In this document: piece by piece, positions 1 to 60,305 of the stretch
How positions within the stretch are numbered: the first letter of the stretch is position 1
Layout of the letters: each line of letters opens with the position of its first letter
Source: a virus
Lineage: Duplodnaviria; Caudoviricetes
IMG/VR virus record: IMGVR_UViG_3300044825_003095
Location: 1-60,305 of that record
Length of the DNA stretch: 60,305 nt
Strand: one strand, 5' to 3'
Notes under the pieces: generated by a model
Database searches by the model: none
The model's input: the letters and a program-made list of their open reading frames with translations, nothing else
What the model was told of the DNA's origin: nothing
Position numbers and translations under genes: made by a program

Positions 1-125
1 GCAGTGCGAGCAGTCCGAGCACTCCGAGCAGCCCGAGCAGCCCGAGCAGCCCGAGCAGCGCGAGCAGCGCGAGCAGTCCGAGCAGCGCGAGCAGCGCGAG
101 CAGTCCGAGCAGCCCGAGCAGCCCG
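1..125. repeat. Terminal direct overlap, identical to 60181-60305 (circular assembly junction)
   Basis: Base-by-base identity of 1-125 with 60181-60305. It lies inside a 9-nt tandem repeat, so copy number across the join is uncertain. Confidence 0.85.
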
Positions 126-309
126 AGCAGCCCGAGCAGCCCGAGCAGCGCGAGCAGCGCGAGCAGTCCGAGCAGCGCGAGCAGCGCGAGCAGTCCGAGC
201 AGCCCGAGCAGCCCGTCAGGCCGTCGAGCGCCCGCTGTGCGGCTTCCTTCGTGCCCCAGTATTCAACGGAGCACTTGTTGCCATTGGCATCTTTGATCCA
301 TGTAGTCAT
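1..309 (-). CDS. 5' part of Cys-Ser-X repeat protein (continues at 60180-59629)
   Basis: SD GAAGGAGG then ATG at 309: MTTWIKDANGNKCSVEYWGTKEAAQRALDGLTG followed by CSG/CSD/CSR repeats. Not in the ORF track because it spans the origin. Confidence 0.85.
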   Translation of the reverse strand, partial: MTTWIKDANGNKCSVEYWGTKEAAQRALDGLTGCSGCSDCSRCSRCSDCSRCSRCSGCSGCSGCSGCSDCSRCSRCSDCSRCSRCSGCSGCSGCSECSDCSHC

Positions 310-473
310 TGCATTGTCCTCCTTCAAACCCCCGCCGCACCTTCCGGCTTGGCGGGGATGATGTGCGGGCCGGAATTGGCTCACCGGCTAGGGCTTTCGT
401 TACTGATAACATCGCCAGATTACTGCCCGATGCGATGCTTGCGTGTCACTGTCCACGCCGCCGCACGTCGAAA

Positions 474-977
474 TCAATCCATCACGAACTCGCACACGTC
501 GCCGAACGTGAGCGGTGGCTTCGGCTTGCACGGCTTCTGACAGTTCCACACGCACGCCTGCGACGGTCCGACCAGCGCCACCCAGCACACCTTGCCCGGA
601 CAGTTCGCCTGCGCCTGCGCGACGCATGCGTTGTAAGCGCCGGGTCCGTTGGCCATGGCCATGATGAACTCACCGATGTCCTCGCCAGCGAGCCAGATCG
701 GGTAGCGGTCGATCGGTGCCAGCGTGGCGTTCTCGTACTCGATCACCCAGCCGTCTCGGTCGATGGCCAGGTCGACGACGACCAGCTCGGGCGGCAGCTC
801 GTCGGCGAACACGATGCCGTCGATGGTCACGTCGGGCGGGAGCGTGTCGAGCAGCGCCGCGACTCGCTCGGCGCGGGTCGGAGGATGCTGGTCGGCGATT
901 GGCGCCGTTCCGGCGCCGACGATTGCGGTGGCGGTCGCACAAACCGCCGCGATCAGAAAGGGCAGTGCATTGCGCAG
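474..977 (-). CDS. Putative secreted Cys-rich protein, start uncertain
   Basis: Frame is open upstream of the listed GTG with signal-like LPFLIAAVCATATAIVGAG. C-terminal CVAQAQANCPGKVC...CVWNCQKP motif. Confidence 0.6.
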   Translation of the reverse strand: MRNALPFLIAAVCATATAIVGAGTAPIADQHPPTRAERVAALLDTLPPDVTIDGIVFADELPPELVVVDLAIDRDGWVIEYENATLAPIDRYPIWLAGEDIGEFIMAMANGPGAYNACVAQAQANCPGKVCWVALVGPSQACVWNCQKPCKPKPPLTFGDVCEFVMD

Positions 978-1017
978 TCTCCTTGTGTGCTCCGGCTACG
1001 GGCCGGATTCGGTTGAA

Positions 1018-1090
1018 CACCCGGCGCGGGAGTCGAACCCGCGTCCTGCGCGTTAGGACCGCGCCGCTCCATCCACTGAGCCAGCCGGGC
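1018..1090 (-). tRNA. tRNA-Arg(CCU)
   Basis: Cloverleaf GCCCGGC-TG-GCTC AGTGGATG GAGC-G-GCGCG GTCCTAA CGCGC-AGGAC-GCGGG TTCGACT CCCGC-GCCGGGT-G. A20 Arg identity element present; no encoded CCA. Confidence 0.9.
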
Positions 1091-1099
1091 AACTATGGG

Positions 1100-1128
1100 A
1101 TATTATCGACCGGACGATCCGCTGTCAA
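1100..1128 (-). promoter_or_regulatory. Sigma70-type promoter for the tRNA
   Basis: TTGACA-17 nt-TAATAT ending 9 nt upstream of the tRNA. Confidence 0.75.
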
Positions 1129-1341
1129 CGCCCGGCGCCGCGGCTTGGACGGCCTTTCGACGCACGCCTCGACCGCCTTCGCCCAGGCCCTCGCCGCGTC
1201 GGCCGCGTTGCGCAGGTTCGTGCGCCGCATGGCCTCGTCCCCGTCCTTGGCGCAGCGGTGCGCGCAGATCAGGAACTCGAGGACGCGCACGTGCATGCCC
1301 TGGCATCGGCGCACGGCCTTGGAGTCGGCGTATCTCATCGC

Positions 1342-1713
1342 TCACGCCTCCCCTGTCGAGCACCGTCCGACGCAGGCGTGGAACCCGGACACCCTTCGCG
1401 GCCTCGGCCGGAGAATCTCCGGGACGAGTCGTCGGACCCACGCGGGTGCGCGCATCCACCATCGCGGGTATGCGAGGCATGTGGTGTAGATCACGTCGCC
1501 CACCTGATGCATCGGGTCCGGCATGCATCCGGACGCCTTCGCACGGAATTCCTCAATGGCCTTCATGAGCGCCGCCTCGTACTGCTCCGGCGTCATGCCA
1601 TCGGACGCGATGTGGTCGCTGATCGGCTCGCGGCGCAGCGCGTCCAGCTCCTCGCGCGTGCCGATGAACAGCATGCCGTGGACCAAGCCGACCTCCCGTT
1701 CGCCTTTGCTCAT
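1342..1713 (-). CDS. Hypothetical protein
   Basis: MSKGEREVGLVHG..., coupled to upstream gene by ATGA overlap. Confidence 0.6.
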   Translation of the reverse strand: MSKGEREVGLVHGMLFIGTREELDALRREPISDHIASDGMTPEQYEAALMKAIEEFRAKASGCMPDPMHQVGDVIYTTCLAYPRWWMRAPAWVRRLVPEILRPRPRRVSGFHACVGRCSTGEA

Positions 1714-2048
1714 GGCTTCTCCCCTGCGGCGGCGAGGGCGGAGCGGGCGGCGGTGTCGAGCCACGCCGAAATCTCGCGCAACTTGTTGGCCATCTGGTCC
1801 GTCGTCATGTCTTCGATGAACGGCAGCGCCGGGAACGATCGCAGCGCCTCCACGAGCTTCGCGTGGCCGTTGCAGGCGGCGACGATGAAGGCGGCGTTGG
1901 CCGAGGCGTTCTTGAAGTCCTCTTCGGTCTTGCTCCAGAACTGGCACACCCATTCACCAGCAGCATCGACCACGACGCCGCTTGGCTCGTTGTGCGCCCA
2001 CGGCAGCGGGCTGTGCGTCGCGGGCGGGGGATTGGCGGGGGTGGTCAT
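1710..2048 (-). CDS. Phage hypothetical protein (HxPxPW...ANAxxI family)
   Basis: HSPLPW...ANAAFIVAACN...LVEAL resembles a common phage early family. Confidence 0.7.
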   Translation of the reverse strand: MTTPANPPPATHSPLPWAHNEPSGVVVDAAGEWVCQFWSKTEEDFKNASANAAFIVAACNGHAKLVEALRSFPALPFIEDMTTDQMANKLREISAWLDTAARSALAAAGEKP

Positions 2049-2260
2049 GGGGTGATCTCGTGGTAGTGCGGCGTCACGCCGTAATCGGAAGCGTCCTTGG
2101 TTTCCTGCACCATGAAGGTGCAGCAGCTTCCGTCATCGAAGGTGAACGCAACGGCGTGCGCTGGGCCGGTTCCACTGCTCACGCGGCCCCACGGACGAAG
2201 ATCAACGGACTTGATCCGCTTTCCTCGCATCGCCTTCGCGGCCTTGCTTCCAGTCAGCAT
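2045..2260 (-). CDS. Small early hypothetical protein
   Basis: SD CAGGAGA then ATG, MLTGSKAAK... Confidence 0.7.
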   Translation of the reverse strand: MLTGSKAAKAMRGKRIKSVDLRPWGRVSSGTGPAHAVAFTFDDGSCCTFMVQETKDASDYGVTPHYHEITP

Positions 2261-2341
2261 CGTGTCTCCTGTTTGCGTGGCTCTCCGCGCGCCCGCGCCC
2301 CGAATCACCGGGGCAGGGGCGGGCGGAGTGGCCCGCGTGGG

Positions 2342-2614
2342 TCATTCGATGTGCCAGTTGTCGGCCTCTTCCATGCTCCACGGCTCGATCCACACCTTCG
2401 CGGGCGGCTTGTCCTCGCCGTCGATGAACACTTCGCAATACTGGTTCAGCGCGCCGACGACGGCTTCCATGGCGCGCTCGATGTCGGCCTCGCCGATCTC
2501 CTGCGGCGCTCCGTCGGGGTTGGCGGCGTGTTCTGGAAGCTCGACGCTGATGGAGAGTCCACCGGCCTCGTAGATGAGGCGGGGAACGGCGACGTTCTTC
2601 TTGGGGGTGGTCAT
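2342..2614 (-). CDS. Small acidic early hypothetical protein
   Basis: ORF fits the gene string with typical codon usage. Confidence 0.7.
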   Translation of the reverse strand: MTTPKKNVAVPRLIYEAGGLSISVELPEHAANPDGAPQEIGEADIERAMEAVVGALNQYCEVFIDGEDKPPAKVWIEPWSMEEADNWHIE

Positions 2615-2670
2615 GTGGGTCGATTCGGGAGGGCGTCACAAGGTGTGTGGGATTGTCACAAATGGTGTGG

Positions 2671-3012
2671 TCAATCGTCGGTGAGCTTCCGCGCGATGCT
2701 GCGGTGGGATTCCAGCCACGCGAGCGCCGCGTCCTCGTCCACCGACACCTCGAATCCGATCGTCTCTCGCGTCGGGACATTGACGGCCTCGATGTACTGG
2801 AACAGCCGGCGAAGCTCGTCGTTGGATTCCGCAAGGTCGAGCGCGACCTGATCCGATCCGTAGTCGCCACGCCAGCCGCATGCGTCGAGCGCCCGGAGCT
2901 TGGCAAGGTCTGCGGTGCGCAGCCATTCGGCCGCGTCGAAGTCCACGGACACTGCGCGATCGTCGGTCCACGCCCGCGCGGGGACATCGAATTCAGTTGT
3001 CGTCTTGCTCAT
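2671..3012 (-). CDS. Early hypothetical protein, paralog of 4763-5095
   Basis: SD GGAGGAGA. Shares TDD..FDAA..L.TA..GW.G..EV..D.D.A.AWL...R pattern with its paralog. Confidence 0.8.
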   Translation of the reverse strand: MSKTTTEFDVPARAWTDDRAVSVDFDAAEWLRTADLAKLRALDACGWRGDYGSDQVALDLAESNDELRRLFQYIEAVNVPTRETIGFEVSVDEDAALAWLESHRSIARKLTDD

Positions 3013-3049
3013 CGTCTCGTCTCCTCCCGGCCGGGCCGGGGGTGAGGTG

Positions 3050-3376
3050 TTAGTCAATCGAAGCGAGAACGTCGCGCGCCTCGGTCTGGGCGTCGCTGAA
3101 ACAAACGGCGGTCAATGGCGGGATGTCGCTGGACAACCCGAACGAATGAATCGCCTCGGCATTGGCCAAGAGGTTGCGCAGCGCGTTGGCGAGCCGTTCG
3201 TGGTTGTTGTATCGCGTCGCCATGTTGGACGCGAACAGCTCTCGCTCGGCGTGCGTGCCGTGCGCCGGGATGTTCGCCACCGTGTCATGGTTGGCGTCCA
3301 CGATGCGCGGCCCCATGCCGACGTGACCGGCGACCTTGGATAATGGAAGCGTTGCGAAAGTTGTTGTGTCTGGCAT
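3050..3376 (-). CDS. Early hypothetical protein
   Basis: SD CAGGAGA, MPDTTTFATLP... Confidence 0.7.
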   Translation of the reverse strand: MPDTTTFATLPLSKVAGHVGMGPRIVDANHDTVANIPAHGTHAERELFASNMATRYNNHERLANALRNLLANAEAIHSFGLSSDIPPLTAVCFSDAQTEARDVLASID

Positions 3377-3449
3377 GGTCGAATCTCCTGTAGGAATCCG
3401 CCCTCGGGGCCGTTGGGCCGCGCGGCGGGTGGGGTCAACGCTGCGCAAG

Positions 3450-3749
3450 TCATGCGAACAATGCCCGCAGCGCCTTTGCCTCTTTGGCCATGTCCTCGCG
3501 GGCCAGTTCCTTCGCCCACACCTTGCCACCAGCGGTGACGATGGTGAGGTACACGGGGCGTCCAAGGTCGTCGTCTCGGATCGGCTCGGATACGGCGAAT
3601 CCGCCAGCGAAGAGAACTGGCGGCAACACGTTGAGGCAGTAGTCCGCCTCTTCGGGCTTCGCGCGCACCCATGCGGGAGAGTGCTTGGCGCGATCCCAAA
3701 CCCATCCTTCGGGCTCGGCGTCGATGATGGTTGCGGTTGTCGTGGTCAT
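3450..3749 (-). CDS. Early hypothetical protein
   Basis: MTTTTATIIDAEPEGW...YCLNVLPP...FAVSEP, a phage-like motif. Confidence 0.7.
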   Translation of the reverse strand: MTTTTATIIDAEPEGWVWDRAKHSPAWVRAKPEEADYCLNVLPPVLFAGGFAVSEPIRDDDLGRPVYLTIVTAGGKVWAKELAREDMAKEAKALRALFA

Positions 3750-4069
3750 GCGATTCCTTCGGAAAGGTTGAGGGCTTGCCTTGCGCGCAGGATCGCGCGG
3801 CATCGTTCATCGTCGCCAAGCGGCACCCCATGGCGCTCGTGATCCTTGCGGACCATCGTGCCGTTGCCGATGTAATCGCCTAGAAGCGACATCCAGGGCA
3901 ACAACTCGCGGACGGCGTCCCGCAGGTCGAGCGCGGCGGAAATGATCTGCGCTTCGTCGCGCCGCCATGCCTTTGCCAACAGCCGATTGTCCCGCCGATT
4001 GCGGATGAGGTAGAACTCTGGATCATCGACCGCGCCGAAGCGCTGGACGATTGGCGTTGTCGTGGTCAT
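3746..4069 (-). CDS. Early hypothetical protein
   Basis: MTTTTPIVQRF..., ATGA-coupled on both sides. Confidence 0.65.
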   Translation of the reverse strand: MTTTTPIVQRFGAVDDPEFYLIRNRRDNRLLAKAWRRDEAQIISAALDLRDAVRELLPWMSLLGDYIGNGTMVRKDHERHGVPLGDDERCRAILRARQALNLSEGIA

Positions 4070-4467
4070 GGCGCGATCTCCGCGAGCATGGCGGCGCGGT
4101 CCTGCACGTAGGTCGTGAGCGTGCCGTCGGCGTCCAGAGTCTTGAACTCGAATCCCTCGCGGTAGAAGTCGCACAGCCGCTTGACGGCCGCGACCATCGA
4201 CGGCACATCCTCGGCGACCTCCAGCGTCCAATCGCCTTCGCAGTACGTGAGCACGAAACGCTGCGACACCGAGTGCCAGACTCCGAAGCAGTGCGCATCC
4301 TGGTCGGTGTCGAACTGCTTCCATCCTCCGCTCTTGAAGTCCGGCGCGAAGTCGATGGTGTAGCGCTCGCTCGGAAGGAACATGCGGTGAAGCACGGTGC
4401 CGCCCTTGCTCTCGCCCTTGGGATCGTTCAACAGCGCGTCCACGTACTGCTTGATCGTTCTGGCCAT
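4066..4467 (-). CDS. Early hypothetical protein
   Basis: SD GGAGGA; ERY.IDF...GWKQFDTDQDA..FGVW...YCEGD motif. Confidence 0.75.
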   Translation of the reverse strand: MARTIKQYVDALLNDPKGESKGGTVLHRMFLPSERYTIDFAPDFKSGGWKQFDTDQDAHCFGVWHSVSQRFVLTYCEGDWTLEVAEDVPSMVAAVKRLCDFYREGFEFKTLDADGTLTTYVQDRAAMLAEIAP

Positions 4468-4539
4468 CGTCGTATCCTCCATGCGGGCGGCATGCCCGCG
4501 AATCCGCCCCCGGCGCATTCCTGCGGCGGGGTGGGGTGG

Positions 4540-4725
4540 TCAAGCTCCGGTCTTGGCCATTTTGAGCATGCTTTCAAGCTCGTAACACTTGGCGTTAGCC
4601 CGATACGACTCCGGGGAGTGTCCGCCGTTGAAGCACGAACATCGCTTGATTCCGCGTTCCTTCATCGACTGGCGAAGCTCCCGAAGCTCGGCGCGGATGT
4701 GCTTGACGTTGCTGCTGGTTTCCAT
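4540..4725 (-). CDS. Small basic early protein
   Basis: SD TAGGAGA, METSSNVK... Confidence 0.65.
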   Translation of the reverse strand: METSSNVKHIRAELRELRQSMKERGIKRCSCFNGGHSPESYRANAKCYELESMLKMAKTGA

Positions 4726-4762
4726 GTCTCGTCTCCTACCGGCCGGGCCGGGGGTGGGTGGG

Positions 4763-5095
4763 TCAGTGAGTCGATTCGTCCATCGCGGCGATGTCGGGCC
4801 GGTTGGCGGCAAGCCACGCTTCAGCCTCGTCGGGGTCGATCGTCACCTCGTAACAGGGGGCGTCGATCACGCGGAATGCTCCGATCCATTCGTGCAGCAC
4901 CTCAAGATCGGCGAAGAACTTGGTGATTTCCTCGCTAGTCTGCTCGGACCCGATCGCGTCGGCCTCCGAGCAGCCGGTCCACCCCTCCTCGCGGAGAGTG
5001 TCGATCGTTCCCTGAGTCGCGGTCATCAGGTGCGGCGCGGCGTCGAATTCGATGGACTTCACGCCCCAGTCGTCGGTGAGAGTTGCTTTCAGCAT
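4763..5095 (-). CDS. Early hypothetical protein, paralog of 2671-3012
   Basis: SD GGGAGA; alignable by eye with 2671-3012. Confidence 0.75.
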   Translation of the reverse strand: MLKATLTDDWGVKSIEFDAAPHLMTATQGTIDTLREEGWTGCSEADAIGSEQTSEEITKFFADLEVLHEWIGAFRVIDAPCYEVTIDPDEAEAWLAANRPDIAAMDESTH

Positions 5096-5197
5096 GGTCG
5101 AATCTCCCAGCGAACGACCTTCGGGGCTTCCTTGGTGGTTGTCATTGGTCGTGTCTCCTCAATCCGCCCCCGTCGCATTCCTGCGGCGGGGTGGGGG

Positions 5198-5458
5198 TCA
5201 GCGAATGTTCCATACCGGCTTCGACTGCGCCGCCTCGGCTGCGGCCAGCGATCGCTGGTGCCTGCGCGATTCGGCCGCGAGGCGGTTGGCCGCTTCCAGC
5301 GTCGCCATGCCATCCCGCACGACGCGCCCGGATCGCCGCGCGAACACGGCGAAGCGGCCATCCGACGTGGCGACGACTTCCGCAAGCGGTTGAACGCATC
5401 CAGGCCTGATCGGCGATGCAAGGCATTCGGAAAGCACCTGCGATTGCGTGAGTGTCAT
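5198..5458 (-). CDS. Early hypothetical protein
   Basis: SD CAGGAGA, MTLTQSQVL... Confidence 0.6.
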   Translation of the reverse strand: MTLTQSQVLSECLASPIRPGCVQPLAEVVATSDGRFAVFARRSGRVVRDGMATLEAANRLAAESRRHQRSLAAAEAAQSKPVWNIR

Positions 5459-5484
5459 GGTGTCTCCTGTTGGCCGGGAAGGGG

Positions 5485-5730
5485 TCAGGCGGGCGTTGCC
5501 AGCGCGGCGAAGCTCCACGCCTCGCCGAGGTCGTGCGGCCTGTCCTTCCTGACGGCGTGAAGTCCCGACTTCCCGTAGTCGCCCTCGCCGTACTCGCCGC
5601 AGCTCTCGGGATCGGAGTTGCCCTCGCGCACGATGCGCTTCGCATCCTCCGCCGACGCGGCCTCGACCTCGTGCTCGAACTTCTCCCACACGATGTACTC
5701 CTGCACTTCGTAGACGGTGAACTTCGGCAT
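5485..5730 (-). CDS. Small acidic early protein
   Basis: EVEAASAEDA motif common in phage early proteins. Confidence 0.7.
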   Translation of the reverse strand: MPKFTVYEVQEYIVWEKFEHEVEAASAEDAKRIVREGNSDPESCGEYGEGDYGKSGLHAVRKDRPHDLGEAWSFAALATPA

Positions 5731-5742
5731 GGGTTGCTCCGG

Positions 5743-6018
5743 TCAATTGACGTCGATCTTGCCTGCGTCGTTGACGAACAGCGTCACGTCCCCGAAGCGC
5801 CGCGCCGCGGCTTGTAGCAGGTCGCACACCCGGCGTGGCCAGATTTCCGTTCGGTCGAAGAACCCGGCACCATGTCCGTTGCGGGACAGCCAGAAGCAGT
5901 TCGCCGCCTCGTCCTCGAGATCGCCGATCCATCGCGCGTTCGTGTGCTTGAACAGGTGCCAGTCGGCGAGCAGCGAACGCGCGGCCTCGTCGTCGGAGGT
6001 CAGTTGGTCGAGGTTCAT
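5743..6018 (-). CDS. Conserved phage early protein (FWLxRNGHGAGFxDR family)
   Basis: Motif FWLSRNGHGAGFFDR. Confidence 0.75.
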   Translation of the reverse strand: MNLDQLTSDDEAARSLLADWHLFKHTNARWIGDLEDEAANCFWLSRNGHGAGFFDRTEIWPRRVCDLLQAAARRFGDVTLFVNDAGKIDVN

Positions 6019-6461
6019 CGCTCCGCCAGCCTTTCCGCCAAGGTGTCTCCATCGTCCAGAACGCTCCGCAGGGGTTCGGGGATGGCCCCCTGCGGCTGTC
6101 CGCCGAGCAGGACGGACTTCGCACGTCGCCAGATGTAGAAGCGGCAGGCGTCGTCGTGGCGGCGCTGCGTGTTGCCGCCGCCTTGCAGCAGCGTCTCCCA
6201 CGAATCCAGCACGTCGGTAGGCGCCTTCGCGTCGAGCAGCTTCCCGGCCACGTAGTCACGCCCGTCCCCGGTCAACACCTGGCCCTCGATCAGCGCCTTG
6301 CACTCGGCGCAGTGCGCCGGGGAATCGACCTCGAACCCGCAGAACACGGCCTCGCCCCACATGCCCTTTCGATGGGCGGCGGGTCCGGTGTCGTCGCCGC
6401 AGTCGCAGCAGAGCATGTCACCGTCGTTCGTCGTGTACCCAACAACAGTCATGCTGTTCAT
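6015..6461 (-). CDS. Putative Zn-binding early protein
   Basis: CCDC ... CAEC pairs; SD GGAGGA. Confidence 0.7.
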   Translation of the reverse strand: MNSMTVVGYTTNDGDMLCCDCGDDTGPAAHRKGMWGEAVFCGFEVDSPAHCAECKALIEGQVLTGDGRDYVAGKLLDAKAPTDVLDSWETLLQGGGNTQRRHDDACRFYIWRRAKSVLLGGQPQGAIPEPLRSVLDDGDTLAERLAER

Positions 6462-6502
6462 CGCGTCCTCCGTTGTTAGTCAACTAACGGCCTCGTGACA
6501 CA

Positions 6503-7087
6503 TCAGTCGTTGCCGCTGGCGCTGGACTCGGCCAGCTCCTCGAGTCGCGCGGCCTCCCGCTCCGCCTCTTCTTCGGCCTCCCGTTCCTCCCGCTCGTCGT
6601 CCGCCGCGATCCTCGCCGACTCCCCGGCGGCGATCGCCGCGTCCTCCTCCGAGCCGTGGACGGCGCCGCAGTCGATCCATCCGCCGCCGAAGGCGAACGT
6701 CCCCTTCGACATGCTCTGGATCTCGCCCCACTCGACGCCGGCCAGCCACCCGCGGCCGTGCGGCAGTGACGCGACGACGCCGCGGTACACGGTGAACCCG
6801 TGCTCGTCGGCCCAATGTTCGCATCGCTCGGCGCACAACCGACGGCCGGCGCCTTGCAGCACGTACTCGGCGCGTCGCACGCGCAGGTCGGGGCGGCAGC
6901 GCTCCGCGGACGGCCCGCCGATCCCGCCGCCGTAGTGGAGCTTCGCCCCGCGTTCGTCGCGCACCATCGTGTGCTCGTCGACGCACTTGAACCAGTTCGG
7001 CGGCAGCGGGCCGTCGGCGGGGCACGAGCCACGATGCGGATACGCCCGCCACGCGGCGAGCCGGTCCCTCGATCTCATGGTGTACAT
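6503..7087 (-). CDS. Early hypothetical protein with acidic C-terminus
   Basis: SD GGAG; HGFTVYRGVVASLPHGRGWLAG motif. Confidence 0.7.
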   Translation of the reverse strand: MYTMRSRDRLAAWRAYPHRGSCPADGPLPPNWFKCVDEHTMVRDERGAKLHYGGGIGGPSAERCRPDLRVRRAEYVLQGAGRRLCAERCEHWADEHGFTVYRGVVASLPHGRGWLAGVEWGEIQSMSKGTFAFGGGWIDCGAVHGSEEDAAIAAGESARIAADDEREEREAEEEAEREAARLEELAESSASGND

Positions 7088-7108
7088 GGTCGCTCCGTTG
7101 TTAGTGAA

Positions 7109-7624
7109 CTAACACTTCCCGACGGCCCTGGCGCAGGCGCCGGCCCAGCGCTCGCCGAACGCCTGCGCCATGAGCCGGTTGATCGATTCGAGCACGTCGT
7201 CGGAGAAGAAGTCCTCCGCCTCGCGCTCGACGCACCACGCGATCTTGTCGATGTCGTCCGCGGGGTCGTAGTTGGCCGTCGCCGGGTCGACGAGCGCCGC
7301 GTTGTCCTCGACGATCTTCTCGAACGCGAGGGCACACTCGTCGGCGCGCGGCGGTCGCCCATGATCCCGAAGATGCCCGCGCAGCCAGGCGGCGGCGCTT
7401 GTCAGCACGTCGTACCACGACTCCAGATGCCGGTTGTTGCCGACCGACGCGCAGACTTCGTAATGCAGCGACGCCCCGATCTCGCAGATCATGCCGACGT
7501 AGCAATCCCACGTCGGCTCGTGCAGCCCGATCACCGCGTAGTCGACGGTCTTGCCAACGTCGGGGTCGGCGAACCACTCGGCCACGAAGTCGGCGATAGC
7601 CTTGGTCTGGTTGTCGATTGTCAT
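7109..7624 (-). CDS. Acidic early hypothetical protein
   Basis: SD AAGGAA, MTIDNQTKAIADF... Confidence 0.7.
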   Translation of the reverse strand: MTIDNQTKAIADFVAEWFADPDVGKTVDYAVIGLHEPTWDCYVGMICEIGASLHYEVCASVGNNRHLESWYDVLTSAAAWLRGHLRDHGRPPRADECALAFEKIVEDNAALVDPATANYDPADDIDKIAWCVEREAEDFFSDDVLESINRLMAQAFGERWAGACARAVGKC

Positions 7625-7827
7625 TGTGTCGTTCCTTGGGGGTTCGTTGGCGGATCGAAGCGCGTGGCCGGACCCGTGCCGGACCAAGAGCGCTCGGTGT
7701 GCGCCTCGCGCCATCGTTCCGAGTTCCAGTTGCCGGATGTATCCGAGAACACGGCCCACGGAACCTTGAAGTACGCCGCGTTGGCGCGTGCGTTGGCGGC
7801 GGCCCCATCGAATGTTCTGTGCCTCAT
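7621..7827 (-). CDS. Small early protein
   Basis: MRHRTFDGAAANARANAAYFKVPW..., coupled by ATGA overlaps. Confidence 0.55.
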   Translation of the reverse strand: MRHRTFDGAAANARANAAYFKVPWAVFSDTSGNWNSERWREAHTERSWSGTGPATRFDPPTNPQGTTQ

Positions 7828-8120
7828 CGCGTGGCCCCTTCGGACATGATCCGGGCGACGATGCGCTCGGCGATTTCGGCCGCGGGCCACGTTGTCACAA
7901 GCCGGTTGGCTCGCTTCGCGGCCTTGTGCCTGGCGGGGTTGCCCGCGCACCAGCCGCGCATTTCCTTGTCGTTCGCGGCGTTGTGCAGGCAGCAGCCGCA
8001 TCGTGGTATTCCGACCGATACGGCCAGCTTCCATCCGCGATCGTTCCGCATGGCGTCGCATCGCCCGGCGCGCTCCAAGATCTCGCGGCATCGGGCCATC
8101 CGAAGTGCGTGAAAGTCCAT
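7824..8120 (-). CDS. Small Cys-containing early protein
   Basis: SD GAGGA; RCGCCLH. Confidence 0.6.
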   Translation of the reverse strand: MDFHALRMARCREILERAGRCDAMRNDRGWKLAVSVGIPRCGCCLHNAANDKEMRGWCAGNPARHKAAKRANRLVTTWPAAEIAERIVARIMSEGATR

Positions 8121-8167
8121 GGGTCGAATCCTCGTCGCGTTAGTTGACTAACAAACTGGTTGTGTGT

Positions 8168-8425
8168 TCAAAACATGGCGCGATCCCGGCGGACATACAC
8201 GCCGGCGTCGTGGCCGCCCCGGCGGATCTCCAGAACCACCGGCCCGGTTCGGTCGCCGATCCTGAACGTCTCCCACGTGCGATGCGCCGGCGAGCCCATC
8301 GACTCGATGGTTCGCGTCAGCGCTCGATGGGGTGCGACGCGGGACAGCGACGCCAAGTAACTCATCGCCGCCGCTCGATCGACGCGCTCTAGGGGTTCGC
8401 CGTTGTTTTCGTCGTCCAGCGACAT
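8168..8425 (-). CDS. Small early protein
   Basis: SD AAGGTG just after a palindromic site. Confidence 0.55.
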   Translation of the reverse strand: MSLDDENNGEPLERVDRAAAMSYLASLSRVAPHRALTRTIESMGSPAHRTWETFRIGDRTGPVVLEIRRGGHDAGVYVRRDRAMF

Positions 8426-8632
8426 TCTGTCACCTTGTGTTAGTTCACTAACAGCGCCCCGTCCGGCGCCCGGCGCAACAAGCGAGCGGGCGCGGGAACG
8501 GGGCGCAAGGGAAAACCGGATGCGCGATCTTCTCGCGTCATCCGGCCTGGAAAGGGAATCTCCGTCGCCCGTTAGTCCACTAACACCCGAAGGCGTTAGT
8601 TGGACTAACGGGCCTGTTCGGTGGCCGGTCGG

Positions 8633-9352
8633 TCATGCGGCAACGGCCATGTTGGAAAGGTCGGCGAGGAGCGCGACGGGCTGGACCGACTCGACGACAT
8701 CCCCGCACGTGACTTCGACGGTTGCCGCTTCCGCCGCTGCCGCGGCATCCTCGGCGTGCACCCGCTCGCGGTGGCGCAAGGCATGCGACACGTCCGACCA
8801 TCCGTAGACCGACTCGACGCACGCCAGCACGTCGATTGCGCCGTATCCGTCCGCCAGCATTGCCGCGAGCACCTTGGCCAGCGTCGCCAGCCGATCCGTC
8901 ACGCTCCGGCTCGCGCCCGTCGCACCCGCGACAGAAGCCGCGGCAGCCTCACCCGCTTCCTTCGCATCCTTCGCCCGCTGCGCCGCATTCTCCGATGCTT
9001 CCCATCGCGAGAGATTCCCCCCGCAGATCGCGACGAACCGTTCCTTGTCCCGAACGGTCGAAGGCGCGACGGGATACGCAGCGACCGCTCGCAGGTAGTG
9101 CGACACCTGAGTGCGATGGATGCAAGCCGCGTTGGCGACCGCACCCTTCGCATTGCCGGCGGCAACGGCTTCGGCGATCGCCTTCGCCAGCGACCAATGG
9201 CCGTTGAGAATCTGATTCCTCGCCTCACCCGCCAAGGTCGCAACCTTGTCGAGAAGAGCCGACTTGATCCCGTCCTCACGCACCTTGGCCTCACGCTCCG
9301 CAGCAGCCTTGCGGAGTCGGGTGGACGGGGAAGCGGTAGCAGTAGCGGACAT
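8633..9352 (-). CDS. First early gene, Ala-rich, possible HTH DNA-binding protein
   Basis: SD GAAAGGA downstream of the strong promoter. KGAVANAACIHRTQVSHYLR resembles an HTH. Confidence 0.65.
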   Translation of the reverse strand: MSATATASPSTRLRKAAAEREAKVREDGIKSALLDKVATLAGEARNQILNGHWSLAKAIAEAVAAGNAKGAVANAACIHRTQVSHYLRAVAAYPVAPSTVRDKERFVAICGGNLSRWEASENAAQRAKDAKEAGEAAAASVAGATGASRSVTDRLATLAKVLAAMLADGYGAIDVLACVESVYGWSDVSHALRHRERVHAEDAAAAAEAATVEVTCGDVVESVQPVALLADLSNMAVAA

Positions 9353-9430
9353 TGTGATTGTTCCTTTCCGAGGATTCACACGAACCGTCCCGCGCCCAGC
9401 CGAACGGCCGGAATCACGCGAGACAACACG

Positions 9431-9459
9431 AATGTACCCCGCGTTCAACCGGCATGCAA
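9431..9459 (-). promoter_or_regulatory. Major early sigma70-type promoter
   Basis: TTGCAT-17 nt-TACATT with an AT-rich UP-like tract upstream (9461-9492). Confidence 0.75.
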
Positions 9460-9499
9460 GGGATAATATTCGCTACATGCAGAAATATCTTTGGGTTGT

Positions 9500-10360
9500 T
9501 CGCTCGCCACGAACGCACGGCGCGAGTCGTTCGGGATGGACGCATGGGACGCACGCACCAGCGCCAATCGCCAGCGACGCACCACGAACCCCAACGGTTG
9601 ACCGCGCAGCACGAACCGCATAACCACGCGCGCGACGCACGCGCACGAGCGGATGAGGCGACGCGACGCGACCGAGCGCCGCAGATGGTGGCATGGGTGG
9701 GGGGATATGGATGCGTTGACAACTCCCAGCGCCCCTCATGGATGCCGCGCACGCATCATCATCGGTGATGGTGGCGGCGCTTGGGGTGTACCCACACGCC
9801 CCATTGCTCGCACGCCCCGACGGTCGCGCACGCACGGTGCGGCCGTGGCAATCGCGGCGTTGCCGCGATGGCCGCGCGGTACGCACGCGACGCGAGGCCG
9901 ACCGCGAAACCCCTGACGGCGGGGGTGTGAAGTGTTATGACACACCCCCTTCAAATACCCATATTTTGGGACACCCCTGGGGTTTGCTCGCCGCGGCGGA
10001 TGTCTGCGGTTGGTTGCCGGTGGCTGGGCGTGGCTGGTTGTCTGGTGGTGAACCATCCCTCAGTCCCCCCAGCCCCCCTTCTCCCTTCGTCGAGGCCGTC
10101 GCGGTTGTTGTTCCGGGCGGGAGACGGGGGAGTTGGGGGGTGTGGTCGTGTCGCCGGAATCCGTTGTGGGCGGACAAGCGACGATCGGCTACGGGCCGAC
10201 GGGGGTTGTGTTGGGTTGGCTGGTGGGATGGCGCCGGGGACTTTTCATCCGGGCGTCGTTCGTCCCCTGGGGCGCTGGTGGCTTGGCCTGGGGGTCCGCA
10301 AGTTGGTTGGCCGGGCTCGGCTGCGGGGGTGCCGCGACGCCGACAGTTGACGGCCGTTGC
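9500..10360. other. Non-coding region, candidate genome terminus or packaging site
   Basis: No credible gene. CGCAC-rich left half switches to GT-rich right half around a 9-bp inverted repeat at 9921-9949. Confidence 0.5.
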
Positions 10361-10693
10361 CTGGGCGGTTAGATTCCGCCCGGCTGGATGATGTGCCGGG
10401 TACTTGCGGTTCTCCGGCACGTTGTCTGGACGTTTGGACCTGGGACGGCCCGCTCACCGCGGGTCGTCTCGTTTTTGGGGTCCATGTCGGGGGTTGGGGC
10501 CTGGCGCCAGGTGAGGGGTTGGCAGCGCATGCACTCCAGTCGGAGGGCGTGGAAGCGTTGCCATGTGCGGCCGCAGCGCGACCACGCCCGCGACAGTGCT
10601 CCCGGAGGGAGGATCTGCGCGGGGTGGGCGTTGGGTGGGGCGATCGGCACCGTGCCGGGAACGTACGCCGGGCGGGGGGGGATTGCAAGCCGG

Positions 10694-10906
10694 TCAGTCG
10701 ACGGCGCGGAGCTCGAACAGGAAGTGCCGGGTCGTCTCGTGGTCGACGCTGCCGGACGGGGTGACCCAGCGGACGCGGGCGAAGCGTTCGGAGCCCTCGA
10801 TGCTCTCGAACGTCTCGAGGCAGGTGACGACGCCGACGTGCGTGTCGTGGTCCTTGGCGCCGTGCAGGATGTGGCGGACCCTCGAACCGGGTGCGATGTC
10901 GGTCAT
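10694..10906 (-). CDS. Small hypothetical protein (SH3-like)
   Basis: SD GAGGAGA; PGSRVRH...GVV...RVRW. Confidence 0.65.
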   Translation of the reverse strand: MTDIAPGSRVRHILHGAKDHDTHVGVVTCLETFESIEGSERFARVRWVTPSGSVDHETTRHFLFELRAVD

Positions 10907-12138
10907 GTCGTCTCCTCAAGGACGTTCCGTGGCCTGGCCAGTTCGTCAGACGGGAACACGGTCCCGCGTCGCTGGATGTCGTCCCGGATCCGCCGGCGGG
11001 CCATCGCGGCGTAGTCCGGATTGAGCTCGATGCCGATGCCGTTGCGGCCGAGGCGGTCGGCGACCATCACGGTCGTCCCGGCGCCGCTGAACGGGTCGAG
11101 CACGGTGCAGGGCACCACGTCGGGCGGTTTCCCCGCGTCGATCATCGCCCGGCACGCGCGCCCATCGCACGTCGGCTCCCAGCCCACTGTCTCCCGGCTC
11201 ACGCCGGCGACGGTGTTGGCGCAGGAGTTGCCCGTGCCCGCCTCGCCCGTCCGCTTCACCAGGTCGTTCGGCCGCGGTCGCTTCACCAGCCGCTTCTCGA
11301 CCTTGCGCCGCCACGGAGCGCCGCACGCCGCGCAGCAACCGTGCTCGCTCGTGCCGGCGCTGATGCACAGCCGCGGCAGCTCGGGCGGGAACGTGGCGAA
11401 ATGGGCCTCCTTGAAGCCGGCCGGCGCGATCCTCCACACCGACCGCCTGTTCCTGGAGGCCCGCGTCCACTCGGGCCTGTTGCCGCTGTAGGTCGTGTGC
11501 TCGCCGCCGTGGAAGCCGTTGGCCGCGTGCTTGATGCCGCCGATCGGCGGCATGCGCCCGACCGCCTTCATCGTCCCGTTCGTCTTGCCTGGGACGCGGT
11601 CCGAGCCGCGCTGCGCGTCGACGTCCTGCGACAGACGGTCGACGCTCGACTCGGCCAGCGGCTCCGCGATCGCGTCCGGATTGAAGTAGTAGCTCGGCCG
11701 CTTCGTGAGCAGGAAGATGTACTCGTGCGCCTTGGTGCAGCGGTCGCGCACGCTCTCGGGCATCGGGCTTGGCTTGTGCCACACGATGTCCTGGCGAAGT
11801 ATCCAGCCGTCGGCCTGCAACGCGAGGGCGAGCCGCCATGGGATGCCGAGCAGCGACTTTGGACGGATGCCGCAGCGGCGTCTCTCGTCCGGCCGCTCTC
11901 CGCGCCCCGTCGCGCCGTCGCTGCTTCCCGTCCGGTCGTCTCCGCCCGCGGTCGCGTACGAGTCGCCCATGTTGAGCCAGAGCGTGCCGTCGTCGCGGAG
12001 CACGCGCCGCACCTCGCGGAACACCTTCACCATCCGCGCGATGTAGGCGTCGGGCGTCGCCTCGAGGCCGATCTGCGGAGGAGGCCGGAAGAATCGCCTC
12101 AGATCCTCCGGAATGTCATCTTCGTGATAGAAGTTCAT
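10903..12138 (-). CDS. N4/N6 DNA methyltransferase (beta class), C-terminal fragment
   Basis: QIGLE.TP..Y, RVLRDDGTLWLNMGDSY, HFATFP and motif I VLDPFSGAGTT. Lacks the SPPY motif. Confidence 0.9.
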   Translation of the reverse strand: MNFYHEDDIPEDLRRFFRPPPQIGLEATPDAYIARMVKVFREVRRVLRDDGTLWLNMGDSYATAGGDDRTGSSDGATGRGERPDERRRCGIRPKSLLGIPWRLALALQADGWILRQDIVWHKPSPMPESVRDRCTKAHEYIFLLTKRPSYYFNPDAIAEPLAESSVDRLSQDVDAQRGSDRVPGKTNGTMKAVGRMPPIGGIKHAANGFHGGEHTTYSGNRPEWTRASRNRRSVWRIAPAGFKEAHFATFPPELPRLCISAGTSEHGCCAACGAPWRRKVEKRLVKRPRPNDLVKRTGEAGTGNSCANTVAGVSRETVGWEPTCDGRACRAMIDAGKPPDVVPCTVLDPFSGAGTTVMVADRLGRNGIGIELNPDYAAMARRRIRDDIQRRGTVFPSDELARPRNVLEETT

Positions 12139-12760
12139 TGGCGACGTTCCGCTTGCTGTGAATCCACCTGTGGCACGCCTCGCAGACGGAGACGATGTTC
12201 GAGAGCGAGAACCTAGACTCGGGGTTGCCTGCCCACGGCCGGATGTGGTGCGCGTGAATCCTCGTCGTCACGCTGCGCGGCGCGTGGCACCGAACGCACC
12301 TGTGGCCGTCGCGATCGAGGACCGCCCTGGCGATCTCCTTCCAGAAGCATCTCGCATACGCCGACTGCCTCTCTGGACTTGAGCCGTCGACCCACCGCGG
12401 GTTTCGGCTCCCGAAGCAGCCGTACATTGGGTTGTCGGCTCCTCGCAGTCCCCACCGCTTCGCCTTGCGGCACTCGGCGGTGGTCCGCCTCTTGATCCCA
12501 TGCTTCGACAGCCAGTGAAGGATCGCGTTCTCGTGAACGCCATGGTCCCCGGCTATGTCTCGGCACGATCTGAGCTTGACGACGTACTCGTCGACCAGGT
12601 ATCCGCGCTCACGGAAGATCGCGTGCGGGCGCCAGTGCGACCCCGCCATGAATCGACCCGTCTGCGCGTCTTGGAACGATGCCGCGGCGAGAGAGTTCCT
12701 TGTCGAGCCACGCCCCTTCGTCATGGGACAGATCGTCCCGAACAACTGTGGCCTTGTCAA
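12116..12760 (-). mobile_element. HNH homing endonuclease inserted into the methyltransferase
   Basis: RDGHRCVRC...HAHHIRPW...NIVSVCEACHRWIH; NPMYG/NPRW DNA-binding repeats. Start uncertain. Confidence 0.88.
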
Positions 12761-12884
12761 ACAAATATTGCCGCAGTCCCCAATAGGGAGGCGACGTGAC
12801 GACGCAGTGAACCGACTCGGGCGCCATCGCCCGAAGCGAGTCCGACACGTCTCCGACGACGATCGACCACCACGGAGCGGTCAA
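12609..12884 (-). CDS. N4/N6 DNA methyltransferase, N-terminal fragment
   Basis: IVVGDV...ESVHCVVTSPPYWGLR (catalytic motif IV). Confidence 0.85.
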   Translation of the reverse strand: MTAPWWSIVVGDVSDSLRAMAPESVHCVVTSPPYWGLRQYLFDKATVVRDDLSHDEGAWLDKELSRRGIVPRRADGSIHGGVALAPARDLP

Positions 12885-13021
12885 CCGTCCTCCCCGCCGC
12901 GTTCGCGCAGCGTCTCGAGCTCCGAGAGCTCGTCGGCGGTGATGGTTCCTTCGGCCTCGCGCTCCTCGAGCTGCCGGAGGCGCATGCGGTCCTCGAGCGA
13001 CGGTCGTCGTGGGTTGGTCAT
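12881..13021 (-). CDS. Small hypothetical protein
   Basis: MTNPRRPSLEDRMRL... fills the gap in the operon. Confidence 0.5.
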   Translation of the reverse strand: MTNPRRPSLEDRMRLRQLEEREAEGTITADELSELETLRERGGEDG

Positions 13022-13029
13022 GGGTGGTT

Positions 13030-13398
13030 CTACGGCCAGAGGGTGTCGGGGTCGAGGTCGGCGAGGATCCTCGCGGTCCGCTTCCCGATGCCCTTCTCCG
13101 ACGTCTTGCCGGTCCGGCGCCACTCGTCGTAGTGCGCCAGCTCGTGCGCGAGGTACTCGATCGACTTCGCGTACGAGTGGCCCTTCATGGCGACGTGGAT
13201 CACGACGCACGAGTCTCCTGGAGCCGGCTCGGAGAACACCGCCTTCGCGTCGTACTCCGATCGGGCCGGGTAGCTGATCCTGGCGCAGTCGTGGAACCAG
13301 ACGTGGATCTGGTGCTTCGGCCGCAGGAGGGGCAAGATCCTCGCCGGAAGGAGATGGGCGGCCATGCTGAACGCCGACTCGTTCGCCGGCCACGTCAC
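13030..13398 (-). CDS. Zincin-like HExxH metallopeptidase-fold protein
   Basis: IEYLAHELAHY; GTG start overlapping the upstream stop. Confidence 0.65.
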   Translation of the reverse strand: MTWPANESAFSMAAHLLPARILPLLRPKHQIHVWFHDCARISYPARSEYDAKAVFSEPAPGDSCVVIHVAMKGHSYAKSIEYLAHELAHYDEWRRTGKTSEKGIGKRTARILADLDPDTLWP

Positions 13399-13619
13399 CG
13401 ACACGACGGAAGTGCATCCGCCAGGGCCACCTGGAACCTCGACACCAGCGAGGAGCACGGCGCGCGGCCCAAGGCCCGAAGGATCACCTTGTCGTCCACC
13501 GCGACGCACTCGAACCGGAACAGCTTCCCCCCGCACACCACGAGCGGCTCCGGCCTTTTTGCCGCGAGCTCTCGCTCGAGCACGAACTCCACGTCGTCCA
13601 CCGTCGCGGTTCTTCGCAT
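13395..13619 (-). CDS. Small hypothetical protein
   Basis: SD TAGGAG, MRRTATVDDVEF... Confidence 0.55.
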   Translation of the reverse strand: MRRTATVDDVEFVLERELAAKRPEPLVVCGGKLFRFECVAVDDKVILRALGRAPCSSLVSRFQVALADALPSCR

Positions 13620-13627
13620 TGTCGCTC

Positions 13628-14395
13628 CTAGGCATGTGATTCCTGTGTCCTGTTCGATCGACGGCGCCTGCTGGCGGTCGAGAGTTCCTGCCAGAACGTC
13701 TGTGGGTTTCCGCTCGCCGCGGTCGCGGCGAACACGATCAGCACCCTCGCCGGCCGCTGCCAGGTCGAGGGCGGCTTGTCGATGTCGTCGACGTACTTGT
13801 TCACGAAGCCGCGCCCGCCGGCGGCGCGGAGCACGAGGTCCGTGGCGCGGTCGATCTGCTCGCCGGTCAGACCCTCGATGACCCGCCTCTCCACCTCGTC
13901 GTCCTGCCTGCACAGGCGACCGACCGCCTCCGGGTCGGCGCCGCACGGCTCGACGAGCCGGTCGCCCTCGACCTCGAGCTGGAACCCGCCGGGGCGGTCC
14001 GGAGTCCTGCCGACGATCCGCAGGCGGCTCTGGAAGTGCTCGGGCACCGAGCAGGCGAACGCGACGGCGTCCTTCTCGCTCGTGAAGCGGTGCGCCGTGC
14101 TGTAGAACGTGTCGCGCTTGTCGGGCACCAGGACGTCGTACGTCGCCGATCCGGGGCCGGCGGATGCCGCGACCCTCAGCTTCTCGTACCGCTCGAGCAC
14201 GTCGGCGATCGGGGCGTCGTCTCCCCTGCGGGCGTTCCGCGAGTCCGTCACGGCCTTCCGGAACATCGCGGCGTCGCGGGCGGTGATCTCGTCCACCCAG
14301 TGCTGGAGCGCCACGGCGTCGGTCCTCGACTTCCACCGCGGGAACAGCGAGACGACGAACTGCACGATCTCCTCCGCCTCGCGCCTGCTGGTCAT
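13628..14395 (-). CDS. Putative helicase loader/inhibitor-like protein
   Basis: Follows the initiator; N-terminus MTSRREAEEIV...FP.W...W...AV...P.IAD resembles G39P-like domains. Confidence 0.5.
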   Translation of the reverse strand: MTSRREAEEIVQFVVSLFPRWKSRTDAVALQHWVDEITARDAAMFRKAVTDSRNARRGDDAPIADVLERYEKLRVAASAGPGSATYDVLVPDKRDTFYSTAHRFTSEKDAVAFACSVPEHFQSRLRIVGRTPDRPGGFQLEVEGDRLVEPCGADPEAVGRLCRQDDEVERRVIEGLTGEQIDRATDLVLRAAGGRGFVNKYVDDIDKPPSTWQRPARVLIVFAATAASGNPQTFWQELSTASRRRRSNRTQESHA

Positions 14396-15351
14396 GCTCC
14401 CCTCGCCTTCGACAAGATCTCGCTCACGTTCACCTGCGGCTCCTCGGCCGCCTGCTTCCTGCCGCCCCACGCCTCCCTCGGCTCGGTCCAGAAGTCGTTG
14501 GCCAGCAGGGTCGTCGGTGCCCGGAAGTAGGCGCCGGAACCCTCCGGGCTGGCGAAGTACGCCCTGAACGCCTCGACGAGCCCCTGCTGGGACGCGCCGC
14601 GTCCCATGGCAGCGATGCACTCGCTCAGGAAGTCCATCCGGTTCCGCTGCTGCGCCGCCGGGAGCGACTGGAAGATCGGGAACACCGTCGAACGCATCGC
14701 GAACTGGTCGGATGCCGTCACGTCGGCCGCTCGCGTCGGGAGCTGCTCCGCCCGCAAGGGGGTAGGGGGTTTGTATTTCCCTGTTGTTCCTTCTGCTTCT
14801 GCTTCTGCTTCTGCTTGCGTGATGTCACGCGCTCGCGTCACGCTTTTGGCGCTCGCGTCACAGAGAGAACCAGAAACCAAAGGCTCAGAGTCAGATGCAG
14901 ATACAGATACATACTGCATGGGCTTATTCTGCTTACTCTCAGCAGAATCAGCAGAATCAGCCGCGGAAGATGACGCAGCCGCTCGCCTCCGCTCCTTGTA
15001 GTTCCTCTGCGCCACCCGGTTCTGCTCTCGCCGGTCCTCCTCGTTCTTGATCCGGCGGTACTTCCCGTGGTTGACGATCTGCCACCCCCAGTTGCGGTGC
15101 TCGTCGAGCCGGACGATCCGCCTGCCGCCCATCTCCTGCGACCTCGATTCGATGTCCGGCGCCTCGAGATTGGCGATCGCCGCCCATACCTCGTCGACCG
15201 TCAGGCCCGTCTCGTCGGCCATCGTCCTCGGGTGTCGATCGACGGTCCCGTCCTTGGACGCGAATGCCAGCATGTTCGTGAACACGAGGATCTCGTGGGC
15301 ACGACCTCGCATGGTCCCCTCATACAACGATGCAAAGAGCTTACCGTACAT
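14392..15351 (-). CDS. Phage replication initiator (replisome organiser-like) with internal iterons
   Basis: MYGKLFASLYEG...LEAPDIESRS...GRRI...WQIVNHGKYR...RREQNRVAQ, then QAEAEAEAE linker. Confidence 0.8.
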   Translation of the reverse strand: MYGKLFASLYEGTMRGRAHEILVFTNMLAFASKDGTVDRHPRTMADETGLTVDEVWAAIANLEAPDIESRSQEMGGRRIVRLDEHRNWGWQIVNHGKYRRIKNEEDRREQNRVAQRNYKERRRAAASSSAADSADSAESKQNKPMQYVSVSASDSEPLVSGSLCDASAKSVTRARDITQAEAEAEAEGTTGKYKPPTPLRAEQLPTRAADVTASDQFAMRSTVFPIFQSLPAAQQRNRMDFLSECIAAMGRGASQQGLVEAFRAYFASPEGSGAYFRAPTTLLANDFWTEPREAWGGRKQAAEEPQVNVSEILSKARGA

Positions 15352-15358
15352 GAGAATC

Positions 15359-15387
15359 ATCATACATGCTGATAGTCAGCGTGTCAA
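15359..15387 (-). promoter_or_regulatory. Sigma70-type promoter for the initiator, with palindrome in the spacer
   Basis: TTGACA-17 nt-TATGAT, 7 nt before ATG; spacer contains GCTGA-CTA-TCAGC. Confidence 0.8.
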
Positions 15388-15388
15388 G

Positions 15389-15730
15389 CTAAAACAGCTT
15401 TGGCGTCGCCTTCGCCGCGTTCTTGATCCCGACGTTCTCCTCGTCCTTGTGCCGGAACGACGAGCAGATCGGGCGGCCGTTCTCGGTGTGGCGGAGCTGC
15501 GGCGGCGTCCGCTGGGCGGTGCCGGCCAACACGGGCTTGGCGATGATGCACTCGCCGCCGGCCCAATACCGGCAGGTGGGGCACTTCTCGGCCAGCCCCT
15601 TGAGGAGCTCCGGACGATCGATGATCGGGAGCCCCTGTCGGTCCTCCCGGACGGGAACGTGCGGGATCGTTCTGGACATGGCGGGTTCCACGGGGAACCG
15701 CCGGACGCGGTCCTCACCAATACCGGCCAA
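15389..15730 (-). CDS. Cys-containing hypothetical protein
   Basis: CPTCRYW...C...C; true start probably MSRTIPH. Confidence 0.55.
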   Translation of the reverse strand: MAGIGEDRVRRFPVEPAMSRTIPHVPVREDRQGLPIIDRPELLKGLAEKCPTCRYWAGGECIIAKPVLAGTAQRTPPQLRHTENGRPICSSFRHKDEENVGIKNAAKATPKLF

Positions 15731-15836
15731 GGAGTCGGGAGGACCGCGGTCGCGGCGGGGGGGCTGGAATGTGAATGGTCCCTTGGCCGGGAGACGCAGG
15801 ATACCACGAAGGCACGTGGGTTCAAGCCCGATCGAA

Positions 15837-16622
15837 TCAGATCTCCACCCGCATCGCGCCTTTCTCCATCGCGCGGCCGAGCGGGCTCCGGTCCTTCCAG
15901 CCGGCGGCCTCGACCTCGTCCGAGGTCATGCCTTGCGGCAGGATCGGGTTGGCGGGGCGACGGCCGGTGCGGGCGAACTTCACCACGCGGTCCGGGGCGA
16001 TGCCGCGGGCTCGGAGGTTCTGCCCGAGCACCGCGATGTAGAACCGAAGCGCCCGCTCGATCGTCATGGGCAGCCGGGTCCGCGCCTCCGCGATCGCCGA
16101 GGCGCCGACGTTCAGCTCCGGGTCGGCGTCGCAGAACAGCCAGATCAGGGCGTACTCGAGGGAGCACGCCGCCCACGCCAGATCCTCCCGCCTCCGGTCG
16201 AGGTTCCGCTCCACGTTCGCGGCGTACTTGCGCCTCCACTTGGCCATCGGGACGTCGTCGGAAAGCCCGAGCGCCGCGAGCGCCATCATCTCGTCGAGCG
16301 ACAGGATCCCGTTCGCCTGGTCCCATTCGTTGCACACGCGGCGCAGCCGGTCCCTCGCCTCGTCCCTCGCGGTGCGGGACTTCTGCCACTTGCGGTCGGA
16401 CTGCGTGTCCGGCTCGAGGAACCTGGAGATCCGCGAGCGGACCCCGGTGCTCCTGGCGGTCAGCCCGGACGGCATGATCCGCTTCGCCGACAGCAGGTGG
16501 TCGACCATCGTCAGGCGGGCGTTCCTCTCGGCGCGGGACATGCGCACCCCCGCCGGCGGCGCGATCGCGCTCTCCTTGACCGCCTGCAACCTTCGCGTCC
16601 CGGCCCTGCTCAGCTTCGGCAT
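15837..16622 (-). CDS. Basic hypothetical protein
   Basis: 261 aa ORF divergent from groES, with TAGCAT 6 nt upstream. Confidence 0.65.
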   Translation of the reverse strand: MPKLSRAGTRRLQAVKESAIAPPAGVRMSRAERNARLTMVDHLLSAKRIMPSGLTARSTGVRSRISRFLEPDTQSDRKWQKSRTARDEARDRLRRVCNEWDQANGILSLDEMMALAALGLSDDVPMAKWRRKYAANVERNLDRRREDLAWAACSLEYALIWLFCDADPELNVGASAIAEARTRLPMTIERALRFYIAVLGQNLRARGIAPDRVVKFARTGRRPANPILPQGMTSDEVEAAGWKDRSPLGRAMEKGAMRVEI

Positions 16623-16642
16623 CGTGTTATGCTAACGACCGA

Positions 16643-16984
16643 ATGCCAACAGCAGAACTCAACGGAGAGTCCACGATCGCCCGCGCCGACCGATGCGCCC
16701 GCGACGTGAACCGCGTCGTCCTCCCGCGCGGCATCGCGATCTACGCGCTGCGCGACCCCGCCGACGAGATGCAGGGCGTGATCCACCTGCCCAACCAGGC
16801 GCAGCGGATCAAGACGACCGCGACCATCGTCGCCGTCGGCCCCGACGCGAAGGGCGTCTCGATCGGCCAGCGCGTGATCCTGCTGGGCGGCTACAAGGTC
16901 GAGCTCGTCGTCTCCGGATGGAAGCTCGAGATCGTGTCCGAGGACGACATCGGCGGCGTCATCGTGCCCGGCGCCGAGCTCTAG
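16643..16984 (+). CDS. groES: GroES/Cpn10-like co-chaperonin
   Basis: GVIHLP...ATIVAVGPD...VSIGQRVIL...IVSEDDIGGVI. Confidence 0.8.
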   Translation: MPTAELNGESTIARADRCARDVNRVVLPRGIAIYALRDPADEMQGVIHLPNQAQRIKTTATIVAVGPDAKGVSIGQRVILLGGYKVELVVSGWKLEIVSEDDIGGVIVPGAEL

Positions 16985-18651
16985 GCCGGCCACCGCTGCC
17001 CGCCACCGCCACCGGCGGCAGCCGCCGCGGCGTAGCCGTCGGCGTACCCGCTCGCCACGCCCATCATCTGCCGCAGCGCCTTGATGAACTCGTCGACGAT
17101 CAGGCGGGCGCCGTTCGCGTTCGGATGCACGCGCTCGTACTGGCCGTACAGCGGGCACTCGATCCAGTTCTGGTGCACGCCGGGCTCCTGCCCCGCGGCG
17201 CTGGCGACGAGCCCGAGGTGGGCGAAGTTGCGGCCGGCGTAGGTGACGCCGTGCCCGCGCTCGTAGTCTGTCTTGGCGGGGTCGTACGCCAGGTCGAGGG
17301 TGAGCCACTTCGCCGCGTGACTCACCGGGGTCTGTCCAGCGGAGGTTGCCGTCTTGCACCGATACCAGTGGGTGTCGGTGTACCCCATCACGTCGCCGAC
17401 GGCGTATGCGACTCCAGCCCCGTATGCCCCGGTGTAGTTTCCGTCCGGCACCCAGTTCAGCGTCGCCTCGAACCACTGGTGCACGTTGATCGAGGTGTTG
17501 GCGACGACGACGTTGGTCTTGGCGTTGGCGACGACCTTGGCGACGCCCGCGGCCTGCCGCCAGTTGGTCGAGTACGTCGCCTCGGCGCTGCCGAACACGG
17601 GCTCGTGCGCAATCCAGATGATGACGGGAACCTCGGTGCCGACGCCCATCTGTGCGCGGTGATAGTCGACGCCGTCGCCGAGATAGGTCTCCCACTGGGC
17701 CGCGGTGTGCTGGCCCGCCGCGAGGTCGTTGACGTCGAAGGCGAGGACGATCAGATTGCACGGCTTGGCCGCGTGCATGGCCTGGAGCCACGGACTGCAA
17801 TCCGGGTTCACCGTCTGCATCGACTCGATGCGGGCGCTGCCGCGCCCGATGCCGACGAACCCGATGCCCTTCGTCTCGCTGGACTCGATCCAGCAGCCCC
17901 CGACCTCGCATGCGTCGACGTCGCTGCAATTGACCTTGATGATGTAGAACTCGTCCGTGTCCCCGGCCTGGTAATCCGAGACGTAGGACGTGACGAGATA
18001 GGTCGACGTCTCGAGCAGCGCGTTCACGCCGCTGTAGATCTCGGTCTGGCGCACCGTGGTGCCGGTTTCGCTGACGGCCCCGGATGCCTTGCCGAGGACG
18101 TAGACGTACAGGTCCGTCGTCGTGACCGGGTTGCTGCAAACGAACACGCGGCCACGGAAGGTCTTCGTGCGGTCCCACTTGTTGAGTCCGCGGACGCCCG
18201 CCACCGGATCGACGTCGCGCGCCTCCGGGTCGAAGCCGAACCAGCAAGCGCCGGGCGTCGAGAACAGCGGCGCGCGAAGCGTCCCGACGAACGTGCCGGT
18301 GTTGGTCGGATCGTGGAGCGGAAGCTGCCTCGCGTACGTCGTGGCGAGCCCGGTGTTGAGCGCGTTCGAGTAGTTGCCCAGCATGAACGGGCTGCGGACC
18401 GACGTGAACGGGTACGGCGGGCAGAACTCCGTGAACGGAATGTTCCGGTGCGTCGTGAGCGTCGGCAGCAGCAGGCGCAGGCACGCCAGCCGCACGAGCC
18501 CGGCGCCGCCGGGAGCCGTTCCGCGCGAGTCGAAGAACCCGTAGATCGCCACGCCCTCCGTCTCCGCGAGGTTGAGCGCGTCGCCCACCGCGCGGATCGA
18601 TGCGTCGGGTCCGTCGACCAGCGGGACGGCCAGGAAGTCGTCGTATGCCAT
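16981..18651 (-). CDS. SGNH/GDSL-like hydrolase with inserted CBM5/12-like module (probably virion-associated)
   Basis: FFDSRG nucleophile block, IVLAFDVND, VHPNANGARLI; YAVGDVMGY...WYRC...P.....W module. Confidence 0.65.
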   Translation of the reverse strand: MAYDDFLAVPLVDGPDASIRAVGDALNLAETEGVAIYGFFDSRGTAPGGAGLVRLACLRLLLPTLTTHRNIPFTEFCPPYPFTSVRSPFMLGNYSNALNTGLATTYARQLPLHDPTNTGTFVGTLRAPLFSTPGACWFGFDPEARDVDPVAGVRGLNKWDRTKTFRGRVFVCSNPVTTTDLYVYVLGKASGAVSETGTTVRQTEIYSGVNALLETSTYLVTSYVSDYQAGDTDEFYIIKVNCSDVDACEVGGCWIESSETKGIGFVGIGRGSARIESMQTVNPDCSPWLQAMHAAKPCNLIVLAFDVNDLAAGQHTAAQWETYLGDGVDYHRAQMGVGTEVPVIIWIAHEPVFGSAEATYSTNWRQAAGVAKVVANAKTNVVVANTSINVHQWFEATLNWVPDGNYTGAYGAGVAYAVGDVMGYTDTHWYRCKTATSAGQTPVSHAAKWLTLDLAYDPAKTDYERGHGVTYAGRNFAHLGLVASAAGQEPGVHQNWIECPLYGQYERVHPNANGARLIVDEFIKALRQMMGVASGYADGYAAAAAAGGGGGQRWPA

Positions 18652-18729
18652 GGAGCCCGATGATAACCCCGCTTGGCGCGCAGACGCTTCGACGTAGACT
18701 ACGGCCGAGCACGCACACGGAGACAGCGC

Positions 18730-19182
18730 ATGGCACTCAAGCCCTCGGCCCCGACAGCAGCCGCCCCGTACATCTACCTGTGGACGGCGGCGAGCATGGA
18801 CCTGACATCCACCACCGCGAACACGGCGCCAGCGCTGCTCGGGACGCTGCCGGCCGGCGACAACTCGGCGTGGGCGCCGATCATCGCGTGCGACAGCTCC
18901 ACGGCCAACGACGTCGAGATGACGCTGTGCCTCGTGGACAACGCGGCCTACGCGGGCGCGGTGATCTGGGCGCAGCCGATCGTGTTCGCCTCGTCGAAGA
19001 AGCGGCAGGCGGCGGGAAACGGGAGCGGCCTGTACCTCATGTATCCGTCCGGCACGTACTACGCGGCCGACCTGCGGGGGGTCAACGCGAAGGACCGCGC
19101 CTGGTACCTCTGCTGCTCGGCGCTCGGCGCAACCGCCACGCAGGTCGCGCTGGTCCAGCACATCACGCTGAGGGCCGTCTAG
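18730..19182 (+). CDS. Hypothetical (probably structural) protein
   Basis: SD GGAGA then MALKPSAPT... Confidence 0.65.
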   Translation: MALKPSAPTAAAPYIYLWTAASMDLTSTTANTAPALLGTLPAGDNSAWAPIIACDSSTANDVEMTLCLVDNAAYAGAVIWAQPIVFASSKKRQAAGNGSGLYLMYPSGTYYAADLRGVNAKDRAWYLCCSALGATATQVALVQHITLRAV

Positions 19183-21429
19183 TTGCCGAGGAGCCGCAAG
19201 CTGGACTCGTCGGCGGCCGTCGCCGACAAGCACGCCAAGGGCGCCGGCTTCGAGCCGCCGTTTGTCGCGGGGTCGCCGCCGCCTCAGATGCGCGCGCCGT
19301 CGTCGACGCCGATGTCCGGCGACAAGTTCAACGTCGAGTGGTTCGCCGAGTCGCTCGCGCTGCTCAACAGGTTCCAGGTCGACTACTGGAACTGGTGGGG
19401 CCGCGCGTGGCCAGAGTACCGCGAGCAGATCCAGACGCTCATGGCGATGGCCGAGGCGTGCGGCGTCGACCTCCAGCGCTACGCGCCCGAGACGCTGAGC
19501 ATCACGGACCTCTCCCGCATCGACGACGCGCTCTCGCTCTCCGACGAGCAGATCTCGGCGATGATCAGGCAGATCAACGACAGCGCCGCGACCGCGCTCC
19601 GGATGCTGCCGGACGTAAAAAAAAAATCGTGGCTCTCGTCGCTCGCTCGGATCAGGGCGATGCAGGAGATCTGCCGCGACCCGATCCCGCGGGCGGCGAT
19701 CAAGGCGGGGCTTGACGACGCGCTCCTGGAGGCGTGGGAGCTGACGCACCCGCTGCGGTTCATGCTCTACTGCTGGCGCTCCGACCTCAACCAGTCCGGC
19801 GGCCAGAAGGTGCTGCCGGACACGCCGGACCACATCGTCGAGGCGTGCCTCACGGTCGAGCTCGCGCAGCGTGCGCGAGACCAGCGGCACGACGTGAAGG
19901 GCGCGATCGTCACGATCCCGCCGAGGCACGGCAAGACGTCGTTCGTGCAGGCGCGGCGAGCGCTGCGCATCTCCCGCAACCCGTGGTCGCCGTTCGGCAT
20001 CGTGCACGCGAACGACGAGATCGCCGCCGACCGCGTCGCCGGCGTGAAGGAGTGGTTCGACGACGACCACCCGACCGGCAGGCGCCGCGCGGCGCTGTAT
20101 CCCCGCGTGCGGCTGCACCTCCGCAGGTCGAAGGCGAAGGACACCATCGTCGTCACGCTCGACGGCGAGATCGTGTGCTCGGCGAAGGAGGGCAACTACC
20201 GCGGCCACGGCGTGCACGCATCGGTGCAGGGCATCACGCTGCACGAGATCGACTTCGACGACCCGGTCGAGGAGCGCGAGCGCCGGGAGCGCGGTTCCCG
20301 CGAGCGCACGAACGCCGCGTTCCACCAGACCTGGCTGTCGCGCCTCACCGGCAAGACGTCGTTCTTCACGCTCATCTCGACGTGCTGGCACCCCGACGAC
20401 GTGACCGGCGGCTTGACGAAGATGGCCCGCAGCGGCGCGATGAACGTCGCGATGTGCAACCTCCCGTGCGGCGGGGCGCCGGACTTCAAGCCGCTGTGGC
20501 CCGGCGCCGGATACGACTCGGCGTTCCTGCGCGGCAAGTTCCGCACGCTCACGCCGCCGGTGTATGCGTGCATCTACCAGAACAACCCCGACGACATCTC
20601 GGGCCGCAAGATCAGCCGGCTGCACTACTACCCGTCCCGCATGTGGACGCACCCGGACGAGCGCGACGAGGCGTGGTCGCAGTTCTTCTCCGACCCGGCG
20701 ACGCTGTTCTACCTGTCGCTCGACCCCTCGGGCAGCTCGAACGTGAACAGCAACCGCGCCGGCATGCTCTACAGCGCGTTCGGCCGCCTGCTGCGGTACA
20801 GGCCCGACGGCATCGGCGTGCGCGTCCCGACGCTCGTGTTCCTGCGCTGCTGGTCGCTCACGCTCAGCCAGCACGGCCTGGCCGACGAGGTGCTCGCGTT
20901 CGTGGGCACCGGCGCCAAGGTCGACCGCGTGCTCGTCGAGACGACCAGCGGCTTCCACGCGACCGCCGAGGAGCTCGTCCGCCGCGGCATCCCCGCGAAC
21001 AAGGTGCTGTCGCTGGTCCCCGGCACGGGAACGAAGGTGTCGCGCCTGCTGCGGTACGCGCTCTACATCGAGGCCGGCGACGCGATGTTCCCCGGCGAGC
21101 CGACCGCCGACGAGGGCGGCAACGCGGTGCTGTCGTACGGGACCGACTGGGAGCGCACGGTCGACCAGCTCCTCCTGGCCGGCATGTCCGACGACGACGA
21201 GATGATCGACGTGATCCGGCAGCAGCTCGGCGAGGTGGCGCACGAGCTCGTGGCCGCGCACGGGTGGGACAAGCTGGACAAGGCGCTGCCCGCGAAGGCC
21301 GATGCGCAGGTGCGCGCGCTCGACAAGTTCTATCGTTCGCTGACGAAGGCGAGGCAGGAGCGCCCCCGTCGCACGCCGGGCTCCGCGTTCGGTTCGTTCT
21401 CAACAAGCAGGGTTCTCAATGCCAACTGA
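19183..21429 (+). CDS. terL: Terminase large subunit with long N-terminal extension
   Basis: Walker A IPPRHGKT, Walker B IDFDDP, nuclease LSLDPSG...VLVET...DDEMID. Confidence 0.9.
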   Translation: MPRSRKLDSSAAVADKHAKGAGFEPPFVAGSPPPQMRAPSSTPMSGDKFNVEWFAESLALLNRFQVDYWNWWGRAWPEYREQIQTLMAMAEACGVDLQRYAPETLSITDLSRIDDALSLSDEQISAMIRQINDSAATALRMLPDVKKKSWLSSLARIRAMQEICRDPIPRAAIKAGLDDALLEAWELTHPLRFMLYCWRSDLNQSGGQKVLPDTPDHIVEACLTVELAQRARDQRHDVKGAIVTIPPRHGKTSFVQARRALRISRNPWSPFGIVHANDEIAADRVAGVKEWFDDDHPTGRRRAALYPRVRLHLRRSKAKDTIVVTLDGEIVCSAKEGNYRGHGVHASVQGITLHEIDFDDPVEERERRERGSRERTNAAFHQTWLSRLTGKTSFFTLISTCWHPDDVTGGLTKMARSGAMNVAMCNLPCGGAPDFKPLWPGAGYDSAFLRGKFRTLTPPVYACIYQNNPDDISGRKISRLHYYPSRMWTHPDERDEAWSQFFSDPATLFYLSLDPSGSSNVNSNRAGMLYSAFGRLLRYRPDGIGVRVPTLVFLRCWSLTLSQHGLADEVLAFVGTGAKVDRVLVETTSGFHATAEELVRRGIPANKVLSLVPGTGTKVSRLLRYALYIEAGDAMFPGEPTADEGGNAVLSYGTDWERTVDQLLLAGMSDDDEMIDVIRQQLGEVAHELVAAHGWDKLDKALPAKADAQVRALDKFYRSLTKARQERPRRTPGSAFGSFSTSRVLNAN

Positions 21430-21781
21430 CCTGTCGACCGCGGCCGTCGTCGCCGCAATCCTCGTGTTCTCGTCCGGCATCGTCGTCGCGCTCGCCGCCA
21501 TGCGGTCGGCGGCGCTCGCGCAGCGCGACCTCCGCTCGATCGCCCGCGAGCAGCACGAGTCGCTCATGCACTTCCACCGCGCGGGCCAGTCGCTCGCGTC
21601 GCACAACCTCGAGATGCAGCGCGTCGACCTGGCGATGAGGATCGAGGAGAACCGCAAGAAGGGGCTGGAAATTCGCGCGATGGAGATGGCCCGCGAGCCG
21701 GAGGCCGGCGCGGCGCAGGAGGCGCGGACGAGGTTCGGGCCGAACGGCAAGGTTGTCGGGATCGACGACGATCGACTCTGA
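21419..21781 (+). CDS. Small membrane-anchored protein
   Basis: N-terminal hydrophobic helix, between terL and portal. Confidence 0.7.
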   Translation: MPTDLSTAAVVAAILVFSSGIVVALAAMRSAALAQRDLRSIAREQHESLMHFHRAGQSLASHNLEMQRVDLAMRIEENRKKGLEIRAMEMAREPEAGAAQEARTRFGPNGKVVGIDDDRL

Positions 21782-21793
21782 GGAGTGTGACGG

Positions 21794-23908
21794 ATGTCCC
21801 GCTACGCAACACCACGCGAGCTGCTCGAGCACGTCGCCACCGTCCGCCGCGAGGCGAACGTGCTGCGCGCGAGCTGCGCGCTGCGGCAGTGCATGTCGAT
21901 GGCGTACTGCAACGGCCGCCACTGGCAGGACGCCCGCGTCGAGCGCGGGTCGAACGCCACGTCGGTCGTGTCGTGGGACGACGACTGGAACCTCCGCTCG
22001 AACGAGATGCGCGTCACGGACAACCGCATCGGCCCGCTGTTCCGGCAGATCCGCGCATCGACCAACGCGGCCGGCGTCGTGGCCAGCGTGCAGCGGCAGG
22101 AGTGGGACCGCGGGTTCGAGAAGGACGAGATCGCCCGGAGCGCGAAGCTGCTGCTCGACGGGCTCTCGCAGTCCGCGGCCATGACCATCGCGTACCGCGG
22201 CGCCTCGTCGCTGCGGTGGACCGCCGGGTCGTCGCTCATCGTCATGCGCACGGTGCGCCGCACGTCGCGCGTTCCCGCCGACGTGGCGACGCACCCCGAC
22301 GGCTCGCCGGTCGTCGTGGACGACTCGTGGGTGCGGTGGCGCAGGGCGCCGACGACGGACCTCCTGTGGGATCCGGCCAACATCAGCGCCGACCTGGACG
22401 AGCACGAGATCCTGATCCTCGAGCAGGCGATGACGGCGCGGGCGTTCGAGCGCGAGTTCGGGCCGCTGTCGCAGTGGGGCCTGGACGCCAAGATGCTCCC
22501 GAGGATGAGCGCGATCGCGCCGCACTACGTGACGGCCGCGAACGTCGCCGGCAGCTCGATGTACGGCGCGTACGCGGCGCAGTCGAGCACGCCGGCGCTG
22601 CGGGTGCTCACGGTGTGCGAGCAGTCCGTCGACGGCGCGCCCGGCCGCTTCCCGTGCTGCTGGCACATCATCGACACCTCGCCGTCGAGCTCCGCCAACG
22701 TGGAGTCGACCGGGATCGTCGTCAACTGGGACAACCCGTACGGGCAGTGGGGCGGCTGCGGCCGTCCGTTCGCGAAGCTGGACGCCTTCCGCCGCGACGA
22801 CCGCGTGGACGGCGACGGCATCCCGTCGATCCTCGCGCCGGCGAACGACATGCTCAACATCGCGAGGAGCATCCAGTTCCAGCAGATGGTCGCGGTCGTG
22901 CACGGGCACTGGATCGTCGACGGCCGATCGGTCGGGTCGAAGGAGGATTTCCTGGCGCAGCTCTCCGACGGCGTCGGCGGGGTGCTCACGTACAACTCGC
23001 GCGACGGGCAGGCGCCTGCGCCGCAGTTCGTGCACCCTCAGCCGCCCGACCAGACGTGGCCGATCATCGCGTCGGACATCGTGCAGGGCATGATGGCGTC
23101 GGTGCACCAGACGCAGCAGTCGCTCGGCATCGCCAAGACGCACGTGCCCGGCGACGTGCAGATGCAGCTCCTCGAGAACAGCGGCGCGGTCGTGGACCAG
23201 GTGGTCGGCGACGACGTTGAGGAGCTGTCGTCGCTGCTGGCCGTGACGCTCGGGACGATGCGCAGGAAGTTCGAGCAGCCGAACATGGCGCTCGCGCACC
23301 TCCGCGACCAGCACGGCTTCGACAAGGACGACCTGCTGAACGTGCTCGAGATCGACCCCGACTCGCTGGGGCTGGTCGTTCGCGCGGAGATGTCGTCGAT
23401 CGCCGGACGGTCCGTGGCCGAGCGGAGGAACGAGATCATCGGCGCGATGCAGGTCGGGCAGATCACGCCGATGCAGGCGTCGCTCGCGCTGGCCGACGAG
23501 CTCGGTCGCCCGATCATCCGAGAGCACAAGGAGGCGGCGGAGTTCGCGCGGGCCGGCGTCCGGTTCGTCGTGGACGGACACGACTGGCCCGGCGTCCCGT
23601 CGCTGGACGCGAAGGTGTTCGAGTCGATGGCCAAGAGCGCCACGTACCGCCTTCGCCTGAACGATCCCGACGACGTCGCGGTCATCCAGCGGCTCGAGAC
23701 GGCGGTCCAGGTCCAGAACCGCGTCGCGGCGGAGAACGCCGGAATGCAGGCGCCGCTGCTGGCGACCGCAGGCGGCGCGCCTAACAATCGTCAGACGGCT
23801 CAGGGTGCGGGCGGGGCGCAGGGCGCGCCCGGCTCGATCGACCCGACAAGCAGTCCGGTAGGCGCGGCGGGCGGTCTGCCGCTCGGTCTGCCGCCGTCGA
23901 TGGCCTAG
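21794..23908 (+). CDS. Portal protein
   Basis: 704 aa after terL; VTDNRIGP...GIPSILAPANDMLN pattern and low-complexity tail. Confidence 0.8.
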   Translation: MSRYATPRELLEHVATVRREANVLRASCALRQCMSMAYCNGRHWQDARVERGSNATSVVSWDDDWNLRSNEMRVTDNRIGPLFRQIRASTNAAGVVASVQRQEWDRGFEKDEIARSAKLLLDGLSQSAAMTIAYRGASSLRWTAGSSLIVMRTVRRTSRVPADVATHPDGSPVVVDDSWVRWRRAPTTDLLWDPANISADLDEHEILILEQAMTARAFEREFGPLSQWGLDAKMLPRMSAIAPHYVTAANVAGSSMYGAYAAQSSTPALRVLTVCEQSVDGAPGRFPCCWHIIDTSPSSSANVESTGIVVNWDNPYGQWGGCGRPFAKLDAFRRDDRVDGDGIPSILAPANDMLNIARSIQFQQMVAVVHGHWIVDGRSVGSKEDFLAQLSDGVGGVLTYNSRDGQAPAPQFVHPQPPDQTWPIIASDIVQGMMASVHQTQQSLGIAKTHVPGDVQMQLLENSGAVVDQVVGDDVEELSSLLAVTLGTMRRKFEQPNMALAHLRDQHGFDKDDLLNVLEIDPDSLGLVVRAEMSSIAGRSVAERRNEIIGAMQVGQITPMQASLALADELGRPIIREHKEAAEFARAGVRFVVDGHDWPGVPSLDAKVFESMAKSATYRLRLNDPDDVAVIQRLETAVQVQNRVAAENAGMQAPLLATAGGAPNNRQTAQGAGGAQGAPGSIDPTSSPVGAAGGLPLGLPPSMA

Positions 23909-23918
23909 GAGAAGAAGC

Positions 23919-24845
23919 GTGTGGATCAACACCAACAAGATGCGCTCCCCCGAGGGCGCGGACGGAGGCGGCGCGTCGGCTTCGGCCGGCGCTGCGTCTC
24001 CCACTCCGTCGTCGAGCGGGGCCGCGTCGAGCGGTCAGCAGCCGGGCACGCCGAGCGCGTCACCCCAGCAGCATGCCGCGGGAGGCGATCGACAGGCGGA
24101 TGAACGGGCAAGGCAGCAGCAGGCGCAGCACACCCAGCTCTGGCAGAAGCTCAACAGCCAAGGCGTCAAGTCGGAATCCGACTTGCTACAGCGGCTCGAG
24201 ATCGCCAGCAGGTTCGCTCCGCTCGCAACCGACCCGCGCGCGAGCAAGGTGCTCGAGGCGCTGGCGGCGCCGCCGGCCCCCGATCCGGCCACCCTGCCGC
24301 TCACGCCGGCGACCATCGCACAGGTGGTCGACCAGCGGTTCGCGGCGCACGACCGACAGGTGCAGGAACGGGATGCGCGGGCGCAGCTCGAGCGCGCGAT
24401 CGCCGACGAGCAGCGGCTCGTCGACCAGGCGTTCGGCGACCAGCGGTTCGCGAAGCTGACCGGAGGCAAGACGTTCGAGCAGTGCCGCAACGGAGAGGCC
24501 GGAGTCCCGGCGCTCATGGCGGCGCTGCTCGTCGACGAGATGGTGTTCAAGGCGACCACCCGCGCCGACGGCGGCAGGGTTCCGCTGACCGACGCCAACG
24601 CCATGAAGTCGGTGGCGGACTCCGTGTTCAAGGAGCTCTCGTCGTTCCGGGCCGAACTGCTGCTCGCCGCATCCGGCGGACAGCAGGCGAACGGGACTCC
24701 TGCGGGCATTCCCGCGGGAGCCGCGGTCGTCGGCCAGCCGAGCGGGCAGTCCCCGCAGTCCGAGCGAGAGGCGCGGCAGCGCGCGGCGCAGGACACGTTC
24801 CGCAAGGAGTTCGAGCGCATGAGCGGGCAAGGGGTAGTCGCCTAG
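23919..24845 (+). CDS. Capsid scaffolding protein
   Basis: Between portal and capsid; MRSPEGADGGG start, low-complexity and coiled-coil. Confidence 0.7.
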   Translation: MWINTNKMRSPEGADGGGASASAGAASPTPSSSGAASSGQQPGTPSASPQQHAAGGDRQADERARQQQAQHTQLWQKLNSQGVKSESDLLQRLEIASRFAPLATDPRASKVLEALAAPPAPDPATLPLTPATIAQVVDQRFAAHDRQVQERDARAQLERAIADEQRLVDQAFGDQRFAKLTGGKTFEQCRNGEAGVPALMAALLVDEMVFKATTRADGGRVPLTDANAMKSVADSVFKELSSFRAELLLAASGGQQANGTPAGIPAGAAVVGQPSGQSPQSEREARQRAAQDTFRKEFERMSGQGVVA

Positions 24846-24861
24846 CAACGAAGGAGACAGC

Positions 24862-26310
24862 ATGCCCATCAATCCAATCGACGAGGTCACGTCGCTCATG
24901 GCGGCGTGGTACTCGACGTTCAAGATCCACTACGCCCCGCAGGTCATCGACCGGGCCAAGCGCCACGGCCAGACGACCCGGATGTGGCAGTCGAAGTCCA
25001 TGCAGCTCGACGGCACGCGCATGGAGATCGAGATGAAGCGGTACCACAACCGCGGCGCGCAGGTGAGCAACAACCTCATGGCTCCGCAGCCTGCGCACAA
25101 GCCGGGCAAGTTCGACCGGCTGCGCATCCACTTCGACCACACCGACCCGACGAACAACGACTTCCTGCTCGTGCAGGGAGGGCTCACCACGACCTTCTAC
25201 GACATGCTCAAGCTCAAGGACAGCATGTTCAAGCCCGGCTCGAACGGGATCACGAAGGACATGGACGAGCTGGTCGACGACGTCGGCGAGACGATCAAGA
25301 AGCTGCCGCACCTCCCGAGCGACGGCCGCTTCGGCGTCATCGCCACGGGCGGCAAGGTCAACGACGACCACAACGTGTTCGCGTCGATGACCGCGTACAC
25401 GAGCGGATCCACGCACTGCGCCCTCAAGCTCACGGCGGGCTCGATCGCGCTGATCGGCGAGGGCGAGAACCTCGAGATCCGCAACTCGAGCGGCGTGCTG
25501 CTCGCGAACAACGTGAAGGTGGAGCGCGTGTTCCCGTACGAGAAGGTGCTCAACATCAGCCTGACGAGCGACTCGGCGAACCAGGCCGGCGCGCTGGTCA
25601 CCACGCTCGACGCGCTCGCGGCGACGGACGTGCTCTACAAGAACGGCTGCTACAACCAGTCGGTCAAGGGCTCGCTGTCGCACCTGTTCACGATCTCGGA
25701 GACGTGGTTCCGCGACGAGAACGGCAACGCGATCGACCGCCTGAGCACGCTGCACAAGCAGCTCCTCCCGCACACGATCCAGGCGGACACGTCGGAGACG
25801 GACCTCAACGAGAACCACCTGCGCGCGGTCGGGGAGACGGTGGCCCACACCGTCGCCGACGGCAACGCGGAGGTGTCGCGCATGGTCGTGATGGCGCGCG
25901 ACGGCTACAACGGGCTGACGCGGCTCCAGCGCGACGAGCGCATCCGCCTCATCCCGGCCCTCGAGTCCGAGGTCGGCCGCAAGCTGAACCTCGCGTACGG
26001 CTTCAACGGCTACGTGTTCCACGACCCGAACCTCGGGACGCTGGCCGCGGTCGTCGACGACTTCGCGCAGTACGGCCGCATGCGGTTCCTCGACCGCAAC
26101 GACTGGGCGCTCGTGTCGCCCACCGGCGTCGGCGACTTCCAGTTCCTCCCCGGCGGAACCGTCGGCAACATCTGGTTCGTCCTGCCCGAGTCCGACGGGA
26201 CGCAGACCCCGTCGTTCCGGTACGCGGCCCGCGGCTTCGCGGTCGTGTGCCAGATCTGCGACTTCCCCGCGAACCAGGTCGAGCTGACCAACCTGAACAC
26301 CGCCGCGTAG
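24862..26310 (+). CDS. Major capsid protein
   Basis: Position, 482 aa size, strong SD AAGGAGA, biased codons, C-terminal P.NQV.LTNL. Confidence 0.75.
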   Translation: MPINPIDEVTSLMAAWYSTFKIHYAPQVIDRAKRHGQTTRMWQSKSMQLDGTRMEIEMKRYHNRGAQVSNNLMAPQPAHKPGKFDRLRIHFDHTDPTNNDFLLVQGGLTTTFYDMLKLKDSMFKPGSNGITKDMDELVDDVGETIKKLPHLPSDGRFGVIATGGKVNDDHNVFASMTAYTSGSTHCALKLTAGSIALIGEGENLEIRNSSGVLLANNVKVERVFPYEKVLNISLTSDSANQAGALVTTLDALAATDVLYKNGCYNQSVKGSLSHLFTISETWFRDENGNAIDRLSTLHKQLLPHTIQADTSETDLNENHLRAVGETVAHTVADGNAEVSRMVVMARDGYNGLTRLQRDERIRLIPALESEVGRKLNLAYGFNGYVFHDPNLGTLAAVVDDFAQYGRMRFLDRNDWALVSPTGVGDFQFLPGGTVGNIWFVLPESDGTQTPSFRYAARGFAVVCQICDFPANQVELTNLNTAA

Positions 26311-26340
26311 TCCGCGGCGCAACATCCTCTTTTCTCTCAA

Positions 26341-26374
26341 GCGACAGGCCGGGTATGTTTCCCCGGCCTGTCGC
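26341..26374. terminator. 13-bp GC hairpin after the capsid gene
   Basis: GCGACAGGCCGGG-8 nt-CCCGGCCTGTCGC. No U-tract, so it may be a stabiliser or processing site instead. Confidence 0.45.
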
Positions 26375-26396
26375 GCATTCACAAGGAGAACATGGC

Positions 26397-26780
26397 ATGG
26401 CACAGAAGGCACGATTGGTCCTCGAGACTTCGGAGATCGGCGACCAGGACGCGATCTTCCGCTTCGAGTGCAAGCGTCGCGGGAGGATCCAGCTCCACAT
26501 GGACCTCCGCAGCCAGTGCATCGAGGTCGTCGACGACGAGGTCGCCGCCCCGGTCGTCGATCCGGTTCCTGCGGGCGCGACGAAGGTCGCCGAGGCGATG
26601 GAGTCGGCGAAGCTCCCCGACAGCACGTGGTCGTACGACGACGTGCTCCAGTTCATCGTGGCGAACGACGTCCCGACTCCGGATTCGCCGAACCGCCGCC
26701 AGCTCTCGAAGGCGCGGCTGCTGCTCGCGATCCAGACGTGGGACGAGGGACGCAAGGCCCCGGCGGGTCCGTCCGCGTGA
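26397..26780 (+). CDS. Hypothetical protein with Rho-N/HeH-like C-terminus
   Basis: SD AAGGAG; WSYDDVLQFIVANDV...SKARLLLAI. Confidence 0.65.
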   Translation: MAQKARLVLETSEIGDQDAIFRFECKRRGRIQLHMDLRSQCIEVVDDEVAAPVVDPVPAGATKVAEAMESAKLPDSTWSYDDVLQFIVANDVPTPDSPNRRQLSKARLLLAIQTWDEGRKAPAGPSA

Positions 26781-27241
26781 ACCGCCTCGCTCCCTGGAAC
26801 CTCGACGAGCGCATCGTCGGCCGCGGCATCCCGTCCGTCGGGCAGGAGCGCCTCGCGGCGCGGCTGCGTCCGCACGGGATCCGTCTCGCGTGGCATCCGA
26901 GGCGGGAGGTGTTCGTCACGTGGCGCGACCGCGGACCGACGACGTCCCCGCTGTGGTATCCGCTCGAGATGGGTCGGTCGTTCTGGCCGTTCACGCACGG
27001 CGTCTCGGGCCTGATCCTCGATGGCGTGCGCCTCGCCGACGCGCACGCGAAGGACGACCGCGCCGCCGCGCTCGACGTGTGGGAGCGCCGGGCGCGGGAC
27101 GTAATCAAGCGCGAGCAGCGCGACTGGATCGAGGAGCGCATGCCCGACTTCATGGCCGACATGCACAGGGCGTACGATCTGCTCAAGGACGGGCCGCGAG
27201 CGTCGCGCCCCGTGTTCGCCGACCTCGGTTCCCCTCGATAG
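26777..27241 (+). CDS. Hypothetical protein
   Basis: GTGA-coupled start, MNRLAPWNLD... Confidence 0.65.
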   Translation: MNRLAPWNLDERIVGRGIPSVGQERLAARLRPHGIRLAWHPRREVFVTWRDRGPTTSPLWYPLEMGRSFWPFTHGVSGLILDGVRLADAHAKDDRAAALDVWERRARDVIKREQRDWIEERMPDFMADMHRAYDLLKDGPRASRPVFADLGSPR

Positions 27242-27251
27242 GAGCCCTCAG

Positions 27252-28139
27252 ATGCCCGTCGCACCCAGCACCCGCAACAAGATCCCGCAGCCGCTCCGCG
27301 GCTCGGGTCCGATCCCGTTCCCCGCGCTGATGTCGTTCGATCCCCGCTACGTCGGCCTGTGGGAGCGGTTCGACCGTCTCGCCGGACTCAAGACGGTGTG
27401 GGACTACAACGCGACCGAGGACAACACCGAGGTCGAGGTCACGAACACGCTGACGCTGGACTGGCAGCTCGCCGGCACCGGCACGCCGACGTGCACGCGG
27501 TCCACGGCCGGCGGCGTCATCCTAACCACGACCAACTCGTCCGGCGACGATGCGTACCTCATCCCCAACGCGGCCAGCGGCGCGGCGACCAACGCCACGC
27601 AGTTCAACCAGCTCGTGTGGGACTTCGACCTCCAGAACGTGTTCTTCTGCGAGTTCGTCACCGGCGCCAGCGTCACGTCGATCAGCATGTTCGTCGGCTT
27701 CAAGGTCGACAACGACTGGGGCGTCGACGACGCCGACCTGTTCGGGCTGTCGCTGGTGTCGGCGAGCGACACGTCGTTCGCGATCGCGGCCCGGCGCAAC
27801 AGCACGGACCTCTTCGACAGCAACAGCTACGGCGGCAGCGCGCAGACCCGCGTGTACGACACCGGCGTCGTGGCGGCGGTGAGCACGCGGTACATGGTCG
27901 CCGGCTTCGTCGACGCCCAGGGCTACATCACGTTCTTCCTCACCGGCGCCAACAGGGATCTGCCGTACGTCACGACCATCGACTCGCCCGGCATCCTCTC
28001 GGCGACGGCCGGCTCCTCGACCGGCGGGCTTCGCGGCGGCACGTCGAGCGTCCATCCGTTCATCGGCATCGAGACGAACTCGGCCAACGCGCGGACGATG
28101 CGCGTCCTCCAGGCCGGCTTCTGGCAGATGTACGAGTAA
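27252..28139 (+). CDS. Beta-rich virion structural protein (lectin-like or decoration)
   Basis: Thr/Gly/Ser-rich with biased codons. Confidence 0.65.
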   Translation: MPVAPSTRNKIPQPLRGSGPIPFPALMSFDPRYVGLWERFDRLAGLKTVWDYNATEDNTEVEVTNTLTLDWQLAGTGTPTCTRSTAGGVILTTTNSSGDDAYLIPNAASGAATNATQFNQLVWDFDLQNVFFCEFVTGASVTSISMFVGFKVDNDWGVDDADLFGLSLVSASDTSFAIAARRNSTDLFDSNSYGGSAQTRVYDTGVVAAVSTRYMVAGFVDAQGYITFFLTGANRDLPYVTTIDSPGILSATAGSSTGGLRGGTSSVHPFIGIETNSANARTMRVLQAGFWQMYE

Positions 28140-28175
28140 TCGTCTGGACCGCCCGCACCCACAGGAGATCCAGAC

Positions 28176-28616
28176 ATGCCCACGGACATCCGATACGACC
28201 CCGCAGGCAAGCGGAATTCGGTCACGAACAGGCACGATCCCAAGCTCGCGACGGAGGCCGTGCGCCTCGCGTCGATGGTCGGCGACTGCACCGTGACCAT
28301 CAGCGGAACGACGCTGACGATCCAGTTCTACGACATGAAGGGCCGGCCGTACAAGGGCTTCGTGCGCTTCCTGCTCGAGCAGCATGCGACCGTGCTCGGC
28401 AGCGCGCCGGTCACCAACACCAGCGGCGTGCTTCCGGCCGCGTCGAGCGCGCAGACCAAAGGCATCACGCTGCTGGCGCTGAGCGCCAACGACGCGGTGT
28501 TCTGCCTCACCGACGCCAACGGCCTGTTCGTCGGCACGCTCGGCGGCGCGGTGAGCAGCAACAACGTCATCACCGCCACCCCGTTCACGTCCATCTACAG
28601 CAGCGTGGCCCAGTAG
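28176..28616 (+). CDS. Structural protein
   Basis: SD CAGGAGA; Thr/Ala-rich. Confidence 0.65.
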   Translation: MPTDIRYDPAGKRNSVTNRHDPKLATEAVRLASMVGDCTVTISGTTLTIQFYDMKGRPYKGFVRFLLEQHATVLGSAPVTNTSGVLPAASSAQTKGITLLALSANDAVFCLTDANGLFVGTLGGAVSSNNVITATPFTSIYSSVAQ

Positions 28617-28619
28617 GCG

Positions 28620-28925
28620 ATGATCTTCGGCCAGATCGACCTCGGCGCCGCGGCGGAGACGGAAGCTGCAAAGTTTCCGTACCGCTGCGACGCCGAGGTC
28701 CACTTTTGCAACCGCAACGGCGCGACCGCCACGGTGCGACTCAGGGTGGTCCCGGCCGACGGCGCCGTCGGGAACGAGCAGTATCTCTGGTACGGGTTCA
28801 CGATCGCGGCGGGCCGGACCTCGACGTGGGCGACGGCCCGCTACGAGAAGTCCGAGCGGGTCATGGTCTACTCGGACCTCGCCAACGTGAGCGTCAGCGT
28901 GTTCGGCAAGCAGGTGTCGCAGTGA
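28620..28925 (+). CDS. Small structural protein
   Basis: FCNRN...VRLRVVP...YLWY...VSVFG, a common virion motif. Confidence 0.65.
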   Translation: MIFGQIDLGAAAETEAAKFPYRCDAEVHFCNRNGATATVRLRVVPADGAVGNEQYLWYGFTIAAGRTSTWATARYEKSERVMVYSDLANVSVSVFGKQVSQ

Positions 28926-29506
28926 GCTACGCCACGGAGATCAACACCGCGTCGGGCGATCCGCGCGCGCATCGCGACAACTTCGCGGCGCTGGTGACGC
29001 TGCTGGGGACCACGCCGCCGCTGGCGCACGCATCGACGCACGCGCCGACCGGGACGGACCCGCTGAACGTCCCGCTCATCGCGTACAAGTCGAGCGACCA
29101 GACGGCCATCGGGACGTCGTTCGCCGACGTGAGCGGCACCGGCCTCGCGGTGGAGGCGTCGAAGTCCTACCGCTTCGAGTTCTGGCTGCTCATGGACAGC
29201 GACGCCACCACCACCGGAATCGACGTCTCGGTCAACGGCCCGGCGTCCCCGACCGCGATCCACTACGAGGTGACCGCCTGGTCGTCGGCGTCGGCCCAGC
29301 GCGTCGCCGGCGAGAGCGCGTACGACACCGTCACCACCCCGAACGTCAACTCCAACGGCGCGACCACGCGCCTGTTCCGCATCCTCGGCGTCCTCGTCAA
29401 CGGCGCCAACGCCGGGACGCTCGTCGCCCGCGCGAAGCGGGAGGCGGTCGGCAGCGGGCCAAACGCCCGCGCAGGCAGCTTCGGCATCGCGTGGAAGCTC
29501 AACTGA
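28922..29506 (+). CDS. Fiber-like structural protein
   Basis: HASTHAPTGTDPL motif; GTGA-coupled. Confidence 0.65.
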   Translation: MSYATEINTASGDPRAHRDNFAALVTLLGTTPPLAHASTHAPTGTDPLNVPLIAYKSSDQTAIGTSFADVSGTGLAVEASKSYRFEFWLLMDSDATTTGIDVSVNGPASPTAIHYEVTAWSSASAQRVAGESAYDTVTTPNVNSNGATTRLFRILGVLVNGANAGTLVARAKREAVGSGPNARAGSFGIAWKLN

Positions 29507-29518
29507 TAGGATCACGGC

Positions 29519-30796
29519 ATGACGCAGCAGCTCGCCCTCCACGGCTACAAGACGAACACCGCGGCGGTCATCTACGTCACGCTGCCGCATCCAACGGACG
29601 CCGACCTGTTCGTCACGAACCCGACGCTCGCCGCCGGCGACGCGAAGGTGTCGATCGACGGCGCGGCCTTCGCGAACCTCGGCACGCTCCCGGCCGTCAC
29701 GCCCGCCGGCGGCGTCGGTGTGAAGATCGTGCTGTCGGCGGCGGAGATGAACGGCACCAACATCCTGATCTGCCTCAAGGACCAGACGGCGCCGGAGGAG
29801 TGGAGCGCCGTCACGATCCTGATCGCGTGCACGACCGTCTCGTTCGACGACCTCGTGCGCAGCACCACGCCAGCCAATTCGCTCACGGTCGACGCGAGCG
29901 GTCGCGTGGACGTCGGCAAGTGGCTCGGCACCGCCGTCACGACCGACGCGACGACCTCGCTGCCCGACGTCCACGTGGACGCGATCGGCAGCAGCACGGC
30001 CAAGGCGACCTCGCTCGGGACGGCGATCGACACGAGCAACAACGTCGTCAAGGCGGACGTGACCTACGTCTCGGGCGACAGCGCCGCCGCCGACAACCTC
30101 GAGGCCGCGCACGACGGGACCGGCTACGTCGGCGGCTCGATTCTCCAGAAGGTCGATGTTCGCCAGTGGGTCGGCACGACGACGACACTGGACGCAACCA
30201 GCAGCCTGCCCGACGTGAACGTGAAGTCGCTGGCCACGAGCACCGCGAAGGCGACGGCGCTGGCGGCGGCCGTGGACAGCGGCAACAACCGGATCGACGC
30301 CGACATCGAGGCGATCTCCGGCAGCACCGCCGCGGTCGCCAACATGCAGGACGACTACGACGGCACCGGCTACGCGGGCGGGACGATCCCCCGCAACGTG
30401 GACGTCCAGAAGATCAGCGGGGACGCCACCGCGGCGGACAACCTCGAGAGCTACTGCGACGGGACCACGCCCGCCCCGGTCAACGTCACGCAGATCAGCG
30501 GCGACGCGACGGCCGCCGACAACGCAGAGAGCGCCTTCGACGGCACCGGCTGGGCGTTCACCGCGTGCGTCATGCCGGTCACCACCTCGATCACCAACAG
30601 CGTCGTGCTCAACCTCACGTCCGCGATCGACGAGACGCCCGTCAGCAACTCGATCGGCGACTACATCTACAAGGCGGGCGCGTACGTCCGGAACCGCGTC
30701 GAGGTGAGCGGCGGCGTGCAGACCGTGTACGCCAGCGACTCCGTCACGCCCGTCAGCCAGCGCACGCAGAGCGCAACCGCGCTCGTGCCGGTGTAG
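29519..30796 (+). CDS. Repeat-containing fiber/structural protein
   Basis: Four SG(D/S)xxAxxNxxxxxDGT repeats and two DATxSLPDV...STAKATxL repeats. Confidence 0.7.
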   Translation: MTQQLALHGYKTNTAAVIYVTLPHPTDADLFVTNPTLAAGDAKVSIDGAAFANLGTLPAVTPAGGVGVKIVLSAAEMNGTNILICLKDQTAPEEWSAVTILIACTTVSFDDLVRSTTPANSLTVDASGRVDVGKWLGTAVTTDATTSLPDVHVDAIGSSTAKATSLGTAIDTSNNVVKADVTYVSGDSAAADNLEAAHDGTGYVGGSILQKVDVRQWVGTTTTLDATSSLPDVNVKSLATSTAKATALAAAVDSGNNRIDADIEAISGSTAAVANMQDDYDGTGYAGGTIPRNVDVQKISGDATAADNLESYCDGTTPAPVNVTQISGDATAADNAESAFDGTGWAFTACVMPVTTSITNSVVLNLTSAIDETPVSNSIGDYIYKAGAYVRNRVEVSGGVQTVYASDSVTPVSQRTQSATALVPV

Positions 30797-30799
30797 TCG

Positions 30800-33700
30800 T
30801 CACGCCTCGGCGCCGATCTCCCGCCGCCTCGCCGTCTCCTCGCGGAAGCGTGGCCGGAAGCTGCGCGGCACCATGTCCACGTACCCGAGCTCCCACAGGC
30901 GCCGGTAGTGGTCCACCATCTCGCCCGCGAGCCGCGTGGCGTCCTCGGTGTCGCCTCGCCGCCGCGCCGACTTGATGCGCGACCGCAGCGAGTCGCCCGC
31001 CTCGACGGCGTTGAACTCGAACTGCCGCGACACGTCCTCGGGCGTGGTGATGTGCAGGCGCGAGCCGCCGAGCGCGATGCGGGCGATCTCCGCCGGCCAG
31101 TCGTTGATGCCTCGGTTCACGCGGTCGGCGATCGACGCGCCGCGGCGCCACGGCCCGAGCTGGTTGAGCAGGTAGTCGGCCCACGGGATCCCGCCGGGCA
31201 CGTCGTTGCCGAGCGGCCGTCCCGAGTAGATCTCCCGCTGCGTCGCGATCTCGGGCAGCGCCTTGAGCAGCGGGTTGGCGCTCGACGTGACGTACTTGAG
31301 GAACTCGAAGAAGCCGTCGCCGCCCATCGTCGCCACGCCCGCCTCGAAGAGTTCCTGCGCAGGCGTGAGCGTCTTGAGCAGCGCGAACCGCATCGACGGA
31401 TGCGCCCCGATCTGCACGCCGACGTTGTCCCGCAGCCACGTGGGCTGGAGCTCCAGCGGCAGCTCGTCCTCGGACTGGATGGCCTCGTCGATCGCGTGCC
31501 GCAGCTTCGGGAACGCGGCGCCGTACGAGGGATTGTCCAGGAAGTGCCGAACCTGGAGGCTCATGTTCCCCTTCATCCATCGGTAGAAGGGCCACACGAG
31601 CGTTCCCCACTTCTGCTCGGCGTAGGAGAAGTCGGAGAAGTCCACGTGCGCCCGGCGCGCCATGTCGACGGCGTGGTCGAGCGAGTTGCCCTGCTCGATC
31701 AGGTCGAGCGCCGTCATCACGCGCCACAGGTCGTCGGTACTCGCGTTGAACTGGAACCAGCCGCCGTAGAACTTGCCGAGCCGGCTCCCCTGCATCAGCT
31801 TGCCGAGCAGGCCGCTCGAGTCGGCGCCGGTGCGCAGGATGTTGGGGATCTCCATCATCGAACGCCCGGCGCTGGCCACGCCGCCGAGCACAAGCAGCTC
31901 CTTGAGGTCGCGCCCGGAGATCATCGTGCCCTTGAGGTCGAACATCCGGCGGTCGATCCTCGTCCCGCCACGCTTCACGTCGTTCACGATCGACATGGCC
32001 AGCGGCGCCAGCGCGGGCCAGCGGCTCGGGCGGGAGCCGCCGATGAGCCAGCTCATCAGGCCGCCGGAGATCATGTTGCTCGTCCACCACGCGGGCGACG
32101 CGAACAACTGCGCCGCCTTCCACCAGTTCTGGACGACCTGGATGCCGCGGAACATCCCCGTGAGGTCGGCGTCGCTCGATAGCTTGCGCGCCATGTCCTC
32201 CACGTCGTCGGCGAGCGCGACCGGCCAGTAGTAGTGGTCGATCACGTCCTCGGAGATCGGGAACCTGAGCCGCATCTTCGAGATCAGTTCCCGCTTCACC
32301 GGGCGGTACTCGAGGCCGTCGATCACGACGGTCCCCTTGCTCGCGCCGCGCTGCATGGCCGCGACCTCGTCCCGCGTCCGCAGCTTCACGTACGGCGCGA
32401 TCTCCTCGGCGAAGCGCGCGCTGGCGCGGGCCTCGAGGTGCTGGCCCATGCGGCGGGCGAAGTTCGTCAGGATGTCCTCCTCGAACACCGTCTCGGCGAG
32501 GATCGACGCGCCGGACTTGAGGAAGTCGTCCCGCATGTAGTTGAGCATCTGCGGCGACGTCGGGAACTCCTCCGGCATCCACGGCGCGACCGATGCGTCG
32601 CCGCCGGGCAGGCCGAGCAGGTGTCGGTCGCCTGCGGTCATCAGGTCGTTGCCGGCGTTGCGCTGCCGCCGCAGGAAGTCCCGGCGCCAGCGCTCGAACG
32701 CCCACGAGTCGTCGTTGACGTTGTGCGCGTTGAGCTCGCCCGACCAGACCCAGTGGTCGCGGTCCACGTGCGCCCTCGCGAGGAGCTCCTGGATGGCCGG
32801 GGACAGGGCGCCCTTGTCGGCCCGCGTCGCCAGCTTGAGGATCAGCTCCTCGTTCTCCGGTCCCCACAGGATGCGGTTGGTGGCGCGCCGCAGTCCGAAG
32901 CGCGGGTTCGTCGAGAGCCGCCCGGTGGCGCCGGCGGGAACGGCCTCGCCGAGTCGCCGCAGCGAATCGACGTGGCTGGCGCGTGCGCCCTCGGTGAAGC
33001 CGATGGGGATGTACGCCAGCCGCGGCAGGTCGTCGGGCAGCAGCCCGAGCCCCGTCTCGATCTGCTGCCAGTCGTTGAACGTGCGCCAGATGTGCTGCGC
33101 AACCTGCTCGAAGCCGGGATCGCTCCGCAGCTTCGCGAAGGCGTCGGAGTTCTCGGCGGCGATGCGGTGCAGGATGTCGTCGCGCAGCGGTCCGACCACC
33201 CCGCGCTCGTCCTGCGCCACGGCGATCTCGAACACGCGGTGCGTCAGCGCCTGCTTGAGCGACTTCGGCTCGACGCCCGTCTCCTTGATCGAGGCGACGA
33301 CCATCTTGTTGATGTGGTTGACGGCCCTCGCCTTCGCGATGCGCGCCTGGTCCTCCGACTCGAAGCCGTAGCGGCGGGCGAGTTGCTTCATGCGCCGGTC
33401 GCTGTTGAGGTTGAACGCCGTGCGGGATCGCCGCATCGTCTCGTTGAGCGACTGGAGCCAGCGGAACGGCCGCTTCTCCTCGATCGCGCGGATCTCGTCG
33501 TCGATCGGCTTGAGGAGCGCCGCCGCGGTCGCGGCCGATTCCTCGGCGGCGGCGCGGCCCTTCGCCACCGTCTCCGCCAGGTGGGCGACCGACTCGGCCT
33601 CGGCGCCGGCGAAGCTCGCCTGGTCGGCGATGCCCTCGGAGATGCGCGTCATGTACGCGAGGTTCTCCCGACTTCGCCGCGTCATGTCCCACGGCAGCAT

Positions 33701-36700
33701 CGAGCCCGGCTGCGACGCCTTGTACTCGAACCGGAGCCCCGACGCGGCGGCGATCCGCTTTCGCGCCCAGCGGCTCGTGCCGACGACGAAGTGCCGGTCG
33801 CCCTCCATGTGGCCGACCGAGCGGCCGAACGTGCCGGCGGCGAGGCCGTCCCTCGTGCGGGGCGCCTGCACCCGCGCCGGCTGGATCACGACGTAGTCCG
33901 ATGGCGTCAGCAGTTGGGGGACGAGCTCGGCCTCGCTCGGGTTCACGCCTGCGGCGCGGAGGTCGTTGGCCGACACGAGGTCGCCGCCGTGCAGGTAGAC
34001 GCGGCGGTCGCCGGCCGGGCTCGCCCGCCGCACCGCCGCCTCGAGCGTCGGGCTGAACCCGAACACCTGCCGCTCGATGTCCCCGATCAGCGACCTTCCC
34101 TGCCGCCGCGCCTGCCTGGCGTTGATTCCGAGCTGGCGACGCAGGTAGTCCACCGCCGACTGCTGTCGCGCCAGGCCCTCGGTGTCCTTCGCCGGGATGC
34201 GGCGGCCGGCCTCGTACAGCGCCCGGTCCACGTCGTTCGTGAACTGGAGGTCCATCGATGTGCTGCGCCCCTTGTTGGAGACGCGACGGTCGCGGGCCTT
34301 GGGAAGGTCGATCGATCCGAACAGCGGCGGCTCGGGCCGCAGCGCCGCCGACCGGCCCTCCGGAACCCGGATCGTGTGCCGGACGACGCTGCCCATGTCC
34401 TCGCCGGCCCGGCGGATGCCGGTGCTCGTCAGGGACATCGAGCCGCCGACCAGCGACACCGGGTCGCCGTGGACGCGGACGAACCCGGCAAGCTGCCCGC
34501 CAGCCGGGTCGATGCCCCCGGCCCGGTGAAGCTCCTGCCATGTGTCGCCGACCGATGCGATCAGGCGCCGGAGCACGGCGTCGATCGCCGGGGTTCCGGT
34601 TTCCGGGTCGGTCCCGGAGGCCACGGCCCGCCCGACCCATGCCCCGATGCCCTCGGCCAGCCGGTCGGTGTTGCCGACGGGGATGCGCAGGGTCGCGCCG
34701 ATCTGGTGGATGCGGCGCCGATGGGAGCCCATCGTCTGCCGGACCAGCTCCGTTGCGACCGTCTCGGCGAACCCCTCGTAGGTCGGCGCCGTCGAAGCCG
34801 CCCCCATGGCGCGTGCCGCCTGGTCAAGCAGGACGCCGCCTGGGGCGTTCGCCCGATCGAACCACTCGTCCGGCCTTCCGCCGGTGAACGTGCCCCAGCC
34901 GGCAGCGACGGCCCTGAGCAGTGGCGTCTGAGAGGCGTCCCGCCCGGACATGGCCCGGCGCTCGTTGACCCGAGGCGGGACAACCTGCCGGTCCGACGAC
35001 GTTACGTACGACGGGATCGGCTCCAGCGGGAGCTCGACGGCGGTGGACAGGCTGTTGCCGGCCTTCCAGTCGTCGATGGCCTGCCGATGGACGGCGCGGA
35101 TCTGGTTGGCCACGTCCCTCGGGGTGCCCTTCGGGATGGACAGCACGGGTCGCGGGGTGACCGTCGTCGGCAGCGAACCCTCGAACGACCGGAGCTGGTC
35201 GATGGCGTCGGCCGCCCGCCCGGCGGCGACCCGCATGGACAGCGCCTCCGCCTCCCTGGCGTCGGCCACGGCCTCGCCCGCGAACCTGCCGCCCGCGGCC
35301 AGCCGCGCGGCGAGGCGCTGGTTCTCGATGTCGAGCAGGCGCTGGGCGAAGGCGTTCGCGTCCGCGATCTTCGACCGCTGCATCTCCAGGTCGCGATACC
35401 GCTGCGGACCGTGCCGGCCGAACAGCCGCTCGGCTCCCTTGCGCACGGCGGCGTACGGCCCGACCGCCGCCAGCGCCGCGTCGCCTTCCTTGAACGAGGC
35501 GTGCATCGAGTCGAGCGAGTCCTCGATGGCCAGCTTCGGCGCCGTCGCCACGTCCGCCAGTTGCTCCTCGGCGCGGGAGCGGGCCACGTGCGCGGCGCGG
35601 AGCTCGTCCTGCGCCTTCTGCACGATCGAGTCCGGCGCCACCGCCGCCGAGATGTCCACCTGGAACCGGGCCTCGTCGAACGCCTCGGCGGCGGCCTGCT
35701 CCCTCGCCTTGAGCGACCGGACCTTCTCCGTCAGCGACACGCGCTTCGACTCGCGGCGCACGTGGTCCACGCGGTCGAGCTCCCGCTGGACCGCCGCCCA
35801 GTGATGCACGGGGAGGTTCGGCCGGTTGAGCTTCCAGCCCTCGCGCACGAGCGACTCGACGCGGTGCGGATCGTCGATCGCCCGCAGCGGGACATGGATC
35901 ATGCCCGAGGCGTCGGTCACCGCGGCGGACCGCATGGCCTCGTCCATCGTCGGGACCGCGCTCGCCGGAATGGACAGCCGCCCGCCGCGAGACAGCGTCC
36001 GGCTCGCGTCGCGGAGCTCCTTCACCGCCTTCGCGTACTGCGCGTCGCGGGCGCCCACCAGCTCCGCCTCGCTGCCCCGCAGGAAGCGATGCAGGCGCCC
36101 CGGCTCGCCGAAGCCGCCGAACGGGAGGTTGCCGGAGCGGTAGCCCGGCAGCCGGTCCACGACCAGCGACGAGAACGGGAGCATCGCCTGGTGGGACGAC
36201 CGCGCCGCGTACTCGCGTGCGAAGTCGCGGGCGACCTGGCCACGGAACCGCTCGACGGGGCCGATGGTCGGGTCGGTCGTCAGCAGGTCGACGATCTCGC
36301 GGTCCATCGTCGCCTTGAGGCGGCGGCGGGCGAGGTTCAGGTCGTCGGTGACCTGCGCCACCTCCTCGGGCGACAGCGCCGAGTTGCGCAGCTTGTCGAT
36401 GCCGGACGCGATCGCCTCCCGGTACGTGCCGAGGTCCGCCGCCGTCCCCTTCACGACGTGCATCTCGTCGCCGATCTTGATCGACGTCTCGAACAGGTGG
36501 TTGAGCCGCGAGAGCTGCGGGTCGACCGGAAGCGCCCCGGTCTGCTGCACGTGGCGCACGATCTGCGACACCATCCGCGCGCCGCCCTTGTTGAACACGG
36601 CGCGCGAGCCGTCGCTGCCGATCTTGGTCACGACGTTGCCGCCGCCGGAGAGGTACGTCGTCGGATCGAGCAGCACGTCGCCGGCGAACCCGAGCACGGC

Positions 36701-37291
36701 GCGCGTCACGTTGTTCTCGACGCCCAGCCGCTCGAGCACGTCCGACGAGTAGACCTGCGGCGCACCGAACGTCCCCTGCCTCGCGCGGGCGACGATCCTC
36801 CGCCGGTCGGACTCGCTCGTCAGCAGCGGCCGGGCCGCCGCGCCTGCACCATACATCGCCGCCGCGCCGCCTCCGGCCCACGCCGCCCCCTCGAGCGCGC
36901 CCGCGATCGTTCCGGCTGGACCCAGCGCCGTGCCCGCGATGCCGCCGAACAGCGCGCCCCACGCGGCGGCGCTTCCGAGCCCGCCCGCGATCGTCGGCGC
37001 ATCGGGCTCGCCGAAAGCGATGTTCGCCATCGCGTTCCGCGGCAGGTCGAGGATGTCGAGGAACCGCTCCGTCGGCGTGCGAAGGTCGTGCACCGACGGC
37101 GCGCGCATGCCGCTGGCGACGGCCTGCTCGTCCATCTGGTTGATCTCGGACGACGTCAGCCGGTCGCGGTCGCGGCGCTGCAAGTAGACCTGTGGCACAG
37201 GGTTGGCGGCGCGGTTGAGGGCGATCAACCCGTCGACATATGCGGCGCGCGGATTGTGGACCTCCGGCGCTCCGGCGGCGAACTGCGTCAT
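30800..37291 (-). CDS. Giant internal virion/ejection protein (2163 aa)
   Basis: DVLLDPTTYL near N-terminus; C-terminal HVDFSDFS...PFYRW...P.WLR...NPLLKALPE..T.R.IYSG.P, as in large podoviral ejection proteins. Confidence 0.75.
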   Translation of the reverse strand: MTQFAAGAPEVHNPRAAYVDGLIALNRAANPVPQVYLQRRDRDRLTSSEINQMDEQAVASGMRAPSVHDLRTPTERFLDILDLPRNAMANIAFGEPDAPTIAGGLGSAAAWGALFGGIAGTALGPAGTIAGALEGAAWAGGGAAAMYGAGAAARPLLTSESDRRRIVARARQGTFGAPQVYSSDVLERLGVENNVTRAVLGFAGDVLLDPTTYLSGGGNVVTKIGSDGSRAVFNKGGARMVSQIVRHVQQTGALPVDPQLSRLNHLFETSIKIGDEMHVVKGTAADLGTYREAIASGIDKLRNSALSPEEVAQVTDDLNLARRRLKATMDREIVDLLTTDPTIGPVERFRGQVARDFAREYAARSSHQAMLPFSSLVVDRLPGYRSGNLPFGGFGEPGRLHRFLRGSEAELVGARDAQYAKAVKELRDASRTLSRGGRLSIPASAVPTMDEAMRSAAVTDASGMIHVPLRAIDDPHRVESLVREGWKLNRPNLPVHHWAAVQRELDRVDHVRRESKRVSLTEKVRSLKAREQAAAEAFDEARFQVDISAAVAPDSIVQKAQDELRAAHVARSRAEEQLADVATAPKLAIEDSLDSMHASFKEGDAALAAVGPYAAVRKGAERLFGRHGPQRYRDLEMQRSKIADANAFAQRLLDIENQRLAARLAAGGRFAGEAVADAREAEALSMRVAAGRAADAIDQLRSFEGSLPTTVTPRPVLSIPKGTPRDVANQIRAVHRQAIDDWKAGNSLSTAVELPLEPIPSYVTSSDRQVVPPRVNERRAMSGRDASQTPLLRAVAAGWGTFTGGRPDEWFDRANAPGGVLLDQAARAMGAASTAPTYEGFAETVATELVRQTMGSHRRRIHQIGATLRIPVGNTDRLAEGIGAWVGRAVASGTDPETGTPAIDAVLRRLIASVGDTWQELHRAGGIDPAGGQLAGFVRVHGDPVSLVGGSMSLTSTGIRRAGEDMGSVVRHTIRVPEGRSAALRPEPPLFGSIDLPKARDRRVSNKGRSTSMDLQFTNDVDRALYEAGRRIPAKDTEGLARQQSAVDYLRRQLGINARQARRQGRSLIGDIERQVFGFSPTLEAAVRRASPAGDRRVYLHGGDLVSANDLRAAGVNPSEAELVPQLLTPSDYVVIQPARVQAPRTRDGLAAGTFGRSVGHMEGDRHFVVGTSRWARKRIAAASGLRFEYKASQPGSMLPWDMTRRSRENLAYMTRISEGIADQASFAGAEAESVAHLAETVAKGRAAAEESAATAAALLKPIDDEIRAIEEKRPFRWLQSLNETMRRSRTAFNLNSDRRMKQLARRYGFESEDQARIAKARAVNHINKMVVASIKETGVEPKSLKQALTHRVFEIAVAQDERGVVGPLRDDILHRIAAENSDAFAKLRSDPGFEQVAQHIWRTFNDWQQIETGLGLLPDDLPRLAYIPIGFTEGARASHVDSLRRLGEAVPAGATGRLSTNPRFGLRRATNRILWGPENEELILKLATRADKGALSPAIQELLARAHVDRDHWVWSGELNAHNVNDDSWAFERWRRDFLRRQRNAGNDLMTAGDRHLLGLPGGDASVAPWMPEEFPTSPQMLNYMRDDFLKSGASILAETVFEEDILTNFARRMGQHLEARASARFAEEIAPYVKLRTRDEVAAMQRGASKGTVVIDGLEYRPVKRELISKMRLRFPISEDVIDHYYWPVALADDVEDMARKLSSDADLTGMFRGIQVVQNWWKAAQLFASPAWWTSNMISGGLMSWLIGGSRPSRWPALAPLAMSIVNDVKRGGTRIDRRMFDLKGTMISGRDLKELLVLGGVASAGRSMMEIPNILRTGADSSGLLGKLMQGSRLGKFYGGWFQFNASTDDLWRVMTALDLIEQGNSLDHAVDMARRAHVDFSDFSYAEQKWGTLVWPFYRWMKGNMSLQVRHFLDNPSYGAAFPKLRHAIDEAIQSEDELPLELQPTWLRDNVGVQIGAHPSMRFALLKTLTPAQELFEAGVATMGGDGFFEFLKYVTSSANPLLKALPEIATQREIYSGRPLGNDVPGGIPWADYLLNQLGPWRRGASIADRVNRGINDWPAEIARIALGGSRLHITTPEDVSRQFEFNAVEAGDSLRSRIKSARRRGDTEDATRLAGEMVDHYRRLWELGYVDMVPRSFRPRFREETARRREIGAEA

Positions 37292-37300
37292 GCCATGACC

Positions 37301-39301
37301 TTATCGCCCGCCGGTCAGATGCCTGAGCTGCGAGAACTCGAACTCGCTCACGGGTCCGCCCGCCATCTGCGACAGGATCTCCTGCGCCCGGCGCTTCGCC
37401 TTCACGATCCTGTCGAAGCCCGACTCCTTCGTGCCGGGGATGTGGACGTTGGCCCAGTCCGTCTTGCCCCAGCCGTGCCGCTGGAACTCCTGCGCCAGCA
37501 TGTCGACGGCCGCGGCGCGGGCCTCGCCCTCGAGGCCGTTGATCTGCTTCATCGTGTCGGCGACGCGGGACATCGACGAGCGGTAGAGCCCGAGCTTCGT
37601 CGGGTTGTCGGAGAAGTACCAGTCGTTCTCGATGTTCGAGAGATCCTGGAAGTCCTGGTTGATCGGGAACTCCCACCGCGCGCCGTTGGGGTTGTCGGGG
37701 TTCGCGACGGGGCGCAGCCGCAGCTTGTTGACCACCTCCGTCCGGACGTCGCCGGGCGCGTTGCGGAGCACGGCCGGGAGCGGGGCCGGGGACGTCGGCT
37801 CGCCGTTCGGCTGGGCGCCGCCCTGCGCGGCTCCGCCTGCGCCGCCGGCGAGGATCGATCGCGCGATCGCCTTGTCCTCGGGGCTGGTGTCGGGGCTCGA
37901 CAGCGCCCGCCCGGCCGCCGAGATGCGGGCCGCGTCGACCGCCGCCTCGCCCCGGCCGGTGCCACGGTTCGCGGCGGCGATGAGCTGCGCCTGCGACTGG
38001 GCTCGAGACGCCGCGACCTGCTCGGTGCGCGCGCGGCGCCCGATCTGCGCGTCGAGCGGCGTTGCGCCGGAAGGCATCTGCGACGCGGCCCGGCGGTTGC
38101 GAGCCCGCTCGAACAGGACGTCGTTGATCGTGGCGCTGCCGGGCTCGATGCCGGCGCCGCTGCGCACGTCCTCCAGCGGGGCGTCGGCGACGAGCGCCTC
38201 GCGGCGCAGCGCGCGGTCGCGGCTGTCGATCGACCGCTGCTGCACGTCGCGGACCCGCGCCGCCATGTCGGACTGCTCGCGACGGAGATCCCGCGCGGAA
38301 CGATCCTCCGGCGAGAGCGCCGCCTCGCGGGCCTGCGACTCCGCCTTGAACTGCGCGGCCGCAGCCTCCTGCTCGGCGATCGGCCGCTGCGGGTTCGCCT
38401 GCGTCCGCCACTGCGACTGCACCTGCCTCGCCCATCGCGGATCCTGCTGCATCCGCTGCATGAACGCCGACCGCACCTCGGGCGACGCCTGGTCGGGGTG
38501 CAGCGAGCCGTTGAGGATGCCCTCCATCTGCGCGTCGTGTGGCGCAAGGCCGCCGCCGCCCTGTCCGCTCGGGGAATAGGAGTCGCGGCCGGCGACATCG
38601 CGGAAGCGTCCGAGTCCGACCGGCTGGCTTGCGGCGAGCCTCGCGGACCTCCGCGCGTCGTACTCGCTGGACAGTCGCGCCGTCATCTGCTCCGGCGTCT
38701 CACCCTGCGGCGCAGCCACCGCTGGCGCTGCCATCGGCGCCGTCGCCGGCTGGTTGCCTGGAAGCCCCATCGCCATGTCGTGAAACTGGCGACCGACCTC
38801 CTGCGTGGTGATCGGGTCGACGACCTGCACGCCGCCGTCGCCGGTCGGCTGCACCATCTCGCCGGCGTGGACGCGCACCGGGCCGCGGAAGTATCCGCCG
38901 CGCGCCGCCGAGGGAACGCCGCGACCGCCGAGCTGCGCCTCGAGCGCCCGGAGATTGGCGAGCGACTGCGCCGTCGCCGTCGATCCGGCCGCCGCGAGCG
39001 CCTGCTGCTGCGCAAGCCGCTGCGCAGCGCGGGCGCGGTTGCGAGGGTCGATGCCCGCGAGCCGCGGGTCGATGTAGCCCTCGCGCGGGTCCGGACCCGG
39101 AGGCGTGTACGGATCGGAGCCGGGATGGTTGAGGTAGCCGCCGTACGGCGTCGGCGCGCCCGGCACGGCCACGAAGTTCACGCCGCCGAAGTCCGGGGCG
39201 CTGCGGAACGGCGCCGTCACCCCGAGGCGGTCGCGCATCGTCCGCCCTCCGCTTGGCATGAACACGGGGCCGGTGTTGAGCGTGCGTCGTCCGATGGCCA
39301 T
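37301..39301 (-). CDS. Internal virion/ejection protein
   Basis: Ala/Gln/Arg-rich, upstream of the giant protein. Confidence 0.65.
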   Translation of the reverse strand: MAIGRRTLNTGPVFMPSGGRTMRDRLGVTAPFRSAPDFGGVNFVAVPGAPTPYGGYLNHPGSDPYTPPGPDPREGYIDPRLAGIDPRNRARAAQRLAQQQALAAAGSTATAQSLANLRALEAQLGGRGVPSAARGGYFRGPVRVHAGEMVQPTGDGGVQVVDPITTQEVGRQFHDMAMGLPGNQPATAPMAAPAVAAPQGETPEQMTARLSSEYDARRSARLAASQPVGLGRFRDVAGRDSYSPSGQGGGGLAPHDAQMEGILNGSLHPDQASPEVRSAFMQRMQQDPRWARQVQSQWRTQANPQRPIAEQEAAAAQFKAESQAREAALSPEDRSARDLRREQSDMAARVRDVQQRSIDSRDRALRREALVADAPLEDVRSGAGIEPGSATINDVLFERARNRRAASQMPSGATPLDAQIGRRARTEQVAASRAQSQAQLIAAANRGTGRGEAAVDAARISAAGRALSSPDTSPEDKAIARSILAGGAGGAAQGGAQPNGEPTSPAPLPAVLRNAPGDVRTEVVNKLRLRPVANPDNPNGARWEFPINQDFQDLSNIENDWYFSDNPTKLGLYRSSMSRVADTMKQINGLEGEARAAAVDMLAQEFQRHGWGKTDWANVHIPGTKESGFDRIVKAKRRAQEILSQMAGGPVSEFEFSQLRHLTGGR

Positions 39302-39312
39302 GCCGAAGGATA

Positions 39313-39630
39313 TCACGCCCTGCGCACGTCTCGCCAAAGGCGCGCGAGCCCGCTGGTCGTCGCCTTGAGCTTCACGATGCACCCGCACCCGCGCCAGTCG
39401 GCGGGCGTGTCGAGGCCGAACCAGTGCAGCAGGTGCCGCCTCGGAAGCGGCGTGCCGTGCCATCGCACGCCGCACCAGGCGACGACGATCGACGGCCCCT
39501 CGCACCCCTTGCACTCGCGTCGCTCGAGATCCCCGACGCGCCTCGGGACGCCGTCGTCGTCGATGTGGAATCGGGCCGTCCGCTGCCGGCCGTCCGCGCC
39601 TGTCCAGGGAAACACGAAGTCTGCTGGCAT
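39313..39630 (-). CDS. Small Cys-containing protein
   Basis: CKGC...GCGC; coupled to the Cys-rich gene. Confidence 0.6.
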   Translation of the reverse strand: MPADFVFPWTGADGRQRTARFHIDDDGVPRRVGDLERRECKGCEGPSIVVAWCGVRWHGTPLPRRHLLHWFGLDTPADWRGCGCIVKLKATTSGLARLWRDVRRA

Positions 39631-40751
39631 CACGCACCGATGAAGCCGACGACGGACGCCGACTGGAGGTTGAGGAACGTCTCGACGATGGTGAACTGCG
39701 ATCCCTGCGGGCACGTTCCCGGCGGGAGATCGGGAGTTCGCACGAGGTAGGTGTGGTCCGCCGGACACGGATCGACGCACGTCTGGAGGCCGGGGAACGT
39801 GTATCCGCAGGCGCCGCAGTCCGGATCGTTCGGCCCGATCGTCGCGGCCGACTTGAAGGTGATGCCCGTGCGGTAGTAGATCGCCACGACGTTGCCGCCG
39901 CCGTCGGTCACGAAGTTGCAGGCGAACGTGACCTCGTAGCGCAGCTTGCACCCGTTGTCCGACACGGCCGTCTGCCCGTTGCAGGAGAAGGCGCCCTGGA
40001 AGTTCCCGACCAGCCACGCCTGCGGGTTCTGCGGCTTGTCGCACGGGCATCCTCCGGACGAGTCGTCCGTCGGGACGATGTCGAAGATCACGTGCGTCGG
40101 GTGCGAGCACTGCGCCGGGCACGGTTCGCCCGGCGGCGCCGGGCAGCACTGGTCGTCCTCGCACGACTCGAACGCCGGCTGGCCCTCGATCGATCCGAGC
40201 ACCGTCGCGTCGGCGGGCAGCTCCGAAACCGTGTCGCCGTCGATCGTGTAGCAGGCGACGCACTGCTCGGGAAGCAGGCTCGCGAGCGACGTCGGCTTGA
40301 ACGTGTACGGGAACGAAACCGACCCCGACTCCACGAACGGATCGATGTCGGCGCAGTCGATGTAGAGCACGTCGGGCGGATGCAGGCCGAGGTCGCACGA
40401 CGGCAGCGTGACGGTGCAGCACCGTATGGCGACGTACCAGCAGCCGGGCACGCGCGAATGGCAGCACGCCTCGGGATCGCCGGGGAACTCCTCCTGGCAG
40501 TGGTCGTACGTCGCGCGGATGGCGCCGACGATCTCGTCGCCGACGATCAGCGCGCCGGCGGGCGGCCTGGTCCCGACGATCGCCTCGACCTCCCAACAGT
40601 TCTCGTTCCACAGGAACGCGCCGGTCGCCGGGATGCCCGCGCGGTTGGCGATCGTGCACGGCACGTAGACCTGGTCGAAGAACACGCCGCAGCACTGCCG
40701 GATCTTCACCCAGCACGCGGCGTCGCAGCAGCAGACGTTCGTCTTGGCCAT
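39630..40751 (-). CDS. Cys-rich tail-associated protein
   Basis: 33 Cys in 373 aa, starting MAKTNVCCCDAAC. Confidence 0.75.
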   Translation of the reverse strand: MAKTNVCCCDAACWVKIRQCCGVFFDQVYVPCTIANRAGIPATGAFLWNENCWEVEAIVGTRPPAGALIVGDEIVGAIRATYDHCQEEFPGDPEACCHSRVPGCWYVAIRCCTVTLPSCDLGLHPPDVLYIDCADIDPFVESGSVSFPYTFKPTSLASLLPEQCVACYTIDGDTVSELPADATVLGSIEGQPAFESCEDDQCCPAPPGEPCPAQCSHPTHVIFDIVPTDDSSGGCPCDKPQNPQAWLVGNFQGAFSCNGQTAVSDNGCKLRYEVTFACNFVTDGGGNVVAIYYRTGITFKSAATIGPNDPDCGACGYTFPGLQTCVDPCPADHTYLVRTPDLPPGTCPQGSQFTIVETFLNLQSASVVGFIGA

Positions 40752-41371
40752 CAGGGCTTCTCGTGGTCGTTCGTGGCGTGGAACCACACGCGCAGCTCGC
40801 CGCCGGTGAGCAGCCAGCGGCTCGCCGGGTACACGCCGATCTTCACGGGAAGCATCCCGAGGTTGCACGACACGTAGTTGGGGTTGTCGACGTCGATGCC
40901 CGCCTGCTCGATACCCTCGCCGTCGTTGTCGAACTCCGCCGCGTTGTACGCGAGCGGGACTTCGGGCGGGTCGTCCTGGTTGGGCACCGTGTCCTGCGTG
41001 TAGAAGCCGACGTCGGTCGGGTGCGGCACGACGCGGTATCCGGCGTACGACCAGCGGTTCGCGCCGACCGACGAGTACGAGGTCGGCTTGAAGTAGAACC
41101 GCGAGATGATGCGCGGCAGCGGCAGCGCCTCCTCGGGCGGCACCAGCTCGAAGCCCGACAGCGACAGCTCGAAGCCGAGGTTCCGCAGGCCCGCGACGAT
41201 CGGCTTGTACGCCGTCGGCTGGAGCTGCGCGACCTGGTACCGCTGCTCGACCTCGCGGTGCCCGGCGCGCCACGCCTCGAGGTCGAACCGCGATCGGTCG
41301 GACATCTCCGATGCCGGCGGCGACGGGAGCGTCGTCGCGTCGCGGAAGATTTCGTCAAACGGAGCGGGCAT
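40751..41371 (-). CDS. Tail-associated hypothetical protein
   Basis: MPAPFDEIF...NRWSYAG...AYNAAEF. Confidence 0.65.
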   Translation of the reverse strand: MPAPFDEIFRDATTLPSPPASEMSDRSRFDLEAWRAGHREVEQRYQVAQLQPTAYKPIVAGLRNLGFELSLSGFELVPPEEALPLPRIISRFYFKPTSYSSVGANRWSYAGYRVVPHPTDVGFYTQDTVPNQDDPPEVPLAYNAAEFDNDGEGIEQAGIDVDNPNYVSCNLGMLPVKIGVYPASRWLLTGGELRVWFHATNDHEKP

Positions 41372-43466
41372 CGCTGTCGGCGTCGCTCTTGTACGAGGCG
41401 ATCGCGCGGGAGATCGACCACGACGTCGCCGCGCCGACGCCGCTCGACTTGACCGTGAACCGGAACAGCCGGCCACGCATGCCGATGAACGTCGGGACGG
41501 TCAGCCGGCGCGCGCCGCCGGCCTGGACCGTGTACGTCTCCGACCTCGTGCCGACGAACGGCGCCGTCACCTCCGGGTGCTCGTATGCGTCGCACGTCAC
41601 CGTCAGCAGGCCGTTGCTCGGCCCGAGGTGCAGCACGAGCTCCTGCATCGTCTTGGGGTACAGCGCGTTCTCCGTGACCCACATCTCGATGAACGAGTCG
41701 TAGAACACGCCGCCGTCGGTCGTGCCCTCGGGGTATGCGTACATCGATCCCGCGCTCACGAACGCGAGCAGCCGCGACGCGCCGCCGCGGTGGTACGCCC
41801 AGCGGTACGGCTGGCCGATCGCGAGGCGCAGCTCCGACTGCACGCCACGCTCCCAGTCGAACACCATGCCCCGGTGCGCGCCCGGCCCGGTCCCGTCGGC
41901 GTCGGCCGCGTACGCGAACAACTGGCTCGTGCGCTCGCACGCCCCGATCGACGCCTGCGACCGCTGCGCGTCGTTCAGGCCGTCGAACCAGTCGCCGAAG
42001 CCGAGCCGCTTGTCGAGCATCGTGATGGCGCCGCCGCGCAGCGCCGCCACGCCCTCGTCGGCGATCCAGAAGATGCCGGCGCTGGAGACGCAGATCGAGT
42101 CCGGCGCCGAGATGCCGCGGCCGTTCGTCGCGTCCTGGAGCACGGCGCCGCGGCCGTCGAAGCCCACCTGGTACACGGTCTGCCGCGTGAGGATGAGCGA
42201 GCGGTCGCCGTCGGACACCGTGTAGAGGAGCTCGGCCTTGACGTTCGCGATCGGACCCTTCGTGTCGCGGTTGTTCTCGGTGAGGCGGCCCACCTGCTCG
42301 GGATGGTCGACGCTCCACTCCGCGTAGTTGCCGATCGGGCTCGAGACGCTTTCGGCGTCGGAGCGCGGGTAGAAGTACAGCGCCGTCCCGTTCGCGAGGA
42401 TGACCAGCAGCTTCGCCGGCGCCGGTCGCCCGTAGGCGTCCACGTACTGACCGCTGCGGAACAGCGCCGCCTGGTCCTTCGTCGCGACGACCGTCGATCC
42501 GGGATCGGCGATCTGCTCGAGGAACAGCACGCTGGTCATGCGCGGCGACATGCCCGGAGCGTTCTGGTCGAAGAAGAACAGCCAGCCGGAGAAGATCGTC
42601 GCGGCCTTGTTGGTGATGATCTCCTGCCCGAGCGTGAACCACACCGCGACGCGGTGACCCGCCGGGATGAACGTCGAGCCCGGCGTGCGGACCTGCTTCG
42701 CGTACTGCACGCGCTCGTCGACGAGGATCGCGTCCTCGCTGTGCGGGTTCGGCGGGCCGAACACGTACGGCAGCGCGCACACCTCGCTGCGCCGCCCGTA
42801 GATGTTCCGCTTCGGGTCGTACACCGAGAAGCAGAACCCGGTGTTGAGCACCTTCTCGCCCTGGAACAGCACGAGCCCCGGATCGGTGCCGTCGGCCGCC
42901 AGCGGCGAGTCGTCGACGGCCCGGAAGTCGTCGAGCAGGTCGACGAGCGTCGCGTTGCCGACGCCCTCGACCTTCGCGAGGTTGAACGACGGCTTGCCGC
43001 CGTCCTTGTAGTACAGGTACCCGGCCAGCGACTTCACGCCGGGACGGCGGAGCTGGTTGGACGTGAGGCCGTCGTACGCCGCGATGTTGAGCGAGTCGCA
43101 GATGTAGACCTCGCCGGCGTGGATCTCGAGCGACCCGCGCTCGGACGTGCTCCACGCGGCGTTGCCGACGGGCTTGTCCGTCGGGTCGACGAACCCGGCC
43201 AGGGTCGTCCACGCCGTCCCGTTCCAGTACCGCACGCTGCCGTCGGAGCACTTGGCGACGACCATCGACACGCCGCCGAGCTCGCAGGAGATGTGGTTGA
43301 GCACCGTCGCGCCGGGGCCGGCGCGCGAGCCGAAGCCGGCGCGTCGGCGCCACAGGCCGTTGCCCGCGTACACCATGTTCACCGTGCGCGTGACCGGGTT
43401 GTCCACCTGCGTCGGGTGGACCGGCCGCATCGAGAAGTCGGTCCAGTCGACGGTCTGCGATGGCAT
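41355..43466 (-). CDS. Tail nozzle/tubular protein B-like
   Basis: 703 aa beta-rich; GISAPDSI...GIFWIADEGV pattern. Confidence 0.65.
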   Translation of the reverse strand: MPSQTVDWTDFSMRPVHPTQVDNPVTRTVNMVYAGNGLWRRRAGFGSRAGPGATVLNHISCELGGVSMVVAKCSDGSVRYWNGTAWTTLAGFVDPTDKPVGNAAWSTSERGSLEIHAGEVYICDSLNIAAYDGLTSNQLRRPGVKSLAGYLYYKDGGKPSFNLAKVEGVGNATLVDLLDDFRAVDDSPLAADGTDPGLVLFQGEKVLNTGFCFSVYDPKRNIYGRRSEVCALPYVFGPPNPHSEDAILVDERVQYAKQVRTPGSTFIPAGHRVAVWFTLGQEIITNKAATIFSGWLFFFDQNAPGMSPRMTSVLFLEQIADPGSTVVATKDQAALFRSGQYVDAYGRPAPAKLLVILANGTALYFYPRSDAESVSSPIGNYAEWSVDHPEQVGRLTENNRDTKGPIANVKAELLYTVSDGDRSLILTRQTVYQVGFDGRGAVLQDATNGRGISAPDSICVSSAGIFWIADEGVAALRGGAITMLDKRLGFGDWFDGLNDAQRSQASIGACERTSQLFAYAADADGTGPGAHRGMVFDWERGVQSELRLAIGQPYRWAYHRGGASRLLAFVSAGSMYAYPEGTTDGGVFYDSFIEMWVTENALYPKTMQELVLHLGPSNGLLTVTCDAYEHPEVTAPFVGTRSETYTVQAGGARRLTVPTFIGMRGRLFRFTVKSSGVGAATSWSISRAIASYKSDADSDARSV

Positions 43467-43467
43467 T

Positions 43468-44595
43468 TCAGAACTGTTGTAGGGTGTTGCCGCCCCGGAA
43501 CGAAGTCATTCGCTCCGGCCACGTCCTCGCGACCAGCGGGGACGCCTGCTCGGACGGACCGCCGGAATCGTACTGCGGGGCGAGCAGCTCGAAGTCCCGC
43601 GACACCTTCGCCATCTTGCGGGCGGCGTCCGTGTCCTCGGTGCCCGCGTCGGACAGGAGGCGGGCGACGATCCGGTCCCGCAGCAGCACGCGGAACTGCG
43701 GCGGGAGCTGCCGCAGCCCGTCGTCGCTCCCGCTGCCGCTCGTGAACGCCGGCGGCGCGATGTAGAACACGACCCACGCCGAGTAGTCCTGGTCGGGCGT
43801 CGGCATCAGGAGCACCTGCTGCTGCCCGCCGACCATCGTGTCGTAGAAGTACCGCGGCCGTCCGGTGGCGCCGTCGAACTGCGCCGCGATCTCGGCGGCG
43901 CGCGTGGCGTCGACCCACCGGACCGGCGTGGTCCATGCGTTCGCCGACTGGTCGTCGGTGGCTCGGATCACGAAGTAGCGCGAGCACAGCGACGACACGA
44001 TGTCGCTGTTGGCGCTCACGATCGATCCGTCCGTCTTGAACGTCACCTTCTGCGGACCGCGGCGGCGGAACCGCCACCACCGCGCCGACCACAGCGTCAC
44101 GAACTCGTCCCGCGCCGCGACGTCGACGTCCCGCGGCTGGATGAACACCGGCGTCCGCTGTCGCACGAGGACCGCCAGCACCGACCGGCGGAGCGTCGAG
44201 ATCGTGACCTCGTCCGACGAGAGCGGCGTCGTCGACTGCCACGCCGCCGCGTACTGCCGCTCGATCGCCTCGAACAGCGGATCGACGTACACCGTCCAGT
44301 GCGCGTGGAAGTCGTTCGGGCTGCGGAACTCCCGCTTGAGCTTCGCGACGGCGATGGCGTGGAACAGCTCGTTCCACTCGGTCGGCAAGTCCTGCGTCGC
44401 CGGGTCGATCTCCGCGTACCACTTCGCGCGGTTCGTGACGTCGGTGAACGCGAACGCGATCTGCGCGTCGACGCTCGCCTTCTGCGTGGTGGACAGGTCG
44501 CCGTACACGACGCTGTTGCCGAACACCTCCGCCACGACGCGCGGCTGGATCGAGGTGACCGTCTCGGCTGTCAGCACCGGCTTCTGCCCGGCCAT
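43468..44595 (-). CDS. Head-tail adaptor/tubular protein A-like
   Basis: GRPRYFY...LMPTPDQDY...LPPQF. Confidence 0.65.
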   Translation of the reverse strand: MAGQKPVLTAETVTSIQPRVVAEVFGNSVVYGDLSTTQKASVDAQIAFAFTDVTNRAKWYAEIDPATQDLPTEWNELFHAIAVAKLKREFRSPNDFHAHWTVYVDPLFEAIERQYAAAWQSTTPLSSDEVTISTLRRSVLAVLVRQRTPVFIQPRDVDVAARDEFVTLWSARWWRFRRRGPQKVTFKTDGSIVSANSDIVSSLCSRYFVIRATDDQSANAWTTPVRWVDATRAAEIAAQFDGATGRPRYFYDTMVGGQQQVLLMPTPDQDYSAWVVFYIAPPAFTSGSGSDDGLRQLPPQFRVLLRDRIVARLLSDAGTEDTDAARKMAKVSRDFELLAPQYDSGGPSEQASPLVARTWPERMTSFRGGNTLQQF

Positions 44596-44609
44596 CGCTC
44601 ATCTCCTCG

Positions 44610-45392
44610 TCACGGGTCGGGGGTCTGCGTCGCCTGGTGCGACCTCGCGTCGCCGATCGGAAGGTCCACCCATCCGGCCGTCGTCGCGACGTCGCGGTTC
44701 TCCTCGGCGTCGTCCGGCGGATCGGCGACCGGGGTCGCGCCGGCGGCTGCGGGAAGATAGACGACGATCAGCCGCGGGCGGTCGGAGATCGGCTGGTACG
44801 GCGTCTCGCTCGACGCCACGTTCCATGCCTGGTTCGACGTGTCCTCGGTCGAGTACCGCAGGATCAGGTTGCAGACCCGGTCGTTGTCGTCGAGCGCGTC
44901 CTGCACCGCGTTCACCAGGCCGGAGATGTCGAAGAACCCCTCGACGATCGGCGCCAGGAACGTCGCGGACGCCGTCCGCTCGTAGTCGCCGCCCGGAACG
45001 ATCCACGGGACGCCGGTGTGCTGCGAGTTCCACGTCGTCTCCAGCGACACGACCTCGACGCCGCTCTTGAGCAGGTGGACCGAGCACGACGACGCGGCCG
45101 GCGCGGCGGACGAGCAGTTGAGCCGCAGCGTGGCGGAGATGATCTTCGAGCCGGCCGGGATGCCGTCCTGCCCGTACATCGCTCCGGACAGGTCGAACCC
45201 GATGATGGTCCTGTAGTGCCCGAACTCGCTGCGAGCGACCGACAGGGCCACGCTTGGGCCGAACGCGGTGTCGGGGTCCGACTGGACGATCGTCGAGTCG
45301 AGCCCCTGGCCGCTGAGCGGTGCGAATTCGATGGTCTGCGACATGGGAAGGTTGGCGGCGAGCGAGAGAACCAGTTGGGCGAGCCAGGTCAT
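44610..45392 (-). CDS. DNRLRE-like domain protein
   Basis: DSTI...FG...RTIIGFDLS...IPAGSKIISATLRL...TWN...W..PGGD...RPRLIVVY. Confidence 0.7.
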   Translation of the reverse strand: MTWLAQLVLSLAANLPMSQTIEFAPLSGQGLDSTIVQSDPDTAFGPSVALSVARSEFGHYRTIIGFDLSGAMYGQDGIPAGSKIISATLRLNCSSAAPAASSCSVHLLKSGVEVVSLETTWNSQHTGVPWIVPGGDYERTASATFLAPIVEGFFDISGLVNAVQDALDDNDRVCNLILRYSTEDTSNQAWNVASSETPYQPISDRPRLIVVYLPAAAGATPVADPPDDAEENRDVATTAGWVDLPIGDARSHQATQTPDP

Positions 45393-45829
45393 TTTCCGAG
45401 GATCTCCTTGTCGTATGTCTGGTCGGAGGCGACGCCCTTCGCCTTGATCGCGGCGATCTCCTCGGGCGTCAGCTTCCAGGAATTCGTGACGATGGTGGCC
45501 ACCTCCACGCCGTCGAACACGAGCGGGACGTAGCCGATGTAGTCGAGAAGGTCGGACCAGTTCGCCGCCGCGGTCGCGTCGAGCCGGGCGCGCTGCTTCG
45601 CGATCAGCGGCACGACGAGGTTCTTGACCGGCTGCGTGAGGTCGCCGCCCTCCTTCATCTGGACGACGGTGTCCTGCTCGAGCGTGACGACGGCGCGGAG
45701 CGTGGCCCAGTTCTGCTGCGGCGTCGACTTCGGGTTGTCGACGACCGGACCGCCCGTGCTGCACGCCAGCGGGATCAGCAGCAGCGAGACGAGGGCGGTG
45801 GTGACGATGGCGGGGATCAGGCGGTGCAT
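45389..45829 (-). CDS. Lipoprotein (possible o-spanin-like)
   Basis: Signal peptide ending in lipobox PLAC. Confidence 0.65.
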   Translation of the reverse strand: MHRLIPAIVTTALVSLLLIPLACSTGGPVVDNPKSTPQQNWATLRAVVTLEQDTVVQMKEGGDLTQPVKNLVVPLIAKQRARLDATAAANWSDLLDYIGYVPLVFDGVEVATIVTNSWKLTPEEIAAIKAKGVASDQTYDKEILGK

Positions 45830-46089
45830 GGCGGAGTCTCCTTGGTTGCGGGGTCGCGCGCCTCGTGGCGGGCGATCGCGGCGTTGAACAGCATCATGGC
45901 CTCGTCCAGCTTCTCGAGCGCCCGCTCCTGCTCGCGCGACGCGGGCGTCCGGTCGATGCAGTAGTCGGCGCACGTGCGGATCATGTGGCGCACCTGGCCG
46001 TATCGCTCGGCCTGGTCCGCGACCGGCGGGTGATGGTTGAACCGATGGACCAGCTCGTCGGTGGTTGGCTTCGGAATCTTGGGGCTCAT
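45817..46089 (-). CDS. Acb2/Tad1-like hairpin-domain protein (putative immune-signal sponge)
   Basis: RFNHHPP...ERY..VR...TPASREQERALEKLDEAMMLFNAAIAR. Confidence 0.75.
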   Translation of the reverse strand: MSPKIPKPTTDELVHRFNHHPPVADQAERYGQVRHMIRTCADYCIDRTPASREQERALEKLDEAMMLFNAAIARHEARDPATKETPPCTA

Positions 46090-46244
46090 CGTTTACACCG
46101 GCTCCTTGCCTGGAGGTCCGCCTTCCCCGACCTGCGCCTGAGCCACACCCAGGCGACCGTCAGGAGGAACGCGACGGCCTCGAACAGGTGATCCTTCGCG
46201 TACATCAGCCATTCGAGGACGAGGATCGCCGTGTCGATGGCCAC
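46086..46244 (-). CDS. 52-aa membrane protein (holin-like)
   Basis: Translated by hand: VAIDTAILVLEWLMYAKDHLFEAVAFLLTVAWVWLRRRSGK...; below the ORF track cutoff. Confidence 0.55.
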   Translation of the reverse strand: MAIDTAILVLEWLMYAKDHLFEAVAFLLTVAWVWLRRRSGKADLQARSRCKR

Positions 46245-46253
46245 ATGGCGATG

Positions 46254-46796
46254 CTACGGCTTCGGCGCCGCGCCGAACTGCACCGACCGGAGGAGCGACT
46301 CGATCTGGTCGAGCCGCCGCGTGGACTCCGCGAGCGTCGCGATGATGGTCCGCATCTCGGAGATCGACTGCGCCTGCGCCTCGAGCCGCGCGTTGGTCGC
46401 CGCCTGGTACGACATCGCCTGCGTGGCCGTGTAGCGGTCGCCGCTGACGGACGAGATCTGCGCCCCGAGCTTCGTCAGGTCGCTGCTCATGGCCTGGAGC
46501 GTCGCCTCGACCCTGGCGCCGAGCTCGAGGAACTTCTCCGTGCGGGACTCGAGCTTGTCCGTCCGCTCCTTGAGCAGCGACGTGTCCTTCGCCACGTTCG
46601 CGGCGAGGTCGGCGATCGCCTTGTCGTGGGCGTCCACCTTCCCACGCACGGTGAAGATCGCGACCACGCCGCTGAGCATCGCCGCGCCGATCACGGTCGC
46701 GAGCGGGCTCATCATCTTCGACCAAGGGCTCTCCGGCCGCTCGGTGACGACGAGCTGGTTGCTGTTGGCGACGTCGTCCTGTTGTCGGTGTGGCAT
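46254..46796 (-). CDS. Membrane-anchored coiled-coil protein (lysis-related)
   Basis: One TM helix followed by a long coiled coil. Confidence 0.65.
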   Translation of the reverse strand: MPHRQQDDVANSNQLVVTERPESPWSKMMSPLATVIGAAMLSGVVAIFTVRGKVDAHDKAIADLAANVAKDTSLLKERTDKLESRTEKFLELGARVEATLQAMSSDLTKLGAQISSVSGDRYTATQAMSYQAATNARLEAQAQSISEMRTIIATLAESTRRLDQIESLLRSVQFGAAPKP

Positions 46797-46797
46797 G

Positions 46798-47208
46798 TCA
46801 GTGCCTCCTGCCAGCCATTTCCATCGCCTGACACCACAGGGCGTCGTTCGGCTTGCCCGGCGCGTTGCTCACCGTCACCCACACGCCGTCGAAGGTGACG
46901 AGGTCGATCTCCCAGTGCGGAACTGGTTCGTCCCACACCAGCACGCTCTGGAGCGTGCCAGGAGCCCCGATTGGCGGAGGCGGAGCCGTCGGCTGCGTGG
47001 GAGGCGGGTAGCACTCGAAATGGCACGACGGGTTCAGGCCGCCCGTGAACGTGACCGATCGCACCCCGCCGGGGCACGCCCGGATCGCCTGATCGACGCA
47101 TCCTGCCAGCGTGTCGATGCCTGGGGCCGGCGCATCCGGCGGCTGGCCGCGGGCCGCAACCGTCGAGGCGGCGAAGATCAGCACGAGGGCTGGGGCTCGG
47201 GTGGTCAC
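46798..47208 (-). CDS. Secreted Cys-motif protein
   Basis: Signal peptide; CVDQAIRACPGGV...CHFEC. Confidence 0.65.
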   Translation of the reverse strand: MTTRAPALVLIFAASTVAARGQPPDAPAPGIDTLAGCVDQAIRACPGGVRSVTFTGGLNPSCHFECYPPPTQPTAPPPPIGAPGTLQSVLVWDEPVPHWEIDLVTFDGVWVTVSNAPGKPNDALWCQAMEMAGRRH

Positions 47209-47423
47209 GCCCCGATCCTATCGCACGGAAGGCCGCGCCGTTCGACCCAGCCCGCCAAGGCGTCCACAATCTCGGGCGGAAGCCCGTTGAACTCCACCGA
47301 CGGAACCCCGCCGTCGTCGGCGAGCTTGACCGTCAGCGTGCTGTGGCCCCGCCCTCGCGTCAGCCGTATCTCCGTGGCGTGGCCGCGGACGATCCTCGCC
47401 TCGAACCGGGTGATCTTCTTCAC
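47205..47423 (-). CDS. Small hypothetical protein
   Basis: SD AAGGAGA, GTG start. Confidence 0.6.
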   Translation of the reverse strand: MKKITRFEARIVRGHATEIRLTRGRGHSTLTVKLADDGGVPSVEFNGLPPEIVDALAGWVERRGLPCDRIGA

Positions 47424-47977
47424 GCCGTCTCCTTGACCGCGCACCAGTCGCTCGCCGCGGCCCTGGCCAGCGTGCCGGGGTCGGTGGCCGCGACCGCGAC
47501 CGCCAGCGCCGCCCAGTGGTGCGTGGAGATGCACGACAGCGGTCCAGGCATGGCGACGATCTTCTTCGCCTTGTTGCCCTTCACGCCGAGCGCCTTGGCC
47601 TCGCCGCCCCACATCAGGATCAGCTCCTCGCGCACGCGCTTGTCGTCGGCCGCCGAAGTCCCGCAGAGGAACTCCTTCACGAAGCGGCGCCGGATTCCGA
47701 CGACCCCGATTTGGCTTGGAGCAAAGGCCAGCCGCTCGACCAGCCGTCCCGTCTCGAACACGGTCCTGAACGACGCATCGCTCAACGACTGGCCGCGCGG
47801 CTCGAACTGCTCGAACGCCACGAGCGGCCGATCGTCAGAACAGGTCGCCGATCGCAGTTGCGACAGCATGGACAATTCGTTCACGATGTCCGCGGTCCAC
47901 TTCCTCCGATCCAGCCGAACGATCGCATGCGACGTCGGACTCGGATCGACTCCGTAGATGATTCCGGAGTCGATCAT
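47420..47977 (-). CDS. ruvC: RuvC-like nuclease/resolvase
   Basis: IYGVDP...VAFE...TVFETG...VKEFLCG...D...WAALAVA. Confidence 0.8.
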   Translation of the reverse strand: MIDSGIIYGVDPSPTSHAIVRLDRRKWTADIVNELSMLSQLRSATCSDDRPLVAFEQFEPRGQSLSDASFRTVFETGRLVERLAFAPSQIGVVGIRRRFVKEFLCGTSAADDKRVREELILMWGGEAKALGVKGNKAKKIVAMPGPLSCISTHHWAALAVAVAATDPGTLARAAASDWCAVKETA

Positions 47978-48684
47978 CGCGTCGCGTCCTCCGTTGCCGC
48001 CGGCGCCTTGCCGTCCCCGACGAACTCCCACGGGCTGATGTGCGTCTGGTGGCCCAGGTACTCGATCGCGTACGGCGCCCGCAGCGGAAGCCCCTCGAGC
48101 TCCCGCCACACGTGCAGCAGGTGCGACAGGAACATCTTGGCGATGTACCGCAGCGCCATGTTGTTGATGCGCCCGAGCGACCACTCCGGAACCTCCTTCG
48201 GCGGCGGCGGGATCACGGCGCCGTCCGGGGCGTGCGCCACCTTCCACTTCACCCCGGCCTCCTTGCGGCCAGTCTCGTCGTCGAGGATCTCCTCGCCGGT
48301 GGCGCCGCCGGCCTTCCAGATGATGCTGCCCTTGTTCAGCTCCCGCTCGACGATGCGCGCCTTGTAGCGGTCGTACAGGTCGCGGTACGGCCCGCCGGCC
48401 TTCACGAACGACTGCGCGATCTTCCACGCCGTCACCTTGAGCTGGTCGTTCCAGTTGGACTTCGCGCCCTTGCGGCGGCGCACGCACCGGCCGTCGATCA
48501 CGTGCAGGCCCGCGTACGCCCACAGCTTCGCGGCGTTGTCGAACTTCGCCGGGCTGCCGATCAGGGCGATCAGCAGGCCGCTCAGGCGCGGTCCGATGCC
48601 GCGCACCTTTCCGAGCGCAAAGGTTCGCAAGCGTTCTTCGGGTGGCAAGTGATCCGCGGCTATCACTGGGGCTTTGGGCGTCAA
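47974..48684 (-). CDS. Nop/IS110-like RNA-binding protein (TIGR-associated TasA-like), N-terminally truncated or minimal
   Basis: VRGIGP...LIALIG...F..AAKLWAYAGL...RRRKG...NWN..LK...Y..YK...ALRYIAKMFLSHL..VWRELEGLP...PY...YLGH. No N-terminal coil or DEDD domain, no clear SD. Confidence 0.8.
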   Translation of the reverse strand: MTPKAPVIAADHLPPEERLRTFALGKVRGIGPRLSGLLIALIGSPAKFDNAAKLWAYAGLHVIDGRCVRRRKGAKSNWNDQLKVTAWKIAQSFVKAGGPYRDLYDRYKARIVERELNKGSIIWKAGGATGEEILDDETGRKEAGVKWKVAHAPDGAVIPPPPKEVPEWSLGRINNMALRYIAKMFLSHLLHVWRELEGLPLRAPYAIEYLGHQTHISPWEFVGDGKAPAATEDATR

Positions 48685-48773
48685 GTCAACAATGGATCAC
48701 AAATGGACTTCTGGTTGCATGGTTTTATTGGTTCGCAACGTCGAAACGGGAGACACTTCTTCTTTGGCTACGG
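48621..48773 (-). ncRNA. TIGR-like tandem dual-spacer guide array (four 36-nt units)
   Basis: 9-nt TG-N4-CC-N repeats alternate with unique 9-nt spacers at exact 18-nt period, abutting the Tas-like gene. Confidence 0.82.
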
Positions 48774-49571
48774 CTGCGGCAGGGCGTCCCAGTCCAGCAG
48801 CCACTCGACGCACAATCGCGTCTCCGCCTCGGCAGTTCCGGGCGGCACAAGTCCGTGCGACTCGGCGTCCTGCGTCCCGGCGCTCCACAGCCACAGGCGG
48901 TCCTCGGCGTGCCGCGCCCGAGACATGAACTCCCACTGCGTGAGCAACGGCTCGTTCCACTGGCCCAGCCGGTGCTGGCACACGACGAGCACGCGGGCAA
49001 GGTCGGGAAGGTGCCTCGCGGCCCACTCCATCGCCAGGCGGTCGCGGGCGTCCTCGATCGCCGTGTTGCCGACGTACTGGTCGTAGCCGCGCACGCACAC
49101 CCACCCCTGCATGCGGGAGAGCATCATGTGCCGCGCCCACCGCTCCTCGAGCTCGAGCAGCTCGGCGACCGTGGCCGTCAGCAGCGACTTCCACACCGTC
49201 CCGTCGCCGACCGGGAAGTACATCGGCACGTCGTCGATGGACCACTGCGCCAGCTTCGCGCCGGTGCGCATGCCGTCGTTCATGGAGAACGGGAGCATGA
49301 GCTCGTACAGCGCGGGCTCGTAGCCGGCCTGCGCCTTCGCCAGCGTCTCGTCCTCGCGGTCGATGAACGCAAGTTCGCCGCACGGGATCGACGACAGCGC
49401 CTCGGCCAGCTTGCCGACCTGCACGACGCCGCCGACCTTGAGGTTGTGCCAGTAGACCGCGCGGCCGAGGCGAACATCCACGCCGGAATCCCGCAACGGG
49501 TCGAACACCGCGCTCGGAACCAGCTTCGGAAGCTGGGCCTTGTCGAGCAGGTCCACGAACAGGGTTTTCAT
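48768..49571 (-). CDS. Hypothetical protein
   Basis: MKTLFVDLLDK..., coupled to the ATPase gene. Confidence 0.7.
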   Translation of the reverse strand: MKTLFVDLLDKAQLPKLVPSAVFDPLRDSGVDVRLGRAVYWHNLKVGGVVQVGKLAEALSSIPCGELAFIDREDETLAKAQAGYEPALYELMLPFSMNDGMRTGAKLAQWSIDDVPMYFPVGDGTVWKSLLTATVAELLELEERWARHMMLSRMQGWVCVRGYDQYVGNTAIEDARDRLAMEWAARHLPDLARVLVVCQHRLGQWNEPLLTQWEFMSRARHAEDRLWLWSAGTQDAESHGLVPPGTAEAETRLCVEWLLDWDALPQP

Positions 49572-50815
49572 GGCGCCACCTCGCCGCCGACCAGCCGGCC
49601 CTCTCGGATCGTGAACCCGACATCCTCGCCGTTGGTCACGAGCTCCCGCCAGATCTGGATCCCGTGCTCCGCGGCCAGCTTCGTCAGTTGGGCGACCGTC
49701 GCGTCGTCGCACAGCGACCCGTCGCGGATGAACATGACCTGCGCGTTCGGGTTCAGCGCCATGCCGACGGCGACGCTCACCGCGATCTGCTCCGCGGTCG
49801 AGCACTGGTCGAGCGGCGTGCCGTGCAGCGTCGGCCCGGCCTGCGAGAACGCCAACCCGTCGATGGGGAGCGCCGACTTCGCGAGCCGGCGACGCACCGA
49901 ATCCTCGAGCAGCTCCATCTCCGAGGTCATGTCCTCCGACTGCGCCTCCAGCGCAGCGACGGACTTCGCAAGCGCGTCGCGCTCGTTGTTCTGCCGCACC
50001 TTCGCGTTGTGCGCCTCGATCTCGCGCATGCGCTCCTGGATCGCCGTCGTCTCGCTGGGCGGATCGCCCTTCGCGGCCTCCGTCGCCTCGCGGAGCTTCT
50101 GCTCGTGCTCCGCCAGCTCGCGCTCGACGCCGCTCAACGCCTGCTTGAGCCGCTCGACATCCTCCCGCGACTTCGTCACCAGCCGCGACACGGTGTCGCG
50201 CTGCCGGATGCGGTCGTCGTACTCGCGACGCGCGGCAGCCGCCTTCTCGATCGCATCCCGCATCGAGTCGGCGCTGAGCTCGGCGTCGGCTCCCGGATGC
50301 CGCGGCATCGCGTCGAGCCGGGCCTTCTCCGACTTCACCCGTCGGTTCACGTCGGTCCTGCGCTCGTACAGCTCCTTCACGTCGGCCTGGTGCTTCTCCA
50401 GGTCGATGCCGCCGAGCCGGGCCAGCACGGCGTTCTGGTTGGCGGGCTTGTCCGAGATGAACGACACCGGGTTGAACGTGCGGTCGCCGAACAACCGCTC
50501 CAGCGCCTCCTGCCCGCGGCCGACGGTCGTGCCGTCGATGGTCCGCACCTTGAGGTAGTAGTTGCCCGCCTCCGTCCACTTGCCGACGGCGCGGAGGCCC
50601 GGCACGTCGAGCTCGACCTCCGCCTCCTCCGCGCCTTCGTGGATCGGCTTCGACGGATGCGACCGCTTTCCGAACACGACTGCCTCGACCGCCTTGAACG
50701 CCGACGACTTGCCGGCGCCGTTGGGGCCGCTGATCGTGACGACCGGACCCTGCGGCCTGATCTCGAGGTCCGTGAGTCCCATGAAGTTCGTGACCTTCAA
50801 CCGTTCGATTGGCAC
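49568..50815 (-). CDS. SMC/SbcC-like coiled-coil ABC ATPase
   Basis: Walker A GPNGAGKSS, coiled coil, CSTAEQ signature, MFIRDGS Walker B. Confidence 0.85.
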   Translation of the reverse strand: MPIERLKVTNFMGLTDLEIRPQGPVVTISGPNGAGKSSAFKAVEAVVFGKRSHPSKPIHEGAEEAEVELDVPGLRAVGKWTEAGNYYLKVRTIDGTTVGRGQEALERLFGDRTFNPVSFISDKPANQNAVLARLGGIDLEKHQADVKELYERRTDVNRRVKSEKARLDAMPRHPGADAELSADSMRDAIEKAAAARREYDDRIRQRDTVSRLVTKSREDVERLKQALSGVERELAEHEQKLREATEAAKGDPPSETTAIQERMREIEAHNAKVRQNNERDALAKSVAALEAQSEDMTSEMELLEDSVRRRLAKSALPIDGLAFSQAGPTLHGTPLDQCSTAEQIAVSVAVGMALNPNAQVMFIRDGSLCDDATVAQLTKLAAEHGIQIWRELVTNGEDVGFTIREGRLVGGEVAP

Positions 50816-51252
50816 GCCTCACCGCCTTTTCTCTTGGATGCCGACGCGACGACCTGCTCGGCGTCGGCGTTGGACAGGACGAAGCCGAGCTCCTGCTCGA
50901 CCAACCTCTGAAACGCCTGGCACAGCTCCGGCTCGTACATCGGCCGCAGCCGATCGAGCATCTTCCCGGCCTTGCGACCCGCAGCCGCCACGTCGGTCGC
51001 CAGCGCCGGCCTGAGGCGCGGCCTGCCGATCCACCGGACGACGGGGCTGATCCTGTAGCGTCGCCACTCCGACTCGAGGCGGTCGGCCGCCGACCTGATC
51101 GCCGAACGGCCGACCGCCCGCTTCCGCTTGCAGTCCACGCGCTGCTGCTCGGCGGCGTCCTCGTACGACGTGGCGCTCATGGCCAGCCGCGTGTAGTGGC
51201 GGCGCACCCATTCCTCGAGCGCCGACTTGTCCTCCCGCTTGATCTGCGGCAT
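50797..51252 (-). CDS. Hypothetical protein
   Basis: MPQIKREDK... fills the gap between recT and the ATPase. Confidence 0.55.
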   Translation of the reverse strand: MPQIKREDKSALEEWVRRHYTRLAMSATSYEDAAEQQRVDCKRKRAVGRSAIRSAADRLESEWRRYRISPVVRWIGRPRLRPALATDVAAAGRKAGKMLDRLRPMYEPELCQAFQRLVEQELGFVLSNADAEQVVASASKRKGGEACQSNG

Positions 51253-51254
51253 TC

Positions 51255-52511
51255 CTACAGCCTCCAGTCCGGTGCGGCGATCTTCTCGGCGAACCTCGCC
51301 CACTTGGCGTCGTCGCGCATGTCGCGCGTCTCGATCTTGTGGTCGCCGAGGTAGTCGAGCACGGCCTCCTTCGCCGCCTCCGCGTTGTCGAACTTCCGCA
51401 CCTGCATGAACCGCTCGGCGGCGACGCCCAGCCGCTCGGTGAGCGTCTTGGCCGCGAGCAGCTTCTCCGCGACCTTGTTGCCGGACTCCGGCTTCGACTC
51501 CGTCGTCGGCGGCGCCTCGTCGGGCACCTCGGGCTCGGGAGCCGGGCCGCTCGCGGCCGGCGCCTGCGTCGCCACGACCTCTCGCGCCGCCTTCGTCTCG
51601 CGCACGCGACGCACCGTGCTCTCCGTCCGCGACTTCGGCGCGGCCTCCTGCTGCCCGGCGGCGTCGTCGTTCCGGTCGTCCTCGACCGCGCCTTCCTCCA
51701 TCGCCTCTCGCCCGCCGAGATCCTTGAGGTCGGCGCCGAGCTGCGCCGCGATCATCGCCGTGTCCACGCCGTCGCCGGACTCCTCGCCGTCGGACAGCGC
51801 GACGCCGAGCGACAGGTCGGGGGTCTGCGGCAGCCAGTTGCACATGCGACGCACGCCCGACTTGAGCATCATCGCGATCTCGTCGGTCGCCCACGCGGAC
51901 TTCTCCCGCTGCCACTCGGGCATCTTGGCGACGGCGCGCGCCTTGATGCCGTCGAGCTCGGCGCGGGTCAGGACGCGGAACGCCGTGCGCCCCGTCTTGA
52001 ACGTCGCGACGCAGTAGACGTGCGTGAGCTTCTCGATCACTCGCAGCGATCCGGTCGGCTCGTGCTCGATCGTCGGGTTGGAGCCGAGCATCACGCGGAA
52101 CCTGTCGCCCTCGAACACCGCGTACGGCTGGATCGTCTCCACCGTCCCGGTGCGGTAGGCGATCTCCATCAGCCCGCGGTAGCCGGGGATGAACTGCGCC
52201 TCGAGGATCTTGATCCACTTGTCGCCGCGCTTCTCGCTGCGGTTGAACGGGACCAGGTAGCCCTGGCCACCGATCCCCGTCGGGTCGAGCCCGAGCTGCG
52301 TCGCGGCCATCACGCTCGTCAGCACCGAGATCGGCGTGCAGTCGGCCAGCTTCGGCTGGCGAGACAGCAGCGCACCGACGATGCGCACCATCCGCTCGGC
52401 CGTCAGGTGCTTGCTCGCGACGGCCGCGAACGCGCCCTGCTTGGACTGCATGTACTTCACGAGCGCCGAAACCTTGCTCGGCGCCGGCGCCATCGGGACA
52501 GTCTCGCTCAT
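51255..52511 (-). CDS. recT: RecT-family ssDNA annealing protein
   Basis: KHLTAERM...PKLADCTP.S...LGLDP...GQGYLVPF...AQFIPGYRGL...W.TD...M..K...RR...LP. Confidence 0.92.
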   Translation of the reverse strand: MSETVPMAPAPSKVSALVKYMQSKQGAFAAVASKHLTAERMVRIVGALLSRQPKLADCTPISVLTSVMAATQLGLDPTGIGGQGYLVPFNRSEKRGDKWIKILEAQFIPGYRGLMEIAYRTGTVETIQPYAVFEGDRFRVMLGSNPTIEHEPTGSLRVIEKLTHVYCVATFKTGRTAFRVLTRAELDGIKARAVAKMPEWQREKSAWATDEIAMMLKSGVRRMCNWLPQTPDLSLGVALSDGEESGDGVDTAMIAAQLGADLKDLGGREAMEEGAVEDDRNDDAAGQQEAAPKSRTESTVRRVRETKAAREVVATQAPAASGPAPEPEVPDEAPPTTESKPESGNKVAEKLLAAKTLTERLGVAAERFMQVRKFDNAEAAKEAVLDYLGDHKIETRDMRDDAKWARFAEKIAAPDWRL

Positions 52512-53419
52512 TCCATGTCTCCTGGTTGGGTGACCTCGTCCGAATCATCGAATCGCGCCGTCAGCTCCTTGCTGAAGCGCCAGTTGGCCCGCTGGTGGCT
52601 CGACGCCTTCGTCACGAACTCCTTGCGGTTCACGGTCTTGAGCGTCACGCTCCCGACCGGGCTCTCCCCGGTGGTGGCGTCGCCCAGCGCCGCGTAGATC
52701 GCGGCCTCGGCGCGGTCCTTCCGCTGCTTCGCGGCCTTCGCCAGCGCCTTCGCCTCGGCGATCTCGACCATCAGCGCCTCCGGGATCGAAACCTTCTTGC
52801 CCTCCTGCCGCACGACGCGGCGGATGAAGTCGAGTCGCGGCGGCGCTCCGGGCGGCTCGACCCGCGCCTCGACGTACCTGGTCCAGAACTCCTCGGCCTC
52901 CTCGAGGATCATCCTCGCGAGATCCTCGTCGCGGCGAAGGCGGTACATGCGGTACCCGCGACCGCCGACCAGCGACGGCACGACGACGGTGTCGATGTCC
53001 GCGCACACCATCTGGGCGTGCGCCTGCACGATCACGCGCTCGGGCACCTGGTCCGTCTCGTCGTCGCCCCAGTAGTCCTCGTCCAGCGCCGGACCGACGA
53101 TCCCGTGCGTCTTGCCCTCCACGCCGATCGCCAGCTTCCTGCACAGCCCGTCGAGGTTCGCGGCGAGAACCTGCCCGGTGTCGCAGTACACGTTGCGCTC
53201 GACATCCTCGCCGAGACGGTCCTCCGCGTACGCGACGAGAGACTCCTCGAGCGCGTTGCCGGCCCGCGTCGCGACCGTGCCCTTGTCCTCGATGTCATAG
53301 ACCTTGCTGGCCCACACCTCCCTCGGCGACACGTTCGCCATCAGGCCGAGGATCGCCGGCATGTCCGACGCCCCGATCCGAAATCTCCGCGCCGCCCGTT
53401 GTTCCGGGGTGATTGGCAT
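52508..53419 (-). CDS. YqaJ-like viral recombinase exonuclease
   Basis: RIGASD...ILG...GNALE...ANLDG...EGKT...Q..AQM. Confidence 0.9.
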   Translation of the reverse strand: MPITPEQRAARRFRIGASDMPAILGLMANVSPREVWASKVYDIEDKGTVATRAGNALEESLVAYAEDRLGEDVERNVYCDTGQVLAANLDGLCRKLAIGVEGKTHGIVGPALDEDYWGDDETDQVPERVIVQAHAQMVCADIDTVVVPSLVGGRGYRMYRLRRDEDLARMILEEAEEFWTRYVEARVEPPGAPPRLDFIRRVVRQEGKKVSIPEALMVEIAEAKALAKAAKQRKDRAEAAIYAALGDATTGESPVGSVTLKTVNRKEFVTKASSHQRANWRFSKELTARFDDSDEVTQPGDME

Positions 53420-53909
53420 TGTGCTTCGCTCCTTTGCGTGACTGTGCGATATTATCGCATAGTCGCTCGTTCGTCAAGTGGCGGCGTGGATCCACGATGG
53501 ATTCCACCGTCGCCGCCTCGAGCGACGACGGGCCGCGATACAGCCCTTCCAGCATGTCGGTGAACGCCGCGAGCTGGCCGTCGGCCATCGCCTTCGACAC
53601 CAGCATGTCCACCCGCTTGCGCCTGGCGCCGCGACGCGGCCGGCTCCCGAGCAGCGCGACGATCCGCGACACGTCCCAGCACGACAGCAGGCCGAGGTCC
53701 GGCCTCGCGTCGTCCACCGGACGCGGCACGATCGACAGGAGATCGCACGCGCCGAGCACCGTCTCGACCTTCTCTCCGACCGCCTCCGACACCTCGAGCA
53801 CCGTCCACACCCACAGCAGCGGGTTGGGTACGGACTCCTCCGTCCACGCCAGGTCGGCGTGCCGCTTCCCGGCAACCAGCCGCATCGCCCAGCGCCGGTC
53901 ACATGGCAT
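53295..53909 (-). CDS. Hypothetical protein (3' end overlaps the promoter and yqaJ)
   Basis: ORF in operon; C-terminal part looks like run-on. Confidence 0.5.
   Translation of the reverse strand: MPCDRRWAMRLVAGKRHADLAWTEESVPNPLLWVWTVLEVSEAVGEKVETVLGACDLLSIVPRPVDDARPDLGLLSCWDVSRIVALLGSRPRRGARRKRVDMLVSKAMADGQLAAFTDMLEGLYRGPSSLEAATVESIVDPRRHLTNERLCDNIAQSRKGAKHNANHPGTTGGAEISDRGVGHAGDPRPDGERVAEGGVGQQGL
53449..53477 (-). promoter_or_regulatory. Sigma70-type promoter for the recombination operon
   Basis: TTGACG-17 nt-TAATAT; -10 lies inside palindrome TGCGATA-A-TATCGCA. Confidence 0.7.
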
Positions 53910-54270
53910 ATAGAACCGGCACCCCCGCCGCCTTCGCCTTGCGGACCATGTCCTCGGTCCCGGCGCCGCCCTCGAACGCGACGACGAGATGCGGCTTGAA
54001 CGACCCGAGCATCCGCGCGTTCCGCATCGGACCCGCCGCCCTTCCGTACCTCGCCCACTCCGCGTTGAACGGCTCGCGAGGCACGTTGGCCTCCTCCGCC
54101 CACCGATCGGCCAGCGAGTCGGCGCCGTCGGCGTTGCCGTGCGCGATGCGGACGGACCGGCCCTCGTCGGCGCACTTCACCGCGATCTCCGTGAGCGTGC
54201 GGTTCAGCAGCAGCGCGTCGTTGAACCTCCGCCCGCCGCACACCAGCACTCGGTATGGATGCTGTGGCAT
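53899..54270 (-). CDS. SLOG-family (YspA-like/DUF2493) protein
   Basis: RVLVCGGR.F...HGNADGAD.LA..WA...W..YGRAAGPMRN..ML...VVAF.GG.GT.DMV. Confidence 0.88.
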   Translation of the reverse strand: MPQHPYRVLVCGGRRFNDALLLNRTLTEIAVKCADEGRSVRIAHGNADGADSLADRWAEEANVPREPFNAEWARYGRAAGPMRNARMLGSFKPHLVVAFEGGAGTEDMVRKAKAAGVPVLYAM

Positions 54271-54272
54271 GG

Positions 54273-54626
54273 TCACTCCGAGCACGAGTGGCTTTCCGGG
54301 CACGCCGTGTGCCCCGCGCATCGCTTGCCGCCCATGCAGAACGTCGGGCAGTCGGTCGCCGTCCCGATCCTCGGGTTCGCTGGATACGGAAGCCGTCGAA
54401 CCGCCGTCACCTCGTTCTGGATCAGCGTCCCGGCGATCTCCTTCGCCCGCTCGGCGCTCGGCGCCTCGACGCATGCGCCCTCGCGCCCCTCGAAGTCCAC
54501 CCACCACGGCACGGGAGCCGGTGGCTTCTCCCGGACATCCTTGAGGCATCCCAGGCAGTAGTCGCGGCTCAGCATCAGCAGCCCGCCACAGCCGGGGCAA
54601 CGTCGCTCGGTCATCGTCTCAGGCAT
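54273..54626 (-). CDS. Cys-rich Zn-finger-like protein
   Basis: CPGC, CLGC, and C-terminal CPTFC...C...CP...C. Confidence 0.65.
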   Translation of the reverse strand: MPETMTERRCPGCGGLLMLSRDYCLGCLKDVREKPPAPVPWWVDFEGREGACVEAPSAERAKEIAGTLIQNEVTAVRRLPYPANPRIGTATDCPTFCMGGKRCAGHTACPESHSCSE

Positions 54627-55764
54627 TGGCGCCCTCCTTCGGCATCGCCATCTTCCCGATCACGTACTGCGTCCCGTTGCCGAACACCATCCGCAGCAGG
54701 TTCGGGGCGCCGCACTCGATCTTGATCTCCGCGTCGCCGGCGTCGCATGCGTTGATGGCGCCGATCAGGCTCGCCGGGTTCACCGAGAACCTGATCGGAG
54801 GCCCGTCGACCTTGGCCTCCAGCTCCACGGCCGACTCGCCGACGGCGTCTGACCGGCTCGACACCACCAGGCGTCCATCCTGGACGTCCACGATTGCGCC
54901 AGACGAGCGCGCCGGGTCGGCCATCAGCGACGCCAGCCGCATGGCCGTGTCCAGCCGGGCGGCTCCCACGGTCACCGCAGGGGCGGCCTGCGCCACGAAC
55001 AGCGACTCGATCGCCGGCACGCGCGCCGCCACCAGCGAGCTCCACAACGTCGCCCGGCCAGCCCGCATCACGAAGCCGACGTGATTCCCGCCGAACAACA
55101 CCTGCATGTCGCCGTCGCCGTCGAGCATCCGCAGCACGGCGTCCACCGCCTTCGGGGGCACGATCGCACGGTGCGATCCGCGAACGTCGCAGACGCCCTC
55201 CGCCGTCGACCGGCCGAACACCCGGCCGTTCCCGGCGGTCGCCGTCAACGCGAACCCGTGGGCGTCCAGCACCGTCCCGACGATCGTCTCCCGGCCCTCG
55301 AGGTCCGTCATCGCGACACCCGTCTCCGTCAGCAGGCGGCGCATCGACACCTGGCCGACGTCCATCGTCGCGCTGCTCGCCGCAGGAACCGCCATCGGCA
55401 CGAACCTGCTCGCCGGCTGCGCCATGAGCCGGAACGTGGCGCCGCCGCCCTTCACGGTCAGCCGCTTGTCGTCGAGCTCGATGCGCAGCGTCTCCGCCTC
55501 GAACGACTGCACGACCGACAGCAGCGTCCCCACCGGGACGAACGTCGAACCCTCGCCGAGCAGCTCGAACCGCTCGAGTTGGATGCTCGCGGCCATCTCG
55601 TTGCCCGTCGCCCGAACGACCGCCGTCTCGGATGCCTGGCTCGTCTCGAGCAGCACGCACCGCTCGTCCGCCTGCAACAGCTTCGACCGCACCACCGGCG
55701 CCATCGCCGCCAGCGCCTCCGCCAGCTCCCGCACGTCGCACTTGAGCATTCCAAGCTCGCCCAT
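54619..55764 (-). CDS. dnaN: DNA polymerase III beta clamp-like protein
   Basis: Three-domain size (~381 aa); VRATGNE...EG...VP...L...F.L, ATAGNGR, AIVP.KAV, I.FS.NP..L..AI. Confidence 0.8.
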   Translation of the reverse strand: MGELGMLKCDVRELAEALAAMAPVVRSKLLQADERCVLLETSQASETAVVRATGNEMAASIQLERFELLGEGSTFVPVGTLLSVVQSFEAETLRIELDDKRLTVKGGGATFRLMAQPASRFVPMAVPAASSATMDVGQVSMRRLLTETGVAMTDLEGRETIVGTVLDAHGFALTATAGNGRVFGRSTAEGVCDVRGSHRAIVPPKAVDAVLRMLDGDGDMQVLFGGNHVGFVMRAGRATLWSSLVAARVPAIESLFVAQAAPAVTVGAARLDTAMRLASLMADPARSSGAIVDVQDGRLVVSSRSDAVGESAVELEAKVDGPPIRFSVNPASLIGAINACDAGDAEIKIECGAPNLLRMVFGNGTQYVIGKMAMPKEGANA

Positions 55765-55768
55765 GCCG

Positions 55769-56005
55769 TCAACCACCTTTCTCATCTTCGGTGAACTCGA
55801 TCGTGACCTTCGCACGCAACGCGGATCCGACCGACCCCTTCGTCGATCTCTCGCATGCGTCCACGACAACCTGCGCCTGCGCCCTGGTCTGATACAGCAA
55901 CCCGAACGCGCCGCTCTTGCCGCACTGCGGCAGAATCGTTCCCCCTCCCTTCCTCAGAACCCGCGGAACCCACGCATTCACGACCACCTTCGGATACTTG
56001 CTCAA
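55769..56005 (-). CDS. Small hypothetical protein
   Basis: SD GAGGAG, TTG start. Confidence 0.55.
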   Translation of the reverse strand: MSKYPKVVVNAWVPRVLRKGGGTILPQCGKSGAFGLLYQTRAQAQVVVDACERSTKGSVGSALRAKVTIEFTEDEKGG

Positions 56006-56024
56006 TACTCGGCTCCTCGTAGAT

Positions 56025-57071
56025 TCAAGCAGTCAGCTCAGCGCAGAGAACGCGGAACGCATGCGCCGCCGCCAGAGGGCAAACGCCGTTGCCGGCGAGT
56101 CGGAGAGCGTCACGACGGGCCAGCCCATGAGAAGGAAAACGAACTGCGGGTTTAGGCGCCGGCGGTCGCATGGCCTTTGCCAAGGCTGCGCGAATCTCCG
56201 GTTGCGGGCGCCCCAGTATCGAATGGTCCAGCAATCCAGCAGAAACCGCGTGCGCGGCGTAGAGATCGACGCGCGAGTGAGCCGGCGCAAGGTCCGGGCG
56301 CTCGGAAATGAGCGAGTGCCATGCGTCGACGTCTCCGGGGCCCGGAGGAAAGAGAGGCAGTGCTCCGCCTGTCCCGCCAGCAACAGCTCCCCGCTCCGCT
56401 CGTTTCCTCTGCACACCGATCCGGCCATCGCCGTTGCCGCCGCCGGCGTGCACCACTGCTGCGCTTCCCGACCAAGGCATCGGCCGCCGCCAGCCGGGTT
56501 CATCGCATTCGCTTCGGACCTCGGATTCGTGTCGTGGGACATCGGTGTCGCCCATGATTGCGAGGCAGAACAGCCGCTCTCGTCTGTGCGGCGCGCCGAC
56601 TTCCTCCGCAGTGAACAGGCCCGCCGCAACTCGATAGCCCATGCCTTGAAGCTCTCGGGCGACGACGTCGAATCCGAGTCCAAGATGGCCGGGGACGTTC
56701 TCGAGGAAAACACACTGAGCTGCCGACTCCCGAACGACACGCGCGACGTGCGGCCACAGGTGGCGAGGATCGTCCGCGCCCCTGCGCTTTCCTGCGAGGG
56801 AGAACGGCTGGCACGGGTAGCCCGCAGTGACGAGATCCACGATTCCACGCCACGGGCGGCCGTCGAAGGTTCGCAGATCGCTCCACACAGGGAAGCGATC
56901 GACGCATCCCTCGCGCATCGCCCACGCCAGGTACGCGCAGGCGCCGGCTTCCCACTCAACCCCGCAGACGACGCGAGCGCCGGGAACGGCCAGCTCGACG
57001 CCGAGGTCGAGCCCAGCGCCTCCGGTGCAGAGTGAGAGCACGTTGAAGGGGAGATGATCCACATTGTTCAC
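56025..57071 (-). CDS. C5 cytosine DNA methyltransferase
   Basis: LSLCTGGAGLDLG, TAGYPCQPFS, FLENVPG, HRRERLF, LRLAGNGVCP. Confidence 0.92.
   Translation of the reverse strand: MNNVDHLPFNVLSLCTGGAGLDLGVELAVPGARVVCGVEWEAGACAYLAWAMREGCVDRFPVWSDLRTFDGRPWRGIVDLVTAGYPCQPFSLAGKRRGADDPRHLWPHVARVVRESAAQCVFLENVPGHLGLGFDVVARELQGMGYRVAAGLFTAEEVGAPHRRERLFCLAIMGDTDVPRHESEVRSECDEPGWRRPMPWSGSAAVVHAGGGNGDGRIGVQRKRAERGAVAGGTGGALPLFPPGPGDVDAWHSLISERPDLAPAHSRVDLYAAHAVSAGLLDHSILGRPQPEIRAALAKAMRPPAPKPAVRFPSHGLARRDALRLAGNGVCPLAAAHAFRVLCAELTA
56033..57064 (-). CDS. Nested alternative-frame polypeptide of the C5 MTase (TRD/motif IX-like)
   Basis: WATP, WCTP and LNPQFVFLLMGWP in a second frame; true start unknown. 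Confidence 0.6.
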   Translation of the reverse strand: MWIISPSTCSHSAPEALGSTSASSWPFPALASSAGLSGKPAPARTWRGRCARDASIASLCGAICEPSTAARGVESWISSLRATRASRSPSQESAGARTILATCGRTSRVSFGSRQLSVFSSRTSPAILDSDSTSSPESFKAWAIELRRACSLRRKSARRTDESGCSASQSWATPMSHDTNPRSEANAMNPAGGGRCLGREAQQWCTPAAATAMAGSVCRGNERSGELLLAGQAEHCLSFLRAPETSTHGTRSFPSARTLRRLTRASISTPRTRFLLDCWTIRYWGARNRRFAQPWQRPCDRRRLNPQFVFLLMGWPVVTLSDSPATAFALWRRRMRSAFSALS

Positions 57072-57119
57072 TTCACCCCCAATGCGTCGAGCGAGGCGGC
57101 GAGGATGTCCGCGTAGTCG

Positions 57120-57746
57120 TCAGCTTGCATCGGTAGGTTCCTTCGTGGTTTCGTCCAGCGGCGGCTTGTCGATCATCCTGATGGTCTCATCGGGGACCAT
57201 CGGGCCGCCCGTCTCCGGTTGTCGGCCGGCGGCGGCACTGTCGAGCGATCGAATCGCGTCCTGCATGGTTCTGATCTCGCCAACGGTCAGTAGATCGCCG
57301 TTGGTGCAAGTCATCACCACCACGTCATACGGGCAGTCGAAGTACGCTGGCCGTCCCATTGCCGGAATCGGCTGGCCCAGTTTCAGCAGCGGACCCATGA
57401 CGCGCGTTGCATCACGCATCGCATCCCTCGCCGCCTCGCACTCGGACCGCATCCGGTCGACGTACTTCCACAGCTTCGACTCCGGCGGCTCGCCCTCATG
57501 CCCCGTTGCGATGCCGCGACGCACGATCTCGTCGAGCATGCCTTGGAATCGCCCCCGCAACGTTCCCGGCGATGAGTCGGTGAGCTTGGCGATGCGTTCG
57601 GCCTGCTCGGCGTACGCGGAGAGGATGGGGCGGCAGCGCCGGCCGAGCAACACTGTTCGGCCTCCAAGCAGGTCGGGGTGATACGGGGGCATCGCGTCGA
57701 TCTCCGCCAGCAACTCGCGTGCGGCCTCGGGGGTGGGGTCAGCCAT
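57120..57746 (-). CDS. Hypothetical protein
   Basis: SD GGGAGG, MADPTPEAAREL... Confidence 0.6.
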   Translation of the reverse strand: MADPTPEAARELLAEIDAMPPYHPDLLGGRTVLLGRRCRPILSAYAEQAERIAKLTDSSPGTLRGRFQGMLDEIVRRGIATGHEGEPPESKLWKYVDRMRSECEAARDAMRDATRVMGPLLKLGQPIPAMGRPAYFDCPYDVVVMTCTNGDLLTVGEIRTMQDAIRSLDSAAAGRQPETGGPMVPDETIRMIDKPPLDETTKEPTDAS

Positions 57747-58041
57747 GCTTGCCTCCCTTCCCCGCCTTCGCCGCCGCGTGGAGGGCGTCGAGGGATTCGA
57801 AATGCTCCGCCTGCGCAGGGGGTTCCATTCGGGTGAACGATGCCGCACGGACCTTCGCCCACGCCTGCGCCGCTGCGGTGTAGATCAGGGCGGCGGCTGT
57901 CTCGTTACCGATGTCTGAACTGAACCTGCTAATAGCCCAATAACGACTTCCGTTCTCTCGCTTCATGGTGCAGCACATCGGCATGTACGCCTCGCCCAGC
58001 CAGAGGCGGAAGTCGGCGTCGTATTGGTGGAGGTCAGGCAT
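57739..58041 (-). CDS. Hypothetical protein
   Basis: Overlapping operon member. Confidence 0.55.
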   Translation of the reverse strand: MPDLHQYDADFRLWLGEAYMPMCCTMKRENGSRYWAISRFSSDIGNETAAALIYTAAAQAWAKVRAASFTRMEPPAQAEHFESLDALHAAAKAGKGGKHG

Positions 58042-58540
58042 TCGTCTTTCCCCACCGAATGAGATCGGACATGATGTCGGCCGTAAGCATCTCGCCTAGG
58101 CCATCCATGTGTGTGCGGTACAGCCGATCAACGATCTTCATGGCCAGGGCGGCACGCTCGGACGCCTTGCCGTTCGTCGTGAGCATTCCGGCACCGAGCC
58201 CGGCGCTCACGGCCTGCACGCCAAGCTCGATGGCAAGCGAGCACGTCGCGTATCCCATGCGTCCGAGCCTGTCGTAGCCGTCGATGTCAGTTGCGATCGC
58301 CACGCCGTTGAGCTGCGCGAGTCCGGCGCGGATGAAGTCGGACATCGCACCGGCCTTGTCTCTCCCGAGCTTGTGGCCAGCAGCAGCCGCAAGGGCATTG
58401 ATCCTGTCGCAGTCGAGCTTGACGTGCGCATCGTCGCGCACAAACGTCCCCCCGATCGTGTCCAGAACCTCGGCCATCTTCGCGCCGCGTTCGATCATCG
58501 CCTCCACATCTTCATGGCCGGTATCGTGGGAGCTTGTCAC
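58034..58540 (-). CDS. Hypothetical protein
   Basis: GTGA-coupled ORF. Confidence 0.6.
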   Translation of the reverse strand: MTSSHDTGHEDVEAMIERGAKMAEVLDTIGGTFVRDDAHVKLDCDRINALAAAAGHKLGRDKAGAMSDFIRAGLAQLNGVAIATDIDGYDRLGRMGYATCSLAIELGVQAVSAGLGAGMLTTNGKASERAALAMKIVDRLYRTHMDGLGEMLTADIMSDLIRWGKTNA

Positions 58541-58869
58541 TTCTGCACCGTCCTCTTCTGCTGCGGCCTCATCATCCGCAGCGATTGAGCCGTGTCCTCC
58601 ATCGCCGCCGCCGTCCGCTGCTGCGCATCGAATGCCGACTGCACCAGGTCGCTCGCCCGGATGACCGCCGCGTCGCGGTCCGCGTATGCGGCGTCGAGCG
58701 CAGTCTGGTCACGTTCGTACTGCCAGTGCGCGCCTCGCATGAACGCGAGCCATGCGACCGCACCGGCCAGCGATGCGCCGAGCAGGATGTACATGACCAT
58801 CGAGGCGAGCGAGCGGCGGACCTGCTTGGGGGTGGCCGTGCCGGTGATTTTGGGGAAGGCGGGGTTCAC
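58537..58869 (-). CDS. Membrane protein
   Basis: SD GGAGGA, GTG start, one TM helix. Confidence 0.6.
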   Translation of the reverse strand: MNPAFPKITGTATPKQVRRSLASMVMYILLGASLAGAVAWLAFMRGAHWQYERDQTALDAAYADRDAAVIRASDLVQSAFDAQQRTAAAMEDTAQSLRMMRPQQKRTVQK

Positions 58870-59180
58870 TTGGCGTTCCTCCTGTTGCGTGCGGCGAGCA
58901 TGGCGTCGGCCTTGACATATCGAATCGCGGCCTCGACATCGGCGTACCATCGGACCACTTCCATCATGTCGTCCGACTTGGGCATCGGTCGTCCGGCCAT
59001 GAACTTACACGCTTCATAGTCGAAGCCGTCAACGCTGCAGTCGCTGTCGCTGACCACTCGCAGCGTTGCGGCGAACCAGTCACGCAGTGACATGCCATCG
59101 TGGTTGTTGATGTGATTCAGGATGAAGTCGTTCTGTGGGAACGCCGGTCCTCCGTCGTCATGCTTGTTCGTGTCGTTCAC
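58866..59180 (-). CDS. Conserved phage protein (GGPAFP...GMSLRDWFA...ADAML family)
   Basis: Recognisable widespread phage motif. Confidence 0.8.
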   Translation of the reverse strand: MNDTNKHDDGGPAFPQNDFILNHINNHDGMSLRDWFAATLRVVSDSDCSVDGFDYEACKFMAGRPMPKSDDMMEVVRWYADVEAAIRYVKADAMLAARNRRNAK

Positions 59181-59632
59181 TTGAGCACCTCCGGCGGCTC
59201 GATGCCGCAGAGCGAGTAGGCGAGCTTGAGCTTGGCGAAGAGGCGGTTGTCGCTCCTGAAATCGAACAGGATGTTGCACTCCGGGGCCAGGTACAAGTCC
59301 TTGAACTGAATGCAGTACGCCCCGCCGACTCTGGCGTACGCAATCGACGCTTGTCGTTTGTGCGTCTCTTCCTCCAGCAGTCGATCCACCCCGAACTCGA
59401 TCCGCTCGGCGGCGGTCGCGTCGTCGCAGTCGTACAGGTGCGTCTCGCCGGTGGTATTGCCGTTGGGGTACTTCCTGCGGCTTCGATATACCCACAGTGG
59501 TTCATGCGAAGAACCGACGAACGCGGGGTTGACGAACGTCAATTCGGCTTCGAGGAATCGCGGCCTGCACTCCGGCCGTTCCTGCCACAGCCGCTCCACG
59601 GCGGCGTGGATGGTTGAGGGGGTGGTGGTCAT
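59177..59632 (-). CDS. Hypothetical protein
   Basis: MTTTPSTIHAAVERLW..., ATGA-coupled. Confidence 0.6.
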   Translation of the reverse strand: MTTTPSTIHAAVERLWQERPECRPRFLEAELTFVNPAFVGSSHEPLWVYRSRRKYPNGNTTGETHLYDCDDATAAERIEFGVDRLLEEETHKRQASIAYARVGGAYCIQFKDLYLAPECNILFDFRSDNRLFAKLKLAYSLCGIEPPEVLK

Positions 59633-60305
59633 GGGCCGACGCTCTCCGCAATCTCGGCTTCCGCCAGCCGCTTCATGTCGGCCATCGCGGCATCGTTGGA
59701 ATCGAAGAACCGGGTCATCGGAACGGCGTGCGGAGAGCTGGCCCGGTAGATCATGCTTGCCGCGAGCGGCGTGTCGAATCGCTTCTCCAGTGCGTAGCCA
59801 GCCTCTCCAGCGAGATGCACAACGTGTCCAGCGCGGCAGTGCGTCGTGTTGCACCGATGCCATATCGACATGTCGAGCGCCCCCGGAACGCTGACCGCTT
59901 CCAACACGCGCTGATGGATGTTCTCGATCTTCGGCACTTCCACCGGGGCCTGCTGTGCTGGGCTCCAGCCCGAGCAGTCCGAGCAGCGCGAGCAGTCCGA
60001 GCAGCGCGAGCAGTGCGAGCAGTCCGAGCAGCGCGAGCAGTCCGAGCAGCGCGAGCAGTGCGAGCAGTCCGAGCAGTGCGAGCAGTCCGAGCAGTGCGAG
60101 CAGTCCGAGCACTCCGAGCAGCCCGAGCAGCCCGAGCAGCCCGAGCAGCGCGAGCAGCGCGAGCAGTGCGAGCAGTCCGAGCAGTGCGAGCAGTCCGAGC
60201 ACTCCGAGCAGCCCGAGCAGCCCGAGCAGCCCGAGCAGCGCGAGCAGCGCGAGCAGTCCGAGCAGCGCGAGCAGCGCGAGCAGTCCGAGCAGCCCGAGCA
60301 GCCCG
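59629..60305 (-). CDS. 3' part of Cys-Ser-X repeat protein, with C-terminal WHxCxTTHCRAG domain
   Basis: CSx repeats read in frame into WSPAQQAPVEVPKIENIHQ...LDMSIWHRCNTTHCRAGHVVHLAG. Confidence 0.85.
   Translation of the reverse strand, partial: GCSGCSDCSRCSRCSDCSRCSRCSGCSGCSGCSECSDCSHCSDCSHCSRCSRCSGCSGCSGCSECSDCSHCSDCSHCSDCSHCSRCSDCSRCSDCSHCSRCSDCSRCSDCSGWSPAQQAPVEVPKIENIHQRVLEAVSVPGALDMSIWHRCNTTHCRAGHVVHLAGEAGYALEKRFDTPLAASMIYRASSPHAVPMTRFFDSNDAAMADMKRLAEAEIAESVGP

Follow-up and report, generated by a model that had tools for sequence, protein, structure and literature searches.

The window analysed here, i.e., the whole 60,305-nt stretch of record IMGVR_UViG_3300044825_003095, is a complete phage genome of 60,305 bp with direct terminal repeats, and the features described below lie in a tightly packed run of minus-strand genes (Table 1). 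In the direction of reading, an SbcC-like ATPase gene is followed by a 267-aa ORF that has no match in Pfam or PHROG and whose start ATG overlaps the stop of the ATPase gene, by a short low-GC stretch holding a repeat array, by a truncated-looking tas ORF, and finally by a gene for a RuvC-like Holliday junction resolvase, which is recognized by its PHROG profile and has no match in Pfam. The resolvase ATG overlaps the tas stop as ATGA, and this overlap suggests translational coupling of the resolvase to whatever is translated upstream. TasR proteins carry a RuvC domain fused at their N-terminus, whereas here the RuvC-like gene is a separate ORF downstream of tas. Because the genome is complete and yields a single tas match (to residues 75-257 of the full-length homolog P0006), no separate piece encoding a tas N-terminus lies elsewhere in it. 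Farther along the same strand, between 30800 and 37300, the window holds one open frame of 2,167 codons (GC3 0.95) that presumably encodes a giant phage protein.

Table 1. Features of the tas region, members of the 90%-identity cluster of its protein, and related arrays. Positions are those of the window unless a contig is named.
Feature	Position	Strand	Remarks
SbcC-like ATPase gene	50815..49568	-	upstream of the 267-aa ORF
267-aa ORF	49571..48768	-	between the SbcC-like ATPase gene and the array
Low-GC stretch			150 nt between the 267-aa ORF and the tas ORF; GC 0.50-0.58 vs ~0.70; holds the repeat array
Residual degenerate dual-repeat TIGR array	48621..48755	-	eight 9-nt repeats, 18-nt spacing
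tas ORF	47974..48684	-	236 aa
Open-frame extension through the last repeats	48616..48684	-	23 codons preceding L24; probably not coding
Candidate in-frame starts in the extension	TTG 48684, GTG 48666, TTG 48648, TTG 48630	-	
Deletion junction	48616..48617		last position common with the long allele; equals W86/L87 of P0099
Retained 3' part of tasA	47974..48615	-	L24-R236 plus stop; C-terminal (RNA-binding) part of the Nop domain
RuvC-like Holliday junction resolvase gene	47420..47977	-	phrog_1770, E 5.2e-05
Cluster member, IMG short form			218 aa; on the 60,305-nt record
Cluster member P0098, IMG short form			218 aa, one residue changed; on a 6,612-nt contig
Cluster member, Logan short form			230 aa; on a 24,687-nt contig
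Cluster member P0099, full-length			299 aa; seen on 11 Logan contigs
Arrays with near-identical TGCGAGCCA edge	L001 3356-3751; L002 4746-4925; L003 3626-3769; L007 4728-4889; L082 3574-3843		

The array consists of eight 9-nt sites of the form TG....CC that lie exactly 18 nt apart on the minus strand, from 48755 to 48621, whereas the longest comparable run in 200 shuffles of the window comprised three sites. Loop-like and edge-like repeats alternate along it, separated by 9-nt spacers; the published definition of TIGR arrays, as given in the available text of Faure et al. (2025; PMC12045711), specifies two alternating repeats of 8-12 nt, spacers of 9 nt, a UG start and a CCA end, with repeats that are conserved within a locus and vary across loci. 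All eight repeats in the window begin with TG and three of them end with CCA. Their mean within-class identity (0.65 and 0.67 for the two classes) is lower than that of seven related arrays (0.78-1.00); spacers, by the same measure, reach 0.26-0.44. The TGCGAACC type of edge matches edge repeats on three related contigs (L001, L003 and L016). No second array was detected elsewhere in the genome, and the three spacer pairs, searched in both tandem arrangements with up to four mismatches, had no match in the genome outside the array that would indicate self-targeting. A stem-loop type of array was considered and rejected, the RNA fold of 48590-48770 (minus strand) being no stabler than that of shuffled sequences (z = +1.22). 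Scanning of 47300-49700 returned no sigma-70 promoter-like site, by a consensus that may not be that of the host, and, close to the array, no minus-strand terminator.

The protein encoded next to the array belongs to the Tas family. Searches with phmmer matched it to TasR (9mty_A, E 1.2e-26; query residues 22-110 to chain residues 173-262 and 169-218 to 269-318) and more weakly to TasH (21kl_A, E 4.8e-10), and a profile built from the family alignment A1 matched TasR 9mty (E 1.7e-53), TasH (E 2.9e-29) and the IS110-family recombinase IS621 (8wt6, E 1.2e-05). Pfam recognized only Transposase_20 (residues 26-101, E 3.3e-05), with neither a fused HNH or RuvC nuclease domain nor, in the ORF, the N-terminal DEDD (RuvC-like) domain that IS110 transposases have fused to a Transposase_20 domain with the catalytic serine. 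Its close homologs, at 260-300 aa, have a coiled coil only and no DEDD domain. Since the protein has no nuclease domain, we assign it to TasA, whose members are described as RNA-guided repressors in the available text of Xu et al. (2026; bioRxiv 10.64898/2026.09.09.750476); the system itself is of a known kind, TIGR-TasA. IS110-family recombinases share the Nop-like RNA-binding fold, but the window protein lacks their DEDD/RuvC domain, has no bridge-RNA locus, and matches them far more weakly than it matches Tas. AF2 models the full-length homolog P0006 (pLDDT 87.9) with a helical hairpin (H2-30 and H36-65) ahead of the GIGP motif, and Foldseek matched this model to TasR 9mty (E 5.5e-13) and also to TasH.

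How an intact locus of this type is laid out can be seen in the three closest viral loci, in which dual-repeat TIGR arrays with 9-nt spacers stand directly upstream of tas. Their repeats comprise an edge of the TGCGAGCCA type and a loop of TGTATCCCA, TGAAACCCA or TGAAAACCA; each array closes with a terminal edge repeat that is cut short (TGCGAACC in L001 and L003), followed within ~10-35 nt by a Shine-Dalgarno (SD) motif and the start codon. Because arrays end just upstream of the SD and the tas start in all three, the adjacency of array and gene is ancestral. A strict periodicity scan detected such arrays in 10 of the 25 related loci checked.

In the window, similarity of the tas ORF to its relatives sets in abruptly. 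A protein search with the ORF product returned 96 relatives, mostly of 260-300 aa, and all 18 homologs in alignment A1 have sequence ahead of the VRGIGP motif: in 17 this region is complete at 70-90 aa and includes a conserved pattern around YDAQKLRIQ, and in the remaining one (P0024) it spans ~50 aa. Where these homologs carry their N-terminal region, the window ORF offers 23 unrelated residues. ORF residues 26-222 correspond to positions 104-275 of the 277 in the phrog_4285 profile, so that ~100 profile positions have no counterpart, and in each of the three closest viral loci the tblastn match starts at query residue 24. The codon for this conserved residue, L24, starts at 48615, and the last unit of the array ends at 48621, leaving a gap of ~5 nt.

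The 23 codons that precede L24 run through the array, where the frame is open across the last three to four repeats because the repeat period of 18 nt equals six codons. They bear no similarity to any aligned homolog or to the full-length allele described below, and their GC3 is 0.61, compared with 0.97 in the rest of the gene; judged from their composition and alignment, these array-borne codons are probably not coding. Each repeat in the open stretch supplies an in-frame TTG or GTG, and the frame is closed upstream by an in-frame TGA (48699..48697) inside the repeat at 48701..48693. By our count this repeat is the second TGCGAACC-type edge; it becomes the third once a weaker unit lying farther upstream is included. 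No SD motif lies at -18..-5 of any of the five in-frame starts of the ORF (48684, 48666, 48648, 48630 and 48606); in a rough tally, 24 of 35 high-GC3 frames of this genome have an SD-preceded start. Gene callers differ in their choice, with IMG predicting 218 aa from TTG 48630 and Logan 230 aa from GTG 48666.

An earlier note on this stretch, made without database searches, had already described homology that begins abruptly just behind the array (at ~6 nt by its count), an in-frame TGA within an edge repeat, and the lack of a visible SD, and our results bear out these observations. The insertion of ~50 aa that it also reported is real but is not peculiar to the window protein: 16 of the 18 aligned homologs carry an insert of some length at this site, P0048 and P0059 have none, and the solved TaTasR has ~4 residues there. 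In the AF2 model the insertion folds as a beta-hairpin (E122-134 and E141-151). The model of the short protein as a whole has a pLDDT of 83.9, a confidence driven by the alignment, and homodimer prediction on the short protein scored 0.00 in two runs, both made without controls, a score that counts neither for nor against dimerization.

The 90%-identity cluster of the window protein has four members, one of which, P0099, is full-length. Residues 87-299 of P0099 are identical to residues 24-236 of the window protein at 212 of 213 positions (99.5%), and P0099 carries 86 further residues at its N-terminus, identity between the two proteins beginning exactly at L87/L24. These extra residues align to the coiled-coil region only: residues 27-86 of P0099 align to chain residues 125-172 of TasR 9mty_A, and the window protein aligns to the same structure only from chain residue 173.

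We followed the long allele at the nucleotide level by aligning Logan contigs (contigs, not raw reads) to window positions 47400-49600. One contig of 6,842 nt (X5), from wastewater in another study, differs from the window at 16 positions over 47400-48616 and then departs from it: it contains 818 other letters where the window has 77, matches 48694-48737 with 4 differences, adds 97 more letters, and continues along 48727-49600 with 23 differences. Between flanks that are ~97-99% identical to the window, the contig thus holds 959 letters against 110 in the window (849 more, placed between the upstream gene and codon L87), and its second offset is exactly 108 nt, i.e., three 36-nt units. The contig also covers the resolvase gene. 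Its link to P0099 rests on matching length together with a shared A-to-V change: a G>A difference at 47999 yields A229V, which is the sole amino-acid difference of P0099 from the window protein. Within tas, the window and the long allele differ at six nucleotides, five of them synonymous. Once 258 nt (86 codons) are subtracted, ~700 nt are left, which would accommodate ~19 units and a leader. At least the first three residual repeats are also present in the array of the long allele (40 of 44 letters alike), so part of the repeat degeneracy is a feature of boundary units and not decay after the deletion. Database searches, from which records very near the window may be excluded, gave no exact 27-mer match in viral_contigs, no relative of P0099 in viral_contigs or genome_contigs, and three loci at most 51% identical to the window protein in metagenome_contigs.

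By this comparison, the N-terminus missing from tas, which a full-length allele of 99.5% identity retains, was removed by a deletion, and the segment lost from the window is, by alignment, the one homologous to the coiled coil of TasR. The earlier note had offered deletion or misassembly as alternative causes of the short gene, and it is the deletion that holds up, given P0099 and the 959 letters in place of 110. An assembly artefact, in which collapse of array repeats removed real sequence from the record, would be the least probable of the readings considered here. Short tandem repeats do collapse easily, and one 1,433-nt contig (X4) ends at 48686, inside the array; however, this contig provides no depth over 48584-48657 and says nothing about the junction. 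The right breakpoint of the deletion lies in unique coding sequence and not in a repeat, and the same junction is covered with no differences by two Logan contigs of 24,687 nt (X1) and 692 nt (X3, 48559-49250), both of which may come from the source sample of the window. Moreover, the short N-terminus is the same in P0098, which is encoded on the IMG contig of 6,612 nt and has one residue changed. Misassembly is therefore an unlikely source of the short junction.

Other irregular joints were seen among the aligned contigs. Two of them (48303>49350 and 48983>49035) have sides of only 20-21 letters and probably come from other organisms. A third joins 49164 to 48277 through an identical 26 letters in X4 and X5, which derive from two wastewater runs, and may represent another organism that shares short GC-rich stretches.

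We consider it likely that the locus is what a strain-specific deletion left behind, with at most read-through transcription, poor translation and no capacity for RNA-guided binding; this reading follows from a protein that starts at or after the repeats and is without the whole coiled-coil domain. As reconstructed from relatives, the ancestral layout would have consisted of the array, a terminal edge repeat, the SD and start, the 86-residue coiled-coil hairpin, and the C-terminal Nop part. A deletion of ~850 nt in this phage lineage took the 5' 86 codons of tasA with the start codon, and presumably also the ribosome-binding site and most of the array, cutting the latter from roughly 19 units to about 4 by our estimate. 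What remained, the C-terminal Nop part, is fused in frame to a few degenerate boundary repeats by an accident of the 18-nt period. We infer that the remnant would be poorly translated or not translated at all. TasR dimerizes (C2) through its coiled coil, on which the guide-target duplex rests, and a single 36-nt tigRNA extends across the two protomers (Faure et al., 2025; PMC12045711, in its available text); the coiled-coil domain for this C2 dimer is absent from the window ORF in the alignment to 9mty. The remnant protein, if made, would be expected to be unable to form the C2 dimer that holds one tigRNA and two target strands, and the locus would for this reason no longer work as an RNA-guided DNA binder.

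Several observations speak against a mere relic. The 213 retained codons are intact, and five synonymous differences out of six would fit a very recent deletion but would equally fit continued constraint. The short allele is present in at least three assemblies, and in one of these its product has an amino-acid change (P0098), so the allele persists in populations. In-frame TTG and GTG codons could serve as starts, two gene callers do call the gene, and the predicted structure of the short protein is a confident one. In addition, viruses can keep Tas derivatives without a coiled coil, since a clade of this kind has been described (Xu et al., 2026; bioRxiv 10.64898/2026.09.09.750476, in its available text). 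Much the same evidence would favor a C-terminal-only Tas fragment that is expressed, from an internal TTG or GTG or by read-through, and has taken on a new role. Such a fragment might bind box C/D-type repeats as a monomer and serve as a decoy against the tigRNAs of rival phages; alternatively, its frame might be kept because its translation couples to the overlapping resolvase gene, as the ATGA overlap would permit. We regard this reading as unlikely, however: none of the candidate starts has an SD, all of the nucleotide differences may predate the deletion, and the variant P0098 has I in place of the S of RLSGLL, a position at which most aligned homologs have S or A (n = 1). That the short allele is a natural, monomeric, C-terminal-only Tas, serving as a tigRNA decoy or representing a first step toward the array-less clade without a coiled coil, seems to us less likely still.

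The earlier note had also raised the idea of a working minimal Tas whose guide array forms the 5' end of its own mRNA, such that processing of the array would stop translation of the protein. It fits this idea that the frame is open through the last repeats, each with a potential start, and that arrays within the 5' region of tas are known from other systems (Xu et al., 2026; bioRxiv 10.64898/2026.09.09.750476, in its available text). Several findings nevertheless speak against the idea, and we hold it to be very improbable. A relative that encodes a normal N-terminus, which the note itself had named as decisive against the idea, exists in P0099: a 99.5%-identical allele with the usual 86 residues. 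Residues before VRGIGP are likewise universal in the aligned homologs (18 of 18, with the full region in 17), and the part that was lost is the domain that provides dimerization and supports the duplex. The residual repeats are degenerate, few of them ending with CCA, and the array-borne codons have the low GC3 and the lack of an SD noted above. Finally, 24 consecutive codons without a stop can readily arise by chance.

Seen as a deletion relic, the locus can be placed among known systems, of which it most resembles the dual-repeat TIGR-TasA loci of Faure et al. (2025; PMC12045711): as far as the available text describes them, these share a phage-borne Nop-domain protein without a nuclease domain and, directly upstream, alternating 9-nt TG...CC(A) repeats with 9-nt spacers. 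The locus in the window differs from them in having neither the coiled-coil domain nor the native start, and in retaining only ~4 degenerate units. From the P0099 allele of near-identical phages it differs in its N-terminus, P0099 having 86 N-terminal residues of which the window has none; the retained part is identical at 212 of 213 positions. Three further comparisons draw on the available text of Xu et al. (2026; bioRxiv 10.64898/2026.09.09.750476). A divergent viral Tas clade described there has neither the coiled-coil domain nor arrays; like the window protein, its members are Tas derivatives in dense viral genomes without a dimerization domain, but they form an old, long branch of compact TasR with RuvC, whereas the locus in the window represents a recent TasA deletion with the intact allele still circulating. 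Arrays inside tas coding sequences are known as well, their units lying in disordered linkers of complete Nop domains. The locus in the window resembles these in having tigRNA-like units within the 5' end of an open frame, but here array and frame overlap as a side effect of the loss of a domain by deletion. Lastly, it has been proposed that 5' arrays in tas may couple tigRNA maturation to Tas translation. Both this link between maturation and translation and viral Tas without a coiled coil are thus already in print.

The result is mostly a correction: the apparent minimal Tas led by guide RNA derives from a normal TIGR-TasA locus by deletion and for that reason should not enter catalogues as an architecture of its own. 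Among near-identical phages, some have the intact locus (~19 units, by estimate, and a 299-aa TasA) and others the remnant, which shows that phages can dispense with TIGR-TasA and that natural populations do lose it. The long and short alleles form a matched natural pair in which the contribution of TasA to the phage could be tested, and if the short allele did prove to be a C-terminal-only Tas, the same pair would be a natural experiment on the C-terminal part of Nop alone.

Among the related contigs, the edge repeat TGCGAGCCA is nearly identical in several whose Tas proteins are 40-56% identical to that of the window, while the loop repeats differ (Table 1). On one of them, L002, array units flank tas on both sides (~3540-3740 and 4746-4925); those upstream are irregular and escaped the strict periodicity scan.

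Follow-up and report, generated by a model that had tools for sequence, protein, structure and literature searches.

The locus described here lies on the minus strand of a virus record that is complete at 60.3 kb and has a GC content of 68.6 %; the whole stretch analyzed, 60,305 nt, is referred to as the window. It consists of a short array of alternating repeats and spacers and a tas gene that starts within or directly after this array (Table 1). The description of TIGR-Tas systems dates from 2025, and two reports treat their roles in nature, their targets and the dynamics of their arrays as open questions (PMC12045711, 10.64898/2026.09.09.750476). Upstream of the array, an ORF whose GC3 of 0.94 marks it as a real gene ends with its stop codon TAG (48770-48768) inside the first edge repeat. 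Searches with this ORF gave no Pfam match (residues from 49500 on), no PHROG match and no usable Atlas match. The other neighbors of the array and tas are an SbcC-like ATPase and ORFs of no assigned function. Megablast of positions 44000-52000 against GenBank phages returned no match, and neither Tas alone nor the upstream or downstream ORF recovered close relatives of the phage from IMG/VR.

Table 1. Positions of the array, its predicted guides and the adjoining genes in the window.
Feature	Position	Strand	Remarks
Dual-repeat TIGR array	48621..48773	minus	periodicity against shuffles; covariance model from relatives only
5'-truncated first edge repeat CCGTAGCCA	48765..48773	minus	only AGCCA agrees with the family edge
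Predicted tigRNA 1, 36 nt	48734..48769	minus	closing pair G:C; 17.0 bits
Predicted tigRNA 2, 36 nt	48698..48733	minus	closing pair A:U; 26.0 bits
Predicted tigRNA 3, 36 nt	48662..48697	minus	closing pair U:A; 21.4 bits
Predicted tigRNA 4, 36 nt	48626..48661	minus	closing pair G:C; 12.6 bits
tasA-type gene, Nop domain only	47974..48684	minus	no nuclease domain, no coiled-coil
Upstream ORF, 263 aa (context only)	48768..49559	minus	stop codon in first edge repeat

A preliminary description of this DNA had proposed a cryptic TIGR-like guide array at this site, and the minus-strand sequence from 48773 to 48621 that it gave agrees exactly with the record. The periodicity on which it was based is confirmed: TG recurs at 18-nt spacing in all eight slots, in a run beginning at 48755, and TG-N4-CC is found in seven of the eight. 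With the 9-nt tandem repeats at either end of the window set aside, the next-longest TG run of period 18 has a length of 4. Outside the array, TG-N4-CC reaches at most 2/8 on the plus strand, and 3/8 is attained only in frames overlapping the array site. As a null, positions 301-59900 were shuffled 200 times with dinucleotide composition preserved. The best TG-N4-CC score was 2/8 in 154 shuffles and 3/8 in 46, while TG alone reached 4/8 in 54, 5/8 in 138 and 6/8 in 8.

There might be no guide array at all, and the 18-nt periodicity might arise by chance or from codon structure in an intergenic leader rich in AT and at the beginning of an ORF. The array does overlap the longest open frame of tas by 64 nt, an Rfam search of the array gave no matches at E values up to 1, and the array region has no stable fold compared with shuffles (z +1.1), although the latter is expected of TIGR arrays. 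On the other hand, none of the 200 shuffles exceeded 3/8 against the 7/8 observed, and relatives of the adjoining Tas have arrays of this repeat family that agree in register and strand, as set out below. All three reading frames are closed across 48770-48697, so this part of the array is non-coding. The overlapped codons also look non-coding, with a GC3 of 0.62 for codons 1-21 of the longest tas frame versus 0.97 for the remainder; unit 4 lies within this frame, yet upstream of its coding-looking part. We consider an origin by chance or codon usage extremely improbable.

[quoted passage not shown] Repeats and spacers are each 9 nt long, giving units of 36 nt in which edge and loop classes alternate. 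Boundaries of the predicted tigRNAs were inferred on the assumption that processing takes place between edge positions 4 and 5; tigRNA 1, for example, comprises spacer A (48764-48756), loop (48755-48747) and spacer B (48746-48738). All eight repeats have box D (UG), and seven have CC at positions 7-8, the sole slot without it being the loop of unit 2, TGCAACCAG, in which box C is shifted or altered. The ninth repeat base is A in three repeats, G in four and T in one, and the relatives L007 and L008, which are high in GC, likewise have many repeats ending in CCG. The alternation of edge-like and loop-like repeats noted earlier holds for both classes when compared by eye: even repeats differ from the family edge consensus TGCGAGCCA at 1, 2, 3 and 2 positions, and all four odd repeats have C at position 6, like loop repeats of the family. 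Spacers are unique (mean pairwise identity 0.32) and, at a GC content of 0.43 versus 0.686, more AT-rich than the genome, as had been claimed; the 100 nt from 48672 to 48771 have the second-lowest GC content in the genome (0.46).

In the covariance-model alignment (see below), the first edge opens at model position 5 with AGCCA. Relatives' arrays also open with truncated edges (GCGTAGCCA in L003 and GAGGAGCCA in L002), and before tas the upstream arrays of L002 and L004 likewise close with a complete TGCGAACC edge. The model found no further unit upstream in the 3' end of the upstream ORF (best 2.1 bits) or downstream within tas (best 2.7 bits). No terminator-like site follows the array on the minus strand; the last edge is full and tas comes next. 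Since positions 47300-49700 contain no sigma-70-like promoter, co-transcription with the upstream genes is assumed.

Comparison with related loci places the array in a known family. Among 87 relatives' loci, which include some contigs taken twice, TG-N4-CC chains of 18-nt period occur on the tas strand in 44 and on the opposite strand in none. The edge consensus is found in 42 of 47 distinct relatives' arrays, and the edge begins TGCGAGCC in 45 of them. Spacers are unrelated across relatives (pairwise identity 0.13-0.39). The preliminary description had named conservation of spacers as strong as that of repeats as evidence against a guide array; the opposite pattern is seen. A covariance model, R1, was built from 122 relatives' units only and recovers all four window units in the correct register (Table 1), with unit 2 as the top match of the whole window (E 5e-4). 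The best unrelated match in the 60 kb scores 14.8 bits, which is above unit 4 and is not a full-length alignment. Judged by sequence, the array is a member of the repeat family that goes with the clade of the window Tas. The proposed four dual-spacer TIGR units are thus upheld by the adjoining tas, the relatives' arrays and the relatives-only model.

In case of the tas gene, the longest ORF encodes 236 aa from TTG 48684, and database gene calls start at GTG 48666 (230 aa) or TTG 48630 (218 aa). Homology of relatives to Tas begins at codon 24 (CTC, 48615-48613). The protein matches PDB entry 9mty_A (E 1.2e-26), TasH 21kl_A (E 4.8e-10) and Pfam PF02371 (E 3.3e-5), and aligns to positions 104-275 of the 277-position profile phrog_4285. 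Its structure model has a mean pLDDT of 80.5, and Foldseek assigns it a probability of 1.00 to both TasR and TasH. VIA superposes residues 14-227 on TasR 167-322 with a Z of 17.4 and an rmsd of 1.6 A over 143 aligned positions. Y205 and H212 correspond, with no gap in the alignment, to the processing residues Y289 and H296 of SpTasH, and R194, R202 and E208 align with SpTasH residues described as required for pre-tigRNA processing (PMC13421893). Among 15 sequences, Y205 is nearly invariant and H212 invariant. The homologous part of the gene is free of stops and has a GC3 of 0.97, which indicates that tas has long been a coding gene in a high-GC lineage. By sequence and modeled fold, the product of 47974-48684 is a Tas protein. 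This adjacent gene, absent from the preliminary description, is the strongest independent support for the array.

Mycobacteriophages accounted for 83 of the 87 matching phage records. One of their proteins, gp71 of Bethlehem, has 235 aa, is Tas-like and includes an N-terminal part; no dual-repeat array was found near it.

The preliminary description had further suggested that the guides act against foreign, lower-GC DNA. A joint target would be an 18-bp site of spacer A followed by the reverse complement of spacer B, a form inferred from the strand numbering in the text of PMC13421893. No self-target was found in the window for any of the four units at up to 3 mismatches in both joint orientations; the four self-matches at 4 mismatches were the array itself (3) and one site at 7211-7194. 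A scan of 251 relatives' units against 404,285 bases of loci plus the window gave no exact match in either orientation, and the two control orientations of the same scan gave none either. Exact 18-bp scans of IMG/VR yielded 5, 2, 0 and 0 matches for units 1-4. Those of unit 1 fall in unrelated coding contexts with a GC content of 0.45-0.66, and the two of unit 2 on contigs of GC 0.34-0.36. We read these matches as chance. The searches do not bear out the suggested targets, and an aim at foreign, lower-GC DNA is a guess.

The repeats of the array are unusually degenerate. Within-class repeat identity is 0.66, the second lowest among 48 arrays with the window included; the 47 relatives' arrays have a median of 0.91 and a lowest value of 0.59. 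Tandem Repeats Finder did not report the array at 48621-48773, in line with the earlier statement that its repeats are too degenerate for repeat finders. In published dual-repeat TIGR-TasA arrays, repeats are conserved within a locus (PMC12045711). Here such within-locus conservation is absent: repeats are near random outside the boxes, and edges vary between units, with compensation in the closing pairs. Counted by eye, boxes are kept at 31 of 32 positions, and interior edge positions match the family consensus in 10 of 16 cases and differ from it in 6.

In the closing pair, edge position 6 is joined to position 3 of the following edge, and all four units have a Watson-Crick pair there. In the unit alignment, columns 7-38 are C:G in four of four units, while columns 6-39 are G:C in two, A:U in one and U:A in one. 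Positions 3 and 6 inside one and the same repeat pair in none of four cases, and slid registers are 25-67 % paired. The covariation is based on four units, and 40 of 500 column shuffles also attain 100 % pairing. In relatives' units (n=122), the closing pair is G:C in 116, A:U in 2, G:U in 2 and another combination in 2, a mismatch thus being tolerated in 2/122. In the published description of the solved structure, an extra edge pair joins different edge repeats of the processed tigRNA and is supported by covariation (PMC12045711). With the pairing of the structure taken from that text, the edge halves at the tigRNA ends of the present array likewise form the box pair and one extra base pair. 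Degeneracy with boxes and closing pair retained shows, in these sequences, signs of selection on RNA. As only boxes and closing pair are kept and neighboring edges co-vary, the pattern points to a guide set that would be small, fixed and long maintained rather than a fast-turnover array.

The degeneracy could also be neutral decay of an old relic in which both array and tas have long been non-functional. The low repeat identity, the small number of units, the truncation of tas described below and the negative target searches (none in the phage, IMG/VR matches in unrelated contexts) would all fit a relic. Decay would, however, strike boxes and interiors equally, whereas the boxes are far better kept and the closing pairs are compensated in four of four units. 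In addition, tas has kept its high GC3, an uninterrupted frame and its conserved catalytic residues, and spacer GC has not drifted from 0.43 to the 0.686 of the genome. We give the relic interpretation little credence.

The Tas protein of this genome has no coiled-coil. The match of the family profile to it does not begin until position 88 of 286, and by the same profile the N-terminal part is encoded in no frame of the window. A match to this part is found in 71 of 87 relatives' ORFs; twelve relatives lack one, and most of these still have at least 50 residues upstream. In the model of relative P0006, helices span residues 2-30 and 36-65, and residues 1-257 superpose on TasR 111-321 (Z 21.7), whereas the window Tas model covers only TasR 167-322. 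A full-length allele, P0099, is a protein of 299 aa found on 11 contigs (the longest of 18,584 bp), in which the coiled-coil is present. Its residues 87-299 correspond to residues 24-236 of the window Tas and are identical at 212 of 213 positions, so the truncation of tas is recent. The truncated gene is found in three separate assemblies, in one of them with an amino-acid change. In this genome tas has lost its first 86 codons, which encode the coiled-coil dimerization hairpin; the predicted deletion ends exactly at the last edge repeat.

Candidate donors of the missing part within the genome were rejected. The relatives' N-terminal 90-position profile gave a best six-frame E value of 0.13 at 6271-5201, and tblastn of P0099 residues 1-86 gave 0.32 elsewhere. 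Neither finds the missing part in the upstream ORF, which was therefore dismissed as a donor. There is no second Tas in the genome.

According to three studies, TasH, TasR and TasA have their dimer interface in the coiled-coil, dimerization through it is described for all Tas proteins, and guide-target duplexes rest on it (PMC12045711, PMC13421893, 10.64898/2026.08.11.744272). By sequence comparison, its absence from the window Tas is a loss derived within a lineage that in other respects counts as TIGR-Tas. The working effector assumed in the preliminary description is therefore called into question: by analogy with the characterized proteins, loss of the coiled-coil probably leaves the Tas effector of this genome impaired. 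A recent truncation also means that the repeats diverged while full-length Tas was present, which is a further argument against a relic.

The Tas protein without its coiled-coil may nevertheless still function with the array in the same TIGR-TasA locus, either as two monomers, one per box C/D site, or by processing or sequestering tigRNAs and so interfering with the full-length system that sister phages bring into a co-infection. Over 213 codons the truncated allele is intact, with the Y/H dyad and RNA-contact residues kept (by comparison with SpTasH), it occurs in those three assemblies and in a complete genome, and the array itself is intact in boxes and closing pairs. At 99.5 % identity to the full-length allele, this intactness may only reflect recency. 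Further, dimerization by coiled-coil in every characterized Tas (in the three studies above), the presence of the N-terminal part in most relatives and the absence of a second Tas or coiled-coil donor from the genome speak against function. A functional truncated protein thus seems rather unlikely to us. A more specific version, in which a fixed regulatory set of four guides, each with its own closing pair, and the TasA without coiled-coil form a working variant, we regard as quite improbable. Such a protein could be a monomeric binder or processor of tigRNAs acting on half-sites, or a dominant-negative "anti-TIGR" factor soaking up the guides of sister phages.

Our preferred explanation, to which we assign a probability of roughly 60 %, is a genuine TIGR-TasA locus whose tas was recently truncated, leaving the effector probably impaired and the array intact and possibly orphaned. 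By analogy with the characterized family, the array would be transcribed on the minus strand together with the surrounding operon. Within every 9-nt repeat, the Nop domain of Tas would bind box D (UG) and box C (CC-purine), and the conserved Tyr/His pair would cut within the edge repeats, yielding four 36-nt tigRNAs. The 5' and 3' ends of each tigRNA would pair with each other over two base pairs and so close it. Ancestrally, a TasA dimer would use spacers A and B of one tigRNA to pair with opposite strands of an 18-bp site of the form 5'-spacer A-revcomp(spacer B)-3'. Being without a nuclease, TasA would block transcription or replication at the target site. Taken as a whole, the initial proposal stands as to a TIGR array of four units and is not supported as to targets on foreign lower-GC DNA and a working effector.

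The locus is most similar to dual-repeat TIGR-TasA systems (Faure et al. 2025, PMC12045711; TIGRFinder preprint, 10.64898/2026.09.09.750476). Shared features are a nuclease-free Nop protein adjoining an alternating 9-nt edge/loop array, 9-nt spacers in a 36-nt unit, repeats with a UG start and a CC-purine end, a 5'-truncated first edge, an array on the tas strand and the Y/H processing dyad; in some published loci the array also runs into the annotated 5' end of tas (10.64898/2026.09.09.750476). Differences, besides repeat conservation, are the four units, compared with the 5-15 given there as most common (PMC12045711), the lack of a terminator after the array and a Tas without coiled-coil. 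TaTasR (9MTY) and SpTasH (9W03, 9W04, 21KL) share the Nop fold (Z 17.4 and 16.9; 41 % and 29 % identity over aligned parts) and the UG...CCA repeat logic with an extra closing pair in the edge (PMC12045711). Unlike these, the window Tas has neither RuvC/HNH nor coiled-coil and starts at the equivalent of TasR 167, and its spacers are 9 nt long versus the 8 nt stated for SpTasH (10.64898/2026.08.11.744272). The full-length allele P0099 and the closest relatives, P0002-P0045, are uncharacterized metagenomic TasA proteins, some from Planctomycetota MAGs; the relatives are 50-58 % identical and have canonical consensus-edge arrays upstream or downstream of tas. They carry an N-terminal helical hairpin of 86-87 residues that the window Tas lacks, and the arrays of P0002-P0045 are uniform and, with up to 34 slots, longer.

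More distant likenesses exist to IS110/IS621 bridge-RNA recombinases and archaeal Nop5, which share the Nop/Transposase_20 fold (PF02371; IS621 and ISCro4 Z 11.7-12.3). Guides with two spacers flanked by box C/D-like motifs are likewise described for IS110/IS621 and the archaeal box C/D sRNP in PMC12045711. In contrast to these systems, the locus has no DEDD/RuvC or serine recombinase, bridge RNA, K-turn/L7Ae or fibrillarin, and its guides are arrayed and 36 nt long. It resembles CRISPR in having a tandem repeat-spacer array beside an effector gene, with unit guides arising by processing. It differs from CRISPR in its two alternating 9-nt repeats, in split 9+9-nt spacers reading opposite DNA strands, in the lack of a cas gene or known adaptation module and in an array missed by the repeat finder; conserved 25-36-nt repeats with spacers of similar size and cas genes, which define CRISPR-Cas, are not found at the array. 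The locus belongs to known TIGR-Tas systems, and a new kind of system is not established.

In conclusion, the locus provides a worked example of an array that is too degenerate for repeat finders and can be recognized from its box C/D periodicity and the neighboring tas. Covariation of the closing pair within the array is sequence-level evidence for selection on single units, and also for the view that a small array in a phage can be a fixed set of guides instead of a memory with rapid turnover. The natural pair of a full-length and a coiled-coil-less allele, otherwise identical at 212 of 213 residues, offers a test of the part that the dimerization domain plays in processing, binding and repression.

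The minus-strand reading of positions 48773-48621 in the preliminary description matches the sequence exactly, and a periodicity scan recovered the eight TG dinucleotides at 18-nt spacing (first at 48755), with TG-N4-CC in seven of the eight slots. Across 200 dinucleotide-preserving shuffles, top scores were 3 of 8 for TG-N4-CC and 6 of 8 for TG. As anticipated from its degenerate repeats, the array was missed by Tandem Repeats Finder; an Rfam search of it matched 0 families, and its RNA folding was no better than that of shuffles. The complete record (60,305 bp, terminal repeats) has a GC content of 68.6%, and the array stretch is its second most AT-rich 100-nt segment. The array starts at the TAG stop codon (48770-48768) of the upstream ORF, and all three frames are closed from there to 48697. 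Its first repeat retains only AGCCA. TIGR arrays are described as opening with a 5'-truncated first edge (PMC12045711), a feature common to the window array, relatives' arrays and this published description. The final edge, whether it precedes tas or closes the array, often reads TGCGAACC (A at position 6) rather than TGCGAGCC, which may be explained by position 6 of the terminal edge being part of no tigRNA. Covariance-model searches on both sides found no fifth unit, and a promoter scan found no sigma-70-like promoter near the array or tas.

The relatives' DNA comprised 13 IMG/VR, 69 metagenome and 5 genome loci (87 in total, several being one contig from two collections). Array chains, defined as at least four TG-N4-CC sites at an 18-nt period, occurred on the tas strand in 44 of the 87 loci and on the opposite strand in 0 of 87. 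Among 47 distinct arrays with at least six hits, the edge consensus TGCGAGCCA was found in 42 and its start TGCGAGCC in 45, with loop repeats following TGA-purine-N-C/A-CC-A/G. Spacers were unrelated both within and between loci (pairwise identity 0.13-0.39); the relatives thus show none of the codon-like spacer conservation that would speak against guides, and the array reading stands. A covariance model trained on 122 relatives' units alone scored units 1-4, the four 36-nt stretches of the window array, at 17.0, 26.0, 21.4 and 12.6 bits in the correct register. Unit 2 was the top hit across the window (E 5e-4), and the best unrelated hit there, with most of the model skipped, reached 14.8 bits. 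Sequence places the array in a well-populated TasA clade characterised by the TGCGAGCCA edge. Three relatives carry a 12-slot dual-repeat array inside the tas frame, in a variable Nop-domain insertion, and a second array upstream, in agreement with a report that arrays can be intragenic (10.64898/2026.09.09.750476).

The minus-strand ORF at 47974-48684, whose start lies inside the array or at its end, encodes a Tas protein. Its product matches 9MTY chain A (TaTasR; E 1.2e-26), TasH (E 4.8e-10) and Pfam PF02371. Top Foldseek matches of its AlphaFold model (mean pLDDT 80.5) are TasR and TasH (probability 1.00), and VIA-align gave Z 17.4 for TasR (rmsd 1.6 Å, 143 residues aligned) and Z 16.9 for TasH, followed by the IS621 and ISCro4 recombinases at Z about 12. 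It carries no nuclease domain and is accordingly classed as TasA. Without gaps, Y205 and H212 align with SpTasH positions 289 and 296, which are reported to cut pre-tigRNA (PMC13421893); among TIGR systems, only the dual-repeat ones are described as conserving this processing pair (10.64898/2026.09.09.750476). The closest named relatives are from Planctomycetota MAGs. With a Nop-domain Tas adjoining two-spacer units flanked by boxes C and D, the locus shows the defining dual-repeat features and belongs to the known TIGR-Tas kind rather than to a new system. It differs from dual-repeat TIGR-Tas in three respects: conservation of the repeats inside the locus is absent, the array is short and the Tas is without the coiled-coil.

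The ORF directly downstream of tas had no Pfam, PHROG or PDB sequence match. In ESM-Atlas, the clusters closest to it consist of viral hypothetical proteins, and the nearest Pfam-bearing cluster (score 0.91) has RuvC (PF02075) on 20% of its members. It may be a RuvC-like resolvase adjoining the nuclease-less Tas; none of the 87 relatives' loci has a homologue next to tas. In one further phage lineage, a homologue of the SbcC-like ATPase (29-30% identical) is located downstream of tas. Mycobacterium phage Bethlehem gp71, annotated as 'transposase' or hypothetical, was matched along with 82 further Mycobacterium phage records. Its identity to window Tas residues 16-113 is 34-38%, and gp71 includes an N-terminal helical part. 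The 335-nt gap upstream of it is palindrome-rich, and since no dual-repeat array was detected at this locus, the array may instead be of the stem-loop type. Searched as a whole, the window Tas has its best GenBank phage match in a Microcystis phage Mvi-JY20 protein (30% identity over 83%), whose locus shows only a weak TG-N4-CC signal (three of six slots) just downstream at 3046. At both record ends, a 9-nt tandem repeat is present in about 23 and 38 copies with 87-90% matches; its ORF starts near 310 (MTTWIKDANG...) and resumes from the other record end, where its C-terminal part looks normal. What the record gives as a 'direct terminal repeat' may be no more than this tandem repeat, making copy number and circularity uncertain.

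The closest relatives of the window Tas have 260-340 aa and share roughly 87 conserved N-terminal residues which it lacks: the family profile aligns to it only from position 88 of 286 onward, and its PHROG 4285 match starts at profile position 104 of 277. A profile search found the missing part encoded in no frame of the whole genome. The N-terminal profile is matched by 71 of the 87 relatives' ORFs; four are cut by contig ends, and all of the 12 others except L061, L070 and L088 have at least 50 residues upstream. Modeling of a relative's protein, P0006 (mean pLDDT 90.2), yielded two 30-residue helices for the N-terminal part, with residues 1-257 aligning to TasR 111-321 (Z 21.7); the window Tas model spans TasR 167-322 only. 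A coiled-coil hairpin is described as the dimerisation interface of TasR, TasH and TasA, with guide-target duplexes resting on it (PMC12045711; PMC13421893; 10.64898/2026.08.11.744272), and the models indicate that the hairpin absent here is this coiled-coil. In two more metagenomic Tas ORFs, the match to the family profile starts only at positions 82 (L070) and 54 (L061); further truncation, a frameshift or misassembly may account for this, and searches of these short contigs detected no dual-repeat array.

The window Tas falls into a 90% identity cluster of four members. The Logan protein opens with residues that array units 3-4 encode, an independent reproduction of the junction. The full-length allele P0099 matches the family profile at 7-278, coiled-coil included; between P0099 residues 87-299 and window residues 24-236, 212 of 213 positions are identical. 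The breakpoint is immediately 5' of codon L24 (48615), within a few bases of the end of the last edge repeat. GC3 reaches 0.97 over the homologous part of tas compared with 0.62 for the long ORF's first 21 codons (hand-assigned frame), which, together with the break at L24, argues that the array-encoded 'N-terminus' is not coding. Since a full-length allele exists, sequence comparison indicates that the truncation is recent and the coiled-coil loss derived. Repeat divergence must long predate so recent a deletion, and the repeats would thus have diverged with full-length TasA present.

Coordinates of the array products, Tas alleles and neighbouring or related features
Feature	Sequence	Position	Strand	Remark
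Predicted tigRNAs, units 1-4	window	48769-48734, 48733-48698, 48697-48662, 48661-48626	minus	cuts in edge repeats
Terminal-edge variant TGCGAACC	L002; L004; L008; L020; window	2734-2742; 2752-2760; 3872-3880; 225-233; 48629-48621
Intragenic arrays	L024; L025; L027	1394-1600; 1370-1576; 641-847		relatives at 41% identity
Cluster member	window's own gene call	start TTG 48630		218 aa
Cluster member	second JGI contig			218 aa, one substitution
Cluster member	Logan contig	start GTG 48666		230 aa
Cluster member	P0099			299 aa, 11 contigs
Short Tas ORFs	L070; L061	744-1427; 226-795		10-11 residues ahead of profile match
ORF directly downstream of tas	window	47420-47950	minus	176 aa
SbcC-like ATPase	window	49568-50815	minus	phrog_1499, E 3e-71; two genes upstream of tas
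SbcC-like homologue loci	L006; L022; L023	4938-6146 (L006)
Bethlehem gp71 (L089)	NC_009878.1	45995-46702		235-aa Tas-like protein
Mvi-JY20 hypothetical protein (L090)	PP438412.1	21367-22092		cultured cyanophage
9-nt tandem repeat	window	7-215 and 59966-60305		minus strand reads (Cys-Ser-X)n tract in ORF

Within-class repeat identity is 0.66 in the window array compared with a median of 0.91 in the 47 relatives' arrays. Counted by eye, boxes D (UG) and C (CC-purine) are kept at 31 of 32 positions, and 6 of 16 interior edge positions depart from the family consensus. [quoted passage not shown] For the family edge TGCGAGCCA, G2:C7 and C3:G6 are natural pairing candidates. Position 6 of each window edge and position 3 of the following one read G:C, A:U, U:A and G:C and are thus paired in all four cases, while within a single repeat positions 3 and 6 are complementary in 0 of 4. 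When all position pairs of neighbouring window edges are compared, this is the sole variable pair at 4/4, and registers shifted by 1-3 columns give 25-67% pairing. In the relatives, the closing pair is G:C in 116 of 122 units, A:U in 2, G:U in 2 and unpaired in 2; successive edges (n=251) show C:G in 242 cases, and 6 of the remaining 9 are still paired. Full pairing also arose in 40 of 500 shuffles, so that with four units only, the statistics are modest. Within that limit, the pattern is what selection on individual tigRNAs, and not neutral decay, would predict.

By analogy with the characterised family, the array would be co-transcribed on the minus strand, and Tas would bind the boxes and cut in the edge repeats to yield four 36-nt tigRNAs. 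Spacers A and B would then pair with opposite strands of an 18-bp site in a TasA dimer, which would block transcription or replication there. Loss of the dimerisation domain probably cripples this target-binding or blocking step in this genome, and tigRNA processing might survive. An 18-bp joint-site search found no target site for the units in the phage itself at three or fewer mismatches, and an exact search among the relatives' fetched loci found none either. Exact IMG/VR scans with the units' joint sites returned only a few hits, evidently by chance.

In conclusion, this locus is of value for the covariation seen within its array and for providing a natural allele pair, one full-length and one truncated.
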